64,000 nt of DNA from an uncultured Methanomicrobiales archaeon (GTDB lineage: Archaea > Halobacteriota > Methanomicrobia > Methanomicrobiales > Methanospirillaceae): positions 928,001 to 992,000 of the forward strand of contig OY969100.1 of NCBI GenBank assembly GCA_963697895.1, given 5' to 3'. Made by a program: the position numbers and the translations under genes. The notes below the pieces were generated by a model that had not been told where the DNA came from, searched no databases, and saw nothing but the letters and a program-made list of their open reading frames with translations. This document shows positions 1-64,000 of the stretch, one piece after another. Positions within the stretch are counted from its first letter, which is position 1. Every line of letters begins with the position of its first letter.

Positions 1-1530
1 GTGAAGATCATGCCTTCCGGCGCTCACCGGGTAAAGAACGGCCGGACCGAAGATGTCGGTATCGGGGATCTCGTCGTCGGTGATCGGGTCCTGGTTAAAC
101 CGGGGGAGAAGATCCCGGTAGATGGGAAGGTGACGGAAGGAAGAACGAACATCAACGAGGCGATGCTCACCGGGGAGTCAAAGCCGGTTTCCAAACAAAC
201 GGGGGACAAAATAACCGCCGGCTCGATAAACGGGGAAGGGTCCATCGTGGCCGAGGTGGAGAAGACCGGGAAGGACACCTACTTAAGCCAGGTGATTGCG
301 CTCGTGAAAAATGCCCAGGAGAGCAAGTCTCATGCGCAGGACCTGGCAGACCGGGCGGCATTCTGGCTGACGGTAATCGCCCTGTCTGTCGGGACGCTCA
401 CGTTCATCGGGTGGTATATCATCGACCAGAACCTGGAATTCGCGGTCGCCCGTGCCGCCACCGTGATGGTGATCACCTGTCCCCATGCCCTCGGGCTTGC
501 GGTTCCCCTCGTAATCGCCGTATCCACGGCCATTGCAGCGAATACCGGGCTCCTCATTCGCGAGCGCGAGGCATTTGAACGGGCGAGAGATCTCCAGGCG
601 GTGGTATTTGACAAGACCGGGACCCTGACCCGGGGTACGTTTGGCGTCACCGATCTGATCGGGTTTGACGGGTCCGGTGAAGAAGAGATGCTTCAACTCG
701 CGGCATCCCTGGAAGCGAAATCTGAGCACCCGATCGCGGGAGGCATCGTCGACGAGGCCCGGAAGAGAGGGATCGATCTCCTTTCCCCTGAGGATTTCCG
801 GGCGATCCCGGGGAAAGGAGTTGAGGGCCGGATATCGGGAAGGCGCCTCCGGGTAGTGGGCCCCGGCTCACTGCAGGAAGAGGGGATACCGGTCACCGAC
901 GACCGGGTCGGGAGGGCGATGCAGCAGGGAAAGACCGTGGTGTTCCTGCTTGAAGACGGGTCACTCCGGGGAGCGATAGGGCTCGCTGATATCATCCGGG
1001 ATGAGTCCCGGGAGGCGGTCGCCCGCTTAAAGGAGATGGGCATCCGGGTTATGATGCTCACCGGCGACAACAGGGACGTTGCCGCATGGGTGGCGGGCGA
1101 GATCGGCCTCGACGAGTACTTTGCCGAGGTGCTTCCGCACGAGAAGTCCGGAAAGATCCAGGAGATCCAGCAGCAGTTTCGCGTGGCGATGGTCGGGGAC
1201 GGGATCAACGATGCACCCGCACTCGTCCAGGCCGACATCGGTATCGCCATCGGTGCCGGGACGGATGTCGCGGTGGAGAGCGCGGATATCGTGCTCGTGC
1301 GAAACGATCCCCGCGATGTCGCCGATATCATCCTTCTTTCCCGGAAGACGTACAGAAAGATGGTGCAGAACCTGGTTTGGGCGACGGGGTACAATTCGTT
1401 TGCTATCCCGCTCGCGGCCGGGATTGGTGTCGGTTACGGGATCGTTCTCTCCCCTGCGGCCGGAGCAGCGCTCATGAGCGCAAGTACCATTATCGTCGCC
1501 ATAAATGCGCAGACCCTGAAATTGCGCTGA
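1..1530 (+). CDS. copB: Heavy-metal P1B-type ATPase, CopB-like (5' truncated by window)
   Basis: TGES, CPH (ITCPHALGLA), DKTGT, SEHP and GDGINDAP motifs; YN and MSxS in the TM helices, typical of P1B-3. Confidence 0.9.
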   Translation: MKIMPSGAHRVKNGRTEDVGIGDLVVGDRVLVKPGEKIPVDGKVTEGRTNINEAMLTGESKPVSKQTGDKITAGSINGEGSIVAEVEKTGKDTYLSQVIALVKNAQESKSHAQDLADRAAFWLTVIALSVGTLTFIGWYIIDQNLEFAVARAATVMVITCPHALGLAVPLVIAVSTAIAANTGLLIREREAFERARDLQAVVFDKTGTLTRGTFGVTDLIGFDGSGEEEMLQLAASLEAKSEHPIAGGIVDEARKRGIDLLSPEDFRAIPGKGVEGRISGRRLRVVGPGSLQEEGIPVTDDRVGRAMQQGKTVVFLLEDGSLRGAIGLADIIRDESREAVARLKEMGIRVMMLTGDNRDVAAWVAGEIGLDEYFAEVLPHEKSGKIQEIQQQFRVAMVGDGINDAPALVQADIGIAIGAGTDVAVESADIVLVRNDPRDVADIILLSRKTYRKMVQNLVWATGYNSFAIPLAAGIGVGYGIVLSPAAGAALMSASTIIVAINAQTLKLR

Positions 1531-1635
1531 TAGACCTGTCGGGAAAGACGTGATCAAAAGAGTAGGGGATACTTTTTTCTTCGGAATCCTTATATATCAT
1601 GAATCCAAGGTTGTCAGCTGTAGGTAGAGATATCC

Positions 1636-2964
1636 ATGAGATCAATTACCCTTTCCATACTTGTACTGGCTTGTCTGCTGCTTTCCTGCATACCCGCAGG
1701 TGCACAGACGGTGACCCTCCCGGTAATCCCCGGCGGAGAAGCGGGTTATTTCTCGATCAGTTCCGTCCCCCAGGGGGGCGAGGTTTATTTCGATGGGAAT
1801 TACTGGGGTGAGGCCCCGCTCACCGTGACTGTCTCCACGACAGGGAGTCCCCAGCACACCATCAAAGTCACCTATCCGGGGTATGAGACATATCAAAGCA
1901 CCTATAACGGAAATCCTGGTGTCGGGCAGACGATTTATATCACCGCCACCCTGGTCCCCAGCGGAAACAGCGGCCAGATCCAGGTCACGTCGACCCCTTC
2001 CGGTGCAACTGCGGTACTGGACCGTTCGCAGTCCATGACGACCCCTGCATACTTCACCAACGTCCCTGTCGGCTCCCACGAGATCTCCGTATACCTTTCC
2101 GGGTACCAGACGTATTACACCACGGTATCGGTCAATAAAGGCCAGACCACGTATGTAACCGTACAGTTCACTCCGCCGGTCACCATCGGGGCACTCTCGA
2201 TACAATCGACGCCCTCGGGTGCAGCAGTCACGGTGGATGGCGGGTACCAGGGGATAACCCCAACCGTCGTGGGGAACCTGCTTCCTGGATCGCATACCGT
2301 GATCCTCTCCAAGGCCGGATACCAGGACTGGATCAGTACCCAGAGTGTTGTATCCGGCCAGACGACCTACGTGACCGCGACGCTGGCGACCGATCCGAAT
2401 CCGATATACGGTACAGTAAGCATCACCTCCACCCCAACCGGTGCTTCCGTCTATGCGGACGGCGTGTACGTGGGCATGACCAGCCCGAGCGGTCCCCTGG
2501 TCTTCACAAAAGTGACCCCCGGTGTCCATACGCTCCTTGTCTCTAAGACTGGATACCAGGACTACACCGGGACGGGAACGGTCGTCGCCGGCCAGAACTA
2601 TGTTCTGAACGTCCCCCTCAGCCCCAACCCCCAGACACCGACGACCGGGAGTATCTCCGTGGCGTCTTCCCCCTCGGGTGCAGAGATGTACCTGGACAAT
2701 GTCTTCAAGGGGCTCACCCCGATCACCCTTGATTCCATCACCCCGGGAACCCATAGCGTCCTGATAAAACTGAGCGGGTACCAGGACTTCAGTTCGCAGG
2801 TGCAGGTGACCGCAGGGCAGACTTCCCAGATAACAGCGACCCTGATCCCGGCTGCCACACCGACCCCGACTCCCACCGCGAGCGGTGCCGCATTCCCCCT
2901 GGTAGTCCTCGGTGCCCTTGCGGCATTGGTGCTCCTGGCAGGCAGGAAAGGAAAGAACCATTAA
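1636..2964 (+). CDS. PEGA-domain cell-surface protein
   Basis: Signal peptide, about 5 PEGA repeats (SxPSGAxVxxDG...PGxHxxxxSKxGY), PT linker, C-terminal TM helix with basic tail. Confidence 0.88.
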   Translation: MRSITLSILVLACLLLSCIPAGAQTVTLPVIPGGEAGYFSISSVPQGGEVYFDGNYWGEAPLTVTVSTTGSPQHTIKVTYPGYETYQSTYNGNPGVGQTIYITATLVPSGNSGQIQVTSTPSGATAVLDRSQSMTTPAYFTNVPVGSHEISVYLSGYQTYYTTVSVNKGQTTYVTVQFTPPVTIGALSIQSTPSGAAVTVDGGYQGITPTVVGNLLPGSHTVILSKAGYQDWISTQSVVSGQTTYVTATLATDPNPIYGTVSITSTPTGASVYADGVYVGMTSPSGPLVFTKVTPGVHTLLVSKTGYQDYTGTGTVVAGQNYVLNVPLSPNPQTPTTGSISVASSPSGAEMYLDNVFKGLTPITLDSITPGTHSVLIKLSGYQDFSSQVQVTAGQTSQITATLIPAATPTPTPTASGAAFPLVVLGALAALVLLAGRKGKNH

Positions 2965-2965
2965 C

Positions 2966-2972
2966 TTTTTTT
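2966..2972 (+). terminator. Oligo-T archaeal terminator
   Basis: T7 run immediately after the stop codon. Confidence 0.5.
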
Positions 2973-3141
2973 GAAACAGGTCAGGATCCGATCTCTGACT
3001 ATATTTATCTGTTTTCGTTTCCCGATTCAGCGGGAGAGTTTACACAATCATGGAGAGGATCGGGCGGATCCGTAGAGAGGAACCTTTATCCGAATAGCGG
3101 ACAGGGAAGAATCATTCAGCGCATATCAGGAGGTGCAGAAG

Positions 3142-3372
3142 ATGGTGTACAAAAATATCAGCGAATTACCCGGGAGCGTCCGGAGTCATCTTCCGGTCCA
3201 TGCCCAGGAGATCTACAAGGATGCCTTCAACAATGCCTGGAAACAGTATGCCGACCCGAAACACCGCCGGGGGAGCGAGAGCCAGGAGGAAGCGGCACAC
3301 AAGGTCGCCTGGGCTGCGGTGAAGCAGAAGTACGAGAAGGACGAGAAAACGGGGATGTGGAGAGAGAAATAA
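3142..3372 (+). CDS. chaB: ChaB family protein
   Basis: LPxxVRxHLPxHAQEIYxxAFNxAW...AHKVAWAAVK signature; ATG at 3142. Confidence 0.9.
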   Translation: MVYKNISELPGSVRSHLPVHAQEIYKDAFNNAWKQYADPKHRRGSESQEEAAHKVAWAAVKQKYEKDEKTGMWREK

Positions 3373-3518
3373 ATTACGGATTTGAACGAATCAATTTTTT
3401 TTACGTGTCGGTGCGGGGATGAACAGGGTCCTGATTGTGAACATCCAATCTTGGTATTCAGGGATATGATCATCACTCTTCATCGGTTATCATTCTTTCA
3501 AGGATCTTCAGATCTGTT

Positions 3519-4892
3519 TCACCCTGCTTTGTTAACGGCCTGCTTTTTTAAATCCGGGATACCGATCGCACGCACGGTCTCCTCGTACGCATCCCTGACC
3601 CGCTTGCGGTCATACTCGGAGGGCAACCCGATATGGCTGTCCTGTTCGATGAGGCGGGCGTGCATAAGGAGAACCTGTCGCTGATCGTCGGCCCTGACCC
3701 GGGAAGCGATTACGGATATCGTCCTGAGCATATGCAGGAGCAGATCGGCATTTTCCCGGCCATACTGGCGGATCTGATTGAAGGCGGTGCCGGCAAGGTA
3801 ATCGAAGGTGACCGGATCCGCGATGATACGGAGCTGATGAGCCTCGTCGTACTGATACGGGGAGGGCATCGTTCTCTCGGCCACCGCCGCGAGCGCGACC
3901 CCCATCCGGTCCAGGCACATGACCGGGGAGGTGGGATCATTCACCGCAGGGGAAAGCGCCCGTGAGGCAATATTCAGCAGGAGGGAGAGGCCGAAATCGG
4001 TATCCTGGATCATCGTCCGGTATGTGCCGAGGAAGAACGCCTTGTTCAACGCTTTCTCCACGTGGGTACCGGGGTGATCGGGCCAGGCAAGCAGGAGAGT
4101 ATCTCCCCGTGCAACGAACTTGCCCGCAGAACGCTGTAAGAGGAATACCTGGTTGTATTCCCGGGCGGTATCCATCAGTTCTTCAAAATTTATAGCCCTG
4201 ATATATCCTGTCCGCGTCGCCCTGACGGGTATCCCTTCCCCCATGACGATCTTTCTTTGCACCTCAGCCGGTTCATCAACCGTAACCTCCACGGATCCGG
4301 GTTTGGCGGGGGGAAACTCACTCACAATCGACTTCTCCAGCTCGGTACCGAGATAGGCAATGATATTGCTCGCTTGCAGGGAGTTTGCGACATGGTGGAA
4401 GAAGTAGAGAAGCATTGCCAGGCAGAGCAGGAAAAAAGCGAATGCAATGGTGACGGATATCTGCGGCCCGTACACCCGGGCCGGGATGTACGAGATGAGC
4501 CGGAGAATGACAATGTTATAGACGATCGCTGCGCTGAACGTGCCGAGAACGATCTGGGTGCCGATATCCCGCATGAATGCCCGGAGAACGATGGAGCCAT
4601 ACGAGGAGATGGCGATGGTGAGGGGCACCAGGGTGATCGAAAATACCACCCCGATCACCCCTATTTCCGTTGTGGAAAGGAGCGTCAGCGTGGAGTGCAC
4701 GTTGGCGAGGTCAATTCTGAGCAGAAAAAATAATTCCTGCACGATGGTGCCCGAAACGCGTGTATCTGTCTCGAACGCAAGAACTGCAATACCGATCGCA
4801 ATAAGTATCATGATCGCGGGAATGAACCAGAAAGTCCCGCGGATTTTATCGAAGAAGTTGATAAACCGGGTTTTTATGCGGAATTTTACCAT
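3519..4892 (-). CDS. DUF2254 family membrane protein
   Basis: N-terminal TM helices, GYIRAIN, RTMIQD and RALSPAVNDP motifs. Confidence 0.85.
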   Translation of the reverse strand: MVKFRIKTRFINFFDKIRGTFWFIPAIMILIAIGIAVLAFETDTRVSGTIVQELFFLLRIDLANVHSTLTLLSTTEIGVIGVVFSITLVPLTIAISSYGSIVLRAFMRDIGTQIVLGTFSAAIVYNIVILRLISYIPARVYGPQISVTIAFAFFLLCLAMLLYFFHHVANSLQASNIIAYLGTELEKSIVSEFPPAKPGSVEVTVDEPAEVQRKIVMGEGIPVRATRTGYIRAINFEELMDTAREYNQVFLLQRSAGKFVARGDTLLLAWPDHPGTHVEKALNKAFFLGTYRTMIQDTDFGLSLLLNIASRALSPAVNDPTSPVMCLDRMGVALAAVAERTMPSPYQYDEAHQLRIIADPVTFDYLAGTAFNQIRQYGRENADLLLHMLRTISVIASRVRADDQRQVLLMHARLIEQDSHIGLPSEYDRKRVRDAYEETVRAIGIPDLKKQAVNKAG

Positions 4893-5160
4893 GGAACCAC
4901 CCTGTGTGCATTCCTACACGTGGACTGATCCAGATGAGATGGTGAGGCTATCCCTATAATCATTGTTACGTTCTGGTATCTCCGTAACAAAAACAGGCCC
5001 TTGCTCTTCTCTCCTATTAACGTTGTGATGAGTTACCCCCTAATTCGTTCCCCAACCACCCTTTTTATCCCTGTTCCCGGTTACCGAAAGGTACCGGAAG
5101 ATTGGCAGGAAAAAGATCAGAGGATGAACTCTTTATAAAAACAAACCTCACGGTAACCTG

Positions 5161-5748
5161 ATGGCATCCGGTGACCCGGAAGATATCGCTTGTTTCAGCC
5201 AATGGGCGAAATGGTACGAGAAATCAGAGCTCCAGTGGCTCTTTTTCGACCGGGTGCAGCGGACGGTCCTGGACGCAGTGGATCGGGAAACCCGTCCGGA
5301 AAGCATCCTCGATGTCGGGTGCGGGACGGGCCGGTTACTGCGCAAGACCCGGGAACAATGGCCTGCAGCACGGTTGTCCGGTGTCGACCCGGCGGAAGGC
5401 ATGATCGGGCAGGCACGGATGCTGATGCCTGAAGCGACGTTCTTCCTCGGTGCGGCTGAATCGCTTCCGTTCCCCGGTGCATCGTTCGACCTCGTGTTCA
5501 GCACCCTCTCCTTTCACCACTGGGCGGATCAGCAGCAGGGTCTCCGCGAGATAAGACGTGTTTTGCGCCCCGGTGGCCGCTTTATCCTTGGGGACATGAT
5601 CATGCCCTGGGGCTTATCAAGCATTATCCGGCATTTCCACCCGAATGATCCGGTAAAAATGAGAGAGATGTTTACTTCGGCCGGGTTGGATGTACAGATG
5701 CAGAAGCGGGTGATGGGACGGTTCGTGCTCGTAACGGTGGGGGTATGA
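5161..5748 (+). CDS. Class I SAM-dependent methyltransferase (UbiE-like)
   Basis: ILDVGCGTG, LPFPxxSFD and RVLRPGG motifs. Confidence 0.85.
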   Translation: MASGDPEDIACFSQWAKWYEKSELQWLFFDRVQRTVLDAVDRETRPESILDVGCGTGRLLRKTREQWPAARLSGVDPAEGMIGQARMLMPEATFFLGAAESLPFPGASFDLVFSTLSFHHWADQQQGLREIRRVLRPGGRFILGDMIMPWGLSSIIRHFHPNDPVKMREMFTSAGLDVQMQKRVMGRFVLVTVGV

Positions 5749-5845
5749 GGGTAATGTTAATGTTACAGACCGATCGAGACCCATTACCTTTAACGGAGAT
5801 GTGGGTAAAGCACCCGGGATGCTCATAACCGGGAAAATGAAAAAA

Positions 5846-5917
5846 TGCGCCGACCGGGACTCGAACCCGGGTTTAGGCGTTGGCAACGCCTAGTGATAAC
5901 CACTACACTATCGGCGC
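5846..5917 (-). tRNA. tRNA-Gly(GCC)
   Basis: Reverse complement GCGCCGA...AGGCG-TTGCCAA-CGCCT...GGTTCGAGTCC...TCGGCGCA folds as a cloverleaf; CCA not encoded; TATA-like element about 30 nt upstream. Confidence 0.96.
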
Positions 5918-6079
5918 AGTGCTCTAAAACGTAAGCAGTGATGGATTATAAGTATATCGGATTTCGCCGGTTATCCGCGAATTCCCGCTTCACCGGCCGG
6001 GAAAGGGAATATTTTCCGGTGACCGGCCGACTCAAAATTCCAACACCTTAATTTGAATCACCGGCTACATATGGTAGTA

Positions 6080-6706
6080 ATGATCCCCCTGATGATCGAT
6101 TTTTCCGGCCGTTCCGTGGTGATCTTCGGAGGCGGGGAAGTCGGTGCACGAAAGGCGGTCTTCTTCTCCCGTGATGCGGATGTAACGGTGATCAGCCGCT
6201 CGTTCGTGCCGGTCTTTTCGCAGCTTCCGGTCGGGCAGGTCGCAAAGGATATCGGCGGGATGAGCGAGGGGGAACTGGAGGATGCGATCTCCGGTGCATT
6301 CCTGGTCGTGGCGGCAACCCCGGATGCCGGGATCAACAACCGTATCGGGGACCTGTGCAAGCGGCACGGGATCCTGTTCAATAACGCCCGGGGGGAGGAG
6401 GGGACAGTCCTGGTTCCCTCGGTGGAGCGGGGGGAGCACTTCCTCCTGGCGATCAGCACGGAAGGGGTCAGCCCGGCGGTTTCCCGCTATATCCGGGAAC
6501 TGATCGAACTCGCTTGCCCTGACCTGGACCTGATGATCTCGCTGCAGGCACGCCTGCGGGTGGCATTAAAAGACCAGGTCCCAGACCAGGAAATGCGGTC
6601 CCGGATCCTCGGGGACGTGCTGCACGACCGCGAGGTATGGAATCTGCTTGACCGGGACCCGGAGGCGGCATGGCGCATGGTTGCTGCGAGGTATCGGTGT
6701 GAATGA
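6080..6706 (+). CDS. sirC: Precorrin-2 dehydrogenase / sirohydrochlorin ferrochelatase (SirC/CysG-N)
   Basis: VVIFGGGEVGARK Rossmann motif, AISTEGVSPA; first gene of the hem operon. Confidence 0.88.
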   Translation: MIPLMIDFSGRSVVIFGGGEVGARKAVFFSRDADVTVISRSFVPVFSQLPVGQVAKDIGGMSEGELEDAISGAFLVVAATPDAGINNRIGDLCKRHGILFNNARGEEGTVLVPSVERGEHFLLAISTEGVSPAVSRYIRELIELACPDLDLMISLQARLRVALKDQVPDQEMRSRILGDVLHDREVWNLLDRDPEAAWRMVAARYRCE

Positions 6707-7974
6707 GGAATTGAACACCCCGATCGCGATTGCAGGGGTGAGCCATCACACGGCCGACGTTCAGGCGCTCGAGGAGTTCCGGTTCCATAACGAGGAGGCG
6801 TTCCTGAAGCATGCCCGGGATCACTTCCGGGGGGCGGTGCTCCTCCAGACCTGCAACCGGGTCGAGGCGATCGTCCACGGGGAGGAGTTGGCACTCGCGG
6901 GGTTTCTCGAGGAATACGGGCGGAAGAACTTCTCCCTCCTCACCGGCACGGATGCCCTCCGTCACCTCCTCGAGCTCGCCTCCGGGGTCGATTCGATGAT
7001 CGTCGGCGAGGACCAGATCATCGGCCAGCTCGAAGAAATCCCTCGCCGTTTCGCAGGAACTGAACTGCTGCAGCCCGATCCTCGAGCTCTCCCTGAACAA
7101 GGCGGTCCACGTGGGAGCAGAGGTGCGGAAGCGGACCCAGATCAACCGGGGAGCCGTCTCGATCGGGTCTGCGGCGGTCCTCCTCGCCGAGGAGCAGCTC
7201 GGGAGCCTGAAAGGAAAGCACATCCTCGTGATCGGGAGCGGGGAGATGGGGATGCTCGTCGCCCAGGCACTGGCGGCAAAGGACCTGACGGCGATATACG
7301 TGGCCAACCGTACGCACGAGCGGGCGGAGTTCCTTGCCCAGAAGATCGGGGGCAAGGCCGTGCGTCTCGACGACCTGTACCGGTACATGATCCTCTCGGA
7401 CCTCGTCATCTCCTGCACCTCGGCACCGCACCCGATCATCCGGTGCGACGACCTTCGTGAAGCGATGAAAGGCCGGTGCTGGCCGATCGACGGGCACCCG
7501 CGGCCGATCGTGATCATCGACATCGCCCAGCCGCGGGACGTCGAGGAGGGGGCGGACCGTATCGAAGGGGTGCACCTCTTCACGATCGACAGCCTCCGCC
7601 GGATCAACGACCACACGATGGAGAGCCGGAGATCGGAGGCGGAACGGGCGCAGGAATTTATCGGGGACGAGCTGGACCAGTTCGTCCGGCTCCTGAACCG
7701 GAAGGCGGCGGACGACCTGCTCGCGGTCCTCCACAGCTGGGCGGAGGCGATCCGCCTCCGGGAACGCGACCGGGCGCTTGGCCGGATCGGGGCGAAGGAT
7801 GAACGGACGACCGAAGTCCTCGATGACCTGACCCGGGTGCTCGTGAGCAAGATCCTCACCGATGCGACCCTCTCGATCCGGTCCTGCGCGGAGGCCGGCG
7901 ACCTCGATGCGGCCGAGGCGATCGTCCGGTCGATTACCACGGGAGAGAAACCATGTATCCGCAACGAAGATTGA
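6699..7974 (+). CDS. hemA: Glutamyl-tRNA reductase, split by a +1 frameshift near 7032 (probable sequencing error)
   Basis: LQTCNRVE and SMIVGEDQI in one frame; GAVSIGSAAV, GSGEMG and DIAQPRDV in the next; removing one base restores GQLKKSLA. Confidence 0.92.
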
Positions 7975-8933
7975 GAAGGCTCCGGGGGAAGGCGATCCAG
8001 CCGCTCCTCCGGGAGCTGACGATCCAAAAAGAGGACCTGATGGCCCCGCTCTTCGTCGACGAGACCTGCCGCGATCCGATCCCCATCCCTTCGATGCCGG
8101 GCCAGTTCCGGTACCCGGTCTCGGCGATCGGGGAGGTCGCTGGGAAGCTTCGCGACCGGGGTATCCACGCGGTGCTCCTCTTCGGGGTTCCGGCAGATAA
8201 GGACGAGGCGGCGATCTCCGCCTATGCCGAAAACGGGGTTATCCAACAGGCGATCCCCGAGATTCGCGCCGCGGCAGCCGACCTGGTGATCTGCACGGAC
8301 GTCTGCGCCTGCGAATACACCAGCCACGGGCACTGCGGGATCGTCGGGGAAACCCGGCGGGGGTTGGACCTGCTCAATGACCCTTCCCTCGCCCTGATGG
8401 ATCGGATCGCGGTAAGCCACGCGGAGAGCGGGGCGGATATCGTCGCCCCGTCCTGCATGCTCGACGGGATGGTCGCCTCGATCCGGGCGGCACTCGACGG
8501 GGCGGGATTCTCGGATACCGCGATCCTCTCCTATTCGACCAAATTCGCGAGCGCCCTCTACGGCCCGTTCCGGGATGCCGTGGACTCCGGGTACCGGTTC
8601 GGGGACCGGAGCACCTACCAGCTCGACCCGGCAAATGCGAACGAGGCCTACCGGGAGTCTGAGATCGATGCGAAGGAGGGGGCCGACATCCTGATGGTCA
8701 AGCCGGCCGGGATGTATCTCGATCTCGTCGCCCGGATCAAGGCGATCGGCCTCCCGGTGGCCGCATACCAGGTGAGCGGGGAATATGCCCAGATAAAGGC
8801 GGCGGCCGCGAACGGGTGGCTCGATGAACGGGCAGTGGCACTGGAGAGCCTCGTCTGCATAAAGCGGGCGGGGGCCGACCTGATGATCACCTATTTTGCC
8901 GGGGACGCGGCGGGATGGCTTGATGAGACATAA
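7953..8933 (+). CDS. hemB: Porphobilinogen synthase
   Basis: [14 protein letters not shown] zinc site, [19 protein letters not shown]. Confidence 0.96.
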
Positions 8934-8968
8934 AGAAAATAAGCCGGGGATACCCGGCGGAGTATCCC

Positions 8969-10210
8969 ATGAAGAGTGAACATCTGTTCGATGAGGCGAA
9001 GGAACTGATGCCGGGTGGAGTCAGCAGCCCGGTCCGGGCGATCAAGCCCTATCCGTTCTATACGAAGAGTGCCCACGGTTCCCGGATCACGACCGTGGAT
9101 GCGGTATCTCTGATCGACTGCTGCATGGGATACGGCCCCCTGATCCTCGGCCACGCCCACCCGGCGATCCGGCAGGAGATTGCATCGCAGCTCATGGAAG
9201 GGTGGCTCTACGGGACTCCCACGCCGCTTGAGCCGGAGCTCGCCGGCATGATCACGAAAGACCATCCCGGGCTCGATATGGTCCGGTTCGTCTCGACGGG
9301 AACGGAAGCGACGATGGCCGCGATCCGGGTCGCCCGCGGGTTTTCCGGGAAGAAGGATATTGTGAAGGTGGAGGGCGGGTACCACGGGGCCCATGATGCG
9401 GTGCTTATCCAGGCCGGTTCGGGTGCGACAACGCTCGGGATCCCGGATTCGGCCGGTGTGCTTCCGGATATTGCCGCCCATACCTGGCAGGTGCCCTACA
9501 ATGACCCGGAAGCGCTGGAACTGCTCCTCTCGACCCATCACGACATCGCGGCCTTCATCGTCGAGCCGGTCATGGGCAACATCGGCCTGATACCGCCGGC
9601 GCTCGGGTACCTCAAGGAGGTCCGGAAGATCACGAGCGAACACGGGGTCCTGCTCATCTTCGATGAAGTGATCACCGGGTACCGACTCGGGATCGGCGGC
9701 GCCCAGGCATACTACGGGGTCCGGCCGGATATGACGACGCTCGGGAAGATCGTCGGGGGCGGGGTCCCGATCGGGGTCTTCGGCGGGCGCCGGGATATCA
9801 TGGAGACGGTCTCGCCGTCCGGACCGGTGTACCAGGCGGGAACATTTAACGGGAACCCCCTGAGCCTGGTGGCGGGCCGGGCGACGATCCGGTGGCTCCA
9901 CGAGCACCCGGAGACCTATGTGGAACTGGCCGAAGCGGCAAGGATGCTCGAGGAACTGATCAAACCGTCTGCAAAGGGCTCGTTTGTCCGACTCGGTTCG
10001 ATGTTCACGCACTTCTTCCGCCAGACACCGCCGCGGGATTACCGGGATGCGAAAGAATGCGATACCGGAAGATTTGGAGAGTTCTTTGCAGGGATGCTCT
10101 CCCGGGGGATCTTTCTTCCTCCGTCCCAGTTCGAAACGGACTTCCTCTCCACCGCTCATACCCTGCAGGATATTGAAGAGATAGGAGCCGCGTTCAACTC
10201 ATGTCTCTGA
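8969..10210 (+). CDS. hemL: Glutamate-1-semialdehyde 2,1-aminomutase
   Basis: [39 protein letters not shown]. Confidence 0.96.
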
Positions 10211-11127
10211 AAATAGGAACCCGGGGGAGCAGACTCGCGCTCGCGCAGGCAGACCGTGTCTGCCAGATGCTCAAACGGAGGAATATCAGCGTCGAACGGG
10301 TCATCATTACCACGGAAGGGGACACCGAGACCAGTGTTCCGCTGCACGAGATCAGCGGCCAGGGAGTTTTTGTCCGGGCCCTGGATAACGCGATCCTTGC
10401 GGGGGAGATCGATGCCGCCGTACACAGCATGAAGGATATCCCGGCAGCGCGCCCGAACGGCCTCCTGACGAGTGCCATCCTCAAGCGGGACTCTCCGGCG
10501 GATTTCATCGCACTCAATGTCGAGATGTGCGATGTGCACGTGATTGGCACCTCGAGCACCCGGAGGCGGGCTCAGATCCTTCGGCATGACCCGACGGTCG
10601 AGGTAAAGGACCTCCGGGGGAACGTCGACACAAGGCTCCGCAAAATGCTGGCCGGCGAGTACGATGCAATCGTCCTCGCGGAAGCCGGGATCGAGCGGCT
10701 CGGGCTGATCGTCGACGGGGAACGGCTCCCGCCGGAGACATTCGTCCCCGCTGCAAACCAGGGGACGATCGCGGTGGTGAGCAGGAACGACCCTTCGATC
10801 ACGGAGGTGATGAGCATGCTCGATCACGACCAGACCCGGTCGGATGTGGCGATGGAGCGGGCGGTGATGGAACAGGTCGGGGGAGGATGCTATACCCCTC
10901 TCGGTATCTACTGCGCAAACGGGCACCTGATCGCCCAAGTCCTCTCCCTGGACGGGAAACGGGCCGTCCGTATAGAGGACGACGTGGAGAAGATCGACCA
11001 GGCCCGGGAACGGGGGAGAGAACTCCGTCTGACCGCCCGGGAACTGATCCGGGAGGCCTACCAGCAGCTCGGGATCAAAGACGTGCCCCGGTGGGCGGCG
11101 TTCCCGGATGCAGGTGACCAGCGATGA
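10201..11127 (+). CDS. hemC: Hydroxymethylbilane synthase
   Basis: [38 protein letters not shown]. Confidence 0.95.
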
Positions 11128-11242
11128 AAGGAAATGAACATTCACCAGGGGACCATTGGATAAGGGCGATCGTGCGAAACTTGAAGGGAGATTTTCGTGG
11201 GACGGGAAGAGCTGAATGCGGCATGATCCCGGGGGGACAGGG

Positions 11243-12081
11243 ATGATCGGCGCCGGCGGGTACCCGACAGCGGGCAGTTTGACCGGGAATACGAAACGGA
11301 CCCGAAAATCAGTCCCCGCAATAACGGGAAAGGTGTACCTGGTCGGGTCAGGCCCCGGCGGTCTGGCCCACATGACGCTCCGGGCACAGGACGTGATCCG
11401 GGAGGCGGACGTGATCCTGTACGACCAGCTCCCGGGCGACGAGATCCTCGCGAGCCTGCCGGAGACGGCAGAGCGGATCGACTGCGGTAAGTTCGGAGGC
11501 AGGCACACCCGGGAACAGGAGGAGATCGAGGCCCTGATGGTCAGACGTGCGGCCGAAGGGAAGACGGTTGTCCGCCTGAAGGGAGGCGACCCCTTTGTCT
11601 TCGGTCGCGGGGGGAAGAACTCGAGGTGCTCCGTAAACACCGGATCCCCGTCGAACTTGTCCCGGGGGTGTCGAGTGCGATCGCGGTTCCCGGATCGGTC
11701 GGGATCCCGCTCACGCACCGGAAGTACGCATCCCAGGTCACGATCCTCACCGGCCACGAGGATCCGGCAAAGCCGGAATCCGCCCTGGACTGGGAACTCC
11801 TCGCCCGTGGCCGGGGGACGATCGTCATCCTCATGGGGGTGAAGAACCTCCCGCAGATCGCCGCCTCCCTCCTCAGGTACGGAAAAGACCCGGATACCCC
11901 GGTCGCGATCATCGAGCGGGGGATGCGGCCCGACCGGCGGGTGACCACGGGGCCGCTCTCCGGGATCGGGCGGATCGCGGAGGAAAAACAGGTCAAACCT
12001 CCCGCGGTCATCGTGATCGGCGGCGTGGTGAACCTTTACGATGAGTCCGCACCCGATCTTATCCCCTTCTCTCCCGAGTGA
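11243..12081 (+). CDS. cobA: Uroporphyrinogen-III C-methyltransferase; -1 frameshift in a G-run near 11610; start uncertain
   Basis: GKVYLVGSGPG and RLKGGDPFVFGRG, then VPGVSSA and ILTGHE in the other frame. Confidence 0.9.
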
Positions 12082-12096
12082 TCCCGGATCCGATCC

Positions 12097-12104
12097 TTTT
12101 TTTT
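12097..12104 (+). terminator. Oligo-T terminator of the hem operon
   Basis: T8 run just after the cobA stop. Confidence 0.5.
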
Positions 12105-12212
12105 CATAAGATCGCGGTTACTCATGTTCCGTGACGCGTTCCCCGGGAGCGACGAGATTATAAGGCAGATGGAACATATCTCTATCTATACCCCATAAAA
12201 GAGAGGAATGTC

Positions 12213-12392
12213 ATGGATAAGAAGGTAAAAAACAATATCAGTGTCGTATCATTCATCATCGGGTTCATCCTGATCCTTATGCAGGACTTCAGCCGGTTGC
12301 AGACGATCGATGTAGGCTTCAGCTGGCCGTGGGCGGTCATGTTCTATGTCGGGCTTCTCCTGATCCTGGTCGGGTTCCTGCTCCGGGGATAA
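12213..12392 (+). CDS. Small 59-aa two-TM protein (absent from the ORF track)
   Basis: MDKKVKNNISVVSFIIGFILILMQ...WPWAVMFYVGLLLILVGFLLRG; GAGAGG upstream and a TTATAA box near 12158. Confidence 0.65.
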   Translation: MDKKVKNNISVVSFIIGFILILMQDFSRLQTIDVGFSWPWAVMFYVGLLLILVGFLLRG

Positions 12393-12620
12393 CCCTAATC
12401 CCGATATCTGTCTTTTTTCCCTGTTTGCGGTTCAAGAATATTCGATCATCCGAACCATTTCCGCTCATAAGCCGATTTTTTGCTTCAGAGCCGGAAGAGC
12501 CGACTAAATATCAGATTGTGAGATCATCTTTCCTCTGAGATATCCCTTCCAAAATGTACTGCGCACGAGAAGATATCCAAGGGAATCATGCCATCCCGAC
12601 CCCACAAACCTGCTCATCGT

Positions 12621-12634
12621 ATAAAAATATATAT
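12621..12634 (+). promoter_or_regulatory. BRE/TATA box of the six-gene operon
   Basis: ATAAAAATATATAT about 26-30 nt before ATG 12660, consistent with a leaderless transcript. Confidence 0.55.
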
Positions 12635-12659
12635 GCATGAAACTGCATCTCCTTCTGGT

Positions 12660-13148
12660 ATGCAAGACTATGTGACGTTAAAGGTGAAGGTGAGAGCCTT
12701 CCCGAGCAAAGGGCGGGCCCGGTTACACGAGTCCGTTCTTCCCGAATTAGCGGTTAAAGAAGGCGAAAGCCTCTCTCTCATGAAATATCCGCAGGTCTCC
12801 GATGACAAGACCAAGCCGGTATCGGTCACGGCGTACGGGGACAAGCAGGTGGGGAAGGGAGTGATTATGTTAAGCCCCGAGGACATCGCCGCTCTCGGCG
12901 TTGCGGAGGGTGATACTATCGCCGTGAAACGGAAGGTGCCGCTCACCGAGAAGATCACGAAGAAAGCCGCCCCCACGGGTACCGCGGTCAAGGAAGACGC
13001 TGTCAAGGCGGGTGCTGCGGTCAAGGGAGGGGCAGTCAAGGCAGGTACCGCCGTCAAGACAGGAGCAGTCAAGGCGGGGAAGGCCGTCGAAAAAGGGGCA
13101 AAAGACGTCTCCGCGAAGGTCAAGCCCCCCAAAGAAGAGAAGAAATGA
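12660..13148 (+). CDS. Hypothetical protein: CDC48/VAT-N-like double-psi barrel plus Ala/Lys/Val 11-mer repeats
   Basis: GRARLH..LAVKEGE and GKGVIMLS..LGVAEGDTIAV pseudo-symmetric halves; tail GTAVKEDAVKA/GAAVKGGAVKA/GTAVKTGAVKA/GKAVEKGAKDV. Confidence 0.6.
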   Translation: MQDYVTLKVKVRAFPSKGRARLHESVLPELAVKEGESLSLMKYPQVSDDKTKPVSVTAYGDKQVGKGVIMLSPEDIAALGVAEGDTIAVKRKVPLTEKITKKAAPTGTAVKEDAVKAGAAVKGGAVKAGTAVKTGAVKAGKAVEKGAKDVSAKVKPPKEEKK

Positions 13149-13162
13149 AGGGGATCTGACCT

Positions 13163-13576
13163 GTGGCGAACGAAACGACGATCGTGACCTCCACCTCGCC
13201 CTACTGGACCTGGTTCGAGACGGTGTTCTGGATCATCATCCTGGTCATCATCCTGGTCATCATCTACTACATCATCAGGGAGATCCGGCAATGGAGCGTT
13301 ACACCCAAGCTGGCACAGATCGACCTCGAGAAGGAGAAGCTGAACCTGATGAAACTGGAGATGGCCCAGCGGGGCACTCCCTTCTTCCGGGTCTCTCCCG
13401 AGAAGCTCGGGGAGATCAAGGACCTTGCCGACGAGAATGTCGCGCTCGAGACCGATATCTTCGCGCAACACAGTGCGGTGGACAAGCGGATCGAGCGGCT
13501 GGAGAATAAGGTGAAACTGACCAAACTCGACCGCATGGTGGAAAAGATCAAGGATGAAGAGAGAAAGATCGGGTGA
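13163..13576 (+). CDS. Single-TM coiled-coil hypothetical protein
   Basis: N-terminal Ile/Val TM helix then heptad-rich helices; GTG start. Confidence 0.75.
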   Translation: MANETTIVTSTSPYWTWFETVFWIIILVIILVIIYYIIREIRQWSVTPKLAQIDLEKEKLNLMKLEMAQRGTPFFRVSPEKLGEIKDLADENVALETDIFAQHSAVDKRIERLENKVKLTKLDRMVEKIKDEERKIG

Positions 13577-13893
13577 ATCAGATGACCGAAACAGAAACAG
13601 CAACAGAACAGACGGCCAAAAAATCATCCTTCACGAGCTCGGTGAAGGCAGTACCTGCTACTGTCGATTCATGGCTCCCGACGATGGACAAGAACCTTGA
13701 CAAGTACTTCGATTCCCATATGGCCGCTATCATCGAGGAATGGGGACTGGTCACGGAACCCTTCCTGGATGAACTCGAGCACCGGCTGGCAGTCGTCCAC
13801 ACCGACCTCCTGAAGCTGGAGAAGGGCCGGACCCGGCTGGAGAAGAGAGCGGAATACCTCGACGCCGGGATCCGCGAGCTGGAGGGACAGTAA
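13573..13893 (+). CDS. Coiled-coil hypothetical protein (paralog 1)
   Basis: GTGA overlap with upstream gene; LDKYFDSHMAAIIEEWGLVT motif. Confidence 0.75.
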   Translation: MNQMTETETATEQTAKKSSFTSSVKAVPATVDSWLPTMDKNLDKYFDSHMAAIIEEWGLVTEPFLDELEHRLAVVHTDLLKLEKGRTRLEKRAEYLDAGIRELEGQ

Positions 13894-14118
13894 TGGTCGG
13901 CACGGACAGACTACATGAACAAGTACCTGGACCGGAGGATGAAGGTCCTCATCGAGGAATGGGATCTGGGTACGAAAAACGACCTTGGTAACTTTGAGGA
14001 CCGTCTTGTCGCGGTCGAAGAGGGGACCCGGGAGATCGAAGCCTTCGAGCTGAACGCGGATGTCAGGATGGACGAACTGGAAGCACGCCTGTACAGACTC
14101 AAGGAGGCGAATAAATGA
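13893..14118 (+). CDS. Coiled-coil hypothetical protein (paralog 2); start 13893 if a +1 indel lies near 13905, otherwise 13915
   Basis: TAATG coupling; MNKYLDRRMKVLIEEWDLGT motif. Confidence 0.7.
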
Positions 14119-14456
14119 CCCCACTCGAGGGATTCCTGGTCTTCCTCATCATCGTGATCATCGCATTCCTGATCTATTACTATTTCCGGGGCTCATCCGG
14201 GAAGGTATCCCTCGGCCGGCCGATCGAGAGCCGGGTGGACGAGTACCTTGACCGGCGGTTCGAGATGATGATCGATGAATGGTCGCTCACCGACCGGACA
14301 CGGGTGAACTCGTTCCGCGAATCGAAGGGAAAATTCCTTCTCGATGATGAAACACGGGTTGCCTCCCTGAAAGAGTTCAAAGACGGGATGAGTGAGAACC
14401 TGTCCCGGATGGAGGAGCGCCTGAATGCTCTTGAAACCCAAATCGACAAAAAATGA
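14115..14456 (+). CDS. TM-anchored coiled-coil protein (paralog 3)
   Basis: ATGA overlap; N-terminal TM helix; VDEYLDRRFEMMIDEWSLT motif. Confidence 0.75.
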   Translation: MTPLEGFLVFLIIVIIAFLIYYYFRGSSGKVSLGRPIESRVDEYLDRRFEMMIDEWSLTDRTRVNSFRESKGKFLLDDETRVASLKEFKDGMSENLSRMEERLNALETQIDKK

Positions 14457-14748
14457 ACGGGCCAAACCCCGGGAGGAGCAGGAGTTCTTCTCCCGGGTCA
14501 AGGGGGATATCACCACCATCCGTGAGCAGGGAACTCCCCCGGAGAAAGATACCGGCAGCTTCTCCCGGTTCCGGTGCGATCTCTGCAACGGTACGTTCCC
14601 GCTCACCGAGCTGAAGCAGTGCACCCTCTGCGGGAGGTGGGCCTGCTCCTCCTGCTGGACAACGGAATATTATATCTGCAACTCCTGCAGCGGCATCGTC
14701 AGGCTACACCTGATTCCCGCCCAGCAACCGGGGAAACCCCGGAATTGA
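14425..14748 (+). CDS. 8-Cys zinc-finger protein (FYVE-like spacing); true start possibly 14453 with an indel
   Basis: CDLC-x11-CTLC-x4-CSSC-x7-CNSC; T7 terminator at 14752-14758. Confidence 0.7.
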   Translation: MLLKPKSTKNERAKPREEQEFFSRVKGDITTIREQGTPPEKDTGSFSRFRCDLCNGTFPLTELKQCTLCGRWACSSCWTTEYYICNSCSGIVRLHLIPAQQPGKPRN

Positions 14749-14916
14749 TCCTTTTTTTACCTATAAAAATCCACAGAACCCGGATATTTTTTTTGTTTGC
14801 GTTCGCCGGGGTACCGAAATCTACCTGATAAATCCAAAAAAATATTTTGTGCATGCATTGTTTCTCCCCGTGATGTTTTTATTGCGTCCGGGAACCAAAC
14901 TGCCCGGAGGGTACGA

Positions 14917-15732
14917 ATGAGGACTGTGCGGACCTACGGGAAGCCCCCGTTCTCTATCTCCGTTATCCACGGGGGGCCGGGTGCACCCGGGGAGATGGCA
15001 CCGGTGGCAAGGGAGCTCGCCCAGACCCACGGTGTGCTGGAGCCCTTGCAGGCGAAACCCACTATCGACGGTCAGGTGCAGGAATTAAAGCGGGTTCTCG
15101 AAGAGAATGCCCGGCTTCCTGTCACCCTCGTCGGCTTTTCCTGGGGAGCGATCTTAAGTTTTATCTTCACCGCGGAAAATCCGGCCCTTGTAAAAAGACT
15201 GATCCTGGTCGGCAGCGGGGTATTCGAGGAGAAGTATGCCGGCGATATCGCGAGAATCCGTCTCAGCCGGCTCTCCCCGGAAGAACAGAGGGAGATGAAG
15301 ACGCTCCTCGTCCGGCTGAACGATCCCCTTGAAGCGGGGAAAGATATTTTCTTTGCCCGGGTGGGGGAATACCTGGCCAAATCCGACTCCTTCGATCCCC
15401 TTCCCGTACCGGAAGAGGTCATCGCCTACCAGTACGATATCTTTGCATCGGTCTGGAGGGAGGCCGAATCTCTCCGGAAGAGGGGAGATCTGCTCGCCAT
15501 GGGCGGGCGGATCTGCTGCCCGGTCGTCGCGATCCACGGGGATTTCGACCCCCATCCGGCAGACGGGGTAAGACTTCCGTTATCCCGGGTACTCTGCGAC
15601 TTCCGGTTCATCCTTCTCGAACGGTGCGGCCATCGCCCCTGGATAGAACGTGCTGCGAGAGAGCGGTTCTTTGGGATTTTGCATGCCGAGCTGGAAGCGG
15701 ACAGCCCCGGAAATTTCTCCCCGGCGAAATAA
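14917..15732 (+). CDS. Alpha/beta hydrolase
   Basis: HGGPG, GFSWG nucleophile elbow, HGDFD, CGH. Confidence 0.85.
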   Translation: MRTVRTYGKPPFSISVIHGGPGAPGEMAPVARELAQTHGVLEPLQAKPTIDGQVQELKRVLEENARLPVTLVGFSWGAILSFIFTAENPALVKRLILVGSGVFEEKYAGDIARIRLSRLSPEEQREMKTLLVRLNDPLEAGKDIFFARVGEYLAKSDSFDPLPVPEEVIAYQYDIFASVWREAESLRKRGDLLAMGGRICCPVVAIHGDFDPHPADGVRLPLSRVLCDFRFILLERCGHRPWIERAARERFFGILHAELEADSPGNFSPAK

Positions 15733-15940
15733 CGATCGGATCTATACGGAGATTCGGTCCTGATGCCGGAAAGAAAATGGAGAGAGAAGACGGCATATAT
15801 CCTCAAAATCATCCTCGATCCTGGTCATACAATAAGAATCACCGGAACGTTCTGCCTGACGAAATCAGACTTTAAGGGAATATCCCAGGAACCCCGAACC
15901 GGAATATATTAATGGGTTACGAGGCTGATTTATTTCATTC

Positions 15941-16321
15941 ATGGTGAAAAATGGTATTTTACTGTTTTTCCTGGTCCTATTGATCCTCGGTGCGGGATGC
16001 ACGACCGTTCCCCCCAATCCGGACGTGGAGGTGCGTATCACGAATGTGACGGTAACTCCGCTCTGGTTTACGCTGAACCGGACCGATCTGTACACCGTAA
16101 CCTACGAAGTCACCAATACCGACGACCACGTAATCGACCTGGTCCAGGTAAATATTACGAAGAACGGGGGAAAGGAGTTTGAACAGGAACGGGATACGTT
16201 CCTCAACCTTCAGCCGGAATCGACGGTGAGGAAGGTATGGGTATTTACGGGATCCTGCTGCAGGCCTTATTCGTTTACTGTCCGGCAGGACCCATATTTC
16301 AAGTTCTTTTGGATGAAATAA
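15941..16321 (+). CDS. Putative lipoprotein
   Basis: Signal peptide with LGAGC lipobox; beta-rich domain. Confidence 0.65.
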   Translation: MVKNGILLFFLVLLILGAGCTTVPPNPDVEVRITNVTVTPLWFTLNRTDLYTVTYEVTNTDDHVIDLVQVNITKNGGKEFEQERDTFLNLQPESTVRKVWVFTGSCCRPYSFTVRQDPYFKFFWMK

Positions 16322-16636
16322 ATCGATATAGTTTTTTTCATTTTTGAAGTGATTTCACATTCCTGTATCCGGTATCCCGGTAAAATCCGGATTCACTTCA
16401 TGAAGGAATCCTCCACGATCCGTTATGGCCATCTGCCCGGGCCGGAAGGCTGATTCTGTTCAACACGTGATACCCCTCCTGGCCTGATAGCCTGTGGATC
16501 TATCTCGATATCAGGAGCCGAACCGGCCATTCGTTCCATCGATCCCCGGGCCGGGACGGGATATCCCGATCCGAGGCCCCGGGTGATCTCATTCCCAGGA
16601 GATCTTTTTTATGAAGAGGAGTCGAATGATAAACCT

Positions 16637-16930
16637 ATGGCACCCAGACATTCACCAAAATCCGAACCTGAAAATACCACTCATGAATCCGGAACCGGGC
16701 CGAGCCAGGACCGGGAGCGCCACCGGGAAGATTCGCAGCATCATCCCTACGATCATCCGCTTCCCCATCCCCCCCACCACCCGCATGAACACCCGACGCT
16801 GTCCCCGCGGCATTATCCCCATACGCAGCCCGAGGAGTTCGCCCTGGACGCGGACCACGGCACCCATGAAGATCGGCCGCGACCGGGCAAGATCGCAAAA
16901 AAAGGGAATAAAAATATCCATAAACCCTGA
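16637..16930 (+). CDS. His/Pro-rich disordered small protein
   Basis: QHHPYDHPLPHPPHHPHEHP; oligo-T run after the stop. Confidence 0.5.
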   Translation: MAPRHSPKSEPENTTHESGTGPSQDRERHREDSQHHPYDHPLPHPPHHPHEHPTLSPRHYPHTQPEEFALDADHGTHEDRPRPGKIAKKGNKNIHKP

Positions 16931-16995
16931 CCTCTGATCGTCCTTTTTTTTTCGGAGAGTCATTCCCACCATTCAGACGAAGGCCGCAGATCATC

Positions 16996-17586
16996 ATGAT
17001 AGTCCCCCGGACATTCTATGCGCAGGATACCGTCCAGGTTGCCCGGGACCTCCTCGGGTGTTATCTGGTACACCTCGAGGGGGCGGAGACGACGCTCGGG
17101 CGGATCGTCGAGACGGAGGCATATCTCCGGAACGATGCCGCCGCCCATTCCTTTATCGGAAAAACCGCGAGAAACAGCGTTCTTTTTGGCCCGGCAGGGC
17201 ATGCATACGTATATTTCATCTATGGAATGCACTACTGCGTCAATGTCGTCACCGGCGAGGAAGGAACCGGGGAGGCCGTGCTCTTCCGGGCACTGGAACC
17301 CCTGCAGGGTATTCCCGTGATGGAACGGAGGCGGAGCGTGGAGAAACCACGACTCCTGTGCAACGGTCCCGCGAAACTGGCGGAGGCGCTCGGTATCGAT
17401 CTCGCGTTCAACGGCCTTCCCCTTTTCTCCGGGCCGCTGCAGATCTGGTCCAGGGACAGCCTTGCTCCTTCCCCGGGGACTGACGATGAGGATATCGTGC
17501 AGACGACCCGGATCGGCATCACCAAATCGACAGACCTTCCCCTCCGGTTTTACCTCCGGGGAAACCGGCATATCTCGCGGAAGTAA
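16996..17586 (+). CDS. mpg: DNA-3-methyladenine glycosylase (AAG/MPG family)
   Basis: GRIVETEAY, YVYFIYGMHYC, NGPAKL, RIGI. Confidence 0.93.
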   Translation: MIVPRTFYAQDTVQVARDLLGCYLVHLEGAETTLGRIVETEAYLRNDAAAHSFIGKTARNSVLFGPAGHAYVYFIYGMHYCVNVVTGEEGTGEAVLFRALEPLQGIPVMERRRSVEKPRLLCNGPAKLAEALGIDLAFNGLPLFSGPLQIWSRDSLAPSPGTDDEDIVQTTRIGITKSTDLPLRFYLRGNRHISRK

Positions 17587-17689
17587 CGAGAAGGTCATTT
17601 TTTGCCCGATGTCGCTGACCCATGACCCCATAAAGGCGGCGGAGCACAATCGTGGTTAACCGGGGGGGTTTTCGATCTCGAAAGCCCCT

Positions 17690-18382
17690 TCACCAGTTCT
17701 TCCGGTAGGGGTCGAGATCTCCCTGCAAGGGAATCTCTTCTCCGGGAATCGACCAAGATTGTTCCCTTCGCCAGAGCAGGAACGACCCGACCAACGCGAC
17801 GATTCCCGCACCCACGAGGAATATCCCAAGCAGCCGGATGATGAAGATACCCGTGAACTCCGCATGAAAGAAGATCAGGATACCGAGCGCGGCAAGGAAC
17901 AGCCCCCCGATGATCGAAAGGATCCGTCTCGCCGGGGATCCGCCCTGCAAAATCGCCGTGAATACCATCCCGAGCCCGCCGATCAGGAACACCAGGGCGA
18001 CGATCACCGCGAGAAAAGCCCCGATCAGGGAAGGGTTTGTAAAAGAGACAATGCCAAGGATGATTGCACAGATCCCGAGTATCAGGGGCACCGCCGCGAA
18101 CCAGGTCCCTCCGCGGGAGAGGGAGAACGCACCGACAAAAAGCGCGATCCCGATGAGAAAGACGATCGCCCCGAACAGGTAGATGATCAGCCGGAGAGAG
18201 CTCTCCGGGAAGAAGAGGAACAGGCTCCCGATGAGGATGCTGGCGAGCCCGAGACCCAGCGGGAGTTTCCAGGAGCCGAGGACTCCGTTGCGCGAAACCC
18301 AGTATACAGGCATAGGGGAAGTATCTGCCCTTTTATCCAGATAAGGGTTACAGGTCAATTCCGCCGGATCTCCCCGATTCAC
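17690..18382 (-). CDS. HdeD/DUF308 family membrane protein (start uncertain)
   Basis: Six TM helices with repeated G-rich pattern. Confidence 0.7.
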   Translation of the reverse strand: MNRGDPAELTCNPYLDKRADTSPMPVYWVSRNGVLGSWKLPLGLGLASILIGSLFLFFPESSLRLIIYLFGAIVFLIGIALFVGAFSLSRGGTWFAAVPLILGICAIILGIVSFTNPSLIGAFLAVIVALVFLIGGLGMVFTAILQGGSPARRILSIIGGLFLAALGILIFFHAEFTGIFIIRLLGIFLVGAGIVALVGSFLLWRREQSWSIPGEEIPLQGDLDPYRKNW

Positions 18383-18464
18383 GGTACAATGATCTGCAGT
18401 TCCCGGACAGCACCTTCCCGGGAAGTTCCATATCGGTAAATATTCCGCCCACCCACCCGTAGGT

Positions 18465-19658
18465 ATGCAGGAAAGAGTTCCCGGCCCGGAACTTGCGGAA
18501 CGGATGAGCCGTTTCCGTGACCGGATGGGGAGAGAGAACCCGGATTGGGAGTTGGCCGCGATATTTGGCAGGATTAACCTCTATTATTTCACGGGGACGA
18601 TGCAGGACGGGGTGCTCCTGATCCCCCGGCACGACGAAGCCGTCTTCTGGGTCCGAAGGAGCTATGAGCGGGCATTAACGGAATCCCTCTTCCCCGACAT
18701 CCGGTCGATGGGCAGCTTCCGCGACGCCGCAGCCGGGATGAAGGCCATTCCGCCCGTGGTCCATCTCGAGACCGAACGGGTCCCCCTCGCCTTGTTCGAA
18801 CGATTCCGGAAATATTTCCCTGTCACCCGGGCAGAGCCGCTCGATATGCAGGTGGCAATGGTCAGGGCGGTGAAGAGCGATCTCGAACTGCACCTGATGA
18901 AACGGGCGGGGAAGATCCACCGCGAGGTGCTGGAAGACCGGATTCCGGAGATACTGATGGCGGGGATGAGCGAGGCCGAATTCGGCACCGAAGTGTACTC
19001 CCTCATGGTCCGGGAGGGGCACCAGGGCATTGTCCGGTTCGGCATGTTCGAGACGGAGATCGTCGTCGGGCAGATCGGGTTTGGGGAAAGCTCCCTGTAC
19101 CCGACTTCTTTCAACGGGCCGGGTGGCTGCTACGGGATGAGCCCGGGGGTGCCGGTCCTCGGCAGCCGTCACCGGAGACTGAGGAAAGGCGACATGGTCT
19201 TCATTGATAACTCCTGCGGGGTCGACGGGTACCAGACCGACAAGACCATGAACTATATGTTTGGCGAACGGCTCCCCGAGACCACCGTAGCGATCCACCG
19301 CGAGTGCGTGGAGATCCAGGAACAGATGGCAGCGCTCCTGAAACCCGGCATCACCCCGTCGGAGATATACTCGACCATCATGAACGGGCTGGATCCCGGG
19401 TTCCTGCAAAATTTCATGGGATTCGGGGACCGGAAGGTGAACTTCCTCGGTCATGGGGTCGGCCTGCAGGTCGACGAGATGCCGGTGATCGCGAGAGGGT
19501 TCGACGAGCCGCTCCAGGAGGGGATGACCATCGCCCTCGAACCCAAGAAGGGGATACCGGATACCGGGGTGGTCGGGACCGAGAATACCTATCTGGTCAC
19601 TCCCCGCGGGGGGAAGAGCCTCACCGGGAATAACCCCGGCCTGATCCCGGTCTATTGA
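18465..19658 (+). CDS. M24 family (Xaa-Pro-like) metallopeptidase
   Basis: Creatinase-like N-domain, GYQTD, GHGVG, ALEPK, EN metal ligands. Confidence 0.88.
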   Translation: MQERVPGPELAERMSRFRDRMGRENPDWELAAIFGRINLYYFTGTMQDGVLLIPRHDEAVFWVRRSYERALTESLFPDIRSMGSFRDAAAGMKAIPPVVHLETERVPLALFERFRKYFPVTRAEPLDMQVAMVRAVKSDLELHLMKRAGKIHREVLEDRIPEILMAGMSEAEFGTEVYSLMVREGHQGIVRFGMFETEIVVGQIGFGESSLYPTSFNGPGGCYGMSPGVPVLGSRHRRLRKGDMVFIDNSCGVDGYQTDKTMNYMFGERLPETTVAIHRECVEIQEQMAALLKPGITPSEIYSTIMNGLDPGFLQNFMGFGDRKVNFLGHGVGLQVDEMPVIARGFDEPLQEGMTIALEPKKGIPDTGVVGTENTYLVTPRGGKSLTGNNPGLIPVY

Positions 19659-19782
19659 TGTCGGACGGGATTCCAACGATGCACGGGACCTGCCCATGAC
19701 ACGGTTCACCACTATCCAAAAATTTATGCCTTCATGGAGTGGAGAGAAGTTCTGAAAAGAACGAATCAGGAGGCTGTCTTGA

Positions 19783-19902
19783 ATGGCAAAAGAACGGATT
19801 CATAACCCCGAAACGCATTCCGATTACCGGATTCGGCAGAGAACGACGAAGAAGGGGAAAAAAGGGCAGATCATGGGGAAGTACCATGAAAAGAAAGAAT
19901 AA
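19783..19902 (+). CDS. Small 39-aa basic protein (absent from the ORF track)
   Basis: MAKERIHNPETHSDYRIRQRTTKKGKKGQIMGKYHEKKE; AGGAGG about 10 nt upstream. Confidence 0.6.
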   Translation: MAKERIHNPETHSDYRIRQRTTKKGKKGQIMGKYHEKKE

Positions 19903-19967
19903 CCCCCGATGATCGACAATGCCCCCGCTCTCAATAATATGGGATCACTGAGTTCCGGAACGGCTTT

Positions 19968-20627
19968 ATGCCGGATTTGAAACGGTACCTCTCTGTGAAA
20001 TGGCCCGTCGGCGCCATCGCCGGGATAGCCGCAATAGTCATCTTCTGCATATGCACAGTCACCGCGGTCGTCCTCTATCCCGGACCCTATAACCCGCTCT
20101 ACGCCTGGTTGAGCAACCTCGGGAATGTCAATCTGAATCCCCGGGGAGCATTTTTCTTCAACACAGCAAATGTCCTTGCCGGGATACTGCTGATACCCTT
20201 CTTCCTCGGGTTGTTCATCTGGTATGATCCGCTCCGGTGGCGAAAGGCACTCCTTATCCTGGGGCAGGCTGTCGGCATCCTTGGATCAGTTGCCCTGATC
20301 TTCATAGGGATATATCCCGAGACCCGGATCCCCGAACACCTGATCGCCGCGGATCTCTTTTTCAGCTCCCTCGTCGTCTTTCTGCTCATCCTGAACCTGG
20401 CTCTTCTGACCCATCCCCGGTTCATGCGATGGGTGGGGTGGTACGGGTTCCTGGTTGTCGCTATGAACCTGGTCTTTGCATCATCCCTGTTCGTATACAA
20501 AGACCTTCTGGCCGATTTTAATCCTCCGATACCGGTACCGGGGCTTGAATGGGCCTCGGTATGTACGGCCCTCGTCTGGGTCGGGGCGCTATCATACAAT
20601 ATGGTGAAGACGGGCTGCCGGGGATAA
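19968..20627 (+). CDS. DUF998-like membrane protein
   Basis: YPG.YNP...LSNLG...FN motif, GIYPE, conserved His, five TM helices. Confidence 0.7.
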   Translation: MPDLKRYLSVKWPVGAIAGIAAIVIFCICTVTAVVLYPGPYNPLYAWLSNLGNVNLNPRGAFFFNTANVLAGILLIPFFLGLFIWYDPLRWRKALLILGQAVGILGSVALIFIGIYPETRIPEHLIAADLFFSSLVVFLLILNLALLTHPRFMRWVGWYGFLVVAMNLVFASSLFVYKDLLADFNPPIPVPGLEWASVCTALVWVGALSYNMVKTGCRG

Positions 20628-20766
20628 CCGGCAGGGTATTACCCGGGGATACCCGGGCCGTTCAAGGGAACATACGGACGATGCCGGGCCTGATACCACT
20701 GTCGTTTCCGATCTCCCCGGATGAGGAGGCGATAACCTTGATGGAGTGTCCGGCTGACACATTCAC

Positions 20767-21951
20767 ATGTACGACCTTGTGCAACTCCGGCAGGAGTTCC
20801 CCGTCCTGGCGAGGTGCATCTACCTGGACAGCGCATCCACCTCGCCGACACCGGTACGGTCGGTGGCAGCGATCCATGATTATTTCTCTCATTACGGGGT
20901 CAATTACGGGAGAAGGGGCCATCACCTGGCACGGATGGCCGCAGAGAAGTTCGAGGAGACCCGGGACCAGCTGGGAGGGTTTCTCGGCGTTCCCCCGGAC
21001 CAGGTGGTCTTCACCCGGAATACCACCTCGGCGATCGACCTGGTGGCCCGGGGCATCTGCTGGGAACCGGGCGACGAGGTGATGACCACTGCCCTCGAAC
21101 ACCATGCCAACCTGATCCCCTGGCTGGCATTGCGGGATCGCGGGGTAAAGGTCCGGGTGGTCCCCCAGCAGGACGGATTTGTTTTGCCAGCGGATCTGCA
21201 GGAAGCGGTTGGCCCTGCCACCCGCCTGGTTGCGGTCAACCACATGACAAATGTGCTCGGCACGGTACAACCCGTGAGGGAGTTCGCCCGGATCGCCCAT
21301 GACGCGGGTGCAGCCATACTCCTGGACGCCGCCCAGTCGGCCGGGCATATCCCTCTGCCACCTGCAGGCGGGTTTGATTACCTGGCTGTTCCGGGACACA
21401 AGGGGCTGCTGGGACCCCAGGGAACCGGGGGCCTGTACCTGTCCGACCCGGACTCTCTCGCTGTCGCCTGTGCGGGGGGCGGTATGGGTAAAGAGGCGAT
21501 GTACGATCTGCTTTCGATTCAACCCTGCCCGGACCGGTTCAGCCCCGGTACCCCGGACCTCGCCGCAGTGATCGGGCTTGGACCGGCGATCGGGCTCGTG
21601 GAGGAGCTCGGCGTCCCTGCCATCGAGGCCCATGAGAGGGCGATGGGAGATCTCCTCCGGGACGGGCTTGTGACGATCCCGGGGGTACGGGTGTACAGCC
21701 CGCCGGAAAGTACCATCATCTCGTTCGCCCTCGATACCGTGCACCCGGACGAAGTCGCTCTCCTCCTGGACAATATGGCCGGTATCTGCGTCAGTGCCGG
21801 TTTCCATTGTGCACTGCCCCTCACCCGGTCCCTCGATCCCCGCGGAACGGTGCGGGCTTCCATCGGGTGTTACACGAGCCCGGGCGATGTGGAGGCACTC
21901 GTCGAACAGGTCCGGGTGCTCGCGGCGCGGACGGGAACAGATAAGAACTAA
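20767..21951 (+). CDS. Class V PLP aminotransferase / SufS-like cysteine desulfurase
   Basis: YLDSAS, EHHAN, DAAQS, GHK, AGFHCA. Confidence 0.88.
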   Translation: MYDLVQLRQEFPVLARCIYLDSASTSPTPVRSVAAIHDYFSHYGVNYGRRGHHLARMAAEKFEETRDQLGGFLGVPPDQVVFTRNTTSAIDLVARGICWEPGDEVMTTALEHHANLIPWLALRDRGVKVRVVPQQDGFVLPADLQEAVGPATRLVAVNHMTNVLGTVQPVREFARIAHDAGAAILLDAAQSAGHIPLPPAGGFDYLAVPGHKGLLGPQGTGGLYLSDPDSLAVACAGGGMGKEAMYDLLSIQPCPDRFSPGTPDLAAVIGLGPAIGLVEELGVPAIEAHERAMGDLLRDGLVTIPGVRVYSPPESTIISFALDTVHPDEVALLLDNMAGICVSAGFHCALPLTRSLDPRGTVRASIGCYTSPGDVEALVEQVRVLAARTGTDKN

Positions 21952-21994
21952 TTCCCGGCGCTTCTCCTTTTATTCCCGGGGTTATGGAAGGCCT

Positions 21995-22047
21995 GATACG
22001 TATCTTAGTTTCATGGTTTTTATTAAGAAAATCCCTATATACGTATA
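21995..22047. promoter_or_regulatory. Promoter with two palindromes (GATACGTATC, TATACGTATA) flanking a TATA-like box
   Basis: Perfect 10-bp palindromes at 21995-22004 and 22038-22047 around TTTATTAAG. Confidence 0.5.
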
Positions 22048-22065
22048 GCCCGGTGAAAAGACCTC

Positions 22066-22701
22066 ATGAAAAAGGACGAAACCACAGAATTTAAGGAAGA
22101 GATCCGCAGTTTCTGGAGATTATCCCTCTGGAACCTGGTATTTGGATCCCTCGTCATGGCCTTTGGGATCATGTTCGTGGTGACCCGGGTGCAGGCGATG
22201 GCCCTTGCCGGGACGATCTCGGCGCTCCCGGCCGTCACGGTGGCCTTCGGGCTCATCGCCGCAGTGGTAGGCATGAAATGGATCCTGTCGAGCGTGAGAA
22301 TCTTCCGGGACGTAAAAGACATAAAGATCGCCAGCGATGCGGCCGGTGCCGGGGCGACCGAGGAAGATCTCACGGGATTCCGGATCCGGATGATGGCCCA
22401 GTACCGGGAGAAAAAGCCGATGATCCACACGATGATGCTTGTTTCCCTCGTTGGCGGCGCCTGCTTCCTCGGCCTCGGCGTCGCGAATGTGGTCCAGATC
22501 GTGATCGCGGTTGGTGCGGGAACCTTCCCGGAAAATTACCTGCTGGTCCCGGCTGCCCTGTTAAACCTCGCCATCGGGGTGATATGCCTCCTTAATTCTC
22601 TCTATTTCAGGCGATACTCGGCGGTCTGGGACAGGAGGCTCGGGGAGATCTCGCGGTCGGAGAAAATGCTCGCGGACGCGATGGAGCAGGATCACGCATG
22701 A
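22066..22701 (+). CDS. Four-TM hypothetical membrane protein
   Basis: Two TM hairpins; coupled to the downstream wHTH gene. Confidence 0.7.
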   Translation: MKKDETTEFKEEIRSFWRLSLWNLVFGSLVMAFGIMFVVTRVQAMALAGTISALPAVTVAFGLIAAVVGMKWILSSVRIFRDVKDIKIASDAAGAGATEEDLTGFRIRMMAQYREKKPMIHTMMLVSLVGGACFLGLGVANVVQIVIAVGAGTFPENYLLVPAALLNLAIGVICLLNSLYFRRYSAVWDRRLGEISRSEKMLADAMEQDHA

Positions 22702-22973
22702 CCGGGAGACGGAGCGAGTACGAGATCTACTGGGAGATACTCGTCTTCTGCAAGACACCGAAGTCGTTCACGGGGATCATCAACCGGTGCGATCTCAATT
22801 CCCGGACGGGGCAGGAGTACCTTGAGTTCCTCGTCTCCCGGGATTATCTCTCCATCGTCACGGGCGGGGGCAAAACCGCGTACCAGGCGACCGATCGCGG
22901 CCGGGAATATATCGCCCGCTTTACCGAGCTGTACCGGTCTTTGTTCGATGCGATACCCGGCTTCAAACTCTAA
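22698..22973 (+). CDS. Winged-helix transcription regulator (HTH_45-like)
   Basis: RRSxYEIYxEIL...LN...YLxFL...YxxTxRG; ATGA overlap. Confidence 0.8.
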   Translation: MTGRRSEYEIYWEILVFCKTPKSFTGIINRCDLNSRTGQEYLEFLVSRDYLSIVTGGGKTAYQATDRGREYIARFTELYRSLFDAIPGFKL

Positions 22974-23232
22974 CGGGTATCCGCGATCTTCCGGATACGT
23001 GTTACCCCGGTTGATTCCACGGAGTCATATGAAAAACAGAATCGCCGGGTTAAAGGACTATGAATCATAATCACCGGATCACGTTACCGGGCTCTACCAT
23101 TCGCCACATGCCGCAGATGGTTCCTAATCAGCCGGGTCCAAAAAAAGAACAGTAATTATCTCAGGACTCTATACACAGTTTGATCATTCCCATAACCGCC
23201 TTCTCAAATCCGGGTATGAATACGAGGAAACC

Positions 23233-24402
23233 ATGGAACCCTCCCGTCAAACCGCTGATGGACATACAGAAATGACGTCTATTCCGGAGATCGGCGGCCG
23301 GATGACCGAAGACATGGACGACCGTTACTGCCGCCGGCTCCTGGACGAGAGCATCGACCGTGCCGTCCGGCAGACGATCCGAATCATCGTCGCAAACCCG
23401 TCCCTCGCCCTGTTCGCGGCAAATACCCTGATTGCGCAGAAAAAAGCCGCACGGCGACGCGATCGATACGGCCGGGAGGGGATCCCTGTGCCTGCGGTGT
23501 TGATCGTGAGCATCACGAACCGGTGTAACCTTTCGTGCAAAGGGTGCTATATGCGGGCGCAGCACCGGCCGTCCGCACCGGAGATGACCCCGGACCAGCT
23601 CCGGTCTGTGGTATTCCAGGCCGCAGAACTCGGTGTCTCGTTCATCGTCCTCGCCGGGGGAGAACCCCTGGTCAGGAAGGACGAGATTTTCCGGCTCTCC
23701 TTGGAATTCCCCGCAATGATCTTCGCTGTTTTCACGAACGGCCTCCTAATCGACGAGCTGACGGCGGCATCTTTCTCCCGGCAGAAAAACATCGTCCCGG
23801 TCCTCAGCTTCGAGGGGTTCGAGCGGGAAACGGATGCCCGTCGGGGGGAAGGGGTGTTCCGGCATCTCATGAGCACCTGCGCAATTCTCACCCGGAAGGG
23901 GGTCTTCTTCGGGTGTTCCTTAACCGTAACCCGCGCCAATCATGCCCTCGTCACGGACAAGACCTTCATCGGCCGGATGATAGGGGCCGGTTGCAGGATA
24001 TTCACGTTCGTCGATTACGTCCCGATTCAGCCGGATACCGAAGATCTTTTCCTGACCGGACCGCAGCGGCAGTCCCTGATCGCCCGCATCGGGGATTTCA
24101 GCCGTAAATTCCCCGCACTGTTCATCGGGTTCCCCGGCGACGAGGAGATCTTCGGCGGCTGCCTTTCGGCAGGGAGGGGTTTTATCCACGTCAGTGCATC
24201 CGGAGACCTCGAACCCTGCCCCGCCGCTCCGTTCTCGGATGCGAACCTCACGAAGGTTCCGCTGAAGGATGCCCTTCAGTCCTCCTTCCTGGAAAAGATC
24301 CGGAGCCACCACGAAAAGCTCACCGAGACCGAAGGGGGCTGTGCTCTTTGGACAAACCGCGAGTGGGTATCGGCTATTCTCTCCGGAAGCAAAGGGGAAT
24401 GA
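23233..24402 (+). CDS. Radical SAM/SPASM protein (start uncertain)
   Basis: CNLSCKGC, GGEP, GCLSAG..GDLEPC. Confidence 0.88.
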   Translation: MEPSRQTADGHTEMTSIPEIGGRMTEDMDDRYCRRLLDESIDRAVRQTIRIIVANPSLALFAANTLIAQKKAARRRDRYGREGIPVPAVLIVSITNRCNLSCKGCYMRAQHRPSAPEMTPDQLRSVVFQAAELGVSFIVLAGGEPLVRKDEIFRLSLEFPAMIFAVFTNGLLIDELTAASFSRQKNIVPVLSFEGFERETDARRGEGVFRHLMSTCAILTRKGVFFGCSLTVTRANHALVTDKTFIGRMIGAGCRIFTFVDYVPIQPDTEDLFLTGPQRQSLIARIGDFSRKFPALFIGFPGDEEIFGGCLSAGRGFIHVSASGDLEPCPAAPFSDANLTKVPLKDALQSSFLEKIRSHHEKLTETEGGCALWTNREWVSAILSGSKGE

Positions 24403-24470
24403 AATCCCCGATCACCGCGTGATACGGAAGGGGATCGGGGGAATTTCTTTTCGAGAGACGGGGGGACCCA

Positions 24471-25229
24471 TTACGAAGCAGGCGTTCCGAAGGTGACATA
24501 CCCGACGATGGTGCTGTTCCCGGCACTGTTGCTGACCATGAGGGTGACGATGAACGTGCCGTTGCGGGGGTACGTATGGACCGGGTTCTGCAGGTCCGAA
24601 CTCGCACCGTCTCCAAAATCCCACTCCCAGCTGGTCGGAATGCCGGTGGAGCGATCTATAAATTCAACCGTCGTCGGTTGTGCAGCCGTCGGGGGGTTTA
24701 CCGCAAACGCTGCGTTCGGAGGTACCGCTTCTGGATTCACCGTGATATAATACGATTTGGTCTCCGTGTTGCTCCCTCCGCTGTTTGACGCCTCCAGCCG
24801 GACGGTGTAGGAACCGGGTTCGGAATAGACATGCACGGGGTTCTCCCCGGTGGAAGAATTGCCGTCTCCAAAATCCCATGCCCAGCTGGTCGGGGATCCG
24901 GTGGACGAATCGGTGAACCTGACCGTGAGAGGAGCCTTGCCAGCGGTCGGGTTCGCGGTAAAATCGGCGATCGGATGTGGGACCATGCTGGGGGTTATCA
25001 TAGGACTCATGGTAAATGCCGGTGTTTCCGTTACCGAAGCGATCGGGGTGGGAGGGGGTATCGTGCCCTGGCATTCCCTGCAGGGAGTTGCGGTCGTTTC
25101 CGGAGAAGCGGGCGTTCCCATCGGGGTAATCGTATGAGTGAGCGGGGGACCGGGGGGCTGGCTTACGCATCCTGCCAGGAGCATGACGATGATGATCCAT
25201 ACCAACAGGGATACAGTCAGTAGTTTCAT
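24471..25229 (-). CDS. PKD-domain lipoprotein
   Basis: LAGC lipobox, PT-rich linker, two WDFGDG PKD domains. Confidence 0.88.
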   Translation of the reverse strand: MKLLTVSLLVWIIIVMLLAGCVSQPPGPPLTHTITPMGTPASPETTATPCRECQGTIPPPTPIASVTETPAFTMSPMITPSMVPHPIADFTANPTAGKAPLTVRFTDSSTGSPTSWAWDFGDGNSSTGENPVHVYSEPGSYTVRLEASNSGGSNTETKSYYITVNPEAVPPNAAFAVNPPTAAQPTTVEFIDRSTGIPTSWEWDFGDGASSDLQNPVHTYPRNGTFIVTLMVSNSAGNSTIVGYVTFGTPAS

Positions 25230-25293
25230 GATCCGAAATCTCCGAACGTTCGACGAAAGAAAATGGCGATTCTTATCAAAATAAAAATACCCT

Positions 25294-25968
25294 CTACCCG
25301 TCGCTCACGACTTTCCCGTCCTTTAACCGTATTATCCTGTTGAAATACTCCCGGTGCCACTCCTCGTGGGAGACCATCACGATCGTCTGCTGCATCTGGC
25401 TGTTGATCTCCCGGAAAAGGTCGAGCACCATCCGCGAGTTCTCGGTATCCAGGTTCGCGCACGGTTCGTCGGCAAAGAGGATCTCCGGCCGGTTCACCAT
25501 CGCCCGGGCGACGGCGACCCGCTGCTGTTGTCCCCCGGAGAGCTCGCTCTGGAGATGCCCGCGGCGGTCGCAGAGCCCGATCCGGTGGAGGATATCTATG
25601 GTGGCCGCGGTGTACTCCTCCTCCGTCCGGTCCTGCCGGAGCATCGCCGGGAGCGAGACGTTCTCCATCACGGTCAGTTCCGGGATGAGGGCATAGTCCT
25701 GGAAGACATAGCCGAGTTTGTACAGTCGGAACATCGTCTTTTCATAGTCGGTGAGGGTGCCCACATCGATCCCTTCGATCTCGATCCGTCCGCTCGTGGG
25801 GACGTCGAGCAGCCCGAGCATATGAAGGAGTGTCGTCTTGCCGCTCCCGCTCGCCCCCATGATCCCGACGAACTCGCCCTTCCCGATGGTGAGATCCACC
25901 CCGTCGAGCGCTTTCACCTCGACCGTGCCCATCTGGTATATTTTTCTGAGGTCTTTTGTTTTGATCAT
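25294..25968 (-). CDS. ABC transporter ATP-binding protein (LolD/MacB family)
   Basis: GASGSGKT, LSGGQQQRV, DEP. Confidence 0.93.
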   Translation of the reverse strand: MIKTKDLRKIYQMGTVEVKALDGVDLTIGKGEFVGIMGASGSGKTTLLHMLGLLDVPTSGRIEIEGIDVGTLTDYEKTMFRLYKLGYVFQDYALIPELTVMENVSLPAMLRQDRTEEEYTAATIDILHRIGLCDRRGHLQSELSGGQQQRVAVARAMVNRPEILFADEPCANLDTENSRMVLDLFREINSQMQQTIVMVSHEEWHREYFNRIIRLKDGKVVSDG

Positions 25969-25973
25969 CGAAA

Positions 25974-27188
25974 TCAGCCCTTCATGACATCCTGGATGTT
26001 CTCACGGGCCACTTTCCAGGCAGGGACATACCCGGCGATGACCGATGCGACGAAGAGGATGATGCCGTTGTACATCAGGTCCCCGATCGTCACATACGGG
26101 GTCGCAGAGAACTCAGGGGTCACCATCGGGTAGAACGTCATGTAGAGGACGAGAAGCCCGGTGAAGGCGAATCCAAGCAGGATCCCCGCGATGGAGAGGA
26201 TGATCACCTGGAACCCGTAGCTGTGCATGATGACGGTCCTGTCCACCCCGATCGCTTTCAGGATCCCGATCTGGCGGCGGTTATTCAGGGTTTTGATCAT
26301 GATGACGATGAAGAGGACGACGACCGCGATCACGAGGCTGACGAGCATCGAGACGAGACCGATGATCGAGAAACTCGCGAGTGCCCGGCCCATCCCTTTC
26401 GCGATCACGTCCTGGGTGGTCTGGACCTTCTCCATGACCCCGTATTGGAGGAGTTCGTTCTTGACGGATTGCTCGGAATATCCAGGTTTTACCTTCACCG
26501 TGATGTACGGTGCATGATCGAGCGTCTCCCCGGTCACCTCCTCCATATCCGACCAGGTGGTGTACACCCGGCTGTCCATGTCGTAATTCCCGGTGGTGAA
26601 GATCCCCTTGACCCGGTACTCCCGGGAATAGCCGTTCGCGTATTCGACGGTGATCGAATCCCCGACCCGGACCCCGCCAAGGGACGGGGTATATTCATCC
26701 TCCTCGAGTACATTCGGGGAACCGGCTACTGCACTCCCGATGATAGCCTCGCCGATGTCACCGTCCCCGAGGTAACTCCCCGCGATCATCCGGGTATAGA
26801 GGGGCGATACGTACATCTCTTCCCGCGGTTCTATCGCGTTGACCGAAGCCCCGAGTATCCTCCCCCTGAATTTCAGGGTCGCCCCCATCTCATAATGCGG
26901 GGTCGCCCGCTCGACACCGGGCATCCCGTTGATCAGGTCGAGCGTCGCACCGAGATCGCTGATGTACTGGTCGCCCGATTTCGGTGTGACCAGGATATTT
27001 GAGGTCTGGTAGTCCACGATCTGCTTCGTGATATCCACCCCGATCCCGTTGATCAGGGCAGGGAAGAAGATCATGTTCGTGAAGACCATGCTGATGATCA
27101 GCACGTTGAGGAATACGCTCGAGCGGTTCCCCCGGATCAGTGAACGCCAGGCAAGGAATAACGCGACCTTCAGTTCTTTTTTACCCAT
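25974..27188 (-). CDS. ABC transporter permease (FtsX/MacB family)
   Basis: TM helix, large extracellular loop, RRQIGILKAIG, YVPAWKVAR. Confidence 0.88.
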   Translation of the reverse strand: MGKKELKVALFLAWRSLIRGNRSSVFLNVLIISMVFTNMIFFPALINGIGVDITKQIVDYQTSNILVTPKSGDQYISDLGATLDLINGMPGVERATPHYEMGATLKFRGRILGASVNAIEPREEMYVSPLYTRMIAGSYLGDGDIGEAIIGSAVAGSPNVLEEDEYTPSLGGVRVGDSITVEYANGYSREYRVKGIFTTGNYDMDSRVYTTWSDMEEVTGETLDHAPYITVKVKPGYSEQSVKNELLQYGVMEKVQTTQDVIAKGMGRALASFSIIGLVSMLVSLVIAVVVLFIVIMIKTLNNRRQIGILKAIGVDRTVIMHSYGFQVIILSIAGILLGFAFTGLLVLYMTFYPMVTPEFSATPYVTIGDLMYNGIILFVASVIAGYVPAWKVARENIQDVMKG

Positions 27189-28439
27189 GGGAAGGCTCCG
27201 TTCCCGTTCTTCCTCGGGAGGTACCAGGTACCGGTACGCAACGAATCCGCCGCCGATGATGACCAGGACGATGACGATGATTATCCCGGTATTATCCTGG
27301 GGTATCACCCGGAGGGACATCTCCCGGACCTCGGTATGCGTCCCGAGATCGTCGACATAGGTGATGGTCGCGTTGTACGCATACGTCCCGCCCGATCCGC
27401 CGTCCATCATGAAGATGGCAGGTGCATCGTTGCCCGGCTTGATCTTCCCGATAAACGACTGCTTGGTCCCGGTCATCGGCAGGTCCACGATTGCCGCCAC
27501 CTGCTTCGCCTCGCCGGTGCCGGTGTTCTCGATCCGGATGGTCAGATCGAACGGCTGGTTCGCGGCGACCCTCCTCGGGCTGGTATCGACCGAGACGAAC
27601 CCCAGTTCGCCCTTGCCCTGGAGCATCACGTCGATCCCGGTCGACTGGGTCTGGGGAGTACCGTCGATCGCGGTATACTGGATGGTAAGCGGTATCCGGA
27701 TCAGTCCCGGGCTTGCTTTTTTGTCGGAGAGGAGCATCAACGGGGTGCTCTGCTGCCCGCCTGCGGGGATCATCCCGAGGTGATAGACATCCGTGGTCTT
27801 CGGCGCAACCATGGCGCTGACGTTCTCGATGGTGACGACCACGTCATCGGCGAGGGTCTCTCCCCGGTTGTTCACGGTCAGCGTGACCGGGATCTCCTCG
27901 CCCGGGTTCACGACATCGGGGAGCGTGCTCTCCGCGATGAGGATCGCCCCCTTCTGGATCCCGATCGCGGTGTTGACATTTACCGGGATCGGGTACCGAG
28001 TGCTCCTCCCCCCCGAGGTGTCGATCCATACCTCCGGGTAGTACATCCCGCTCTGGTCCGGGGCACGGATGGTGAACGTGATCGGGATGGACTGGCCGGG
28101 ACCGATCTCACCGACCCGGTCGAAGTCCTGGCTGGTGACGGTGATCCCGTTCCCCGACAGGCTCACGTGCTCGATATTCACGTTGATATCCGTGATCTTC
28201 GTCGAGGTGAACTCGCTGGGGGAGACCATGCCGTTATTTTGCGTCATGACCGCGCTCGATGCGGTATTCTTGATCGTGACGGTGATCGTCCCGAGGCTGC
28301 CGGGCATGAGCACCGACGGGTTCACCCGGTAGTCGGTGATCATCACGGTCGGTTCGCCTTCGGCAGACGCCGGGATTACAAAACCCGCGATGAGGCTGAG
28401 TGCAATTGCGAATATGATACTGATGGGAATTAATTTCAT
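27170..28439 (-). CDS. COG1361-like S-layer domain protein (apparent fusion to the permease probably due to a +1 indel near 27228)
   Basis: Signal peptide and Ig-like domains; removing one C gives the ending YRYWYLPRKNGNGAFPWVKKN-stop, overlapping the permease ATG. Confidence 0.78.
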
Positions 28440-28529
28440 GGTACTCTTATCCTTTCAGATTTTTTTTTGAAAGATACGGGTGATGCCTTCGGCGGCACTC
28501 CGTCGTGGTTCCGCTGGTACACGGGATGT

Positions 28530-29015
28530 TCATGGGGCAGCACCTGCCGCGGTAACGAGGGTAAGAAGTTCGTGGATCTTCTGATCGTCCCCGATCTCTT
28601 TTCTCGTGAGGGTGATCTCTCCCGCGACCTTCTCTCCTTTCGCTTCGAGCGCCCTGCGAAGGATCGGGAGGGTATCCCCGGACTTTGCTCCACAGGTCGC
28701 GAAGATCACGGCGGACTTCCCTTCGCATCCCTCGAGCGCCGCAATGGCTGCGTTGATCGCGGGCGTCGCTTTCCATGCCCAGACCGGCGTGCCGATCACT
28801 ATCTGATCGTACGGAGAGACATCGATCTTCTCCGGGACGATCGGATCCCGGTCCTCCCTTCGTGCCCGTAAACACCCGGATGTGTATGCGGTGAGTGAGG
28901 AATAGTGCTCTTTGGGCTGTACTTCGACGAGGTCTCCCCCGCAGGAATTCCGGATCTTTTCCGCGACACCGCGGGTGATGCCGGAATATGAATGGTAAAT
29001 GATGCAGGTCTTCAT
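28530..29015 (-). CDS. Flavodoxin family protein
   Basis: YHSYSGITR, IVIGTPVW, FATCG. Confidence 0.85.
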   Translation of the reverse strand: MKTCIIYHSYSGITRGVAEKIRNSCGGDLVEVQPKEHYSSLTAYTSGCLRARREDRDPIVPEKIDVSPYDQIVIGTPVWAWKATPAINAAIAALEGCEGKSAVIFATCGAKSGDTLPILRRALEAKGEKVAGEITLTRKEIGDDQKIHELLTLVTAAGAAP

Positions 29016-29413
29016 GGTCTTCCCGCTCCCTTTTCCGGGTATACGTCTCCGGTGCGATTTCCCGGGTCCGGTTCACTATCCTGCCGGGCGTACCCCTCAT
29101 CCTGATCGCATTTTCCCATGATGCAATTGTTCAGGAATGCGGACTGCCCCTGGTAGTGCAGCAGCCGTTCCCGGTTGAAGCTGAAGTACATGCGGTATCC
29201 CTCCTTCCGGGCTTCGACGATCTGCACCCCCTTCAGGATCTTCAGGTGCTGGGTGACTGCCGGCTGGGATATCCCGAGGAGCCGGGCGAGATCCCCGACC
29301 CCGAGGGTCCCGCTTGGATCTGTCGCGAGGAAATAGATGATCTTGAGGCGGTTTGGGTCGCCAAGGGCCTTGAAAAAGCCGGCCATCTCCCCGAGGACAT
29401 CTTCGGTGCTCAT
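29012..29413 (-). CDS. ArsR/SmtB family regulator
   Basis: FKALGDPNRLKI...SQPAVTQHLKILK. Confidence 0.9.
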   Translation of the reverse strand: MSTEDVLGEMAGFFKALGDPNRLKIIYFLATDPSGTLGVGDLARLLGISQPAVTQHLKILKGVQIVEARKEGYRMYFSFNRERLLHYQGQSAFLNNCIMGKCDQDEGYARQDSEPDPGNRTGDVYPEKGAGRP

Positions 29414-29608
29414 GATTCTCCATAAGTTATTGACTATAGAGTTATATGCTTTCTGGATATGCCCGCAAAATATCCAGGTGCGGAGATCGTCCCCGCGACC
29501 GAATCGATTCGGGGATGACCCCCGATAACGTATGAGAAAAGGGTGGAGGAGGATCCCGATACGGGATCCGATCCCTCCTTTCATTCATTCATCCGGCACT
29601 TCCGGGGG

Positions 29609-30970
29609 TCAATGCTTCTGTTTCACCGCAAAAATAATCTGGATCGAATCGCTGTACTCCCCGCGGTACAGGTCAGTGCCGTTGAAGTGCGCACGGAAAC
29701 AGTATTTGCCGGCGTCAAACATCCCACTGAAGTTATATTTGCCGTTTGCATCGGTGATGGCGGGGGTGGCGTTGAAGAGGGTCCAGTTGTGGCAGTCGGG
29801 GGAGACCTCAAGGGTGATATTCATCCCGGAGAGCGGGGCGTGCTTCTCGGTCTTCAGGAACCCGGTGAACGTGATCGTCTGGTTCGGTAACGGCTTCGTG
29901 TTGTTTATGTACAGGGAGAGATCAGTATCTCCTCTTTCCACCTTCACCTGCTCCGAATCGCTGTACTCCCCGCGGTACTGGTCTGTGCCGTTAAAGTGCG
30001 CACGGAAACAGTATTTTCCTGCGGTGAACATCCCGCTGAAGTTGTATTTGCCGTTTGCATCGGTGATCGCCGGGGTTGTGTTGAAGAGGGTCCAGTTATG
30101 GCAGTCGGGGGAGACCTCGAGGGTGATATTCATCCCGGAGAGCGGGGCGTGCTTCTCGGTCTTCAGGAACCCGGTGAACGTGATCGTCTGGTTCGGTAAC
30201 GGCTTCGTGTTGTTTATGTACAGGGAGAGATCAGTATCTCCTCTTTCCACTTTCACCTGTTCCGAATCGCTGTACTCCCCGCGGTACTGGTCTGTGCCGT
30301 TGAAGTGCGCACGGAAGCAATATTTGCCGGCGTCAAGCATCCCGCTGAAGTTGTATTTGCCGTTTGCATCGGTGATCGCCGGGGTGGCGTTGAAGAGGGT
30401 CCAGTTATGGCAGTCGGGGGAGACCTCGAGGGTGATATTCATCCCGGAGAGCGGGGCGTGCTTCTCGGTCTTCAGGAACCCGGTGAACGTGATCGTCTGG
30501 TTCGGTAACGGATTCGTATCGTTGATGTACAGGGAGAGATCGGTATCTCCTCTTTCCACTTTCACCTGTTCCGAATCGCTGTACTCCCCGCGGTACTGGT
30601 CTGTGCCGTTGAAATGGACACGGAAGCAATATTTGCCGGCGTCAAGCATCCCGCTGAAGTTGTATTTGCCATTTGCATCGGTGATGGCGGGGGTGGCGTT
30701 GAAGAGGGTCCAGTTGTGGCAGTCGGGGGAGACCTCGAGGGTGATATTCATCCCGGAGAGCGGGGCGTGCTTCTCGGTCTTCAGGAACCCGGTGAACGTG
30801 ATCGTCTGGTTCGGTAACGGATTCGTGTTGTTTATGTACAGGGAGAGATCGGTATCCCTGCCGCCCGAATACGCGCCGACCGGGCCGGCTATGCAAAAAG
30901 TCGCCAGTAGGATGAGAAGAACACAGAGAAATATCCCTGAGTTCTTGTGTAGTCGTATCGTGTTATCCAC
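29609..30970 (-). CDS. Secreted protein of four near-identical 103-aa Ig-like repeats
   Basis: Signal peptide; repeat DTDLSLYIN...TDANGKYNF...RAHFNGT. Confidence 0.8.
   Translation of the reverse strand: MDNTIRLHKNSGIFLCVLLILLATFCIAGPVGAYSGGRDTDLSLYINNTNPLPNQTITFTGFLKTEKHAPLSGMNITLEVSPDCHNWTLFNATPAITDANGKYNFSGMLDAGKYCFRVHFNGTDQYRGEYSDSEQVKVERGDTDLSLYINDTNPLPNQTITFTGFLKTEKHAPLSGMNITLEVSPDCHNWTLFNATPAITDANGKYNFSGMLDAGKYCFRAHFNGTDQYRGEYSDSEQVKVERGDTDLSLYINNTKPLPNQTITFTGFLKTEKHAPLSGMNITLEVSPDCHNWTLFNTTPAITDANGKYNFSGMFTAGKYCFRAHFNGTDQYRGEYSDSEQVKVERGDTDLSLYINNTKPLPNQTITFTGFLKTEKHAPLSGMNITLEVSPDCHNWTLFNATPAITDANGKYNFSGMFDAGKYCFRAHFNGTDLYRGEYSDSIQIIFAVKQKH
29640..30858. repeat. Four intragenic tandem repeats with a 309-bp period
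   Basis: Near-identical blocks recur at 309-bp spacing (for example 29996, 30305, 30614). Confidence 0.92.
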
Positions 30971-31121
30971 CTCGTGTAGTGAATTTGGGTAAAGGCATAA
31001 ATATTTTTCGTATGATATATTAAGGAGATTATGGTCTTGTTCCCGGATTAAACCGGATATCCGCCCCTCGTTTCAGTTTAGACAAACCTTAACGTCCTCA
31101 CCTTTCCAAGTTATTGGCACT

Positions 31122-32366
31122 ATGTGGAAGGCAGTCGGGATCGATGCATGGATCGCAGGGAGGAAGTCGAGCCTCGAGGAGGCCCGGGCAACGGTTACCG
31201 GTATCATCGACCGCGTGCAGAGCCGTGGGGATGCAGCCCTCCGGGAGCTCTCCCGGCACGTGGTGCTGACGGATATCGCGGTGAGCGATGAAGAGCGGGA
31301 AGCGGCGTACGAACAGGTGGAACCCGCGATCGTCGAGAGCCTGATCGAGGCGCATGCACGGATCGAGCACTTCCACGAGCGGCAGCGGCCGCGGGATCTC
31401 TGGCTGGAAGAGGTCGAGCCGGGTATCGTCCTCGGCGTGAAGACGACGCCGCTCCACCGGGTCGGGATCTATGTTCCCGGCGGCCGGGCGGCCTACCCTT
31501 CCTCCGCGCTCATGTGTGCGGTCCCTGCCCGGGTCGCCGGTGTCCGCGAGATCTGCGCCTGCTCACCGCCGCCGATAAGCCCGCTGACCCTCGCCGCGCT
31601 GGATATTGCCGGGGTGACAGAGATCTACCAGTCGGGCGGGGCCCAGGCGATCGCCGCGATGGCGATCGGCACCAAGAGTGTTCAACCCGTGCAGAAGATC
31701 GTCGGGCCGGGGAACATCTACGTCACGCTCGCAAAGATGATGCTTCGCGAACGGGTCGAGATCGACTTCCCGGCCGGACCGAGCGAGATCGGAATCATCG
31801 CGGACCACACCGCCGATCCCCGGTTCATCGCGGCCGATATCCTCGCACAGGCAGAACACGACCCGAATGCTGCCTGCATCCTGATCACGACAGATCCCGG
31901 CCTCCCGGATAAGGTCGGGCGCGAGGTGATGGCGATGACAGAGAGGGCGCCACGAAAGGAGATCATCGTACAGGCCCTCAACAATTCGGGATATGCAGTC
32001 GTCCGGAGCATGGACGAGGCGATCGCGGCATCGGATGCCGTCGCACCCGAGCACCTCTCGATCCAGGTCGAAGACCCCCTCTCCGTCGTCGTGCGGGTGC
32101 AGAACGCCGGCGCGATCTTCCTCGGGCCCTACTCGGCCGTCGCATCCGGGGACTATGCCGTGGGGACCAATCACGTCCTCCCGACCGCAGGATATGCACG
32201 GACCTATTCGGGGCTCGATGTTGCACATTTCTGCAAAACGGCATCGGTCGAGCTGGTCACCCGGGACGGGCTCGAGGCGATCGGGGACATCGTCGAGACG
32301 ATCGCGGGGGCCGAGGGCCTGCATGCCCACGCGGAGTCGGTCCGGGTCAGAAGGGAGATGCGGTAA
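31122..32366 (+). CDS. hisD: Histidinol dehydrogenase
   Basis: GIYVPGG, IVGPGN, PAGPSE, AQAEHD, APEHL, GTNHVLPT. Confidence 0.96.
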   Translation: MWKAVGIDAWIAGRKSSLEEARATVTGIIDRVQSRGDAALRELSRHVVLTDIAVSDEEREAAYEQVEPAIVESLIEAHARIEHFHERQRPRDLWLEEVEPGIVLGVKTTPLHRVGIYVPGGRAAYPSSALMCAVPARVAGVREICACSPPPISPLTLAALDIAGVTEIYQSGGAQAIAAMAIGTKSVQPVQKIVGPGNIYVTLAKMMLRERVEIDFPAGPSEIGIIADHTADPRFIAADILAQAEHDPNAACILITTDPGLPDKVGREVMAMTERAPRKEIIVQALNNSGYAVVRSMDEAIAASDAVAPEHLSIQVEDPLSVVVRVQNAGAIFLGPYSAVASGDYAVGTNHVLPTAGYARTYSGLDVAHFCKTASVELVTRDGLEAIGDIVETIAGAEGLHAHAESVRVRREMR

Positions 32367-32420
32367 AATTCGGTCGGGAATTACTGGCTGCATCCCTGGA
32401 TAAGAACGCACGGGCGGCGA

Positions 32421-32618
32421 TTATTTTTCCCCTTTTTCTGCTATTTTCCTGATCTTTTCATTGATATGGGGACTGTTCTCCATATGGTGCCATTCGACAT
32501 TGTTCATCCCCATGAAAAAGCCGCATATCGAGCATTTGAGCCAGACTTCATACTGATCGGGGAATTCTGCGATCAGGCTTGTATTTCCACACCGGGGACA
32601 GGTCAGGGTCTTGGTCAT
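32421..32618 (-). CDS. Small zinc-ribbon protein
   Basis: CPRC-x17-CSIC in 65 aa. Confidence 0.6.
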   Translation of the reverse strand: MTKTLTCPRCGNTSLIAEFPDQYEVWLKCSICGFFMGMNNVEWHHMENSPHINEKIRKIAEKGEK

Positions 32619-32706
32619 GCTGGAGTCTCCGGACGAATGGTTATTCATCCGAAGGCAAAACCCTGCTGGTATTCCTCTATAGGTGTGAAAGGGATGCATA
32701 GTACTC

Positions 32707-33270
32707 TTATTTCCGGTTGATCTCCTCCCGAATCCGATGAAAGGTATCGTAGATCATATCCCGGAACTCAGCGCCGATCTCGTCCCAGGTTTTCCCGCCG
32801 GCAGATGGTGTTCCTGCCTCCCCGGCCGTTCTCTCTGCCTTCCGTTCTTTTTCTGCGAGGCGGGAGAAGATATGGACGTACCCCGCGATGAGGACGATTA
32901 TAAACACCAGGGGATAGAGGATGAACGCGATCAGATCGAGCGGGTACGGGATCGGCGCATAGGGCTGGTAGACGAAGGCGAATATATGAAAGATGAACGA
33001 GAGGAGGAGCACGCTTCCGATCGCACTGAATATCGGTCCGGGAAGGTTCGCCGGGAACGGGAAGGTCCCGAAGATATCGGCGACAATGAATATCAGCGAA
33101 AAAAAGACGATCAAGGCCGCATTGTCATAGAGGAAGTCGATGATTGCAGGGATCGGGGCCGCAAAGGAACCCGAAAAGTACCCGAGAACCCCGAGCAAAA
33201 TCAAAAATATCAGGATCCCCGATAACCCGGACACCAGGATCCAGGTGACGGATCGGTCTTTTTTTGTCAT
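32707..33270 (-). CDS. Four-TM hypothetical membrane protein
   Basis: Four hydrophobic helices; C-terminal KTWDEIGAEFR helix. Confidence 0.7.
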   Translation of the reverse strand: MTKKDRSVTWILVSGLSGILIFLILLGVLGYFSGSFAAPIPAIIDFLYDNAALIVFFSLIFIVADIFGTFPFPANLPGPIFSAIGSVLLLSFIFHIFAFVYQPYAPIPYPLDLIAFILYPLVFIIVLIAGYVHIFSRLAEKERKAERTAGEAGTPSAGGKTWDEIGAEFRDMIYDTFHRIREEINRK

Positions 33271-33565
33271 GGTTTTCATCTTCCGCGATGCGATTCCTTG
33301 CCATTCGTTCTTGGATGGCCCGGCCATCCATCCGGCATGGTATATGATAGGTATATTATCGTTGGAACGGTTTTAATGCAGCGCTCCCTTACCTTCCTGC
33401 GGTCCTTTCCGCTCCGGGGGAACGCCCAACTTCTTTCCCCCCTGGATTCATTGCTGGTTGGGTATGGCTCCGGGGAGACACCCCGGGGAAGACGATTGAA
33501 CCGGTCCCATCCATGCAATTCATGAGAGGCAGAGATCCAGTCCTCGATTACAGGGGATATTTTCC

Positions 33566-35680
33566 ATGTATGCACAGTTCCGTTGTAACCCGTTTTACCT
33601 GCTCCTGCTCTGCGGTCTGATCGCCGCATTCGTGATACCGGCGCATGCCGCGTCCTCCCCCTCGATCGGCGGGGTTTCGATCTTTCCTCCCGACGATATC
33701 TGGAATGTCCCGGTCGATACTCTCCCGGTCGATCCGCACTCGGCCGATTATGTGAAGAATATCGGGACCACCGCGTACCTCCACCCGGACTTTGGTTCCG
33801 GCCTGTGGGAGGGGAGCCCGATGGGAATTCCCTACAATATCGTCCCGGGGACCCAGCAGAAGAAAACCGTCACTTTCGATTACGCCGATGAGAGCGATCC
33901 CGGCCCGTATCCCATACCCGACAACCCGGTGATGGAGGGGGGTTCGGACCGCCACATCCTGATCCTGGACCGCGACAACCACATACTGTATGAATTGTTT
34001 GCTGCCGTTAAACAGCCCGACGGGTCCTGGGATGCCGGATCCGGCGCAATCTTCAATCTTTCGGACTATCGTCTCCGGCCCTCAGGCTGGACCTCGGCGG
34101 ATGCGGCAGGCCTTGCGATCCTTCCCGGCCTGGTCCGGTACGACGAGGTGGCTGCCGGGGAGATCGACCATGCGATCCGGTTCACCGCCCCGTCCACCCG
34201 GCGGGCATATGTCTGGCCGGCCCGCCACTATGCTTCTTCCATCACGAATACGGCCTATCCGCCGATGGGGCAGAAATTCCGGCTGAAATCCTCGTTCGAC
34301 ACCTCTGGATATCCCACCCAGGCACGGGTGATCCTGGAGGCCCTGAAGAAATACGGGATGATCCTTTCCGATAACGGCGCACCCTGGTACATCACGGGTG
34401 CTCCCGATGACCGGTGGGACAACGATGCGCTCCATACGCTCCAGCAACTGAAGGGATCCGACTTCGAGGCGGTGGACAGCTCCTCCCTGATGATCAGCCC
34501 GGATTCGGGACAGGCACGGACAACATACATCCCTGACACCATACCGCCCCGGAGCATCGCGAACCTCGCAAACACGACGTACCAGCCTGGTTCCATCACC
34601 TGGGCCTGGACGGATCCGGCTGACGCGGACTTCGCCCGGGTAATGGTGTACCTCAACGGCGCCTGGAAGGCGGATGTCACGAAGGGGACCCGGTCCTGGA
34701 CAGCCTCCGGGCTCCTGCCGGATACGGCGTACACCATCGGAACCCGGACGGTTGACTCGGGCGGCAACATCAATGCAAGCTGGGTGAATCAGACCGCACG
34801 GACATCGTCTGCCGTCGCCGATAACACACCGCCCCGGAGCGTCGCGAACCTCACAAACACGACGTACCAGCCTGGTTCCATCACCTGGGCCTGGATGGAT
34901 CCGGCTGACGCGGACTTCGCCCGGGTAATGGTGTACTTCAACGGCGCCTGGAAGGCGAATGTCACAAAGGGGACCCGGTCCTGGATGGTATCCGGGCTCC
35001 TGCCGGATACGGCGTACACCATCGGAACCCGGACGGTTGACTCGGGCGGCAACATCAATGCAAGCTGGGTGAATCAGACCGCACGGACCGCCGCCCGCTC
35101 TCCTGCTCCGACCGTATCCTATATCACCCCGCACTCCGGAATACGGGGTACTTCCGTGAACGTGACGGATCTCCACGGGAGCAATTTTGTAACCGGACCG
35201 GCCACGACCAGCGTGAAACTGACGAAGAGCGGCAGGGCCGATATCGTGGCGACCGGTGTCCGGGTGATCTCCTCCGGCCAGATCCAGTGCACCCTCCCGG
35301 TGCCGGCGAATGCAGCGACCGGTTCCTGGAATGTCGTGGTGTCAAACCCAGACGGGCAGTCGGGAACGCTCTCGAACGGCTTTTCAGTGACCAATCCCCC
35401 GCCGGTCATCACATCCATCACGCCCGACTCGGGGAGGCACGGGAGGACCGTTGCGATCAAAAAGATCGCGGGTGCGAATTTCCAGACGGGGGCGACTATC
35501 CAGTTGGTAAAATCCGGACTTCCGAACATATCCGGGCAAAATGTCCGGGTTGTCTCTTCCGGCCAGATCACCGGTACATTCACGGTCCCCTCGAATGCAA
35601 AGACGGGATACCGGGATCTCGTCGTGAGGAACCCGGATGGCGGGACGTGTTCACTCGTGAACGGGTTCCGGGTGACCTGA
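33566..35680 (+). CDS. Secreted protein: uncharacterised N-domain, two FN3-like and two IPT/TIG-like domains
   Basis: Signal peptide; WxDP..F..VMVY FN3-like repeats; P.ITSITP..G...WNVVVSNPDG TIG-like repeats. Confidence 0.8.
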   Translation: MYAQFRCNPFYLLLLCGLIAAFVIPAHAASSPSIGGVSIFPPDDIWNVPVDTLPVDPHSADYVKNIGTTAYLHPDFGSGLWEGSPMGIPYNIVPGTQQKKTVTFDYADESDPGPYPIPDNPVMEGGSDRHILILDRDNHILYELFAAVKQPDGSWDAGSGAIFNLSDYRLRPSGWTSADAAGLAILPGLVRYDEVAAGEIDHAIRFTAPSTRRAYVWPARHYASSITNTAYPPMGQKFRLKSSFDTSGYPTQARVILEALKKYGMILSDNGAPWYITGAPDDRWDNDALHTLQQLKGSDFEAVDSSSLMISPDSGQARTTYIPDTIPPRSIANLANTTYQPGSITWAWTDPADADFARVMVYLNGAWKADVTKGTRSWTASGLLPDTAYTIGTRTVDSGGNINASWVNQTARTSSAVADNTPPRSVANLTNTTYQPGSITWAWMDPADADFARVMVYFNGAWKANVTKGTRSWMVSGLLPDTAYTIGTRTVDSGGNINASWVNQTARTAARSPAPTVSYITPHSGIRGTSVNVTDLHGSNFVTGPATTSVKLTKSGRADIVATGVRVISSGQIQCTLPVPANAATGSWNVVVSNPDGQSGTLSNGFSVTNPPPVITSITPDSGRHGRTVAIKKIAGANFQTGATIQLVKSGLPNISGQNVRVVSSGQITGTFTVPSNAKTGYRDLVVRNPDGGTCSLVNGFRVT
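34544..35088. repeat. Intragenic direct repeat, two copies with a 285-bp period
   Basis: Near-identical blocks starting at 34544 and 34829. Confidence 0.9.
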
Positions 35681-36026
35681 TCCTCCCAAAACCGGGGACC
35701 CCGGTCTTCTGAATGCCCCGTTTTTAGGGGGCAGCCAGGTATCGCCTCTTGTATCTCCACCGGAGCAATGGGTAGAGAATTGCAAGGCTTAACGATCCGC
35801 AGGTAAAAAAACAGGTTCCATTCTTATCTTGCGTGAACAGGCCGGAAGTTCTCCCTTATCGCGAGAGAAAAACGGTTCCTCAGCTATTCGTGAGAGACTT
35901 CTTCCATTGATTACCGGAATGGGAAGCCCGGGCAGAATATGTGCGATTTTTGAAAATTCCATTCCTCACACCGAACTGGTCCCCCGGTGGAGACCAGGGC
36001 TTCGGAATCGCCGGATCCCCCCGGCT

Positions 36027-36837
36027 TCAGCTGAAGGCGACATCGAGGATCATCATCACGAGAAAGCCGATAAGGAACCCCGAGATTGCCGGGCCTTCGT
36101 ACCCGTGCACCTGCGACTCGGGGATCACCTCTTCGATCACGACAAAGATCATCGCCCCGGCGGCGAATGCGAGGGCGTACGGGAGGATCGGGCGTGCGAT
36201 GATCACCGCTGCCGCTCCCGCGACGGCCGCAACCGGCTCGACCACGGCTGAAAGCTGCCCGTACCAGAAGACTGCGGGGCCGGGACATCCCCTCCCGCCG
36301 GAGCGGCATCGAGATCGCAAGTCCTTCCGGAAAGTTCTGGATCCCGATCCCGATCGTGAGGGCGATGGCTCCTGCCAGTTCCGCAGTCGAGATGCCTGCC
36401 GCGACGGCCCCGAAGGCGACCCCGATGGCGAGCCCTTCGGGAATGTTGTGGAGGGTGATCGCGATCACGAGGAGAGTCGTCCGGTTGAGAGAGGATTTCG
36501 GGCCTTTCGCATCGGAAAACCCGATATGCAGGTGAGGGACCACCCGGTGGAGCACCCAGAGGAAGATCCAGCCGGAGGCAAACCCCACGGCGGCCGGGAC
36601 CCAGGGGATCAGGCCCGAATCCCCGGCCAGCGTGATCGAGGGGAGGAGCAGTGACCAGATACTCGCGGCGATCATCACCCCGGCGGCAAACCCCATCATC
36701 CCGTCGAGGAGGCGCTGGTTGACCGTCCGGGTGAGGAATACGACCGATGCCCCGAGAGCGGTGATGCTCCAGGTGAAGACTCCGGCGACCAGTGCCTGTA
36801 AGACCGGGGAGAGACCGGCGAAGGTGTCGATCAGCAT
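36027..36837 (-). CDS. ZIP (ZupT/GufA) metal transporter; +1 frameshift near 36271
   Basis: HNIPEG and QNFPEG, then LAFAAGAMIFVVIEEVIPE in the other frame. Confidence 0.88.
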
Positions 36838-36963
36838 CCGGTTCCTCCCTGCCCTGCCCCGGAAACACGCATCACAGGACGATATCGCTCTCCCATACTT
36901 ATTATGTGTTTCTCTCGCCCGGGGGAAGAACTTATAAATTCCCGGATATGAATCATATCCATC

Positions 36964-37236
36964 ATGCCAACCGATGAAGAATTACACCAGATTGCGCGGA
37001 AGACTGCCGAAGGAAAAGTGGGATTCTACATCCACCTGGGCGTATACATCGCGGTAAACCTGTTCCTCATCGTTATCTGGTACATCACCGGCGCCGGGTT
37101 TCCCTGGTTCCTCTTCATCCTGTTCGGGTGGGGGATAGGTCTGGCGGCCAATTACATGGCGGCATTCCATGGCCATGCCTATGTGGAGGGGCTCGCGGAA
37201 GAAGAGTACCGGAAGCTGAAGGGAAAGGGTTTGTAG
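36964..37236 (+). CDS. 2TM-domain protein
   Basis: GFYIHLGVYIAVN..FPWF..GWGIGL signature. Confidence 0.8.
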   Translation: MPTDEELHQIARKTAEGKVGFYIHLGVYIAVNLFLIVIWYITGAGFPWFLFILFGWGIGLAANYMAAFHGHAYVEGLAEEEYRKLKGKGL

Positions 37237-37375
37237 GAAATCCGCCGCTTTCCGTTTATCGGGGAGATCCAATAAATCTAATCCTTTTAAGGAGGGCGTG
37301 ACCTTCGTGCCGGAGCAAGGAGAGATCTTCCCGAACAAATGTGAAAAGAGTGGTATCAAACCAACAAACCAGATC

Positions 37376-38167
37376 ATGATGCAGCCCAACGCGATCCTCT
37401 GCGGAGATGCACTTACGGTGCTCCGGACTCTTCCTGACGATTCCTTCGCCTGCTGCATCACCAGCCCGCCCTACTGGGACACCCGGTGCAGCGGACTGGG
37501 CGATCAGCTCGGGGAAGAACTCGATTATCAGGATTATATCAGGAACCTCCTGGGGATCTTCCGTGAGGTGCGAAGAAGCCTTGCCCCGGCCGGGACCCTC
37601 TGGCTGGTCATCGGGGATACATATGCAAGCGATGATCGCCGCTGGTGGGAGATGTGCACAACGCTTCCGCCGGGGGAACCCGGTTCCCATCGGGCGCTCC
37701 CGGACGGGTTTAAGGCAAAGGACCTGATGGGAATTCCCTGGCGACTGGCAATGGCGCTGCAGGACGACGGCTGGTATCTCCGGTCCGACATCATCTGGTC
37801 CATTCCGAACCACCCGTCCGAACCGGTCACTGACCGTCCTGCACGAGCCCACGACTATGTATTCCTCTTTGCAAGGTCGGAACAGTATTCATACCATGGA
37901 GACGACGGGGAGACCGCATCCGGGGGAACCGTCTGGGAGATCCCGACCGTTCCCGATCCTCCTATCAATTATGCCGTCCTTCCCGAACCGCTGGTCGAAC
38001 GATGCATGCGGGCCGGGTCCCTGAAGGACGAGGTCGTGCTGGACCCGTTCTTCGGTTCGGGTACCGTGGGCATCGTGGCAAAACGGCTGAAGCGGAGGTA
38101 CGTGGGGATTGAGCTGGACCCGGTCTCCGCCTCCCTGGCGCAGAAGAGGATCCGGGATGGGGTGTAG
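37376..38167 (+). CDS. Orphan beta-class N4-C/N6-A DNA methyltransferase
   Basis: TSPPY near the N-terminus, KDLMGIPWR, DPFFGSGT near the C-terminus. Confidence 0.88.
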   Translation: MMQPNAILCGDALTVLRTLPDDSFACCITSPPYWDTRCSGLGDQLGEELDYQDYIRNLLGIFREVRRSLAPAGTLWLVIGDTYASDDRRWWEMCTTLPPGEPGSHRALPDGFKAKDLMGIPWRLAMALQDDGWYLRSDIIWSIPNHPSEPVTDRPARAHDYVFLFARSEQYSYHGDDGETASGGTVWEIPTVPDPPINYAVLPEPLVERCMRAGSLKDEVVLDPFFGSGTVGIVAKRLKRRYVGIELDPVSASLAQKRIRDGV

Positions 38168-38273
38168 AAACCCGGTATTACGGGATTGGCTCCGAAAACT
38201 CCCGGAACAACCGCCTATACCTGGTTCTGCAGAACCTCGCGCGAAATCTTTCCGGTCCGGCCGTTTGAGATGC

Positions 38274-38993
38274 CTATGACGGCGCTCTTTTCAGCGAGAG
38301 TATGTCTCTTTCAAATCCGATATCCGTCTTTTTGGCATCGGTTTTTATCACGATGCCATTGAGATAGTCGATCGAGGTCAGGGACCTGCGGAAATAGGTA
38401 TGGATGAGGGGAAAGAGGGTGATATCATGGGCGACCACGATCCGGGTCTCCTGTGGGCGAAAATCCTGGTCATCCAGCACCCTTTTCAGGAGTTCGTCGG
38501 AGAATTGTCCCGGATTCCAGAGAACCCCCTCATCGATCTCCCCGGCGAGCCATTGCCCGATGAGTGCGTGCCAGCCGTAATAATCATGCAGTTCGCGGAA
38601 TTTTTCGAGATCGAGGACCGGATCGATAATTTCGGGGGCTTCCCGTATCCGGATATCCGCGGGCATCCCCGGAGATAACCCGTCCCGGATCGCCATCGCG
38701 GTCATCCTGCACCTCGTTGCCGGGGTGTGAAGGAAGTGGATCTTTTTATCTTTCCCGGCACCCCGCAGAGATTCGCCGAAACGACGGGCATTCGTAATAC
38801 CTTCGGGGGTGAGCTCCACCTGCGGCCGGATTTCGTACGGGACGCCCAGGAACGACGGCCTGTTGGCGTGCCGGATCAGGATAAGGGTGCGATCCCTCTC
38901 CGGGATCCTCCTTAGTGCATGAAAAACGGTTTCATCTGTTATTTTATCACCAGACCACGAGGTTTCCTGATATATGTAGTGGATCAAAGACAA
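38274..38993 (-). CDS. Histidine phosphatase family protein
   Basis: LIRHA, RCRMTA, VAHD. Confidence 0.8.
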   Translation of the reverse strand: MSLIHYIYQETSWSGDKITDETVFHALRRIPERDRTLILIRHANRPSFLGVPYEIRPQVELTPEGITNARRFGESLRGAGKDKKIHFLHTPATRCRMTAMAIRDGLSPGMPADIRIREAPEIIDPVLDLEKFRELHDYYGWHALIGQWLAGEIDEGVLWNPGQFSDELLKRVLDDQDFRPQETRIVVAHDITLFPLIHTYFRRSLTSIDYLNGIVIKTDAKKTDIGFERDILSLKRAPS

Positions 38994-39118
38994 TAAATCA
39001 TGGGAAGATGCCCTTTCCGTTTCTCCGATTTCGCAAGGTATGCCGATCGGCCGGCCAATGGAGTTTCGAGCGCCTTCCGGAGCAAAGGATTGAAACGGTT
39101 CCGGATAGAGGAAGGTAC

Positions 39119-39955
39119 ATGCACCGGATTATCGACTGGAACGAGCTCTGGAAGGCGATCCATGTGAGTACCCCCGGGCGGCTCGAGAAAGAGCGCGATC
39201 CTGCCGCAATCTGGGACAGGCGTGCCGCCGCATACCAGCGGGTGACCCGTGACGAGACGAAGGCGACCGGGCAGGAACTTGCATTCCTTGACCTGCGGCC
39301 GGACGACACCGTGCTCGACGTGGGGGCAGGAACAGGACGGCTTGCCGTGCCCATCGCCCATACGACCGCCCATGTAACGGCCCTCGACCCGTCGGAAGGC
39401 ATGCTTTCTCACCTGAAGGAACGCATGGCGTCGGAAGGCCGGACCAACTACTCCTGTGTCCGGATGAGGTGGGAGGATGTCGCAATCGGCAGAGATATCG
39501 AGCCCCACGACATGGTCATCGCGGCGTTCTCTCTCGGGTTCTACGATCTCGCCGCCGCACTGCGAAAACTCGATGCGGCGGCCAGCCGATCGGTATACCT
39601 CTTCTGGCATGCAGGGGAATGGCGGGGCCGGGAGGAGATGGCAATGTACAGTGCGATCTTCGGAGAGGAGGGAGCGTTGAAGAAGGGGTATCCGGATTAC
39701 ATCTATCCCGTCAACATTCTCCACGATGCCGGGATCTATCCGGAGGTCCGGATCTACCGGGCCGTCTGGGAAACGGTCTACGACTCTGTCGACGAGGCTG
39801 TCCGGAACTGGGTGACGATGCACAATCCCGGCCAGGAAGACCTCTCCCCTGTCCGTGAGTACTTCTCCCGGGTGCTCTCCCGGAATGACTCGGGCAGATA
39901 CGTCGATATGACGGTCAGGCCGACCGCAGCGGTCTGGTGGACAAAAGAGGCGTGA
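39119..39955 (+). CDS. Class I SAM-dependent methyltransferase
   Basis: VLDVGAGTGRLA, ALDPS. Confidence 0.85.
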   Translation: MHRIIDWNELWKAIHVSTPGRLEKERDPAAIWDRRAAAYQRVTRDETKATGQELAFLDLRPDDTVLDVGAGTGRLAVPIAHTTAHVTALDPSEGMLSHLKERMASEGRTNYSCVRMRWEDVAIGRDIEPHDMVIAAFSLGFYDLAAALRKLDAAASRSVYLFWHAGEWRGREEMAMYSAIFGEEGALKKGYPDYIYPVNILHDAGIYPEVRIYRAVWETVYDSVDEAVRNWVTMHNPGQEDLSPVREYFSRVLSRNDSGRYVDMTVRPTAAVWWTKEA

Positions 39956-39956
39956 G

Positions 39957-40580
39957 ATGCCCGATCCCGGCGAATCCTCATCTTCTTCACCGGAGGATCC
40001 CGGCCGGAAACGGGTATTCGAACGGTTCGCGGCCGAATATGACCGGTGGTATGACGATCATCCCGACCTGTACCGGGAAGAGCGCCTGATCCTCGCCCCA
40101 CACCTTCCCGGAAAGGGGAAGGGGCTCGAAGTCGGCGTGGGATCCGGCCGGTTTGCCGCACCGGCTGGTATCCTCTACGGGCTCGAGCCTTCCGGTCCCC
40201 TGGCTTACCGGGCGAAGGTCCGCGGGGTCGCGGTGATCCGGGGGTTGGGAGAATGTCTCCCGTTCCGGTCTTCATCGCTCGATTATATCCTGATGATGAC
40301 GGTCATCTGCTACCTCGATGATCCCGTCCGGTCTCTGCAGGAAGCCTTCCGGGTCCTGGTGCCTGACGGGAAGATCATCATCGGGTTTATCGAACGCGAC
40401 GGAGAGATCGCAGAGGAATATTCCCATGAACAAGAGAAGAGGAGATTCCTCACGTACGCCACCTTTTACACCGCGGGGGAGGTCACGAAGTTCCTTCATA
40501 CTGCAGGGTTCACGGAGATCGAAAAAGACCGGCGCCGGACCGGGTTTACCGTGATGGCCGGGTGGAAAAGGGGGAGATGA
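39957..40580 (+). CDS. Class I SAM-dependent methyltransferase
   Basis: YDRWY, LEVGVGSGRFA, LPF. Confidence 0.85.
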   Translation: MPDPGESSSSSPEDPGRKRVFERFAAEYDRWYDDHPDLYREERLILAPHLPGKGKGLEVGVGSGRFAAPAGILYGLEPSGPLAYRAKVRGVAVIRGLGECLPFRSSSLDYILMMTVICYLDDPVRSLQEAFRVLVPDGKIIIGFIERDGEIAEEYSHEQEKRRFLTYATFYTAGEVTKFLHTAGFTEIEKDRRRTGFTVMAGWKRGR

Positions 40581-40619
40581 TCGCGGGTGATAGGATCAGG
40601 ATCCCCCTGGAGGTTTGCC

Positions 40620-41412
40620 TCAATAGTACACGCCCTCGCCGGTGACGAGGGTACCTTCCCCGTCCACCCATCCCTTCGGTACTGTTCTCCAGACCGACCA
40701 ATACCGAATCGGAATACTGGTTGTATATCCAGCCGCCCCGCCAGATCGCGTTTACCCCTTCTATCCGGGCCTGCAGCGAGACGGTCGCCGGGTGATCGGA
40801 TGAATATTGTATGAAGACCGGGACGTTGTGGTGAAATGCCTTCCCCTGATATGGAGAAGGGGTCCCGTTCACCGGGATAAACTCTCCGCCCGGGAAGAAG
40901 AAGGGTTCGTGGCCGAGCGGGTTCGCGGTATCGATCGCCTGCGGGACCGATTCCATGACCGTGCACCAGATCGGGGTAAGAACCGGGGTCTCCGGCGAGT
41001 ACGCGGTCGCCGGTGGCACGGGGGTCAGCTCCGGGGTCTTCCCGATCCCGACCGGGATCGGGTACCCGTGGTACGTCGGCACTATCCGGGCAGCATGGAT
41101 GGAGAGCATGGGTCTTCCCTCCACCATCACGATCGAGAGGGTCCAGTCCTCCGGGACCCCGTATCCCGTCCCGTTCACGAGGGCACCCGCAAGGACCGGG
41201 GTACCATCCAGTTCCGGAGCCGGAACCTGCAGGGTGACGTTCTCGATCGTCGTGTTCACCGAGAGTTCGATCGAGTAGGTGAGGTCATGCCGTTCGGATT
41301 TCGCCGTGGTCTGTTCCCACCAGACGGAAATCCCGGCAAAAAACGAGATACCGATAAGAATGAGAACGATGAGGAGGATTACCCGCCAGTTCGTAAAAGA
41401 TTCCCGTGTCAT
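40620..41412 (-). CDS. Exported hypothetical protein (probable +1 indel near 40672)
   Basis: N-terminal TM helix, beta-rich body; corrected ending GWVDGEGTLVTGEGVYY-stop. Confidence 0.65.
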
Positions 41413-41552
41413 CTGCTCTCCCGATCAGGTTTGATCAGGGTTATTTGGCATGAACCGGGATAGGGTTTCGGGTTTAACCGCTTCTTCGTGGGCGGTCGAG
41501 GCTGAAGTCCAGCCCCGGCCGAAGAGGCCGTATGCGGGACCGTTGCCACTCT

Positions 41553-42056
41553 TCAGCCTTCCTCTTCCTTCCGTCTGATGCGTCCTTCGATCTCCGCGAT
41601 GACCTCCGATAGTGCCGTCTTCATGTTGCCGGCCGCGGTAGATTCCGCTCTCTGAAGACCCGGAAGGGCCGCGGGGCCGATCTCCCGGAGTGCATGGGAG
41701 GCTTCGAGCCCGACTTTCCGCTCCTCATCCCGGAGCGCCTCGATAAGCGCCGGGACCGCCTGCGGGTCCCCGATCTCCCCGAGCGCCTGTGCCACCCCCT
41801 TCCGGACATGCTCGCTCTCGTCCCCGAGTGCCTCCACGAGTGCGCCCACCGCCTCCGTCGCCCGGAGCTTCCCGAGCGCCCGGGCGGCCCGCCACCGGAC
41901 ACTGACCCATTCCCGGTCGTGGAGCGCCCCGATCAGGAGCTGTACCGCCTCCGGCCCTCCCCGCTGTTCGAGGACGAGGACCGCATCGTACCGGAGCCGG
42001 TTATCCGGGTTGGCGAGCTCCTTCCGGATATACGCAAATTCGTCTTCCGCCGCCAT
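41553..42056 (-). CDS. HEAT-repeat (PBS lyase-like) protein
   Basis: Repeated VRxxAAxALGxIG..AVxALIEALxD. Confidence 0.85.
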   Translation of the reverse strand: MAAEDEFAYIRKELANPDNRLRYDAVLVLEQRGGPEAVQLLIGALHDREWVSVRWRAARALGKLRATEAVGALVEALGDESEHVRKGVAQALGEIGDPQAVPALIEALRDEERKVGLEASHALREIGPAALPGLQRAESTAAGNMKTALSEVIAEIEGRIRRKEEEG

Positions 42057-42304
42057 ACATTACCGGGGCCGGATGAACAGAAAGATGTTTGTCCGCGAAA
42101 GATACGGACGCTACCCCCGGGTTTTAATTGAGTATTTCTCGGATAGGAAATTTGGGCTTTTAATACCGTAAAGAGGCTGCACAGGCCGGATATGCGCCTC
42201 CACTGGCAGTTGGAGGAATACTTCCGTCAGCGGTAAGCAGGTTCCGGTTAGCTATTTATCCCATTGAACGGATCAGACTCCATATCTATATCTTGGTGGT
42301 TTGT

Positions 42305-43807
42305 ATGAAAAGGGGATTAATAGCAGGTAGCCTACTTATTTTTCTGTTTATCGGGTTTTGTATGGCGGGCACAGCCGCCCAGGGAACGCAGTTTACGATC
42401 AATGCGACCGCCGGTCAATATGGCAGCATCTCGCCATCCGGCGACGTGCAGGTCGCGCAAGGGGCAAACCAGACCTTCGTTCTCACACCCGACCCCGACC
42501 AGCTGAACTGCTGGGGCGCCGGGAAGTTCTTCGTCGTCTGGAATCTCACCGTCGACGGAGCGCCGGTGGATATCGGACCGCCATCTTCCCAGCCCGTCAA
42601 CTATTCCTTCACCGATGTGGAATCGAACCATACCATCCATGCAGAATTCACGTACGCACTCGTCAACGCAAAACCCACGGTGCAGATCATGGCGGACCCG
42701 ACGTCGGGAACGGCACCCCTACCGGTGAACTTCTCGTATATGGCGTCAGCCAACTTCAGCAGGGTACTCTGGTCGTTCGGGGATAATTCCACGTCCACCG
42801 AAACAAATCCGCAGCACACGTATCCGGACCCGGGCCAGTACACGGTGAGGTTAACGCTCTACTGCGAAAACAATGACTCCTGGATCGTAGAAGCGCCGGA
42901 CCTGGTCTCAGTCCTGGAGCCGCCCGTCGCTAATTTCACGGCCAACACGACGACCGGATTCCGCCCGCTGACCGTGCAGTTCAACGATACCTCGACCGGC
43001 TCCCCGCCCCTGAACTACTCCTGGGACTTCGGGGACAACACGTTCTCAACCGAACAGAATCCCGTACACACGTACACGTCGGCCGGTACATATCTTGTCA
43101 ACCTGACCGTCAGCAACAGCCTCGGGAACGACACGAAATCCGCCGATCCGCCGATCACCGTAATCGGGCCGATCGGCGGTAACAAGGGGAACTTCCTCGT
43201 CCACTGCAACGTCGACGGGGCGAAGGTCTTCTTCGATGCCGACTTCAAGGGCCTGATCGCGAACGGGACCCTCAACGTATCGGTATTCACGACGGCATCG
43301 CCCTATCGTTCCTACACGGTTTCGAAGGACGGGTACAGTACGTTCATCGCTCCCATCACACATTACCCGGGAAAAGACCAGACGATCGATCTCTACGCAG
43401 TGCTCTCCCCTTCAGCGGCCAAAGTGACGGGATGGGTTGCATCCGGCTCGGATTACGGTCCCTTCTCCGTCGCCGGAGCGAGGGTCCGGATCGCGAAGAA
43501 TGCATCGGACCTGGCGAGCCCGTACACTTCACAGGAGGCGACGACCGATGCCCGGGGGATCTACGCGATCTCCGGCCTGCCCACGGGGGTGCCCCTGTAT
43601 GCCGATGTTCTTTCGCCGGTGAATTTCCCGGTCAGGTACTACGCACGGCCGCTCTCCTTCCAGGTCAACCAGGGCAGCCTGGTCACTGCCTGGAACTCGA
43701 TATCGTTCCCCCGGATACCCGCACTGGTCCGGAACCAGACGGCCCAGGTGAACTTCTTCCTCAAACAGAACCCGAATGGTCTGGCGAATACGGTTATTAT
43801 CGGCTGA
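42305..43807 (+). CDS. Secreted multi-domain PKD protein
   Basis: Signal peptide, beta-repeat domain, two PKD domains (WxFGD), PEGA-like and carboxypeptidase-regulatory-like segments. Confidence 0.82.
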   Translation: MKRGLIAGSLLIFLFIGFCMAGTAAQGTQFTINATAGQYGSISPSGDVQVAQGANQTFVLTPDPDQLNCWGAGKFFVVWNLTVDGAPVDIGPPSSQPVNYSFTDVESNHTIHAEFTYALVNAKPTVQIMADPTSGTAPLPVNFSYMASANFSRVLWSFGDNSTSTETNPQHTYPDPGQYTVRLTLYCENNDSWIVEAPDLVSVLEPPVANFTANTTTGFRPLTVQFNDTSTGSPPLNYSWDFGDNTFSTEQNPVHTYTSAGTYLVNLTVSNSLGNDTKSADPPITVIGPIGGNKGNFLVHCNVDGAKVFFDADFKGLIANGTLNVSVFTTASPYRSYTVSKDGYSTFIAPITHYPGKDQTIDLYAVLSPSAAKVTGWVASGSDYGPFSVAGARVRIAKNASDLASPYTSQEATTDARGIYAISGLPTGVPLYADVLSPVNFPVRYYARPLSFQVNQGSLVTAWNSISFPRIPALVRNQTAQVNFFLKQNPNGLANTVIIG

Positions 43808-44039
43808 AGTCCCTTCTTTTTTCTGTCACCGGGTACTGGACGGATTACCCGTTCAAAAAACCGGCCAATTCATCCGGATCTTTCTGAAACGGATGGGATA
43901 CCATAAGATCACTTCCGCTCACAGACAGGATACCCTGATTGCCGCCCCGGCCCGGATCCCTGTTGCACCTGGTGACCTCCTTTCCGCATCACAAAGGAAT
44001 ATCATCACCACCACGCCAGATCATTGACATCCAAACGTG

Positions 44040-44760
44040 GTGGTCCAAAATCTCTCTCGTCCCGATCCCCCTGCAGATCGTCGCCCTGGTCCGGGAACGA
44101 AACTCCCTCTTCGCATACCCGGTGGAGCGGCTCGCCGGCGTGATAGGGGAGGTCGGGTTTCTTTGCGACCGTTGCGCAAAATGCTGCACCCGGGCGTTCA
44201 ACGGACATGTATTTCTCCTCGATCACGATGTGGCGGTAATCCGTTCCATAGATCCGGACGCGCTGGAACCTGCCCCGCACCCGGAGTTCTGCGACCAGCA
44301 CGGCAGGTTCTATGTCTCGGGGTACGCCCTGCGGACGAAGGGGGATGCTGCGGGCACGTGCTGGTTCCTGGAGGACGGCCGGTGCCGGATCTACGACCGG
44401 CGGTGCTCCATCTGCCGCATCTACCCGTACATGCTCCACCGGGAACCGGACGAGCACGGGAAGGTGGAATGGCGGCAGGTATCCGGGCTCGACGAGCACG
44501 GCGAATATCATGCGGAGATCCCCCCGGAAGAGTGTCTCTCCCTCGCCCGCGAGACGATGGAGTACGAGGACGCGTTCCTCGCGCAGGAGATCGCGTTCCT
44601 CGAGTTCATGGAAGACTACTTTACCCGCCACCATCTCAGGCACGTCCAGAAGGTGTACGATACAACGATGCGGCGGTACTCAAACGGCGAACCGGTCACC
44701 GTCATGGTGTATTATGACGGGAACCTGGAGGAGCGGACGTGCCGGAAAACGATGACATGA
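44040..44760 (+). CDS. YkgJ family CxxCxxCC (Zn/Fe-chelating) protein; start uncertain
   Basis: CDRCAKCC, CWFL..GRCRIY..R..ICRIYP. Confidence 0.8.
44639..44748 (+). repeat. Direct repeat copy 1 (3' end of the YkgJ gene)
   Basis: Matches 47401-47510 with about 10 mismatches in 110 bp (manual alignment). Confidence 0.9.
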
Positions 44761-44869
44761 GTGAGTTGTGTTTTCATTGCGGTCATCGCAAACGGACTGC
44801 CATACAGTTCTGAGGGAACAGGTAACCATAAGCATTGGTGCTGAAAACGTCCTCACCGTTTTATTCTCG

Positions 44870-45487
44870 TCATGAGAGGCCCGACTCAGACTTTTTAAAT
44901 AACCTGCATATATCGGAATCCACCAATGAGAGCCATTCCTTCCGCTCTTCTTCCGAGCTGGTCACCACCACCGAAAACATCCTGCGATGGAACAGAGGAA
45001 CCCCGCAGAAAGAAAAGATACAGGTTTTCCAGAGATTTTCCAGCGGATCGCCAAAGATCACACGTTCCCGTTCCTGCGGCGTATTCGATGTGTTGAAGAC
45101 GAGGGCCACTTTCGCGATCAGGAGCCCCACCGGAACTCCTTCACCGGCGTCGCCGTCCAGGAACCGATAGGCGACACCGGGCCGGATCACCCGGTCTACC
45201 CATCCTTTCAGAATTGCAGGAGGCTGTCCCCACCAGTTGGGGTGGACGATAACGATCCCGTCTGCTTCCGCAATCTCTTCGCAGTGGCGGGAGATGACGG
45301 GATCGAGCGGAGCGTCCCTGGGGATCTCTGTATTGGTCAGGATCGGGTCGAATCGCTCCACGTATAGGTCATGAAAAATTACTGTATGCCCGTTTGCTTT
45401 CAAGGCGACAATCGCGGTCTCCGCGATTGCATGGTTGAAACTTCCTTTGTTCGGATGAGCGAGGATGACGGATATCTTCATTGTCAT
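44870..45487 (-). CDS. NAD(P)H-dependent oxidoreductase (flavodoxin-2 fold)
   Basis: ILAHP..GSFN, HPNWWGQPPAILKGWVDRV. Confidence 0.88.
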   Translation of the reverse strand: MTMKISVILAHPNKGSFNHAIAETAIVALKANGHTVIFHDLYVERFDPILTNTEIPRDAPLDPVISRHCEEIAEADGIVIVHPNWWGQPPAILKGWVDRVIRPGVAYRFLDGDAGEGVPVGLLIAKVALVFNTSNTPQERERVIFGDPLENLWKTCIFSFCGVPLFHRRMFSVVVTSSEEERKEWLSLVDSDICRLFKKSESGLS

Positions 45488-45859
45488 ATCACTTCACGCT
45501 GATCCTTATAAGGACGTGGAATAAAACCACGCTGTCGGGTTCCAGGGTCCGATAATACCCGTTTCTTAAAAATCCGGCTGAAGATAAGGAACGGGATAAT
45601 GAACCGATCGATGAGGATTGGCAATGCAACAGGGAAAAGATCAAGGGAACCTGAATACAATTTTTTTCAGGATTCGCGATGACTGTTCCCTTTGCACTTC
45701 GTTTATCGAAGAGATCGTCCCGCTATTTTCATCTCCCTCATCGGGAGCTGTGAATTTTTTCCCCTGATGGATGCCCCGAACAAATTTTCCCCGGAGGGGT
45801 ACAGGATTATCCTTCTGTTTTTTTCTAAAAAATAATAAAGTATATATATTATAAAAGAT

Positions 45860-45873
45860 GGAAGACTGTTTCC
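45860..45873. promoter_or_regulatory. NrpR operator GGAA-N6-TTCC downstream of a TATA box
   Basis: GGAAGACTGTTTCC following AAAGTATATATATTATA at about 45837-45853, upstream of the P-II genes. Confidence 0.75.
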
Positions 45874-46043
45874 ACAAATTATATTAATAACTATAATCAA
45901 TAGAGTATCGGCGTTCGGTCCCAACCGTAACCGAAAATGCAGAAACTACCGCTCTAAAAAATGTTCTGACCATAATGAGTGGTCAGAGCCGAACAATGTA
46001 CTACCGCGATCGACGGTAAACTCGATCCTGCAAGAGGCTGTCT

Positions 46044-46400
46044 GTGAAATTAATTCGAGCAATTATCAGACCCGAATCCACACAACGGGTGATTGAAGCG
46101 CTGGAGAAAAATAGCATCCATGCCATGACACGGACGAATGTTACCGGGAGGGGCAAGGAGATGGGAATTTCACATGGATCTCTCCGGTATACCGAGATAC
46201 CAAAAGAGATGCTGATGATCGTGCTTCCCGACAGCGATGTGACCAAGGCGGTCAAGGTGATCGAAACATCGGCAAGAACCGGTACAAAGGACAATCCTGC
46301 CGGAGGAAATGTCGGCGATGGAAAGATCTTTGTCTCCGATGTCGAGGAATCGTATACGATCAGAACCGGCGAAAAAATAAGAGAGATCGGACAGGCATGA
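46044..46400 (+). CDS. P-II family protein, NifI1-like
   Basis: MKLIRAIIRP, GRGK, PKEMLMIV, GDGKIFV, YTIRTG. Confidence 0.88.
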   Translation: MKLIRAIIRPESTQRVIEALEKNSIHAMTRTNVTGRGKEMGISHGSLRYTEIPKEMLMIVLPDSDVTKAVKVIETSARTGTKDNPAGGNVGDGKIFVSDVEESYTIRTGEKIREIGQA

Positions 46401-46834
46401 AAGAGATTATTGCAATTATCCGTACCGAATGTGTGGAACCGACAAAGGACGTTCTTGAATCCATCGGTGTAAAGGGGATTACATTTATCAACGGCATCGG
46501 GCGGGGAAGGCAGGGAGGAACAATCCTGACGCCGGATCCGGAGGGCACCCTGCGGCGGAAAGCCGGTGTTCAGATCATGCACCAGCGTGGCATGATCCGT
46601 GATATCGACGATCCAAAATACCACATGCCCGTACAAAAGGAGATCGACCTGGGATTCCTCCCGAAAAAAATGCTCATGATAGTGGTAAATGACGATGAAG
46701 TCTCCCATATTGTCGATGCTCTCATAAAAGTAAACAGGAGCGGGCAGAAGGGTGACGGAAAGATCTTTGTCTGCCCCGTGAATGATGCCATCCGTATAAG
46801 AACCAGAGAACATGGAAATTCGGCACTGTCATAA
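46397..46834 (+). CDS. P-II family protein, NifI2-like with a long T-loop
   Basis: MKEIIAIIR, GRGRQ, FLPKKML, GDGKIFV, AIRIRT; ATGA overlap. Confidence 0.88.
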   Translation: MKEIIAIIRTECVEPTKDVLESIGVKGITFINGIGRGRQGGTILTPDPEGTLRRKAGVQIMHQRGMIRDIDDPKYHMPVQKEIDLGFLPKKMLMIVVNDDEVSHIVDALIKVNRSGQKGDGKIFVCPVNDAIRIRTREHGNSALS

Positions 46835-46904
46835 AAATTCGGCCCAGGGGGATCTTCCCCGGATACAGCCGATCCGCCGGATCCCCTGATTTCACGTATA
46901 TCCT

Positions 46905-47366
46905 ATGCCTGAGTTTACCATCGAACGGGTGAGAGAGGAGACCGTTCCGGAGTTCCTGAATCTGCTCGACCGGCTTGCCGAGTACGAGAGGCTGGATCCG
47001 CCGGATGCGGGTGCCCGGTTACGCCTGAAGGTCGATATAATACAGAATCCCCCGAAATTCGAGGGATATATCGGGAGGCTCGGGGACGGGCCCGTCGGGT
47101 TTGTCACGTTCTTCTTCACGTACTCCACGTTCCTTGCCCGGCCCACCCTGTTCCTGGAAGATCTCTTCGTGCGCGAAGAGTACCGGGGGAACGGGTTTGG
47201 AAAGCGCCTCTTTGAATTCTGCCGGAACGAGGCGAGGGTTCGCGGGTGCGGCCGCATGGACTGGATGGTACTCACGTGGAATAAGCCATCCATACAATTT
47301 TACGAGAAGATCGGGGCCGCCCGAATGGGGTGGTATACGTACCGGCTGGAGCGGGAGCAGTTATGA
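46905..47366 (+). CDS. GNAT acetyltransferase (SSAT-like)
   Basis: LAEYE, LFLEDLFV..EYRGNGFG, WN..SIQFY. Confidence 0.88.
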   Translation: MPEFTIERVREETVPEFLNLLDRLAEYERLDPPDAGARLRLKVDIIQNPPKFEGYIGRLGDGPVGFVTFFFTYSTFLARPTLFLEDLFVREEYRGNGFGKRLFEFCRNEARVRGCGRMDWMVLTWNKPSIQFYEKIGAARMGWYTYRLEREQL

Positions 47367-47376
47367 TGACGTGCGG

Positions 47377-47510
47377 GATTCTTTGCACGCTACGGATTCC
47401 GGCACGTCCAGAAGGTCTACGATACAACGATGTGGCGGTACTCAAATGGCGAACCGGTCACTGTCATGGTGTACTATGACGGGAACCTGGAGGAGTGTGC
47501 ATACCGGAAA
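47377..47510 (+). pseudogene. Remnant second copy of the YkgJ gene 3' end
   Basis: Reads FFARYGFRHVQKVYDTTMWRYSNGEPVTVMVYYDGNLEE versus YFTRHHLRHVQKVYDTTMRRYSNGEPVTVMVYYDGNLEE in the intact gene. Confidence 0.8.
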
Positions 47511-47824
47511 GCGAAGGCGGGGTGTTGAAGGAGAACGTTCGATCGAACGCGGTAGGCCCTTATTTCTTGGTTTTAATAGGGAACGATAGGCGGTTGTCGT
47601 TTTCCCTGAGGGTGTCCCTTTTCAGCCACTCCGATCCGAGGAATGACATTGGCCGGTACATTGTCTGTGACATGAGTCAAGGGGTCTATCGGTTTAACTC
47701 CTCTTTATAAAGATTTTCGAGCATGCGTAATGGAACAAATGCACGAGAAGTATGTGATGATTTGGTAAAAAGAATCGAGAATCAAACGTTGCAATAATTA
47801 AAATTAAGGGGAATAAAAGGCTCT

Positions 47825-50800
47825 TTATGTAAATTGAAGCTTGGTAGATTTTGTAATTCTTTTTACGATATCCGAAACAATTTCTCGTTCTTCTGATTGT
47901 AAATTACTATAATAATAGTTGGTATTCTTGGTCTCGATTATTTTAATAGCATCTCTAATTGGTTTAATAAGAATTTCATAATCGTTTCCTTCTACCATAA
48001 CAACTTGATCAATCACACCTTTTACCAGATCGATGTTGTTTAAATCAATTATATTTTTTAGGAAGTCCATAATTATCGATTTTATTTTATCTTCTTCTAA
48101 CTTTGGCTCGATAAGTGTTGATTGCTTCAATAGCAATCTTCCATTATGATAATTACCTGAGTTATATTCATTAAATGCCAATCTGAAATATATTTCATTC
48201 ATATCCTCAACAAAATCTTTATCAAATTTATTTAAATTTGTGCCGATTTTATTAATTTCATTCATTGCTTCTCTATTATTATCAACTGAAATATAAGCTT
48301 CAATTAAACATTTTCTTATGTTTGTTTTAATAAATTCATCGCCTTTTTTTTCGATTTCCTTTTCGGCAACCTGTATACATTCTTCGAATTTTTCAGTCTT
48401 AATAAATAGATCTAACACTTGTAAAAGGGCAAAATCATCATTTGGGTTAATATATAGAACTTTTTTAAATAAATTCAAAGATTCTTCATATTCTTTCAGT
48501 TCTTTTAATATTGATGCTTTTAAAGATAAATATTCAATATTGTCGCGCTCCTTTGCCAATAGATCATTTACTAGGGAATATGCTTCATCATATTCCTGAT
48601 TGTCAAATAAGGCTCTACATTTGTATTTTAATACTGAAATGTTATCTGGATTAATCTTTGTTAATTTGTTAAAAATTTCCACTCCTTCTGAGAATTGCTG
48701 ATTGCAACATAATAATAAACCGTAGATTTCAAGATGGTCAACGTTATCCGGTTCAATTTTTACAGAAAGTTGAATCGATTTTAATGCTTCATCTATTCGT
48801 CTTTGTGCGCAGAGAGCCAGGGCTTTATAATATAAAATATTTGAGTTATTTTTATCAATATTTAAATATTCATTAAAAGTTGAAATTGCTTCATCCATTT
48901 TATTTAATCTTAATAAAGCACGTCCCTTACTTTCCAATGCGATACTATTGGACGGATCAATTTCTAGGATTTGATTGGCTATTTGCAGCGCATCGGAAGG
49001 CTGGTTGATTACTTCGAATATATATGCTTTTACTGCGAGTGCAAATATCTGCTCGGGGTCTCTTGTGATTGAATAATTAATGACTTCTAGTGCCTCCGAA
49101 TTCCTATCGAGTTCTATAAGGGCCAGGCTTTTCGTTGCTAATAAAAAGGGCACTAAATCAGATTTCTCCGAATATTTTTCTAATAATTTTTCACAAAGGA
49201 TAAGAACCTCATTTAGTTTTCGCATTCTTAACAGTACAAGACATTTTCGAGCTAAAAACAATTTATTATCTGAATCGATAACAAGGCAATTCTCAATTAT
49301 TTCCAATGCGTTTTCATCTTGTCTTAGTTCTATTAATGCAATTGATTTTAGATTTAATGCTTCAATATCATTGGGATTAACATTTAATACACGGTCTAAC
49401 GATACCAATGCCTCATCATAATTATGCTCTGAAATCATTATCTGGGCGTCTTGAATTATCTTATTACTAATCTTGATTCCGCTATCTTGCAGGATTTTTA
49501 TGTGACTTTCAGCTTTCTCTAATCCTCCTAATTCGATAATCTTCTGTGTTATCTTGGGGATGTATGAGAGGATACATTCTGCAGGTAATGCTTCAGCATA
49601 GTAGCATACATCCTTAATGACGGAACGATCGCCAGCCTGAAGTAATTCAAATTTTTGTTTAAAATATTCTCTCCTCTCCCTTGGTGTATACCATAGTGTT
49701 AAAAATTCAACAAATAGTGATATCCTTTTTCTTCCAAGCGGTTGTCGCATCTCACGCCAAAATCTAAATAAGCGCTCTCGTACTTCGTAGTACGTTCTTT
49801 TTCTAATCCGATGAGAAATAATATACCTCTCACCCTCGAGTCTACGAAGCTGTGAATTAACTGTTTTAATATCTATTCTAGACTTTTCTGAGATTTCTGT
49901 TGGGGTTAGAGGATTTGGCGAAGATATTATTACATCAAAGATTTTTCTTTTTTGACCACTAAGCATTTGAAATATTTCTTGGTAATAGGGGGTATGCTCA
50001 TCTACCATTTTAAGGAAAATATTTTCAATTTTTTCCAAATCCCCTCGGGTTATTATCTCATAAATCAATATTACGAGTCTTGGACTACCACCGATTAGAT
50101 GAGACAATCCAGTAATTTTTGAGTTTAATTGCCTTTGATTTTTTATGAAATCTTCATTCCCTTCAATGAGGGCAATTCTTTTCATCAGCTCTAAAATATC
50201 TTTCTTTTGTAATTCCTTAAGGTAAAACACCTGGAAAAAATTATAGAATGGTTCTTCATGATTTGATATTGCGGGAAAAATAATCGGTGCGGATGCAATG
50301 ATTGAAATGTTATTGGTTTCTTGAAACACAGATCTTAATTTCTGAAGTTCATTTCTATCTAATTGCCTGAACAATTCATGCAGATTTTCAATAAAAATAA
50401 AAAATTCTTTATCCTCCTGAAGGGAAATTTCATTTATTCTTTGAACAGCCGCATTGAAAATTGAATTTTCATCCTTTAATTTCAAAAGATCGGTTATATC
50501 TTCCTCATATAGTTCCAGTATTCGCAGAAAGAAATCCGATGCATTAATTATTGAATATTCTTCTTCAGAAAATTTAACTGGGATTACTTCTGATCCAAGT
50601 CCTTTCATTAGTTCATAATAGATTAGAGTCATGAAATGGGATTTCCCAATCCCTCTGGGACCAACTAATAGGAAAAATCGTGTTGTTTTATTGCGAACTG
50701 ATGTTTTTATTTCACCCATTATGTTTGAAAATAGTTTGTCTCTTCCCACAAATAGGTCATATAAATCCTGTTCTTTCATATTCTCTGGAGAATAGCGATA

Positions 50801-50827
50801 GAAAATTACATCCTTAGATGCTGGCAT
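47825..50827 (-). CDS. STAND-like NTPase with winged helix and long TPR array
   Basis: FVGR, GPRGIGKS Walker A, IFIEN Walker B, GGSPR, wHTH (TPTEIS..TVNSQLRRL), about 11-12 TPR-like units. Confidence 0.85.
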   Translation of the reverse strand: MPASKDVIFYRYSPENMKEQDLYDLFVGRDKLFSNIMGEIKTSVRNKTTRFFLLVGPRGIGKSHFMTLIYYELMKGLGSEVIPVKFSEEEYSIINASDFFLRILELYEEDITDLLKLKDENSIFNAAVQRINEISLQEDKEFFIFIENLHELFRQLDRNELQKLRSVFQETNNISIIASAPIIFPAISNHEEPFYNFFQVFYLKELQKKDILELMKRIALIEGNEDFIKNQRQLNSKITGLSHLIGGSPRLVILIYEIITRGDLEKIENIFLKMVDEHTPYYQEIFQMLSGQKRKIFDVIISSPNPLTPTEISEKSRIDIKTVNSQLRRLEGERYIISHRIRKRTYYEVRERLFRFWREMRQPLGRKRISLFVEFLTLWYTPRERREYFKQKFELLQAGDRSVIKDVCYYAEALPAECILSYIPKITQKIIELGGLEKAESHIKILQDSGIKISNKIIQDAQIMISEHNYDEALVSLDRVLNVNPNDIEALNLKSIALIELRQDENALEIIENCLVIDSDNKLFLARKCLVLLRMRKLNEVLILCEKLLEKYSEKSDLVPFLLATKSLALIELDRNSEALEVINYSITRDPEQIFALAVKAYIFEVINQPSDALQIANQILEIDPSNSIALESKGRALLRLNKMDEAISTFNEYLNIDKNNSNILYYKALALCAQRRIDEALKSIQLSVKIEPDNVDHLEIYGLLLCCNQQFSEGVEIFNKLTKINPDNISVLKYKCRALFDNQEYDEAYSLVNDLLAKERDNIEYLSLKASILKELKEYEESLNLFKKVLYINPNDDFALLQVLDLFIKTEKFEECIQVAEKEIEKKGDEFIKTNIRKCLIEAYISVDNNREAMNEINKIGTNLNKFDKDFVEDMNEIYFRLAFNEYNSGNYHNGRLLLKQSTLIEPKLEEDKIKSIIMDFLKNIIDLNNIDLVKGVIDQVVMVEGNDYEILIKPIRDAIKIIETKNTNYYYSNLQSEEREIVSDIVKRITKSTKLQFT

Positions 50828-51998
50828 GATATTTCCTCCAATAATCTTTGAGCATTTTGGAATAAAATCTTAAATTGTCGTTTTTCACTTTTTCAATATA
50901 GAAATCATTACTTAATTCTGAAATCAAATTATTAAATGCATCAGGGTCATTTTCTCCAGTTTCGGATAAAAAAACTCCAAAAGCAAGATGCATCGGGTAA
51001 TCTGACACTTTCGAGATTTCACTTAAGACTAACAAAATTGCATTCCTATATTTCGTGCGGTAATAATCATTTATTCGACGATAATAGTGTTCAAAATAAT
51101 GGATACCTTCAGCTCCAAGAATACGATTTTCATATATAGCAACGATTTCCTCTTCATTAATATCACGTTCATAGATTTCAAATTCTTCAGTAACTGCACT
51201 TAGCATTATCATTAAAAAATATGGAATGTACGGCAACCCAATACATTGAAGAATAGTTTTCCCTAGGTTTTCAGAATAATAGATGCCTTTTTCTTTAAAA
51301 ACCTGATAAATGATGTTTAAAGCGACAGATTCTTCGAAACCCTCTACTTTCACCCTTTTAACATCGTTAAGAACCGCGACACCACCCAAATCCCTTATCG
51401 TACTATCGATGCTAACTGAACCGGCTAACACAAATTTTAAATTTAGATTTGTTTGGCGAATTCCTCTAAACCAATTTAAAAATTTATTTGCATCAGTTTT
51501 TTGCATTTTTTGTATAGCTATAGGAAATTCATCCATTAAGATTACAACATCGCTATCGATTTCTCTAACTAATTTGGAAATTTCAAGTGCTTTCGCACGC
51601 CATACTTTATCAATATCTTCCTCTTTATTGTCTCGTAATTTGGCATTAAAGTCAGATAAACCGATTTCTTGAATATTTTCTTTTATTATTGATGGTGTCC
51701 TTTTTAATGAAGATAAGATTTTAGTTTTTCGACTAATAAATTTGCTTTCAGTAATTGCCATTATTAATTCTGTTATTAATTCCAAAGGCGTTGTAACACG
51801 TTCAACATCGATAAAAATACACGGGATCTTTTTCTCTTGTAAATCGGTCTCAACTTTTCGCATTATTGAGGTTTTACCAAATCGTCTTGGGGAAACTAAT
51901 AATATACTGTTTTTTTCTAGAAGACTCTCAATATGAAGCACCAATTTTTCTCTATCAATAAAATCAACGCCTGTTGCGGGACTCCCTACTGGAAACAT
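50814..51998 (-). CDS. STAND/archaeal-ATPase-like P-loop NTPase
   Basis: FIDRE, SPRRFGKTS, ILMDEFP, FVLAGS; 14-bp overlap with the TPR gene. Confidence 0.85.
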   Translation of the reverse strand: MFPVGSPATGVDFIDREKLVLHIESLLEKNSILLVSPRRFGKTSIMRKVETDLQEKKIPCIFIDVERVTTPLELITELIMAITESKFISRKTKILSSLKRTPSIIKENIQEIGLSDFNAKLRDNKEEDIDKVWRAKALEISKLVREIDSDVVILMDEFPIAIQKMQKTDANKFLNWFRGIRQTNLNLKFVLAGSVSIDSTIRDLGGVAVLNDVKRVKVEGFEESVALNIIYQVFKEKGIYYSENLGKTILQCIGLPYIPYFLMIMLSAVTEEFEIYERDINEEEIVAIYENRILGAEGIHYFEHYYRRINDYYRTKYRNAILLVLSEISKVSDYPMHLAFGVFLSETGENDPDAFNNLISELSNDFYIEKVKNDNLRFYSKMLKDYWRKYHASI

Positions 51999-52297
51999 AA
52001 ATCGTCAATTTATTTGTATAACGTTTATGTTATATAACAATTTTGTTATCTATTACCTTCGGAAGGGGCGAAAGAGGAATTTTGACATTTAACAAAATGA
52101 AAGATCAAATTTGCTCATAGAACTTATGCCTGAGTAGGTATTTTTTTTGAAATCTTTTCCATATAATTTTCTCGAAAGAAATTACATGTACAGTAAAAAC
52201 TCCCCTTATCCCGGGGGTTCTCTACGATAAAAGGGATAAAAATTTCTTTTTCATAAAAGCTTCAAACGAACCGAAAAATCCCAAAGATTCCCCTCCC

Positions 52298-54091
52298 TCA
52301 CCAGTTGATCGTGTATACGATCTTCCCGCCCTTGAATATCGAAATTAACCCCCCGCTCTGCGAGACCACGACCCCGATCGATCTCGTGACCCGGGTGATG
52401 CTGGCGACCGACAGGTGCCGGGAACCCATCCCTCCGGGGAGATTTACCTGGCTCATGTCCACGGTGATGTACCGGCCGGCCGCCTCGACCATCCCGGTGC
52501 CGGTTACAATAAACGCCCCGTCCAGCTGGGCGAACTCCTTGATATGTCCCCGGATCCCGGGATCGGTAATCTGCCGTTCGGTCTCATCGTGACCCTGGAA
52601 CGGGTTTAGGATCAACTGTTTCGAATGGTCGAGGACGTGTGTTGTGTCGCCGACCACAAACGCGGTCCCGACGGCCTGCCCCTCGCGTCCTTCCCGTGCG
52701 ATCTCCACGGCGATCTGGATGATCGAATCGAGTACGGCAGGATCGACGTCGGTCCCGGAACAGATCAACTCCAGCTCCTCCCGTAACGGCAGGTTTTTCG
52801 GCATCGGACCCGCTCTCGGGGAAGAAGTCTTCGGGAGAGCCACCGCAGGAGGAGAACCACTCCTCCCGTGAATGATCCGCTGGGCGACGATCCCGATGAG
52901 CACGACGACGATCGCCGTGACGAGGATGACGATGAAGAGCGGCGTGTTGGTACCGGGCGGCGGGCTTCCTGTTGCCGGTCCCGGGGGTGTGGGAGTCTCC
53001 TCCTTCAGGTCCAGGATGATCCGCTTGGTGCTCGACTGGCCGTCGGACTGGTTCCCGGTTATGGCGATGGTGTAGGTACCCGGGCTGGAGTACCGGTGCG
53101 TTACGGGGAGATCGGAAGCATTCGTGGTGTTTCCGTCATCCCAGTCGACATTCACCGAGACGATGGTGACGCCGGGTGAGCCGGGATTGAGGTTCCCGTT
53201 CAGCGTGACGTTCAACCCGTCGACGACCGGTTCGAGGAGAGTGAGGACCGGTGGACCCGACGGTATGCCCAGTCCGCCCGGGGCCGAGGTGTTCTGCGTC
53301 GGGGGAGGCGTTTCGGGTATTACCGGCTGCTCGACGGTGATGTTCGCGGTCTTCGTCACGTTCTGCCCGTCGGACTGGATCGCGGTGATCGAGAGGGTGT
53401 AGGTGCCGGCGGCGGAGTACTCGTGGGTTACCGGGAGACCGGGAGTATCCGTGACGGTCCCGTCATTCCAGTCGACATTCACCGATGCGATCGTTACGTT
53501 CGGGGATCCCGGGCTGCTATTCCCGTTCAATGTGACGTTCAGATCCTCGACGACCGGCTCGAGGAAGGTGAGGACCGGGGGACCCGCCGGGGCCGGGGTG
53601 GTCTGGGTCGTGGGAAGGACGACCGGCTCCTCAACAGAGATGTTCGCGGTCTTCGTCACGTTCTGCCCGTCGGACTGGAATGCAGTGATCGAGAGGGTGT
53701 AGTTGCCGGTAGTGCTGTACATATGCGAGTACGGGAACCCGTGGAACTCCGGCGTGCTGTTGTCCCCCCATTCCCAGCGGATACTCTCTATGGTCACGTT
53801 CGCCGAGCCCGGAGACGCTGTCCCGTTCACGGTACTGGTGAGATTTTCAACCCGGGGGGTGTCGAGGGTAAGGACCGGGGGAGGGGTGACGGCGACAATC
53901 GTGTTCTCTGTGGTCGGGGTGGCTGTGGGAACCGGTGTCGTAGGCTGGCTGGTAACTCCGTTCGTCGTGACCGTCGAGGTGGCGTTGAGCGTGGTCTCCG
54001 CGATGACAACACCCGGCAGTACAAGGAGGATAACGCATAGAACGGCAGTGATCAGCCGTAATCCAAAAGCCCTGTCTCGTTCCTGACGCAT
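52298..54091 (-). CDS. Membrane-anchored diadenylate cyclase with three extracellular PKD-like repeats
   Basis: Signal peptide, three WxWGD/VDWxDG repeats, one TM helix, then AREGREG..G.AF, KEFAQLDGAF, GSRH, VSQSGG (DAC/DisA_N). Confidence 0.85.
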   Translation of the reverse strand: MRQERDRAFGLRLITAVLCVILLVLPGVVIAETTLNATSTVTTNGVTSQPTTPVPTATPTTENTIVAVTPPPVLTLDTPRVENLTSTVNGTASPGSANVTIESIRWEWGDNSTPEFHGFPYSHMYSTTGNYTLSITAFQSDGQNVTKTANISVEEPVVLPTTQTTPAPAGPPVLTFLEPVVEDLNVTLNGNSSPGSPNVTIASVNVDWNDGTVTDTPGLPVTHEYSAAGTYTLSITAIQSDGQNVTKTANITVEQPVIPETPPPTQNTSAPGGLGIPSGPPVLTLLEPVVDGLNVTLNGNLNPGSPGVTIVSVNVDWDDGNTTNASDLPVTHRYSSPGTYTIAITGNQSDGQSSTKRIILDLKEETPTPPGPATGSPPPGTNTPLFIVILVTAIVVVLIGIVAQRIIHGRSGSPPAVALPKTSSPRAGPMPKNLPLREELELICSGTDVDPAVLDSIIQIAVEIAREGREGQAVGTAFVVGDTTHVLDHSKQLILNPFQGHDETERQITDPGIRGHIKEFAQLDGAFIVTGTGMVEAAGRYITVDMSQVNLPGGMGSRHLSVASITRVTRSIGVVVSQSGGLISIFKGGKIVYTINW

Positions 54092-54311
54092 GGATGACCG
54101 GTCTGTTATTCTACAGAATATCGTGATGCTTCGTCTTAAATGTGGACGTTCCGGCTCCCGGATCCGGCAGGATTGCCGTGCTTTTTGAAACCATACGGAA
54201 GCGGTCCTCACTCAGGGTGTTTCCACCAACAAGGAGCGTAGTATCCGAATAAAAGATCCGCTCGCCGCGGCTGCAACCTTCAAGTATTCCGGGACTCAAT
54301 TACGGGAATAT

Positions 54312-55983
54312 ATGGACGCCAGATCTCCGAAAACTACCTCTGATCCGGAACCCGGGGACCGTTACCGGGACTTTTCCATCCACGTGCCCGAATTCTACAA
54401 CTTCGGATACGACGTGGTCGATGCGTGGGCGGTAAAGGAGCCGGACAAGACGGCACTGCTCTGGGTGAACCAGCAGGGGGAGGAGAGACGGTTCAGTTTC
54501 CGGGAGATGAAGCGGGAATCCGATCTGGCGGCACGTCTCCTGCGGGATTCCAGGATCGGGAGAGGCGACCGGGTATTCGTGATGCTCCCGAGGATCCCGG
54601 AATGGTGGACCCTCATTATCGCCCTGATCAAGCTCGGTGCGGTCTACTCCCCGGCGCCGACTCTGCTGACCCCCCACGATATCTCCTACCGGCTCGGGAT
54701 CGGCGGGTTTTCGCTGGTCATCACGGATCGTGAGAATGCAGGCAAGGTAGAGGTGGCGGTGAAAGAGGGGTCGCTCAGTATCAAGTGCATGGTTGTCAAC
54801 GGGGAGATCCTGGGCTGGATCAGCTACCCCGGAAACAGTGTCGCGGTCTCCTCAAAATCACCGGGGGAAGCTGATTTGCCCGCCGTGAAGACAAAATCCT
54901 CCGACCCTCTCCTGATCTTCTTCACCTCGGGGACGACCGGAAACCCGAAGATGGTGCTCCATGATCACAGTTACCCGCTGGGACATATCGTCACCGCACG
55001 GCTATGGCAGGACCTGAAACCGTCGGATCTCCACTTCACCATCTCCGACACCGGTTGGGCAAAGAGTGCCTGGGGGAGTCTGTTCGGCCAGTGGATCGAG
55101 GGAGCGGCGGTCTTTGTCTACGATATCCGGGGAAAATTCGATCCAGGCGAGATCCCTCCGCTCCTGGAGAAGTACGCGATCACCACGTTCTGCTGCCCGC
55201 CGACGATCTACCGGATGCTGATCCTCCTGGACCTGGAACCGTACAACCTCTCAAGGCTCCGCCACTGCGTGAGCGCGGGGGAACCCCTGAACCCCGAGGT
55301 GATCCGGGTATGGAAAGAGAAGACCGGTCTTACCATCTACGAGGGATACGGCCAGACCGAGACGGTCCTCTGCATCGGGGCATTCCCGGGCCGCGAATGC
55401 CCGCCCGGGTCGATGGGGAGACCGGCCCCGGGCTGGCGGATCGGGCTCCATGACCGGCACGGAAACCCGGTGGGCATTCACCGGGAGGGAAGGATCGCGA
55501 TCGCGCTCGATCCCCGGCCGGTCGGGTTGTTCTCCGGGTATGTCGGGAACGATGCGGCGAACCGGAAGTCCTTTGTAAAAGGCTGGTACTACACCGATGA
55601 CAAGGCTGCCATGGACGAGGAAGGAAATTTCTGGTTCATCGGGAGGGATGACGATGTGATCAAGGCATCCGGGTACCGCATCGGGCCGTTCGAGGTCGAG
55701 AGTGCGCTGCTGGAGCATCCGGCGGTTGCAGAGGCGGCGGTTGTGGGATCCCCCGATCCAATCCGGGGGATGATCGTGAAGGCCTTCGTGGTGCTCAAGC
55801 CCGGGTTCACGCCGTCCGACGAACTCGTTGCCAGCCTGCAGGAGCACGTGAAATCGGTGACCGCCCCGTACAAGTACCCGCGGGCGATCGAATTCGTCGA
55901 TTCACTCCCGAAGACCCATTCGGGGAAGATACGGAGGAACGAGACTCCGCGAACGGGAAGCGAAGAAGGGGAGACCGGATTAA
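54312..55983 (+). CDS. AMP-forming acyl-CoA synthetase (ACSM-like); probable +1 indel near 55944
   Basis: FTSGTTGNPK, SAGEPL, YGQTET, GRDDD, YKYPR, LPKTHSGKI. Confidence 0.9.
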
Positions 55984-56249
55984 GCCATCCCCGGTCACGG
56001 AGGAAGAACATCCGTCGTCCACCCGGATTCGGCTAGTCCTGAATTGGCAATGAGGTTTCCCCCTTATCCTGGTCTTAACTCCATCCGGACTTGCGGTTCA
56101 CCCCATTCCCCGCGTCGTGTCCGTGGGAATGCCCTTTGTACTCCCAGCCAGGGTTCAGCAGATCCTGCGAAATATCGCCGTCCGAAACGAATCGCGCGAA
56201 GATATCCTGCATAGCATTATGTGCCACCAAGAAGATGCTAGCTTCGTCG

Positions 56250-58343
56250 ATGCCGGCAGAGAAGGAGCACCTGGTAAAGATCGAGCTCTTGCTGAAGATG
56301 CACAAGAGAGGGATGACCATCTCCGATATATCAGGTGAACTGAACCTGAACAGGAATTCAGTGGCAAAATACCTTGATATCCTGGTTAGTTCCGGCCGGG
56401 CGGAACGGACGGGGTTCGGGAATACCGGGGTATTTTTCCTCTCGCACCGGGTCCCGGTCTCTTCATTGCTGAATTTTTCGTCCGAGTTCGTGATTTTACT
56501 GGATTACAAGGGCCGGATCATCCAGGTGAACGAATGTCTACTCTCCTGTTTCGGGGTAACCCGCGAGTCTCTCGAAGGAAAGACCCTCGATGAAGCGCCC
56601 GTTGAGATGATTCGTGCCTTTAAGGATATGGATATCTTTACACGGACCGGGGTTGTCAGGGAGTGCACGAGCGAGGTGAGCACCCTCCTCTCCGGGGAAG
56701 CGTACCACTTCCGGGTCAAGGTCGTACCCACGCTCTTCGAGGACGGAAAGCATGGGTTCACGATCCTCATTGAGAATGTCACCACGCAGAAGCGGTACGA
56801 GCAGGAACTGATCCGGAGCGAGGCCCGGTACCGGGCCATCGTCGAGGACCAGACGGATCTTATCTGCCGGAGGCTCCCGAATGGTACCATAACCTTCGCA
56901 AACGATGCATTCTGCCGGTACTTCGGGAAAAAACATGATGACCTGATAGGAACATCATTCAGTCCGGTCACTGCATCACCGGGGTCCGGGGATAAACCGG
57001 GGGATCCTCGTAGGGATCAGGCGGGCACGACCGAAGACCGGGTGATCCTCGCAAACGGCGCGATTAAATGGATTCAATGGAAGAACAGGGCATTGCACAG
57101 TGAGACCGGGGGCATCGTCGAGATCCAGTCGGTGGGCCGGGACATCACCGGGCAGCGGGAGCGGGAAAAGGAGATCCTCCTTCGGGATTGCGCGATCTCA
57201 CGATCGTCTCACCCTATCGCCCTCTTCGATATGATCGGCCGGGCAGTCTATCTGAACAGCGCCTTCCTCTCGTTCTTCGGATACCCCGATGATCACGAGC
57301 TGATCGGGCATCCTGTCGAGAAGTGTTTTCCGCGGAGCGATGCCGATCACAATATCCACCAGATCGCCGCGGCGCTCCGTGAACACGGCCACTATGAGGC
57401 GACATTCGAGGCGAGAAAGAGGGACGGCACCCGGTTCGAGGTAGAGTTTTACGGCCGCCTGATCGGGGATGACCGCTACTTTCCTCATGGCGGGATCGTC
57501 CTCTTTGCCGAGCACCGGCGGGGAGCCCCGGCCGATGAGGGGAAGACGGTCTCCATCGCCGTAGGGAGACTGCCGGTCGTGAACAAGATGCGAGACGAAG
57601 GAGCCAAAGACATGACCGGACCGAAGGGAGAAGGGACGTGGAAACAAGCCGGACCCACAGGAGAAACAGGCGGGGACAGGATCGGACCTTCGCAAGGAGG
57701 GACCGTCGATCGGCAGGAACAGCCTGCCGGGATTCCCGGGAAACCGTCGCCGGGTAGCGATGCCGGGGATCCGGGACACGGTTCCGGGCAGCAGACTTCC
57801 CCCGTTTCCGTGGGGGACAGCCCGGGAATTCCTCCCTTGTCCTTCGATGAACTGGTCGATTTTATCCTGGACCCGACATTCATCGTCGATCGGGAGAAGA
57901 ATATCATCGCCTGGAACCGGGCGATGGAGATCTTTACCGGTATACCGAAGGAAGAAGTGATGGGGGGCTCCGGGCATGGGAATGCCTTCTCAATCTACCC
58001 GGAAAAGAGGCCGATACTTATCGATCTCCTCGATCTCCCGGAGGACGTGCTCTGCCAGGAGCACCCGGACGTGCGAAGATACGGGGATACCCTCTTCCGG
58101 GAACGTTTCATCCCGGGCTTCAGGGGAACCCCGGGAGCGTATATTTACGCGAAAGCCGCGTACCTGCTGGACCGGGAAGGCCGCTGTCTCGCTTCCATGG
58201 AGACCGTCACCGATATCACCGACTGGAGAACCGCACAGGAATCCTTGGAGAGGATGCGGGACGAGATCGATACCCGGTTCACGGGACTGATCCGGCAACT
58301 CGAGGAGAAGATCGGTTCATTGGATGAAATGCCGGAGAGATGA
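56250..58343 (+). CDS. HTH plus multi-PAS one-component regulator
   Basis: N-terminal GMTISDIS..LNRNSVAKYL; four PAS/PAC-like domains; no kinase domain. Confidence 0.82.
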   Translation: MPAEKEHLVKIELLLKMHKRGMTISDISGELNLNRNSVAKYLDILVSSGRAERTGFGNTGVFFLSHRVPVSSLLNFSSEFVILLDYKGRIIQVNECLLSCFGVTRESLEGKTLDEAPVEMIRAFKDMDIFTRTGVVRECTSEVSTLLSGEAYHFRVKVVPTLFEDGKHGFTILIENVTTQKRYEQELIRSEARYRAIVEDQTDLICRRLPNGTITFANDAFCRYFGKKHDDLIGTSFSPVTASPGSGDKPGDPRRDQAGTTEDRVILANGAIKWIQWKNRALHSETGGIVEIQSVGRDITGQREREKEILLRDCAISRSSHPIALFDMIGRAVYLNSAFLSFFGYPDDHELIGHPVEKCFPRSDADHNIHQIAAALREHGHYEATFEARKRDGTRFEVEFYGRLIGDDRYFPHGGIVLFAEHRRGAPADEGKTVSIAVGRLPVVNKMRDEGAKDMTGPKGEGTWKQAGPTGETGGDRIGPSQGGTVDRQEQPAGIPGKPSPGSDAGDPGHGSGQQTSPVSVGDSPGIPPLSFDELVDFILDPTFIVDREKNIIAWNRAMEIFTGIPKEEVMGGSGHGNAFSIYPEKRPILIDLLDLPEDVLCQEHPDVRRYGDTLFRERFIPGFRGTPGAYIYAKAAYLLDREGRCLASMETVTDITDWRTAQESLERMRDEIDTRFTGLIRQLEEKIGSLDEMPER

Positions 58344-58682
58344 CGAGACGGTAACCGCCGATTCTCTCCGGCCACCCCTGTCAGTCCCGTACGGAACCGA
58401 CATCGTCCAATATCCATGATACGGAACCGGTCAAGGAGAGACGGGCGAAGATGTTATGATCGTGAATTTAGGATCACGTGGTTCACAGTCAGGGTATGGA
58501 ATGAGGCGTATTCTTTTTTCATTCGGATAATGGAACAGAATCTTCAGCAAGAGAACCCATAGCATCGTTCGCGTCTCCGCGGTCTGGAATTTCCGAAAAA
58601 AACTCAGAACATCGCACTCATAGCGCTATTTCTATAAATACGGAAAAGGATACTACCGTATGCAATTGATGAGGCCTTGTCT

Positions 58683-60003
58683 ATGAACGTCTCGAGGATG
58701 TGGCTCATCGATATCCTGGACCGGCTCCGGTCGACCTACATCTTCGTGCCGGCCGTGATGATCGCGATCGCCGTCCCGCTCGCACACCTCGTCACGTATC
58801 TCGACGAGGTGCTCCCCCGTTCCCTCTTCGAGGCCCTCTGGTATTTTTTTCATATCAGCCCGGGTAACCTGATCTCCAATCTCGTCGCCTTTTCGAGCAC
58901 CGAGCTCGGGGTGATGGGGGTGGTCTTCTCCGTCACCCTGGTCCCATTGACCACCGCGTCGGCCCAGTACGGGACGATCCTTCTCCGTGCCTTCCTCCGG
59001 GATATCCGGGTCCAGATCGTCCTCGGGATGTTCGCAGCCTCGATCATGTTCAATATCAGTACCGTCCTGATTGTCTCCCGGCCCTCGTATGGCGTCGAGA
59101 TCCCGGTCTTATCCGGGACAGCGGCCCTGGCATTCTTCGTCCTCGACCTCTTCGCCCTGATCTATTTCTTCCATCACGTCACTTCGGGGTTGCAGACCTC
59201 CACCATCATCTCCCGGCTCGGCAGCGAAGTGAACCGGGCGATCGAACAGGAAGAGCTGCCGGGGACACCGGGAAGTACCCCCTGAGATCGCCCGGGAGAA
59301 AGAGGACGCGATCGCCCGGGAGGGGGTTCCGGTCGGCTCCGGAGGGTTCGGCTATATCCGCTCGATCGATTACCTCCGCCTGATGCAGATCGCCGGGCGG
59401 CATAAACTGGTCATCACCGTCCCGTGTACCGCGGGGGACTTCATCGGGCCCGGGGACACCCTGCTCCGTGCCTGGCCGGAAATCTCCGACCCGGGGGTTG
59501 TGCGGGCGGTCCGGGGCTGTTTCATGCTCGGGAAATACCGGACGATGCTGCAGGACCCCGAATTCGGGATCATCCAGCTGGTGAACATCGCCGCCCGGGC
59601 GGCGGATAACGATCCCTCCATCCCGGTGATGGTGCTGAACCAGATCGGCGTTGCCCTGGAGATCCGGGCAGAACGCGGGATCTTCTCCCCGTACCGGCAC
59701 GACCAGGCAGGATCCCTCCGGATGATCATGAAGATCCGCACGTTCGACCAGTTGATGGACTCGTCCTTCGACCTCATCCGGTACTACACCCCGGATAATA
59801 CCCATATCATCACGGCGATGCTCAACACGATCGGCCGGATCGGACCGCATGCAGGCTCCGACGGGATCCGCGAGGTCCTCCTTCACCATGCACAGCTGAT
59901 CGAGGGTGAGAGTATCCCCCTGGTCTCCTCCGACCACGACCGGCAGCTGGTCCGGCAGTCGTACGAGACGGCGGTCAGGGCGATCGGCCTGCCGGAGACC
60001 TGA
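58683..60003 (+). CDS. DUF2254 family membrane protein (paralog of 3519-4892); +1 frameshift near 59271
   Basis: ELGVMGVVFSVTLVPLT, GYIRSID, RTMLQDP and YETAVRAIG shared with the first copy. Confidence 0.82.
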
Positions 60004-60155
60004 ATAGTTTGGGAGAAGTCCGGGACGAAGATCGTAACTATCAGGCTACCGAAGACCTGAATATCCGGGGAAGGACCGGATGAGTAACCCGGGATCGGGA
60101 AGAGATTGTGGCGACCGGCGGGAAGCAGGGCCGAATCGAAAAAAAGTGAGAGTTT

Positions 60156-60479
60156 TCAGGTTCTCCCGAAATATTTCTTCACCTGCGGCTGGAACAGGTA
60201 CCATAGGATGATCGCGGAGATGACAATCCCGATCAAGGTCCCCCATCCAGCTGAGAAGAGGTACACGATACCATAGATGAGGCTGATGGTGGTGACGATC
60301 ACCCCCACCGGTCATACCCACGACCAGGCCATGGGACACACGACCCCGAGGGCGATCTCGATCAGGCCGATGACAATGAAGATCGGGGCAAGCACCCATA
60401 CCCCGATCAGGATGGCGATCAGTCCGGCGATGATCCAGAGAATACCGAGGATAGTCGCCCTTGATGGTCTTTCCGGCAT
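60156..60479 (-). pseudogene. Degenerate tandem copy of the 60702-61067 membrane protein, with an in-frame TGA at a Trp codon
   Basis: Same reading frame continues past TGA at 60312-60314 to the identical C-terminus LWYLFQPQVKKYFGRT. Confidence 0.75.
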
Positions 60480-60701
60480 CACGGGAACCTTTAACGGACA
60501 GACTACATATAAATTACGTGCCTGAACACATCCCGGCTTCACGCATGATTCCTCTGCGATTCGGGACCCGGCACCTCATAGCATAGGGAAAGGATCTCCT
60601 GATCTGCAAAAGAACCCGGAAAAGAATAACCGGTCGCCAGGCTGTGGAGAACAAATCCTTCAGAGAGGGAAGAACTGGTAATCTAAAAAAAAAGAGATAC
60701 T

Positions 60702-61067
60702 TCAGGTTCTCCCGAAGTATTTCTTCACCTGCGGCTGGAACAGGTACCAGAGGATGATCGCGGAGATGATGATCCCGATCAGAGCGCCCGCTCCGACCGA
60801 GAAGAGGTTTACGATCTCTATGATCAACGCGATGATAGTGACGATCACCCCGACCGGCCATACCCACGGCCAGGCCATGAAGCACCCGACCCCGAGGCCG
60901 AGCTCGATCAGCCCGATGATGATCGCGACTACCCCGATAGCCGCACCAAGCGCTCCCGCGAATATGCCCACAAAGACGGCTGCACCGAGTCCCCCGATAA
61001 GGGCGACCAGTCCGGCGATGATCCAGAGAATCCCGAGAATAGTAACTCCTAAAGGTCTTTCTGCCAT
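60702..61067 (-). CDS. Small four-TM membrane protein
   Basis: RPLGVTILGILW...YLFQPQVKKYF. Confidence 0.8.
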   Translation of the reverse strand: MAERPLGVTILGILWIIAGLVALIGGLGAAVFVGIFAGALGAAIGVVAIIIGLIELGLGVGCFMAWPWVWPVGVIVTIIALIIEIVNLFSVGAGALIGIIISAIILWYLFQPQVKKYFGRT

Positions 61068-61333
61068 ACGGGAACCTTCGGTCTTCGGGTACATATAGAT
61101 TACGTGGGGACGGTATTATGCAAGATCATCGATATCTGATAATTGCGTGATATCGGGAACGAACGTTCCCCGCAAGGGATATTATCGTATTGCTGCTCTA
61201 AGTTCCTGCACAGTGAAGGCGCCCCTGTGGATGATCCGTTCAACCCCCGCTCCCTTAACCGGCTCCCGGTCTCACGATGCCGATTCCGTGATCGAAAGGT
61301 ATCTCCCGTGAAAGGAAGAAAAATAACAAAAAA

Positions 61334-62608
61334 TTAGGGGGATGGTCTTTTTACCGGCGGTTTCAGGGTCAGGAATGCAACAACAAGGCCGACCAGGGCG
61401 AGGATGAAGACGTACGAGAATACCCCGATATAGCCACCGGTTGCCGTCTTGATCAATCCTGCCAGCTGTGGCCCTGCAATTGCCCCTGCGCCATATGCCA
61501 GGAAGACAACCCCGTAGCAACGGGGGTAGTCGCAGGTCCCGAAGTACGAACCCGTGGTGGTCGGTGCAATGGCTAGCCAGCCGCCGAGGCACCCCCAGAG
61601 GATTGCGAAGGCGACCACGTAGGTGATGACGCCCGGCACCTGCCAGAGGAGGAGCGCCGCGAATGCAATCAGGATAAACGAGACCATCGCCGTATTTCTT
61701 GGAGTAATCCGGTCGGTCAATGCACCGAATACGGGCCGCCCACCGCCATTGAAGATGGCGAAGACCCCGACCAGCGCCGTGGCCAGCCCTGTCGCGATCC
61801 CTAGTTCCGTGCCCACCGGTTTTGCAATCGAGATGGCCAGCAGTCCGGCCAGGCAGCCGATGAAGAAGCATACCCAGAGTCCATAGAAGGACAACGTCCT
61901 GACCATCTCCGAACGGTCACACTCGCAGGCGAGATGAGCGGTTGCCGGGGGAGTCCATCCCCGGGGTTTCCAGCCGGCCGGTGGGAACCGTAACGGGAGA
62001 GCGAGGAGTATCAGGAGCACGATGAATGCGATCCCGAAGATACGGAACGTATTCATGACTCCGACCAGCGTGATCAGGTATCCCGAGATGTTCGCGGTGA
62101 TGAATGCCGAGAACCCGAATCCCAGTACGGTAAGACCCACCGCGGCTCCCCTCCGGTCAGGGAACCAGCGGGCCGCAACGGCAATGGGAACACCGTATGC
62201 GATACCGACACCGACCCCTCCGATCACCCCGTACACGACATAGAGCATCTGTACCGAGGTCACCGTTGAGGCAAGGAGCCATCCGAGCCCCGTAAGAATC
62301 CCCCCTATGATCGTGATCTTCCGCGGGCCCATCGTCTCAATATACTTGCCGGTCAGCGGCATCGCTATCGCGAAGAATGCAAGGAATACTGAGAATGGCA
62401 GCAGGACATCATTGGCAGTCACCGTCTGTCCCAGGGTCGCCTTGAAGTATTCGGTCAGCGGGCCGACAAACACACTCCACGAGTAGATCGTCCCCAGGCA
62501 GAGGTTGATGATCAGCCCTATCATTACCAGGGCCCATCTTCCCCGTTCTGCAGGCATTCCAAAGAGCTTTATCGACTGCTCCGAAGATGGCATGACTTCA
62601 GTCGTCAT
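61334..62608 (-). CDS. MFS transporter, OFA (oxalate/formate antiporter) family
   Basis: GTIYSWSVF, RWFPDRRG, FNGGGR..G, 12 TM helices. Confidence 0.9.
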   Translation of the reverse strand: MTTEVMPSSEQSIKLFGMPAERGRWALVMIGLIINLCLGTIYSWSVFVGPLTEYFKATLGQTVTANDVLLPFSVFLAFFAIAMPLTGKYIETMGPRKITIIGGILTGLGWLLASTVTSVQMLYVVYGVIGGVGVGIAYGVPIAVAARWFPDRRGAAVGLTVLGFGFSAFITANISGYLITLVGVMNTFRIFGIAFIVLLILLALPLRFPPAGWKPRGWTPPATAHLACECDRSEMVRTLSFYGLWVCFFIGCLAGLLAISIAKPVGTELGIATGLATALVGVFAIFNGGGRPVFGALTDRITPRNTAMVSFILIAFAALLLWQVPGVITYVVAFAILWGCLGGWLAIAPTTTGSYFGTCDYPRCYGVVFLAYGAGAIAGPQLAGLIKTATGGYIGVFSYVFILALVGLVVAFLTLKPPVKRPSP

Positions 62609-62650
62609 TATGGCCTTTCCTTCCGTTTTGGGAAAAATATTGGCAAATGG

Positions 62651-64000
62651 TCATTCCTCCAGTGTCGAGATGTCCCCAGGGTCGATCCCCAGTTCCTTTG
62701 CCTTGAGAACCCTCCGCATGATCTTCCCGCTCCTCGTCTTCGGGAGCTTTTCTGCGAATTCAATCTCCTGGGGAACGGCAATCGGCCCGATGGTCATCCT
62801 CACGTGGTACATGAGTTCCTGCACGAGTTTCTCACCCGGCTGATTTCCGACCCTGAGAATGACAAAGGCCTTTATACTGTTTCCTTTCACCGCATCGGGC
62901 TTCCCGATCACCGCCGCTTCCGCAACCGCGGGATGGGAGACGAGTGCGCTCTCCACTTCAGCGGTGCCGATGTTATGCCCGGAGACGATGATGACGTCGT
63001 CAGCGCGTCCGATGACCATGATATACCCGTCCTTGTCCTTAACGGCAAGATCACCGGCGGTATAACAGCCCGGTATCGTATACCAGTATTTCCGGTATCG
63101 TTCGTCATTCTGGTAGACCGTGCGAAACATCGCGGGCCAGGGGGATTTGATCACCAGGAAACCGCCGGTGCCGGGCTTAACCGGTTTACCCTCCTTGTCG
63201 ACCACATCCACCTCGACCCCGGGGATGGCCTTCCCCGCAAATCCGGGGCGCATCGGCTCCCCGACCATGGTGGTTATCATCTGCATGCCCGTCTCGGTCT
63301 GCCACCAGGTGTCCACGATCGGGCACTTTTTCTTCCCGATGACATGGTAATACCACTCGAACGCTTCCGGGTTGAGCGGTTCACCGACCGATCCGATAAT
63401 GCGTAAAGAGCTCAGGTCGTACCGGTCGGGCCACGTTTCACCGAATTTCATGAATGCCCGGATCGCGGTGGGTGCCGTATAGAAGATGTTGATCTGTTCT
63501 TCTTCGATCAATCTCCACCAGGCACCCGGGTCCGGATAATCCGGTGTCGTCTCGCTGATGAAGACGGTCGAGCCGACGGCGAGCGGGCCGTATACGATGT
63601 AGCTGTGGCCCGTAATCCACCCGGGATCTGCCGTGCACCAGAATATATCGTTCTCCTTGAGATCGAAGACATATTTACTCGTGTAGTACGTCCCGACCAT
63701 GTACCCCGCACAGGTATGCACCACGCCTTTTGGCGGGCCGGTCGAACCGCTCGTGTAGAGCATGAAGAGGGGGTCCTCGGCGTCCATCATCTGCGGCGGA
63801 CATACCCGCTCTGCCTCCCCCATGATCTCCGAGAAATCCAGCTCGAATCCGGGCTGGAGTTCGACCAGGGGCTCTTTTCTCCTGAGCACGATCACGTGGT
63901 CGACCGTCGGGGCGTCGACGATCGCTTCATCAACGATCGACTTCAGCTGGATGGCTTTGCCCCTCCGGAGGCTCACGTCTGCGGTGATGACCACTTTTGC
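62651..64000 (-). CDS. acsA: Acetyl-CoA synthetase (5' truncated by window)
   Basis: YTSGSTGPPKG, ADPGWITGHSY, DTWWQTETG, LPKTRSGKIMRR. Confidence 0.94.
   Translation of the reverse strand, partial: AKVVITADVSLRRGKAIQLKSIVDEAIVDAPTVDHVIVLRRKEPLVELQPGFELDFSEIMGEAERVCPPQMMDAEDPLFMLYTSGSTGPPKGVVHTCAGYMVGTYYTSKYVFDLKENDIFWCTADPGWITGHSYIVYGPLAVGSTVFISETTPDYPDPGAWWRLIEEEQINIFYTAPTAIRAFMKFGETWPDRYDLSSLRIIGSVGEPLNPEAFEWYYHVIGKKKCPIVDTWWQTETGMQMITTMVGEPMRPGFAGKAIPGVEVDVVDKEGKPVKPGTGGFLVIKSPWPAMFRTVYQNDERYRKYWYTIPGCYTAGDLAVKDKDGYIMVIGRADDVIIVSGHNIGTAEVESALVSHPAVAEAAVIGKPDAVKGNSIKAFVILRVGNQPGEKLVQELMYHVRMTIGPIAVPQEIEFAEKLPKTRSGKIMRRVLKAKELGIDPGDISTLEE

Follow-up and report, generated by a model that had tools for sequence, protein, structure and literature searches.

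A colinear six-gene archaeal operon whose products may form a non-enzymatic, membrane-anchored scaffold

Several described protein systems have parts that resemble products of the operon analyzed here. In Cdc48, p97 and VAT, an N-domain made up of a double-psi beta-barrel (Nn) and a second subdomain (Nc) is fused to an AAA+ ATPase, and the cofactor-binding cleft of p97 lies between the two N-subdomains. In eukaryotes, membrane RING ligases recruit p97. FYVE-type fingers, such as those of endofin, Hrs, EEA1 and Rab-effector proteins, are binuclear and cross-braced with a C-terminal helix, and are defined by a basic phosphoinositide or lipid-head-group motif that stands before the third cysteine. 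A prokaryotic finger family, Prok-RING_2 (prokaryotic RING finger family 2), is reportedly to be credited to Burroughs, Iyer and Aravind, writing in Mol Biosyst in 2011. Further points of comparison are the 11-mer helices of the apolipoprotein, perilipin and synuclein type and the phasins (Pfam PF05597). To our knowledge, no system with the composition of this operon has been studied experimentally, and its function in the cell has never been studied. In public databases, every product of the operon is labelled hypothetical.

Layout and conservation of the operon

Six tightly packed open reading frames, A to F, occupy positions 12660-14748 of the window, which is the whole 64,000-nucleotide stretch of DNA from an uncultured Methanomicrobiales archaeon that was analyzed. 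All six lie on the + strand, with a TATA-like box before them and a run of seven T after them; direct reading bore out the preliminary description in these respects. The features are as follows:

12620-12634, + strand: TATA-like promoter element, about 30-40 nt 5' of the ATG of gene A, read directly
12660-13148, + strand: gene A, 162 aa
12660-12944, + strand: predicted double-psi beta-barrel of A (residues 1-95), then a Lys/Ala-rich amphipathic tail
12976-13078, + strand: tandem repeat in A, 33 bp x 3.1 copies, 80% matches (TRF), encoding 11-residue units
13163-13576, + strand: gene B, GTG start, 137 aa
13220-13276, + strand: transmembrane (TM) segment of B predicted by hydropathy (residues 20-38), with a putative cytoplasmic coiled coil after it
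13573-13893, + strand: gene C, 106 aa
13915-14118, + strand: gene D, 67 aa
14115-14456, + strand: gene E, 113 aa
14130-14186, + strand: N-terminal TM anchor of E predicted by hydropathy (residues 6-24), then the core common to C, D and E
14425-14748, + strand: gene F, 107 aa
14548-14712, + strand: binuclear, 8-Cys zinc finger of F (Pfam match, residues 42-96), with a conserved linker before it
14752-14758, + strand: T7 run, 3' of the F stop, read directly

The open frame of A extends back to 12588, and the starts of its orthologues align with 12660. Spacings in the window are +14 nt (A/B), -4 (B/C, at GTGA), +21 (C/D), -4 (D/E, at ATGA) and -32 (E/F), and the medians across 77-80 related loci are 18, 3, 14, -4 and -32 in the same order; overlapping or tight starts are kept across these loci. 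The start of F at 14425 falls inside E, with GGAGG 9 nt 5' of it. Two of the couplings first described did not hold: the ORFs that begin at TAATG (13891) and ATGA (14453) are in other frames and are just 32 aa and 53 aa long, and D starts at 13915. Of 76 related loci, 33 have a strict TATA-like pattern no more than 80 nt 5' of A, at 25-34 nt from the start in 26 cases, and a run of at least five T was present within 80 nt 3' of the F stop in 54 of 80. The T7 run is likely an archaeal termination signal, and we read the six genes as one predicted transcription unit.

All 20 related loci of a first set from other genomes, and 78 of the 80 related loci of a second, carry these six genes in identical order; the other two loci of the second set end at contig edges (the sets overlap, with at least 11 contigs in common). 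Because this order recurs in 20/20 and 78/80 loci of other genomes, the colinearity is far beyond chance, and the synteny expected in the preliminary description was strongly upheld. No conserved flanking gene was found, none being present in more than 21 of the 80 loci. The operon is a rigid, self-contained module. Among 301 sampled genomes of the phylum, B matches and strong F matches occurred in exactly the same 18 genomes, and the intact module is present in Methanoregula, Methanolinea, Methanospirillum, Methanogenium, Methanoculleus and Theionarchaea. Within its own family, 11 of 37 genomes gave no sign of it, nor did 22 of the 24 sister-family genomes searched, and it is therefore dispensable for methanogens as such.

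Pfam and NCBIfam searches found no enzyme family in any of the six products, the NCBIfam rows being weak and at chance level. None of 7 proteins matched a PADLOC model of anti-phage defence at E <= 0.1, and a scan of viral contigs gave one 15-residue match only.

The barrel protein and the zinc finger

In the AlphaFold model of A, 10-residue blocks over residues 1-90 have mean pLDDT values of 85-98; past residue 95, the chain is modelled as one helix followed by a low-confidence tail, mostly below 50. Foldseek matched the predicted barrel to the N-domain barrels of p97, Cdc48 and VAT (E about 3e-7, probability 1.00), and comparison with the isolated barrels 7dg9, 7dbo and 7dg7 gave TM scores of 0.79-0.86 and rmsd values of 1.8-1.9 A over about 90 residues. 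The barrel has the internal two-fold repeat that is typical of this fold, and its Pfam CDC48_N score of 31.4 bits is under the 35.1 cut-off. Model and structural search agree with the initial proposal of a stand-alone CDC48/VAT-N-like barrel without an ATPase. A is thus predicted to share the Nn fold but, unlike Cdc48, p97 and VAT, it stands alone, without the Nc subdomain and without a fused AAA+ ATPase, and its barrel runs on into the 11-mer amphipathic tail, to which some lineages add a TrkA_C domain. A cofactor cleft of the p97 type is impossible in A, because that cleft lies between two N-subdomains and A lacks the second. No ATPase family is listed for the 144 relatives of A, which are 89-284 aa long, in a search that covered proteins of up to 284 aa.

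The 11-mer amphipathic repeats originally noted in the tail of A are encoded by the 33-bp tandem repeat and were found again as a periodicity across 87 unique A tails. In the hydrophobicity spectrum of these tails, the maximum (6.7x the mean) falls at 98-100 degrees per residue, and 81 of the 87 tails have their peak within 90-109 degrees; the autocorrelation of identity shows peaks at lags 11 and 22. As judged from these sequences, the 11/3 amphipathic periodicity is family-wide. The amphipathic moment of the 33-residue repeat core in the window is unremarkable, the same value being reached by 244 of 2000 shuffles, and the tail could be a mere disordered spacer, given the low confidence of the model. 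Apolipoprotein, perilipin and synuclein-type 11-mer helices share the 11/3 periodicity with the tail; family matches are sub-threshold, as are the apolipoprotein-type matches in the tails of long-form A proteins.

These long forms make up 10 of the 87 unique A proteins, and TrkA_C exceeded its Pfam cut-off in all six that were scanned (30.0-46.9 bits vs 27). The presence of TrkA_C on A in some lineages is a new finding of this analysis. Of 77 short-form A proteins, 52 share a conserved acidic-Leu ending at the C-terminus, a candidate docking peptide. Both features would suit a ligand-gated membrane sensor or regulator, in which the coiled coils transmit a signal from the membrane or from ions, the TrkA_C domain of A, where there is one, binds a small ligand, and A and F pass the signal on to other proteins. 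However, the A protein of the window and most others lack TrkA_C, no DNA-binding, kinase or transporter domain was found in the operon, and no neighbouring gene is conserved as a target. A role of this kind is considered unlikely.

The 8-Cys zinc finger noticed in F from the letters was upheld, and it proved to be a full member of a Pfam family that had been missed. F matches PF14445 (Prok-RING_2) end to end, with all eight zinc ligands, over profile positions 1-55 of 56 (E 2e-26, 92.3 bits vs a cut-off of 22.4), and the best 20 genome matches to this model score 93-131 bits. Cysteines C51, C54, C66, C69, C74, C77, C85 and C88, in cross-brace spacing, are invariant in 21 of 21 sequences; in a set of 75 F sequences, C74 is retained in at least 90% and the other seven in every one. 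The predicted shape of F (mean pLDDT 83) is nevertheless nearer to FYVE-type fingers, and no gene of a ubiquitin system was found to go with it. In a structural search (VIA), the top 14 rows were all FYVE-type fingers (Z 3.0-5.7), the best with Z 5.7 and an rmsd of 3.2 A over 64 aligned residues, whereas Foldseek gave no match at E <= 0.001 and the Pfam FYVE model scored 15.4 bits against 27.8 (E 0.02). The model thus weakly suggests a FYVE-like fold, nearer to FYVE-type than to RING fingers and, like those of endofin, Hrs, EEA1 and the Rab effectors, binuclear and cross-braced with a C-terminal helix. The likeness of F to FYVE fingers drawn in the preliminary description therefore survives as a weak one of fold (Z 5.7). 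Its corollary, membrane targeting, is unsupported because the basic lipid-binding motif is missing from the F alignment, in the consensus of which the stretch before C66 is conserved and non-basic.

The finger and the barrel together raise the question of whether the operon encodes a membrane-bound quality-control or modification module, a distant analogue of ER-associated degradation. F would then serve a ubiquitin-like modifier of archaea as an E3-like adaptor of the RING type, while the barrel of A would hold substrates, or would recruit or mimic the Cdc48/VAT unfoldase at the membrane. Full Prok-RING_2 membership of F, a barrel with the fold found at the N-terminus of Cdc48/p97, the p97 recruitment by membrane RING ligases in eukaryotes, and two strong CDC48_N matches elsewhere in the genome, probably real Cdc48/VAT ATPases, are in line with such a module. 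Yet no E1, E2 or JAB gene occurs among conserved neighbours, only the six operon genes recurring. UQ_con and Prok-E2_B were not found in the genome, which counts weakly because the controls matched nowhere. Moreover, A is without the second N-subdomain and the ATPase, the fold of F is nearer to FYVE-type than to RING fingers, and an ancestral-looking pair of B and E (see below) works without A or F. Such a module is, on these grounds, improbable.

The coiled-coil proteins and the B+E pair

One strongly hydrophobic segment was found in each of B and E, as expected from the two membrane anchors first proposed. A TM segment with more Lys and Arg on its C-terminal side was found in 69 of 69 members of the B family, and one with Lys and Arg on that side in 75 of 75 members of the E family; both proteins are predicted to cross the membrane once, N-out/C-in, and to have their coiled coils in the cytoplasm. 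The alignment of C, D and E as paralogues likewise confirmed an early suggestion. C is a predicted soluble paralogue of E, with a conserved head motif and a coiled coil and a TM segment in 0 of 78 members, and D is a minimal one that consists of the shared core only, with a TM segment in 0 of 76. Both appear to be soluble copies of the cytoplasmic domain of E.

Named relatives were few. B matched no Pfam family above the cut-off and, in the Atlas, only archaeal hypothetical, unnamed clusters, while E scored at most 0.82 against named Atlas clusters. The C profile matched only generic coiled coils among PDB sequences, and no clear heptad or hendecad signal was found in the coiled-coil periodicity of B-E. 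Homology between B and D, the representative of C-E that was compared, was not detectable with hhalign (probability 1.6%).

This last result weakens the SNARE-like picture of four paralogues and bears on the idea of a membrane-remodelling or tethering machine. In such a machine, the two anchored coiled-coil chains and the two soluble ones would build a stalk of the SNARE or ESCRT-I kind, and the FYVE-like finger and the NSF/Cdc48-N-like barrel would cooperate with it in forming vesicles, in fusion or in division. The inventory itself speaks for this idea: two TM and two soluble coiled-coil proteins, the barrel, the FYVE-like finger and an 11-mer helix like that of curvature sensors. Besides the lack of a detectable B-D relationship, there is no ATPase in or beside the operon, Vps4_C is missing from this genome and turned up in just 1 of 28 carriers, PspA (PspA_IM30) is not in this genome (the control matched in 9 of 14), and both anchors would sit in the same membrane. 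We regard such a machine as very unlikely, and the roles in membrane shaping, fusion, granule coating and division that had been listed at first are speculation. Within the family, PspA is present in 7 of 11 genomes without the operon versus 3 of 26 with it, and 20 of 24 sister-family genomes have neither. The operon as a PspA replacement was rejected, as the genera are not independent.

A likeness to phasins, suggested in passing at the outset, was found only below threshold; that of C is a new finding of this analysis. The Pfam Phasin model matched 19 of 60 C/D/E proteins (best E 1.4e-5), with a highest score of 22.9 bits against a gathering cut-off of 28.8 among the 21 C/D/E members listed, and the matches span profile positions 59-124, which takes in the conserved head as well as the coiled coil. 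Coverage of the head, together with the apolipoprotein-type matches and the 11-mer periodicity of the A tail, would accord with a role in coating storage granules inside the cell, as phasins or perilipins do. Against this, every Phasin score seen is below the gathering cut-off, the model finds nothing in the window's own genome at E <= 10, and 27 remote relatives yielded one match, of 20.8 bits, and none above the cut-off. Furthermore, the N-domain of PHA synthase (PhaC_N) was not found in this genome, and B and E have true transmembrane anchors. A granule coat is extremely unlikely. Among the papers listed on phasins in methanogens, nothing relevant was found.

A simpler relative of the module exists in Methanobrevibacter. 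A homologue family of E of the Methanobrevibacter type, E2, aligned with E at an hhalign probability of 99% (E 8e-18), and in 75 of 80 metagenome loci the gene immediately 5' of E2 encodes a B homologue, A, C, D and F not being found there. The pair, annotated 'hypothetical' or 'membrane protein', occurs in Methanobrevibacter including Methanobrevibacter smithii; it has the same B-E order and tight spacing as the operon, and E2 differs in a long, variable linker between anchor and core. This stand-alone B+E pair is a new finding of the present analysis and, because it exists alone in Methanobrevibacter, it looks like the core of the module. Genes for Frh hydrogenase and an M24 peptidase beside it were considered as a functional link and rejected, their position being read as lineage synteny.

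A possible membrane scaffold and its significance

The interpretation that we prefer, with somewhat less than even confidence, is that the operon products form a scaffold without enzymatic activity, anchored in the cell membrane and lying on its cytoplasmic side. In this scaffold, the coiled coils of E, C, D and probably B would join to form a stalk anchored in the membrane. The amphipathic tail of A would run along the membrane surface or the stalk and its barrel would be offered as a docking site, while F would dock via its conserved N-terminal linker and present the finger as a second such site. In lineages with TrkA_C on A, the assembled scaffold may be gated by a small ligand. The likely job of the scaffold would be to organize, stabilize or sense the inner membrane surface, in the manner of coat or tether proteins, and we think that the operon catalyzes no reaction and ligates no ubiquitin-like protein.

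A bolder reading, which we hold to be quite unlikely, is an ATPase-free archaeal membrane tether or coat made from parts that eukaryotes use in trafficking, with a role in vesicle budding, membrane repair or envelope organization. It would comprise a heteromeric stalk of E with soluble C and D and with B, the FYVE-like finger and the NSF/Cdc48-N-like barrel; the synuclein- or perilipin-like 11-mer helix would read or shape membrane curvature, and the B+E pair of Methanobrevibacter would be its minimal form.

A literature search, outside which the 2011 paper on the Prok-RING_2 family lies, found no paper describing the operon, and no account of it was found in passages of Makarova et al. (2024; PMC10936438). 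What is new is the system and its function; the F domain family as such is not. That family was reportedly catalogued in 2011, and its neighbourhood may already appear in the same paper.

If the products form a membrane scaffold, they would represent a new kind of envelope-organizing machinery in archaea without PspA and Vps4, of which this genome is an example; if the tether or coat reading is true, the operon would encode an undescribed prokaryotic machine. Should Cdc48 or ubiquitin-like modifiers prove to be partners of the finger and the barrel, the operon would bear on the use of RING/FYVE fingers and Cdc48 adaptors before eukaryotes. Methanobrevibacter smithii, in which the two-gene core occurs, is the main methanogen of the human gut.

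Architecture and conservation of the operon

Positions 12620-14758 of the window hold a TATA-like run, six close-set ORFs on the forward strand, here called A to F, and a T7 run.

Features of the operon
12620-12634, + strand, TATA-like run (sequence reading)
12660-13148, + strand, ORF A, 162 aa
13163-13576, + strand, ORF B, 137 aa, GTG start
13573-13893, + strand, ORF C, 106 aa
13915-14118, + strand, ORF D, 67 aa
14115-14456, + strand, ORF E, 113 aa
14425-14748, + strand, ORF F, 107 aa
14752-14758, + strand, T7 run (sequence reading)

The open frame of A extends upstream to 12588, but its start was set at 12660 because orthologues begin at the equivalent residue and the upstream ATG lies within the TATA region. 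The preliminary description had reported GTGA, TAATG and ATGA couplings between the genes. The GTGA (B/C) and ATGA (D/E) overlaps hold, while the TAATG at 13891 and the ATGA at 14453 belong to out-of-frame ORFs of 32 and 53 aa, respectively. C and D are separated by 21 nt in the window, and F starts within E (32-nt overlap) with GGAGG 9 nt 5' of its start; conservation of the Lys that lies four residues into the protein favors this start. Across 77-80 loci, the successive median intergenic gaps are 18, 3, 14, -4 and -32 nt.

Conservation of gene order in other genomes, which the preliminary description had named among its checks, was strongly borne out. Prok-RING_2, the Pfam family of F, was present in 28 of 61 related genomes, and all 20 fetched loci carried the six genes colinear and on the same strand (tblastn and ORF-level phmmer). 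An alignment scan with F returned 138 relatives (one genome per species), of which the best 80 included 78 with all six genes colinear; the two exceptions, L057 and L098, are truncated by contig ends. These 20-locus and 80-locus sets are not separate, as at least 11 contigs, matched by their lengths, are common to both. When all flanking ORFs were clustered, the recurrent real genes were the operon's own; any other gene occurred in at most 21 of the 80 loci, and the other frequent clusters were antisense ORFs across the operon. When 301 genomes sampled evenly across the phylum were searched, the genomes with strong F matches and those with B matches formed an identical set of 18. Colinearity, the lack of a recurrent flanking gene and the co-occurrence of F and B together indicate that the module is real, self-contained and co-inherited.

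Carriers are labelled Methanoregula, Methanolinea, Methanospirillum, Methanogenium and Methanoculleus, plus two Theionarchaea/Thermococci-labelled genomes. In the latter two (L082 and L090) the operon is complete and nests within the Methanomicrobiales copies in a midpoint-rooted tree of concatenated B-F, which suggests acquisition by lateral transfer. In a Methanoregula genome (L100:2936-3205 and 4900-5154), some 1.7 kb separates A from B downstream of it where the two genes are normally adjacent, seemingly through an insertion. At another locus (L119:5458-5647), D was matched as two abutting tblastn pieces in different frames and is possibly frameshifted.

None of the flanking window ORFs of at least 80 aa was matched in the 80 related loci; a hydrophobic 59-aa ORF just 5' of the operon (12213-12392) falls below that cut. 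Further upstream, a uroporphyrin-III C-methyltransferase-like gene (11216-12081) is split into overlapping frames, 11216-11842 and 11626-12081. The break, near 11607-11613 at a six-G run, looks like a -1 frameshift, either a sequencing error or a pseudogene.

Public databases name all operon products 'hypothetical', the exceptions being erroneous labels of A as formylmethanofuran dehydrogenase subunit or selenocysteine dehydrogenase, and no description of the six-gene operon was found in the literature available to the search. The system is functionally unstudied. F is already assigned to a known family.

The barrel protein and the zinc finger

The model of A is confident over the barrel (pLDDT 85-98 as 10-residue block means, residues 1-90), followed by a helix at 95-118 and low confidence thereafter. 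In Foldseek, the barrel matched double-psi barrels found at the N-termini of p97, Cdc48 and archaeal VAT-like ATPases (E about 3e-7), with an rmsd of 1.8-1.9 A and TM of 0.79-0.86 against isolated barrels. A shares this fold but lacks both the second N-subdomain and the ATPase, in agreement with the stand-alone barrel proposed in the preliminary description. The four amphipathic 11-mers proposed for its tail were likewise recovered: a 33-bp tandem repeat (3.1 copies) encodes four 11-residue units in the window. The amphipathic moment of this tail alone is unremarkable, being matched by 244 of 2000 shuffles. Among 87 unique orthologous tails, hydrophobicity shows a sharp spectral maximum at 98-100 degrees per residue (6.7x the mean), with a 90-109 degree peak in 81 of the individual tails, and self-identity is maximal at lags of 11 (0.25) and 22 (0.23) versus about 0.1; the spectrum and lag peaks make an 11/3 amphipathic helix a feature of the family. 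Among the 77 unique short forms of A (L021-L120), 52 terminate with an acidic residue and Leu, possibly a docking peptide; the window's A ends otherwise.

Long forms account for ten of the 87 unique A proteins and come from Methanospirillum, Theionarchaea-type genomes and some Methanoregulaceae. All six that were scanned end in a TrkA_C domain scoring above the Pfam cut-off; the linker of four of them gave sub-threshold apolipoprotein-type matches.

Long-form A proteins with TrkA_C above the Pfam cut-off
L082:3879-4766
L090:3831-4778
L092:3946-4767
L093:3893-4732
L083:908-1669
L034:2434-3171

These forms would fit a ligand-gated sensor; TrkA_C is missing from the window's A, and this reading is considered unlikely.

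F spans the Prok-RING_2 model end to end, behind a conserved N-terminal linker. Its eight Cys, already noted in the preliminary description, are invariant (CX2C-X11-CX2C-X4-CX2C-X7-CX2C). The family was reportedly defined in a 2011 paper. A RING-family finger beside a Cdc48-type barrel could denote a quality-control module. Neither UQ_con nor Prok-E2_B was found in the genome, an absence that is weak because the controls were also silent, and A lacks an ATPase. A role in quality control is judged improbable. None of the operon products matched an enzyme family (Pfam, NCBIfam).

The model of F (mean pLDDT 83) had no Foldseek match at E <= 0.001; FYVE or FYVE-related fingers filled the top 14 rows of a structural search against representatives (Z 5.7 to 3.0). 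FYVE domains bear a basic lipid-binding signature, which is missing from the F alignment. F thus weakly resembles the FYVE-type fingers invoked in the preliminary description in its predicted shape, but not in signature. For the remodelling or tethering machine proposed there, the FYVE-like shape and amphipathic tail are suggestive; Vps4_C was not found in the window's genome and was present in 1 of 28 carrier genomes, and PspA_IM30 was absent from the window's genome (control positive in 9 of 14 genomes). Such a machine appears distinctly unlikely. Within the operon's own family, among the window's genome and the 60 related genomes, PspA was commoner without the operon (7 of 11 non-carriers versus 3 of 26 carriers). 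This complementarity is partial and does not extend to the sister families, in which neither was present in 20 of 24 genomes.

The coiled-coil proteins and their wider relatives

B and E each have a single strongly hydrophobic segment close to the N-terminus. Lys and Arg are richer in the flank after this segment than before it (B, 69/69; E, 75/75), and the coiled coils should therefore face the cytoplasm, the compartment expected for the zinc finger and the soluble partners. As the preliminary description had it, C, D and E are paralogous and one, E, is membrane-anchored: they align over a common core, about 67 residues long, in which a coiled coil follows a conserved head whose Tyr, Asp, Glu, Trp and Leu are nearly invariant. 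D consists of this core alone; in C it is extended at the N-terminus, and in E it is joined to the anchor. Homology between B and D, the minimal core, was undetected (hhalign probability 1.6%).

C, D and E gave consistent yet sub-threshold matches to Pfam Phasin in 19 of 60 proteins (best E 1.4e-5; top score 22.9 bits versus a cut-off of 28.8 among the 21 members listed), so that C is weakly like phasins but below the family cut-off. This likeness would favor a granule coat. The Phasin model matched nothing in the window's genome and exceeded its cut-off in 0 of 27 remote relatives, PhaC_N was not found in the window's genome, and a coat is regarded as very improbable. Nor did any operon product match a known defence component (PADLOC), and the sole match of a viral scan was 15 residues long.

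Searching 1.8 billion representative proteins with the C profile yielded 275 proteins at E <= 0.001, comprising the C/D/E families, long coiled-coil proteins taken as noise, and a separate E-like family of Methanobrevibacter-type genomes (E2, distinct from ubiquitin-system E2). In E2, a variable linker connects an anchor like that of E to the core shared by C/D/E, and the family aligns full-length with E (hhalign 99%, E 8e-18). In 75 of 80 metagenome loci, E2 is immediately preceded by a B homologue, which source records from Methanobrevibacter, M. smithii among them, call 'hypothetical protein' or 'membrane protein'; none of A, C, D and F was detected in these 80 loci. At L155:5578-6525 the two genes form an isolated unit. 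The E2 loci are AT-rich (median GC 0.32 versus 0.53 in six-gene loci). Upstream of the pair (L121-L200), frhADGB and an M24 peptidase gene are often found.

A candidate membrane scaffold

The operon is real and strongly conserved, and its composition is confirmed: six small, non-enzymatic, co-inherited proteins from tightly coupled genes. B and E are membrane-anchored and hold their coiled coils on the cytoplasmic side, C and D are soluble copies of the cytoplasmic domain of E, A joins a docking-type barrel to an amphipathic tail, and F is a zinc finger. Assembly of the products is plausible, and a non-enzymatic membrane scaffold, given a little less than an even chance, is the reading adopted here. 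E would assemble with C and D, and probably with B, into a hetero-oligomeric stalk at the inner face of the membrane, with the tail of A lying along the membrane or the stalk. From the wider distribution we infer that B and E are the core of the system, to which C, D, A and F were added in the Methanomicrobiales-type version. The barrel of A and the finger of F would recruit additional partners to the scaffold, and TrkA_C-bearing forms of A may contribute ligand control.
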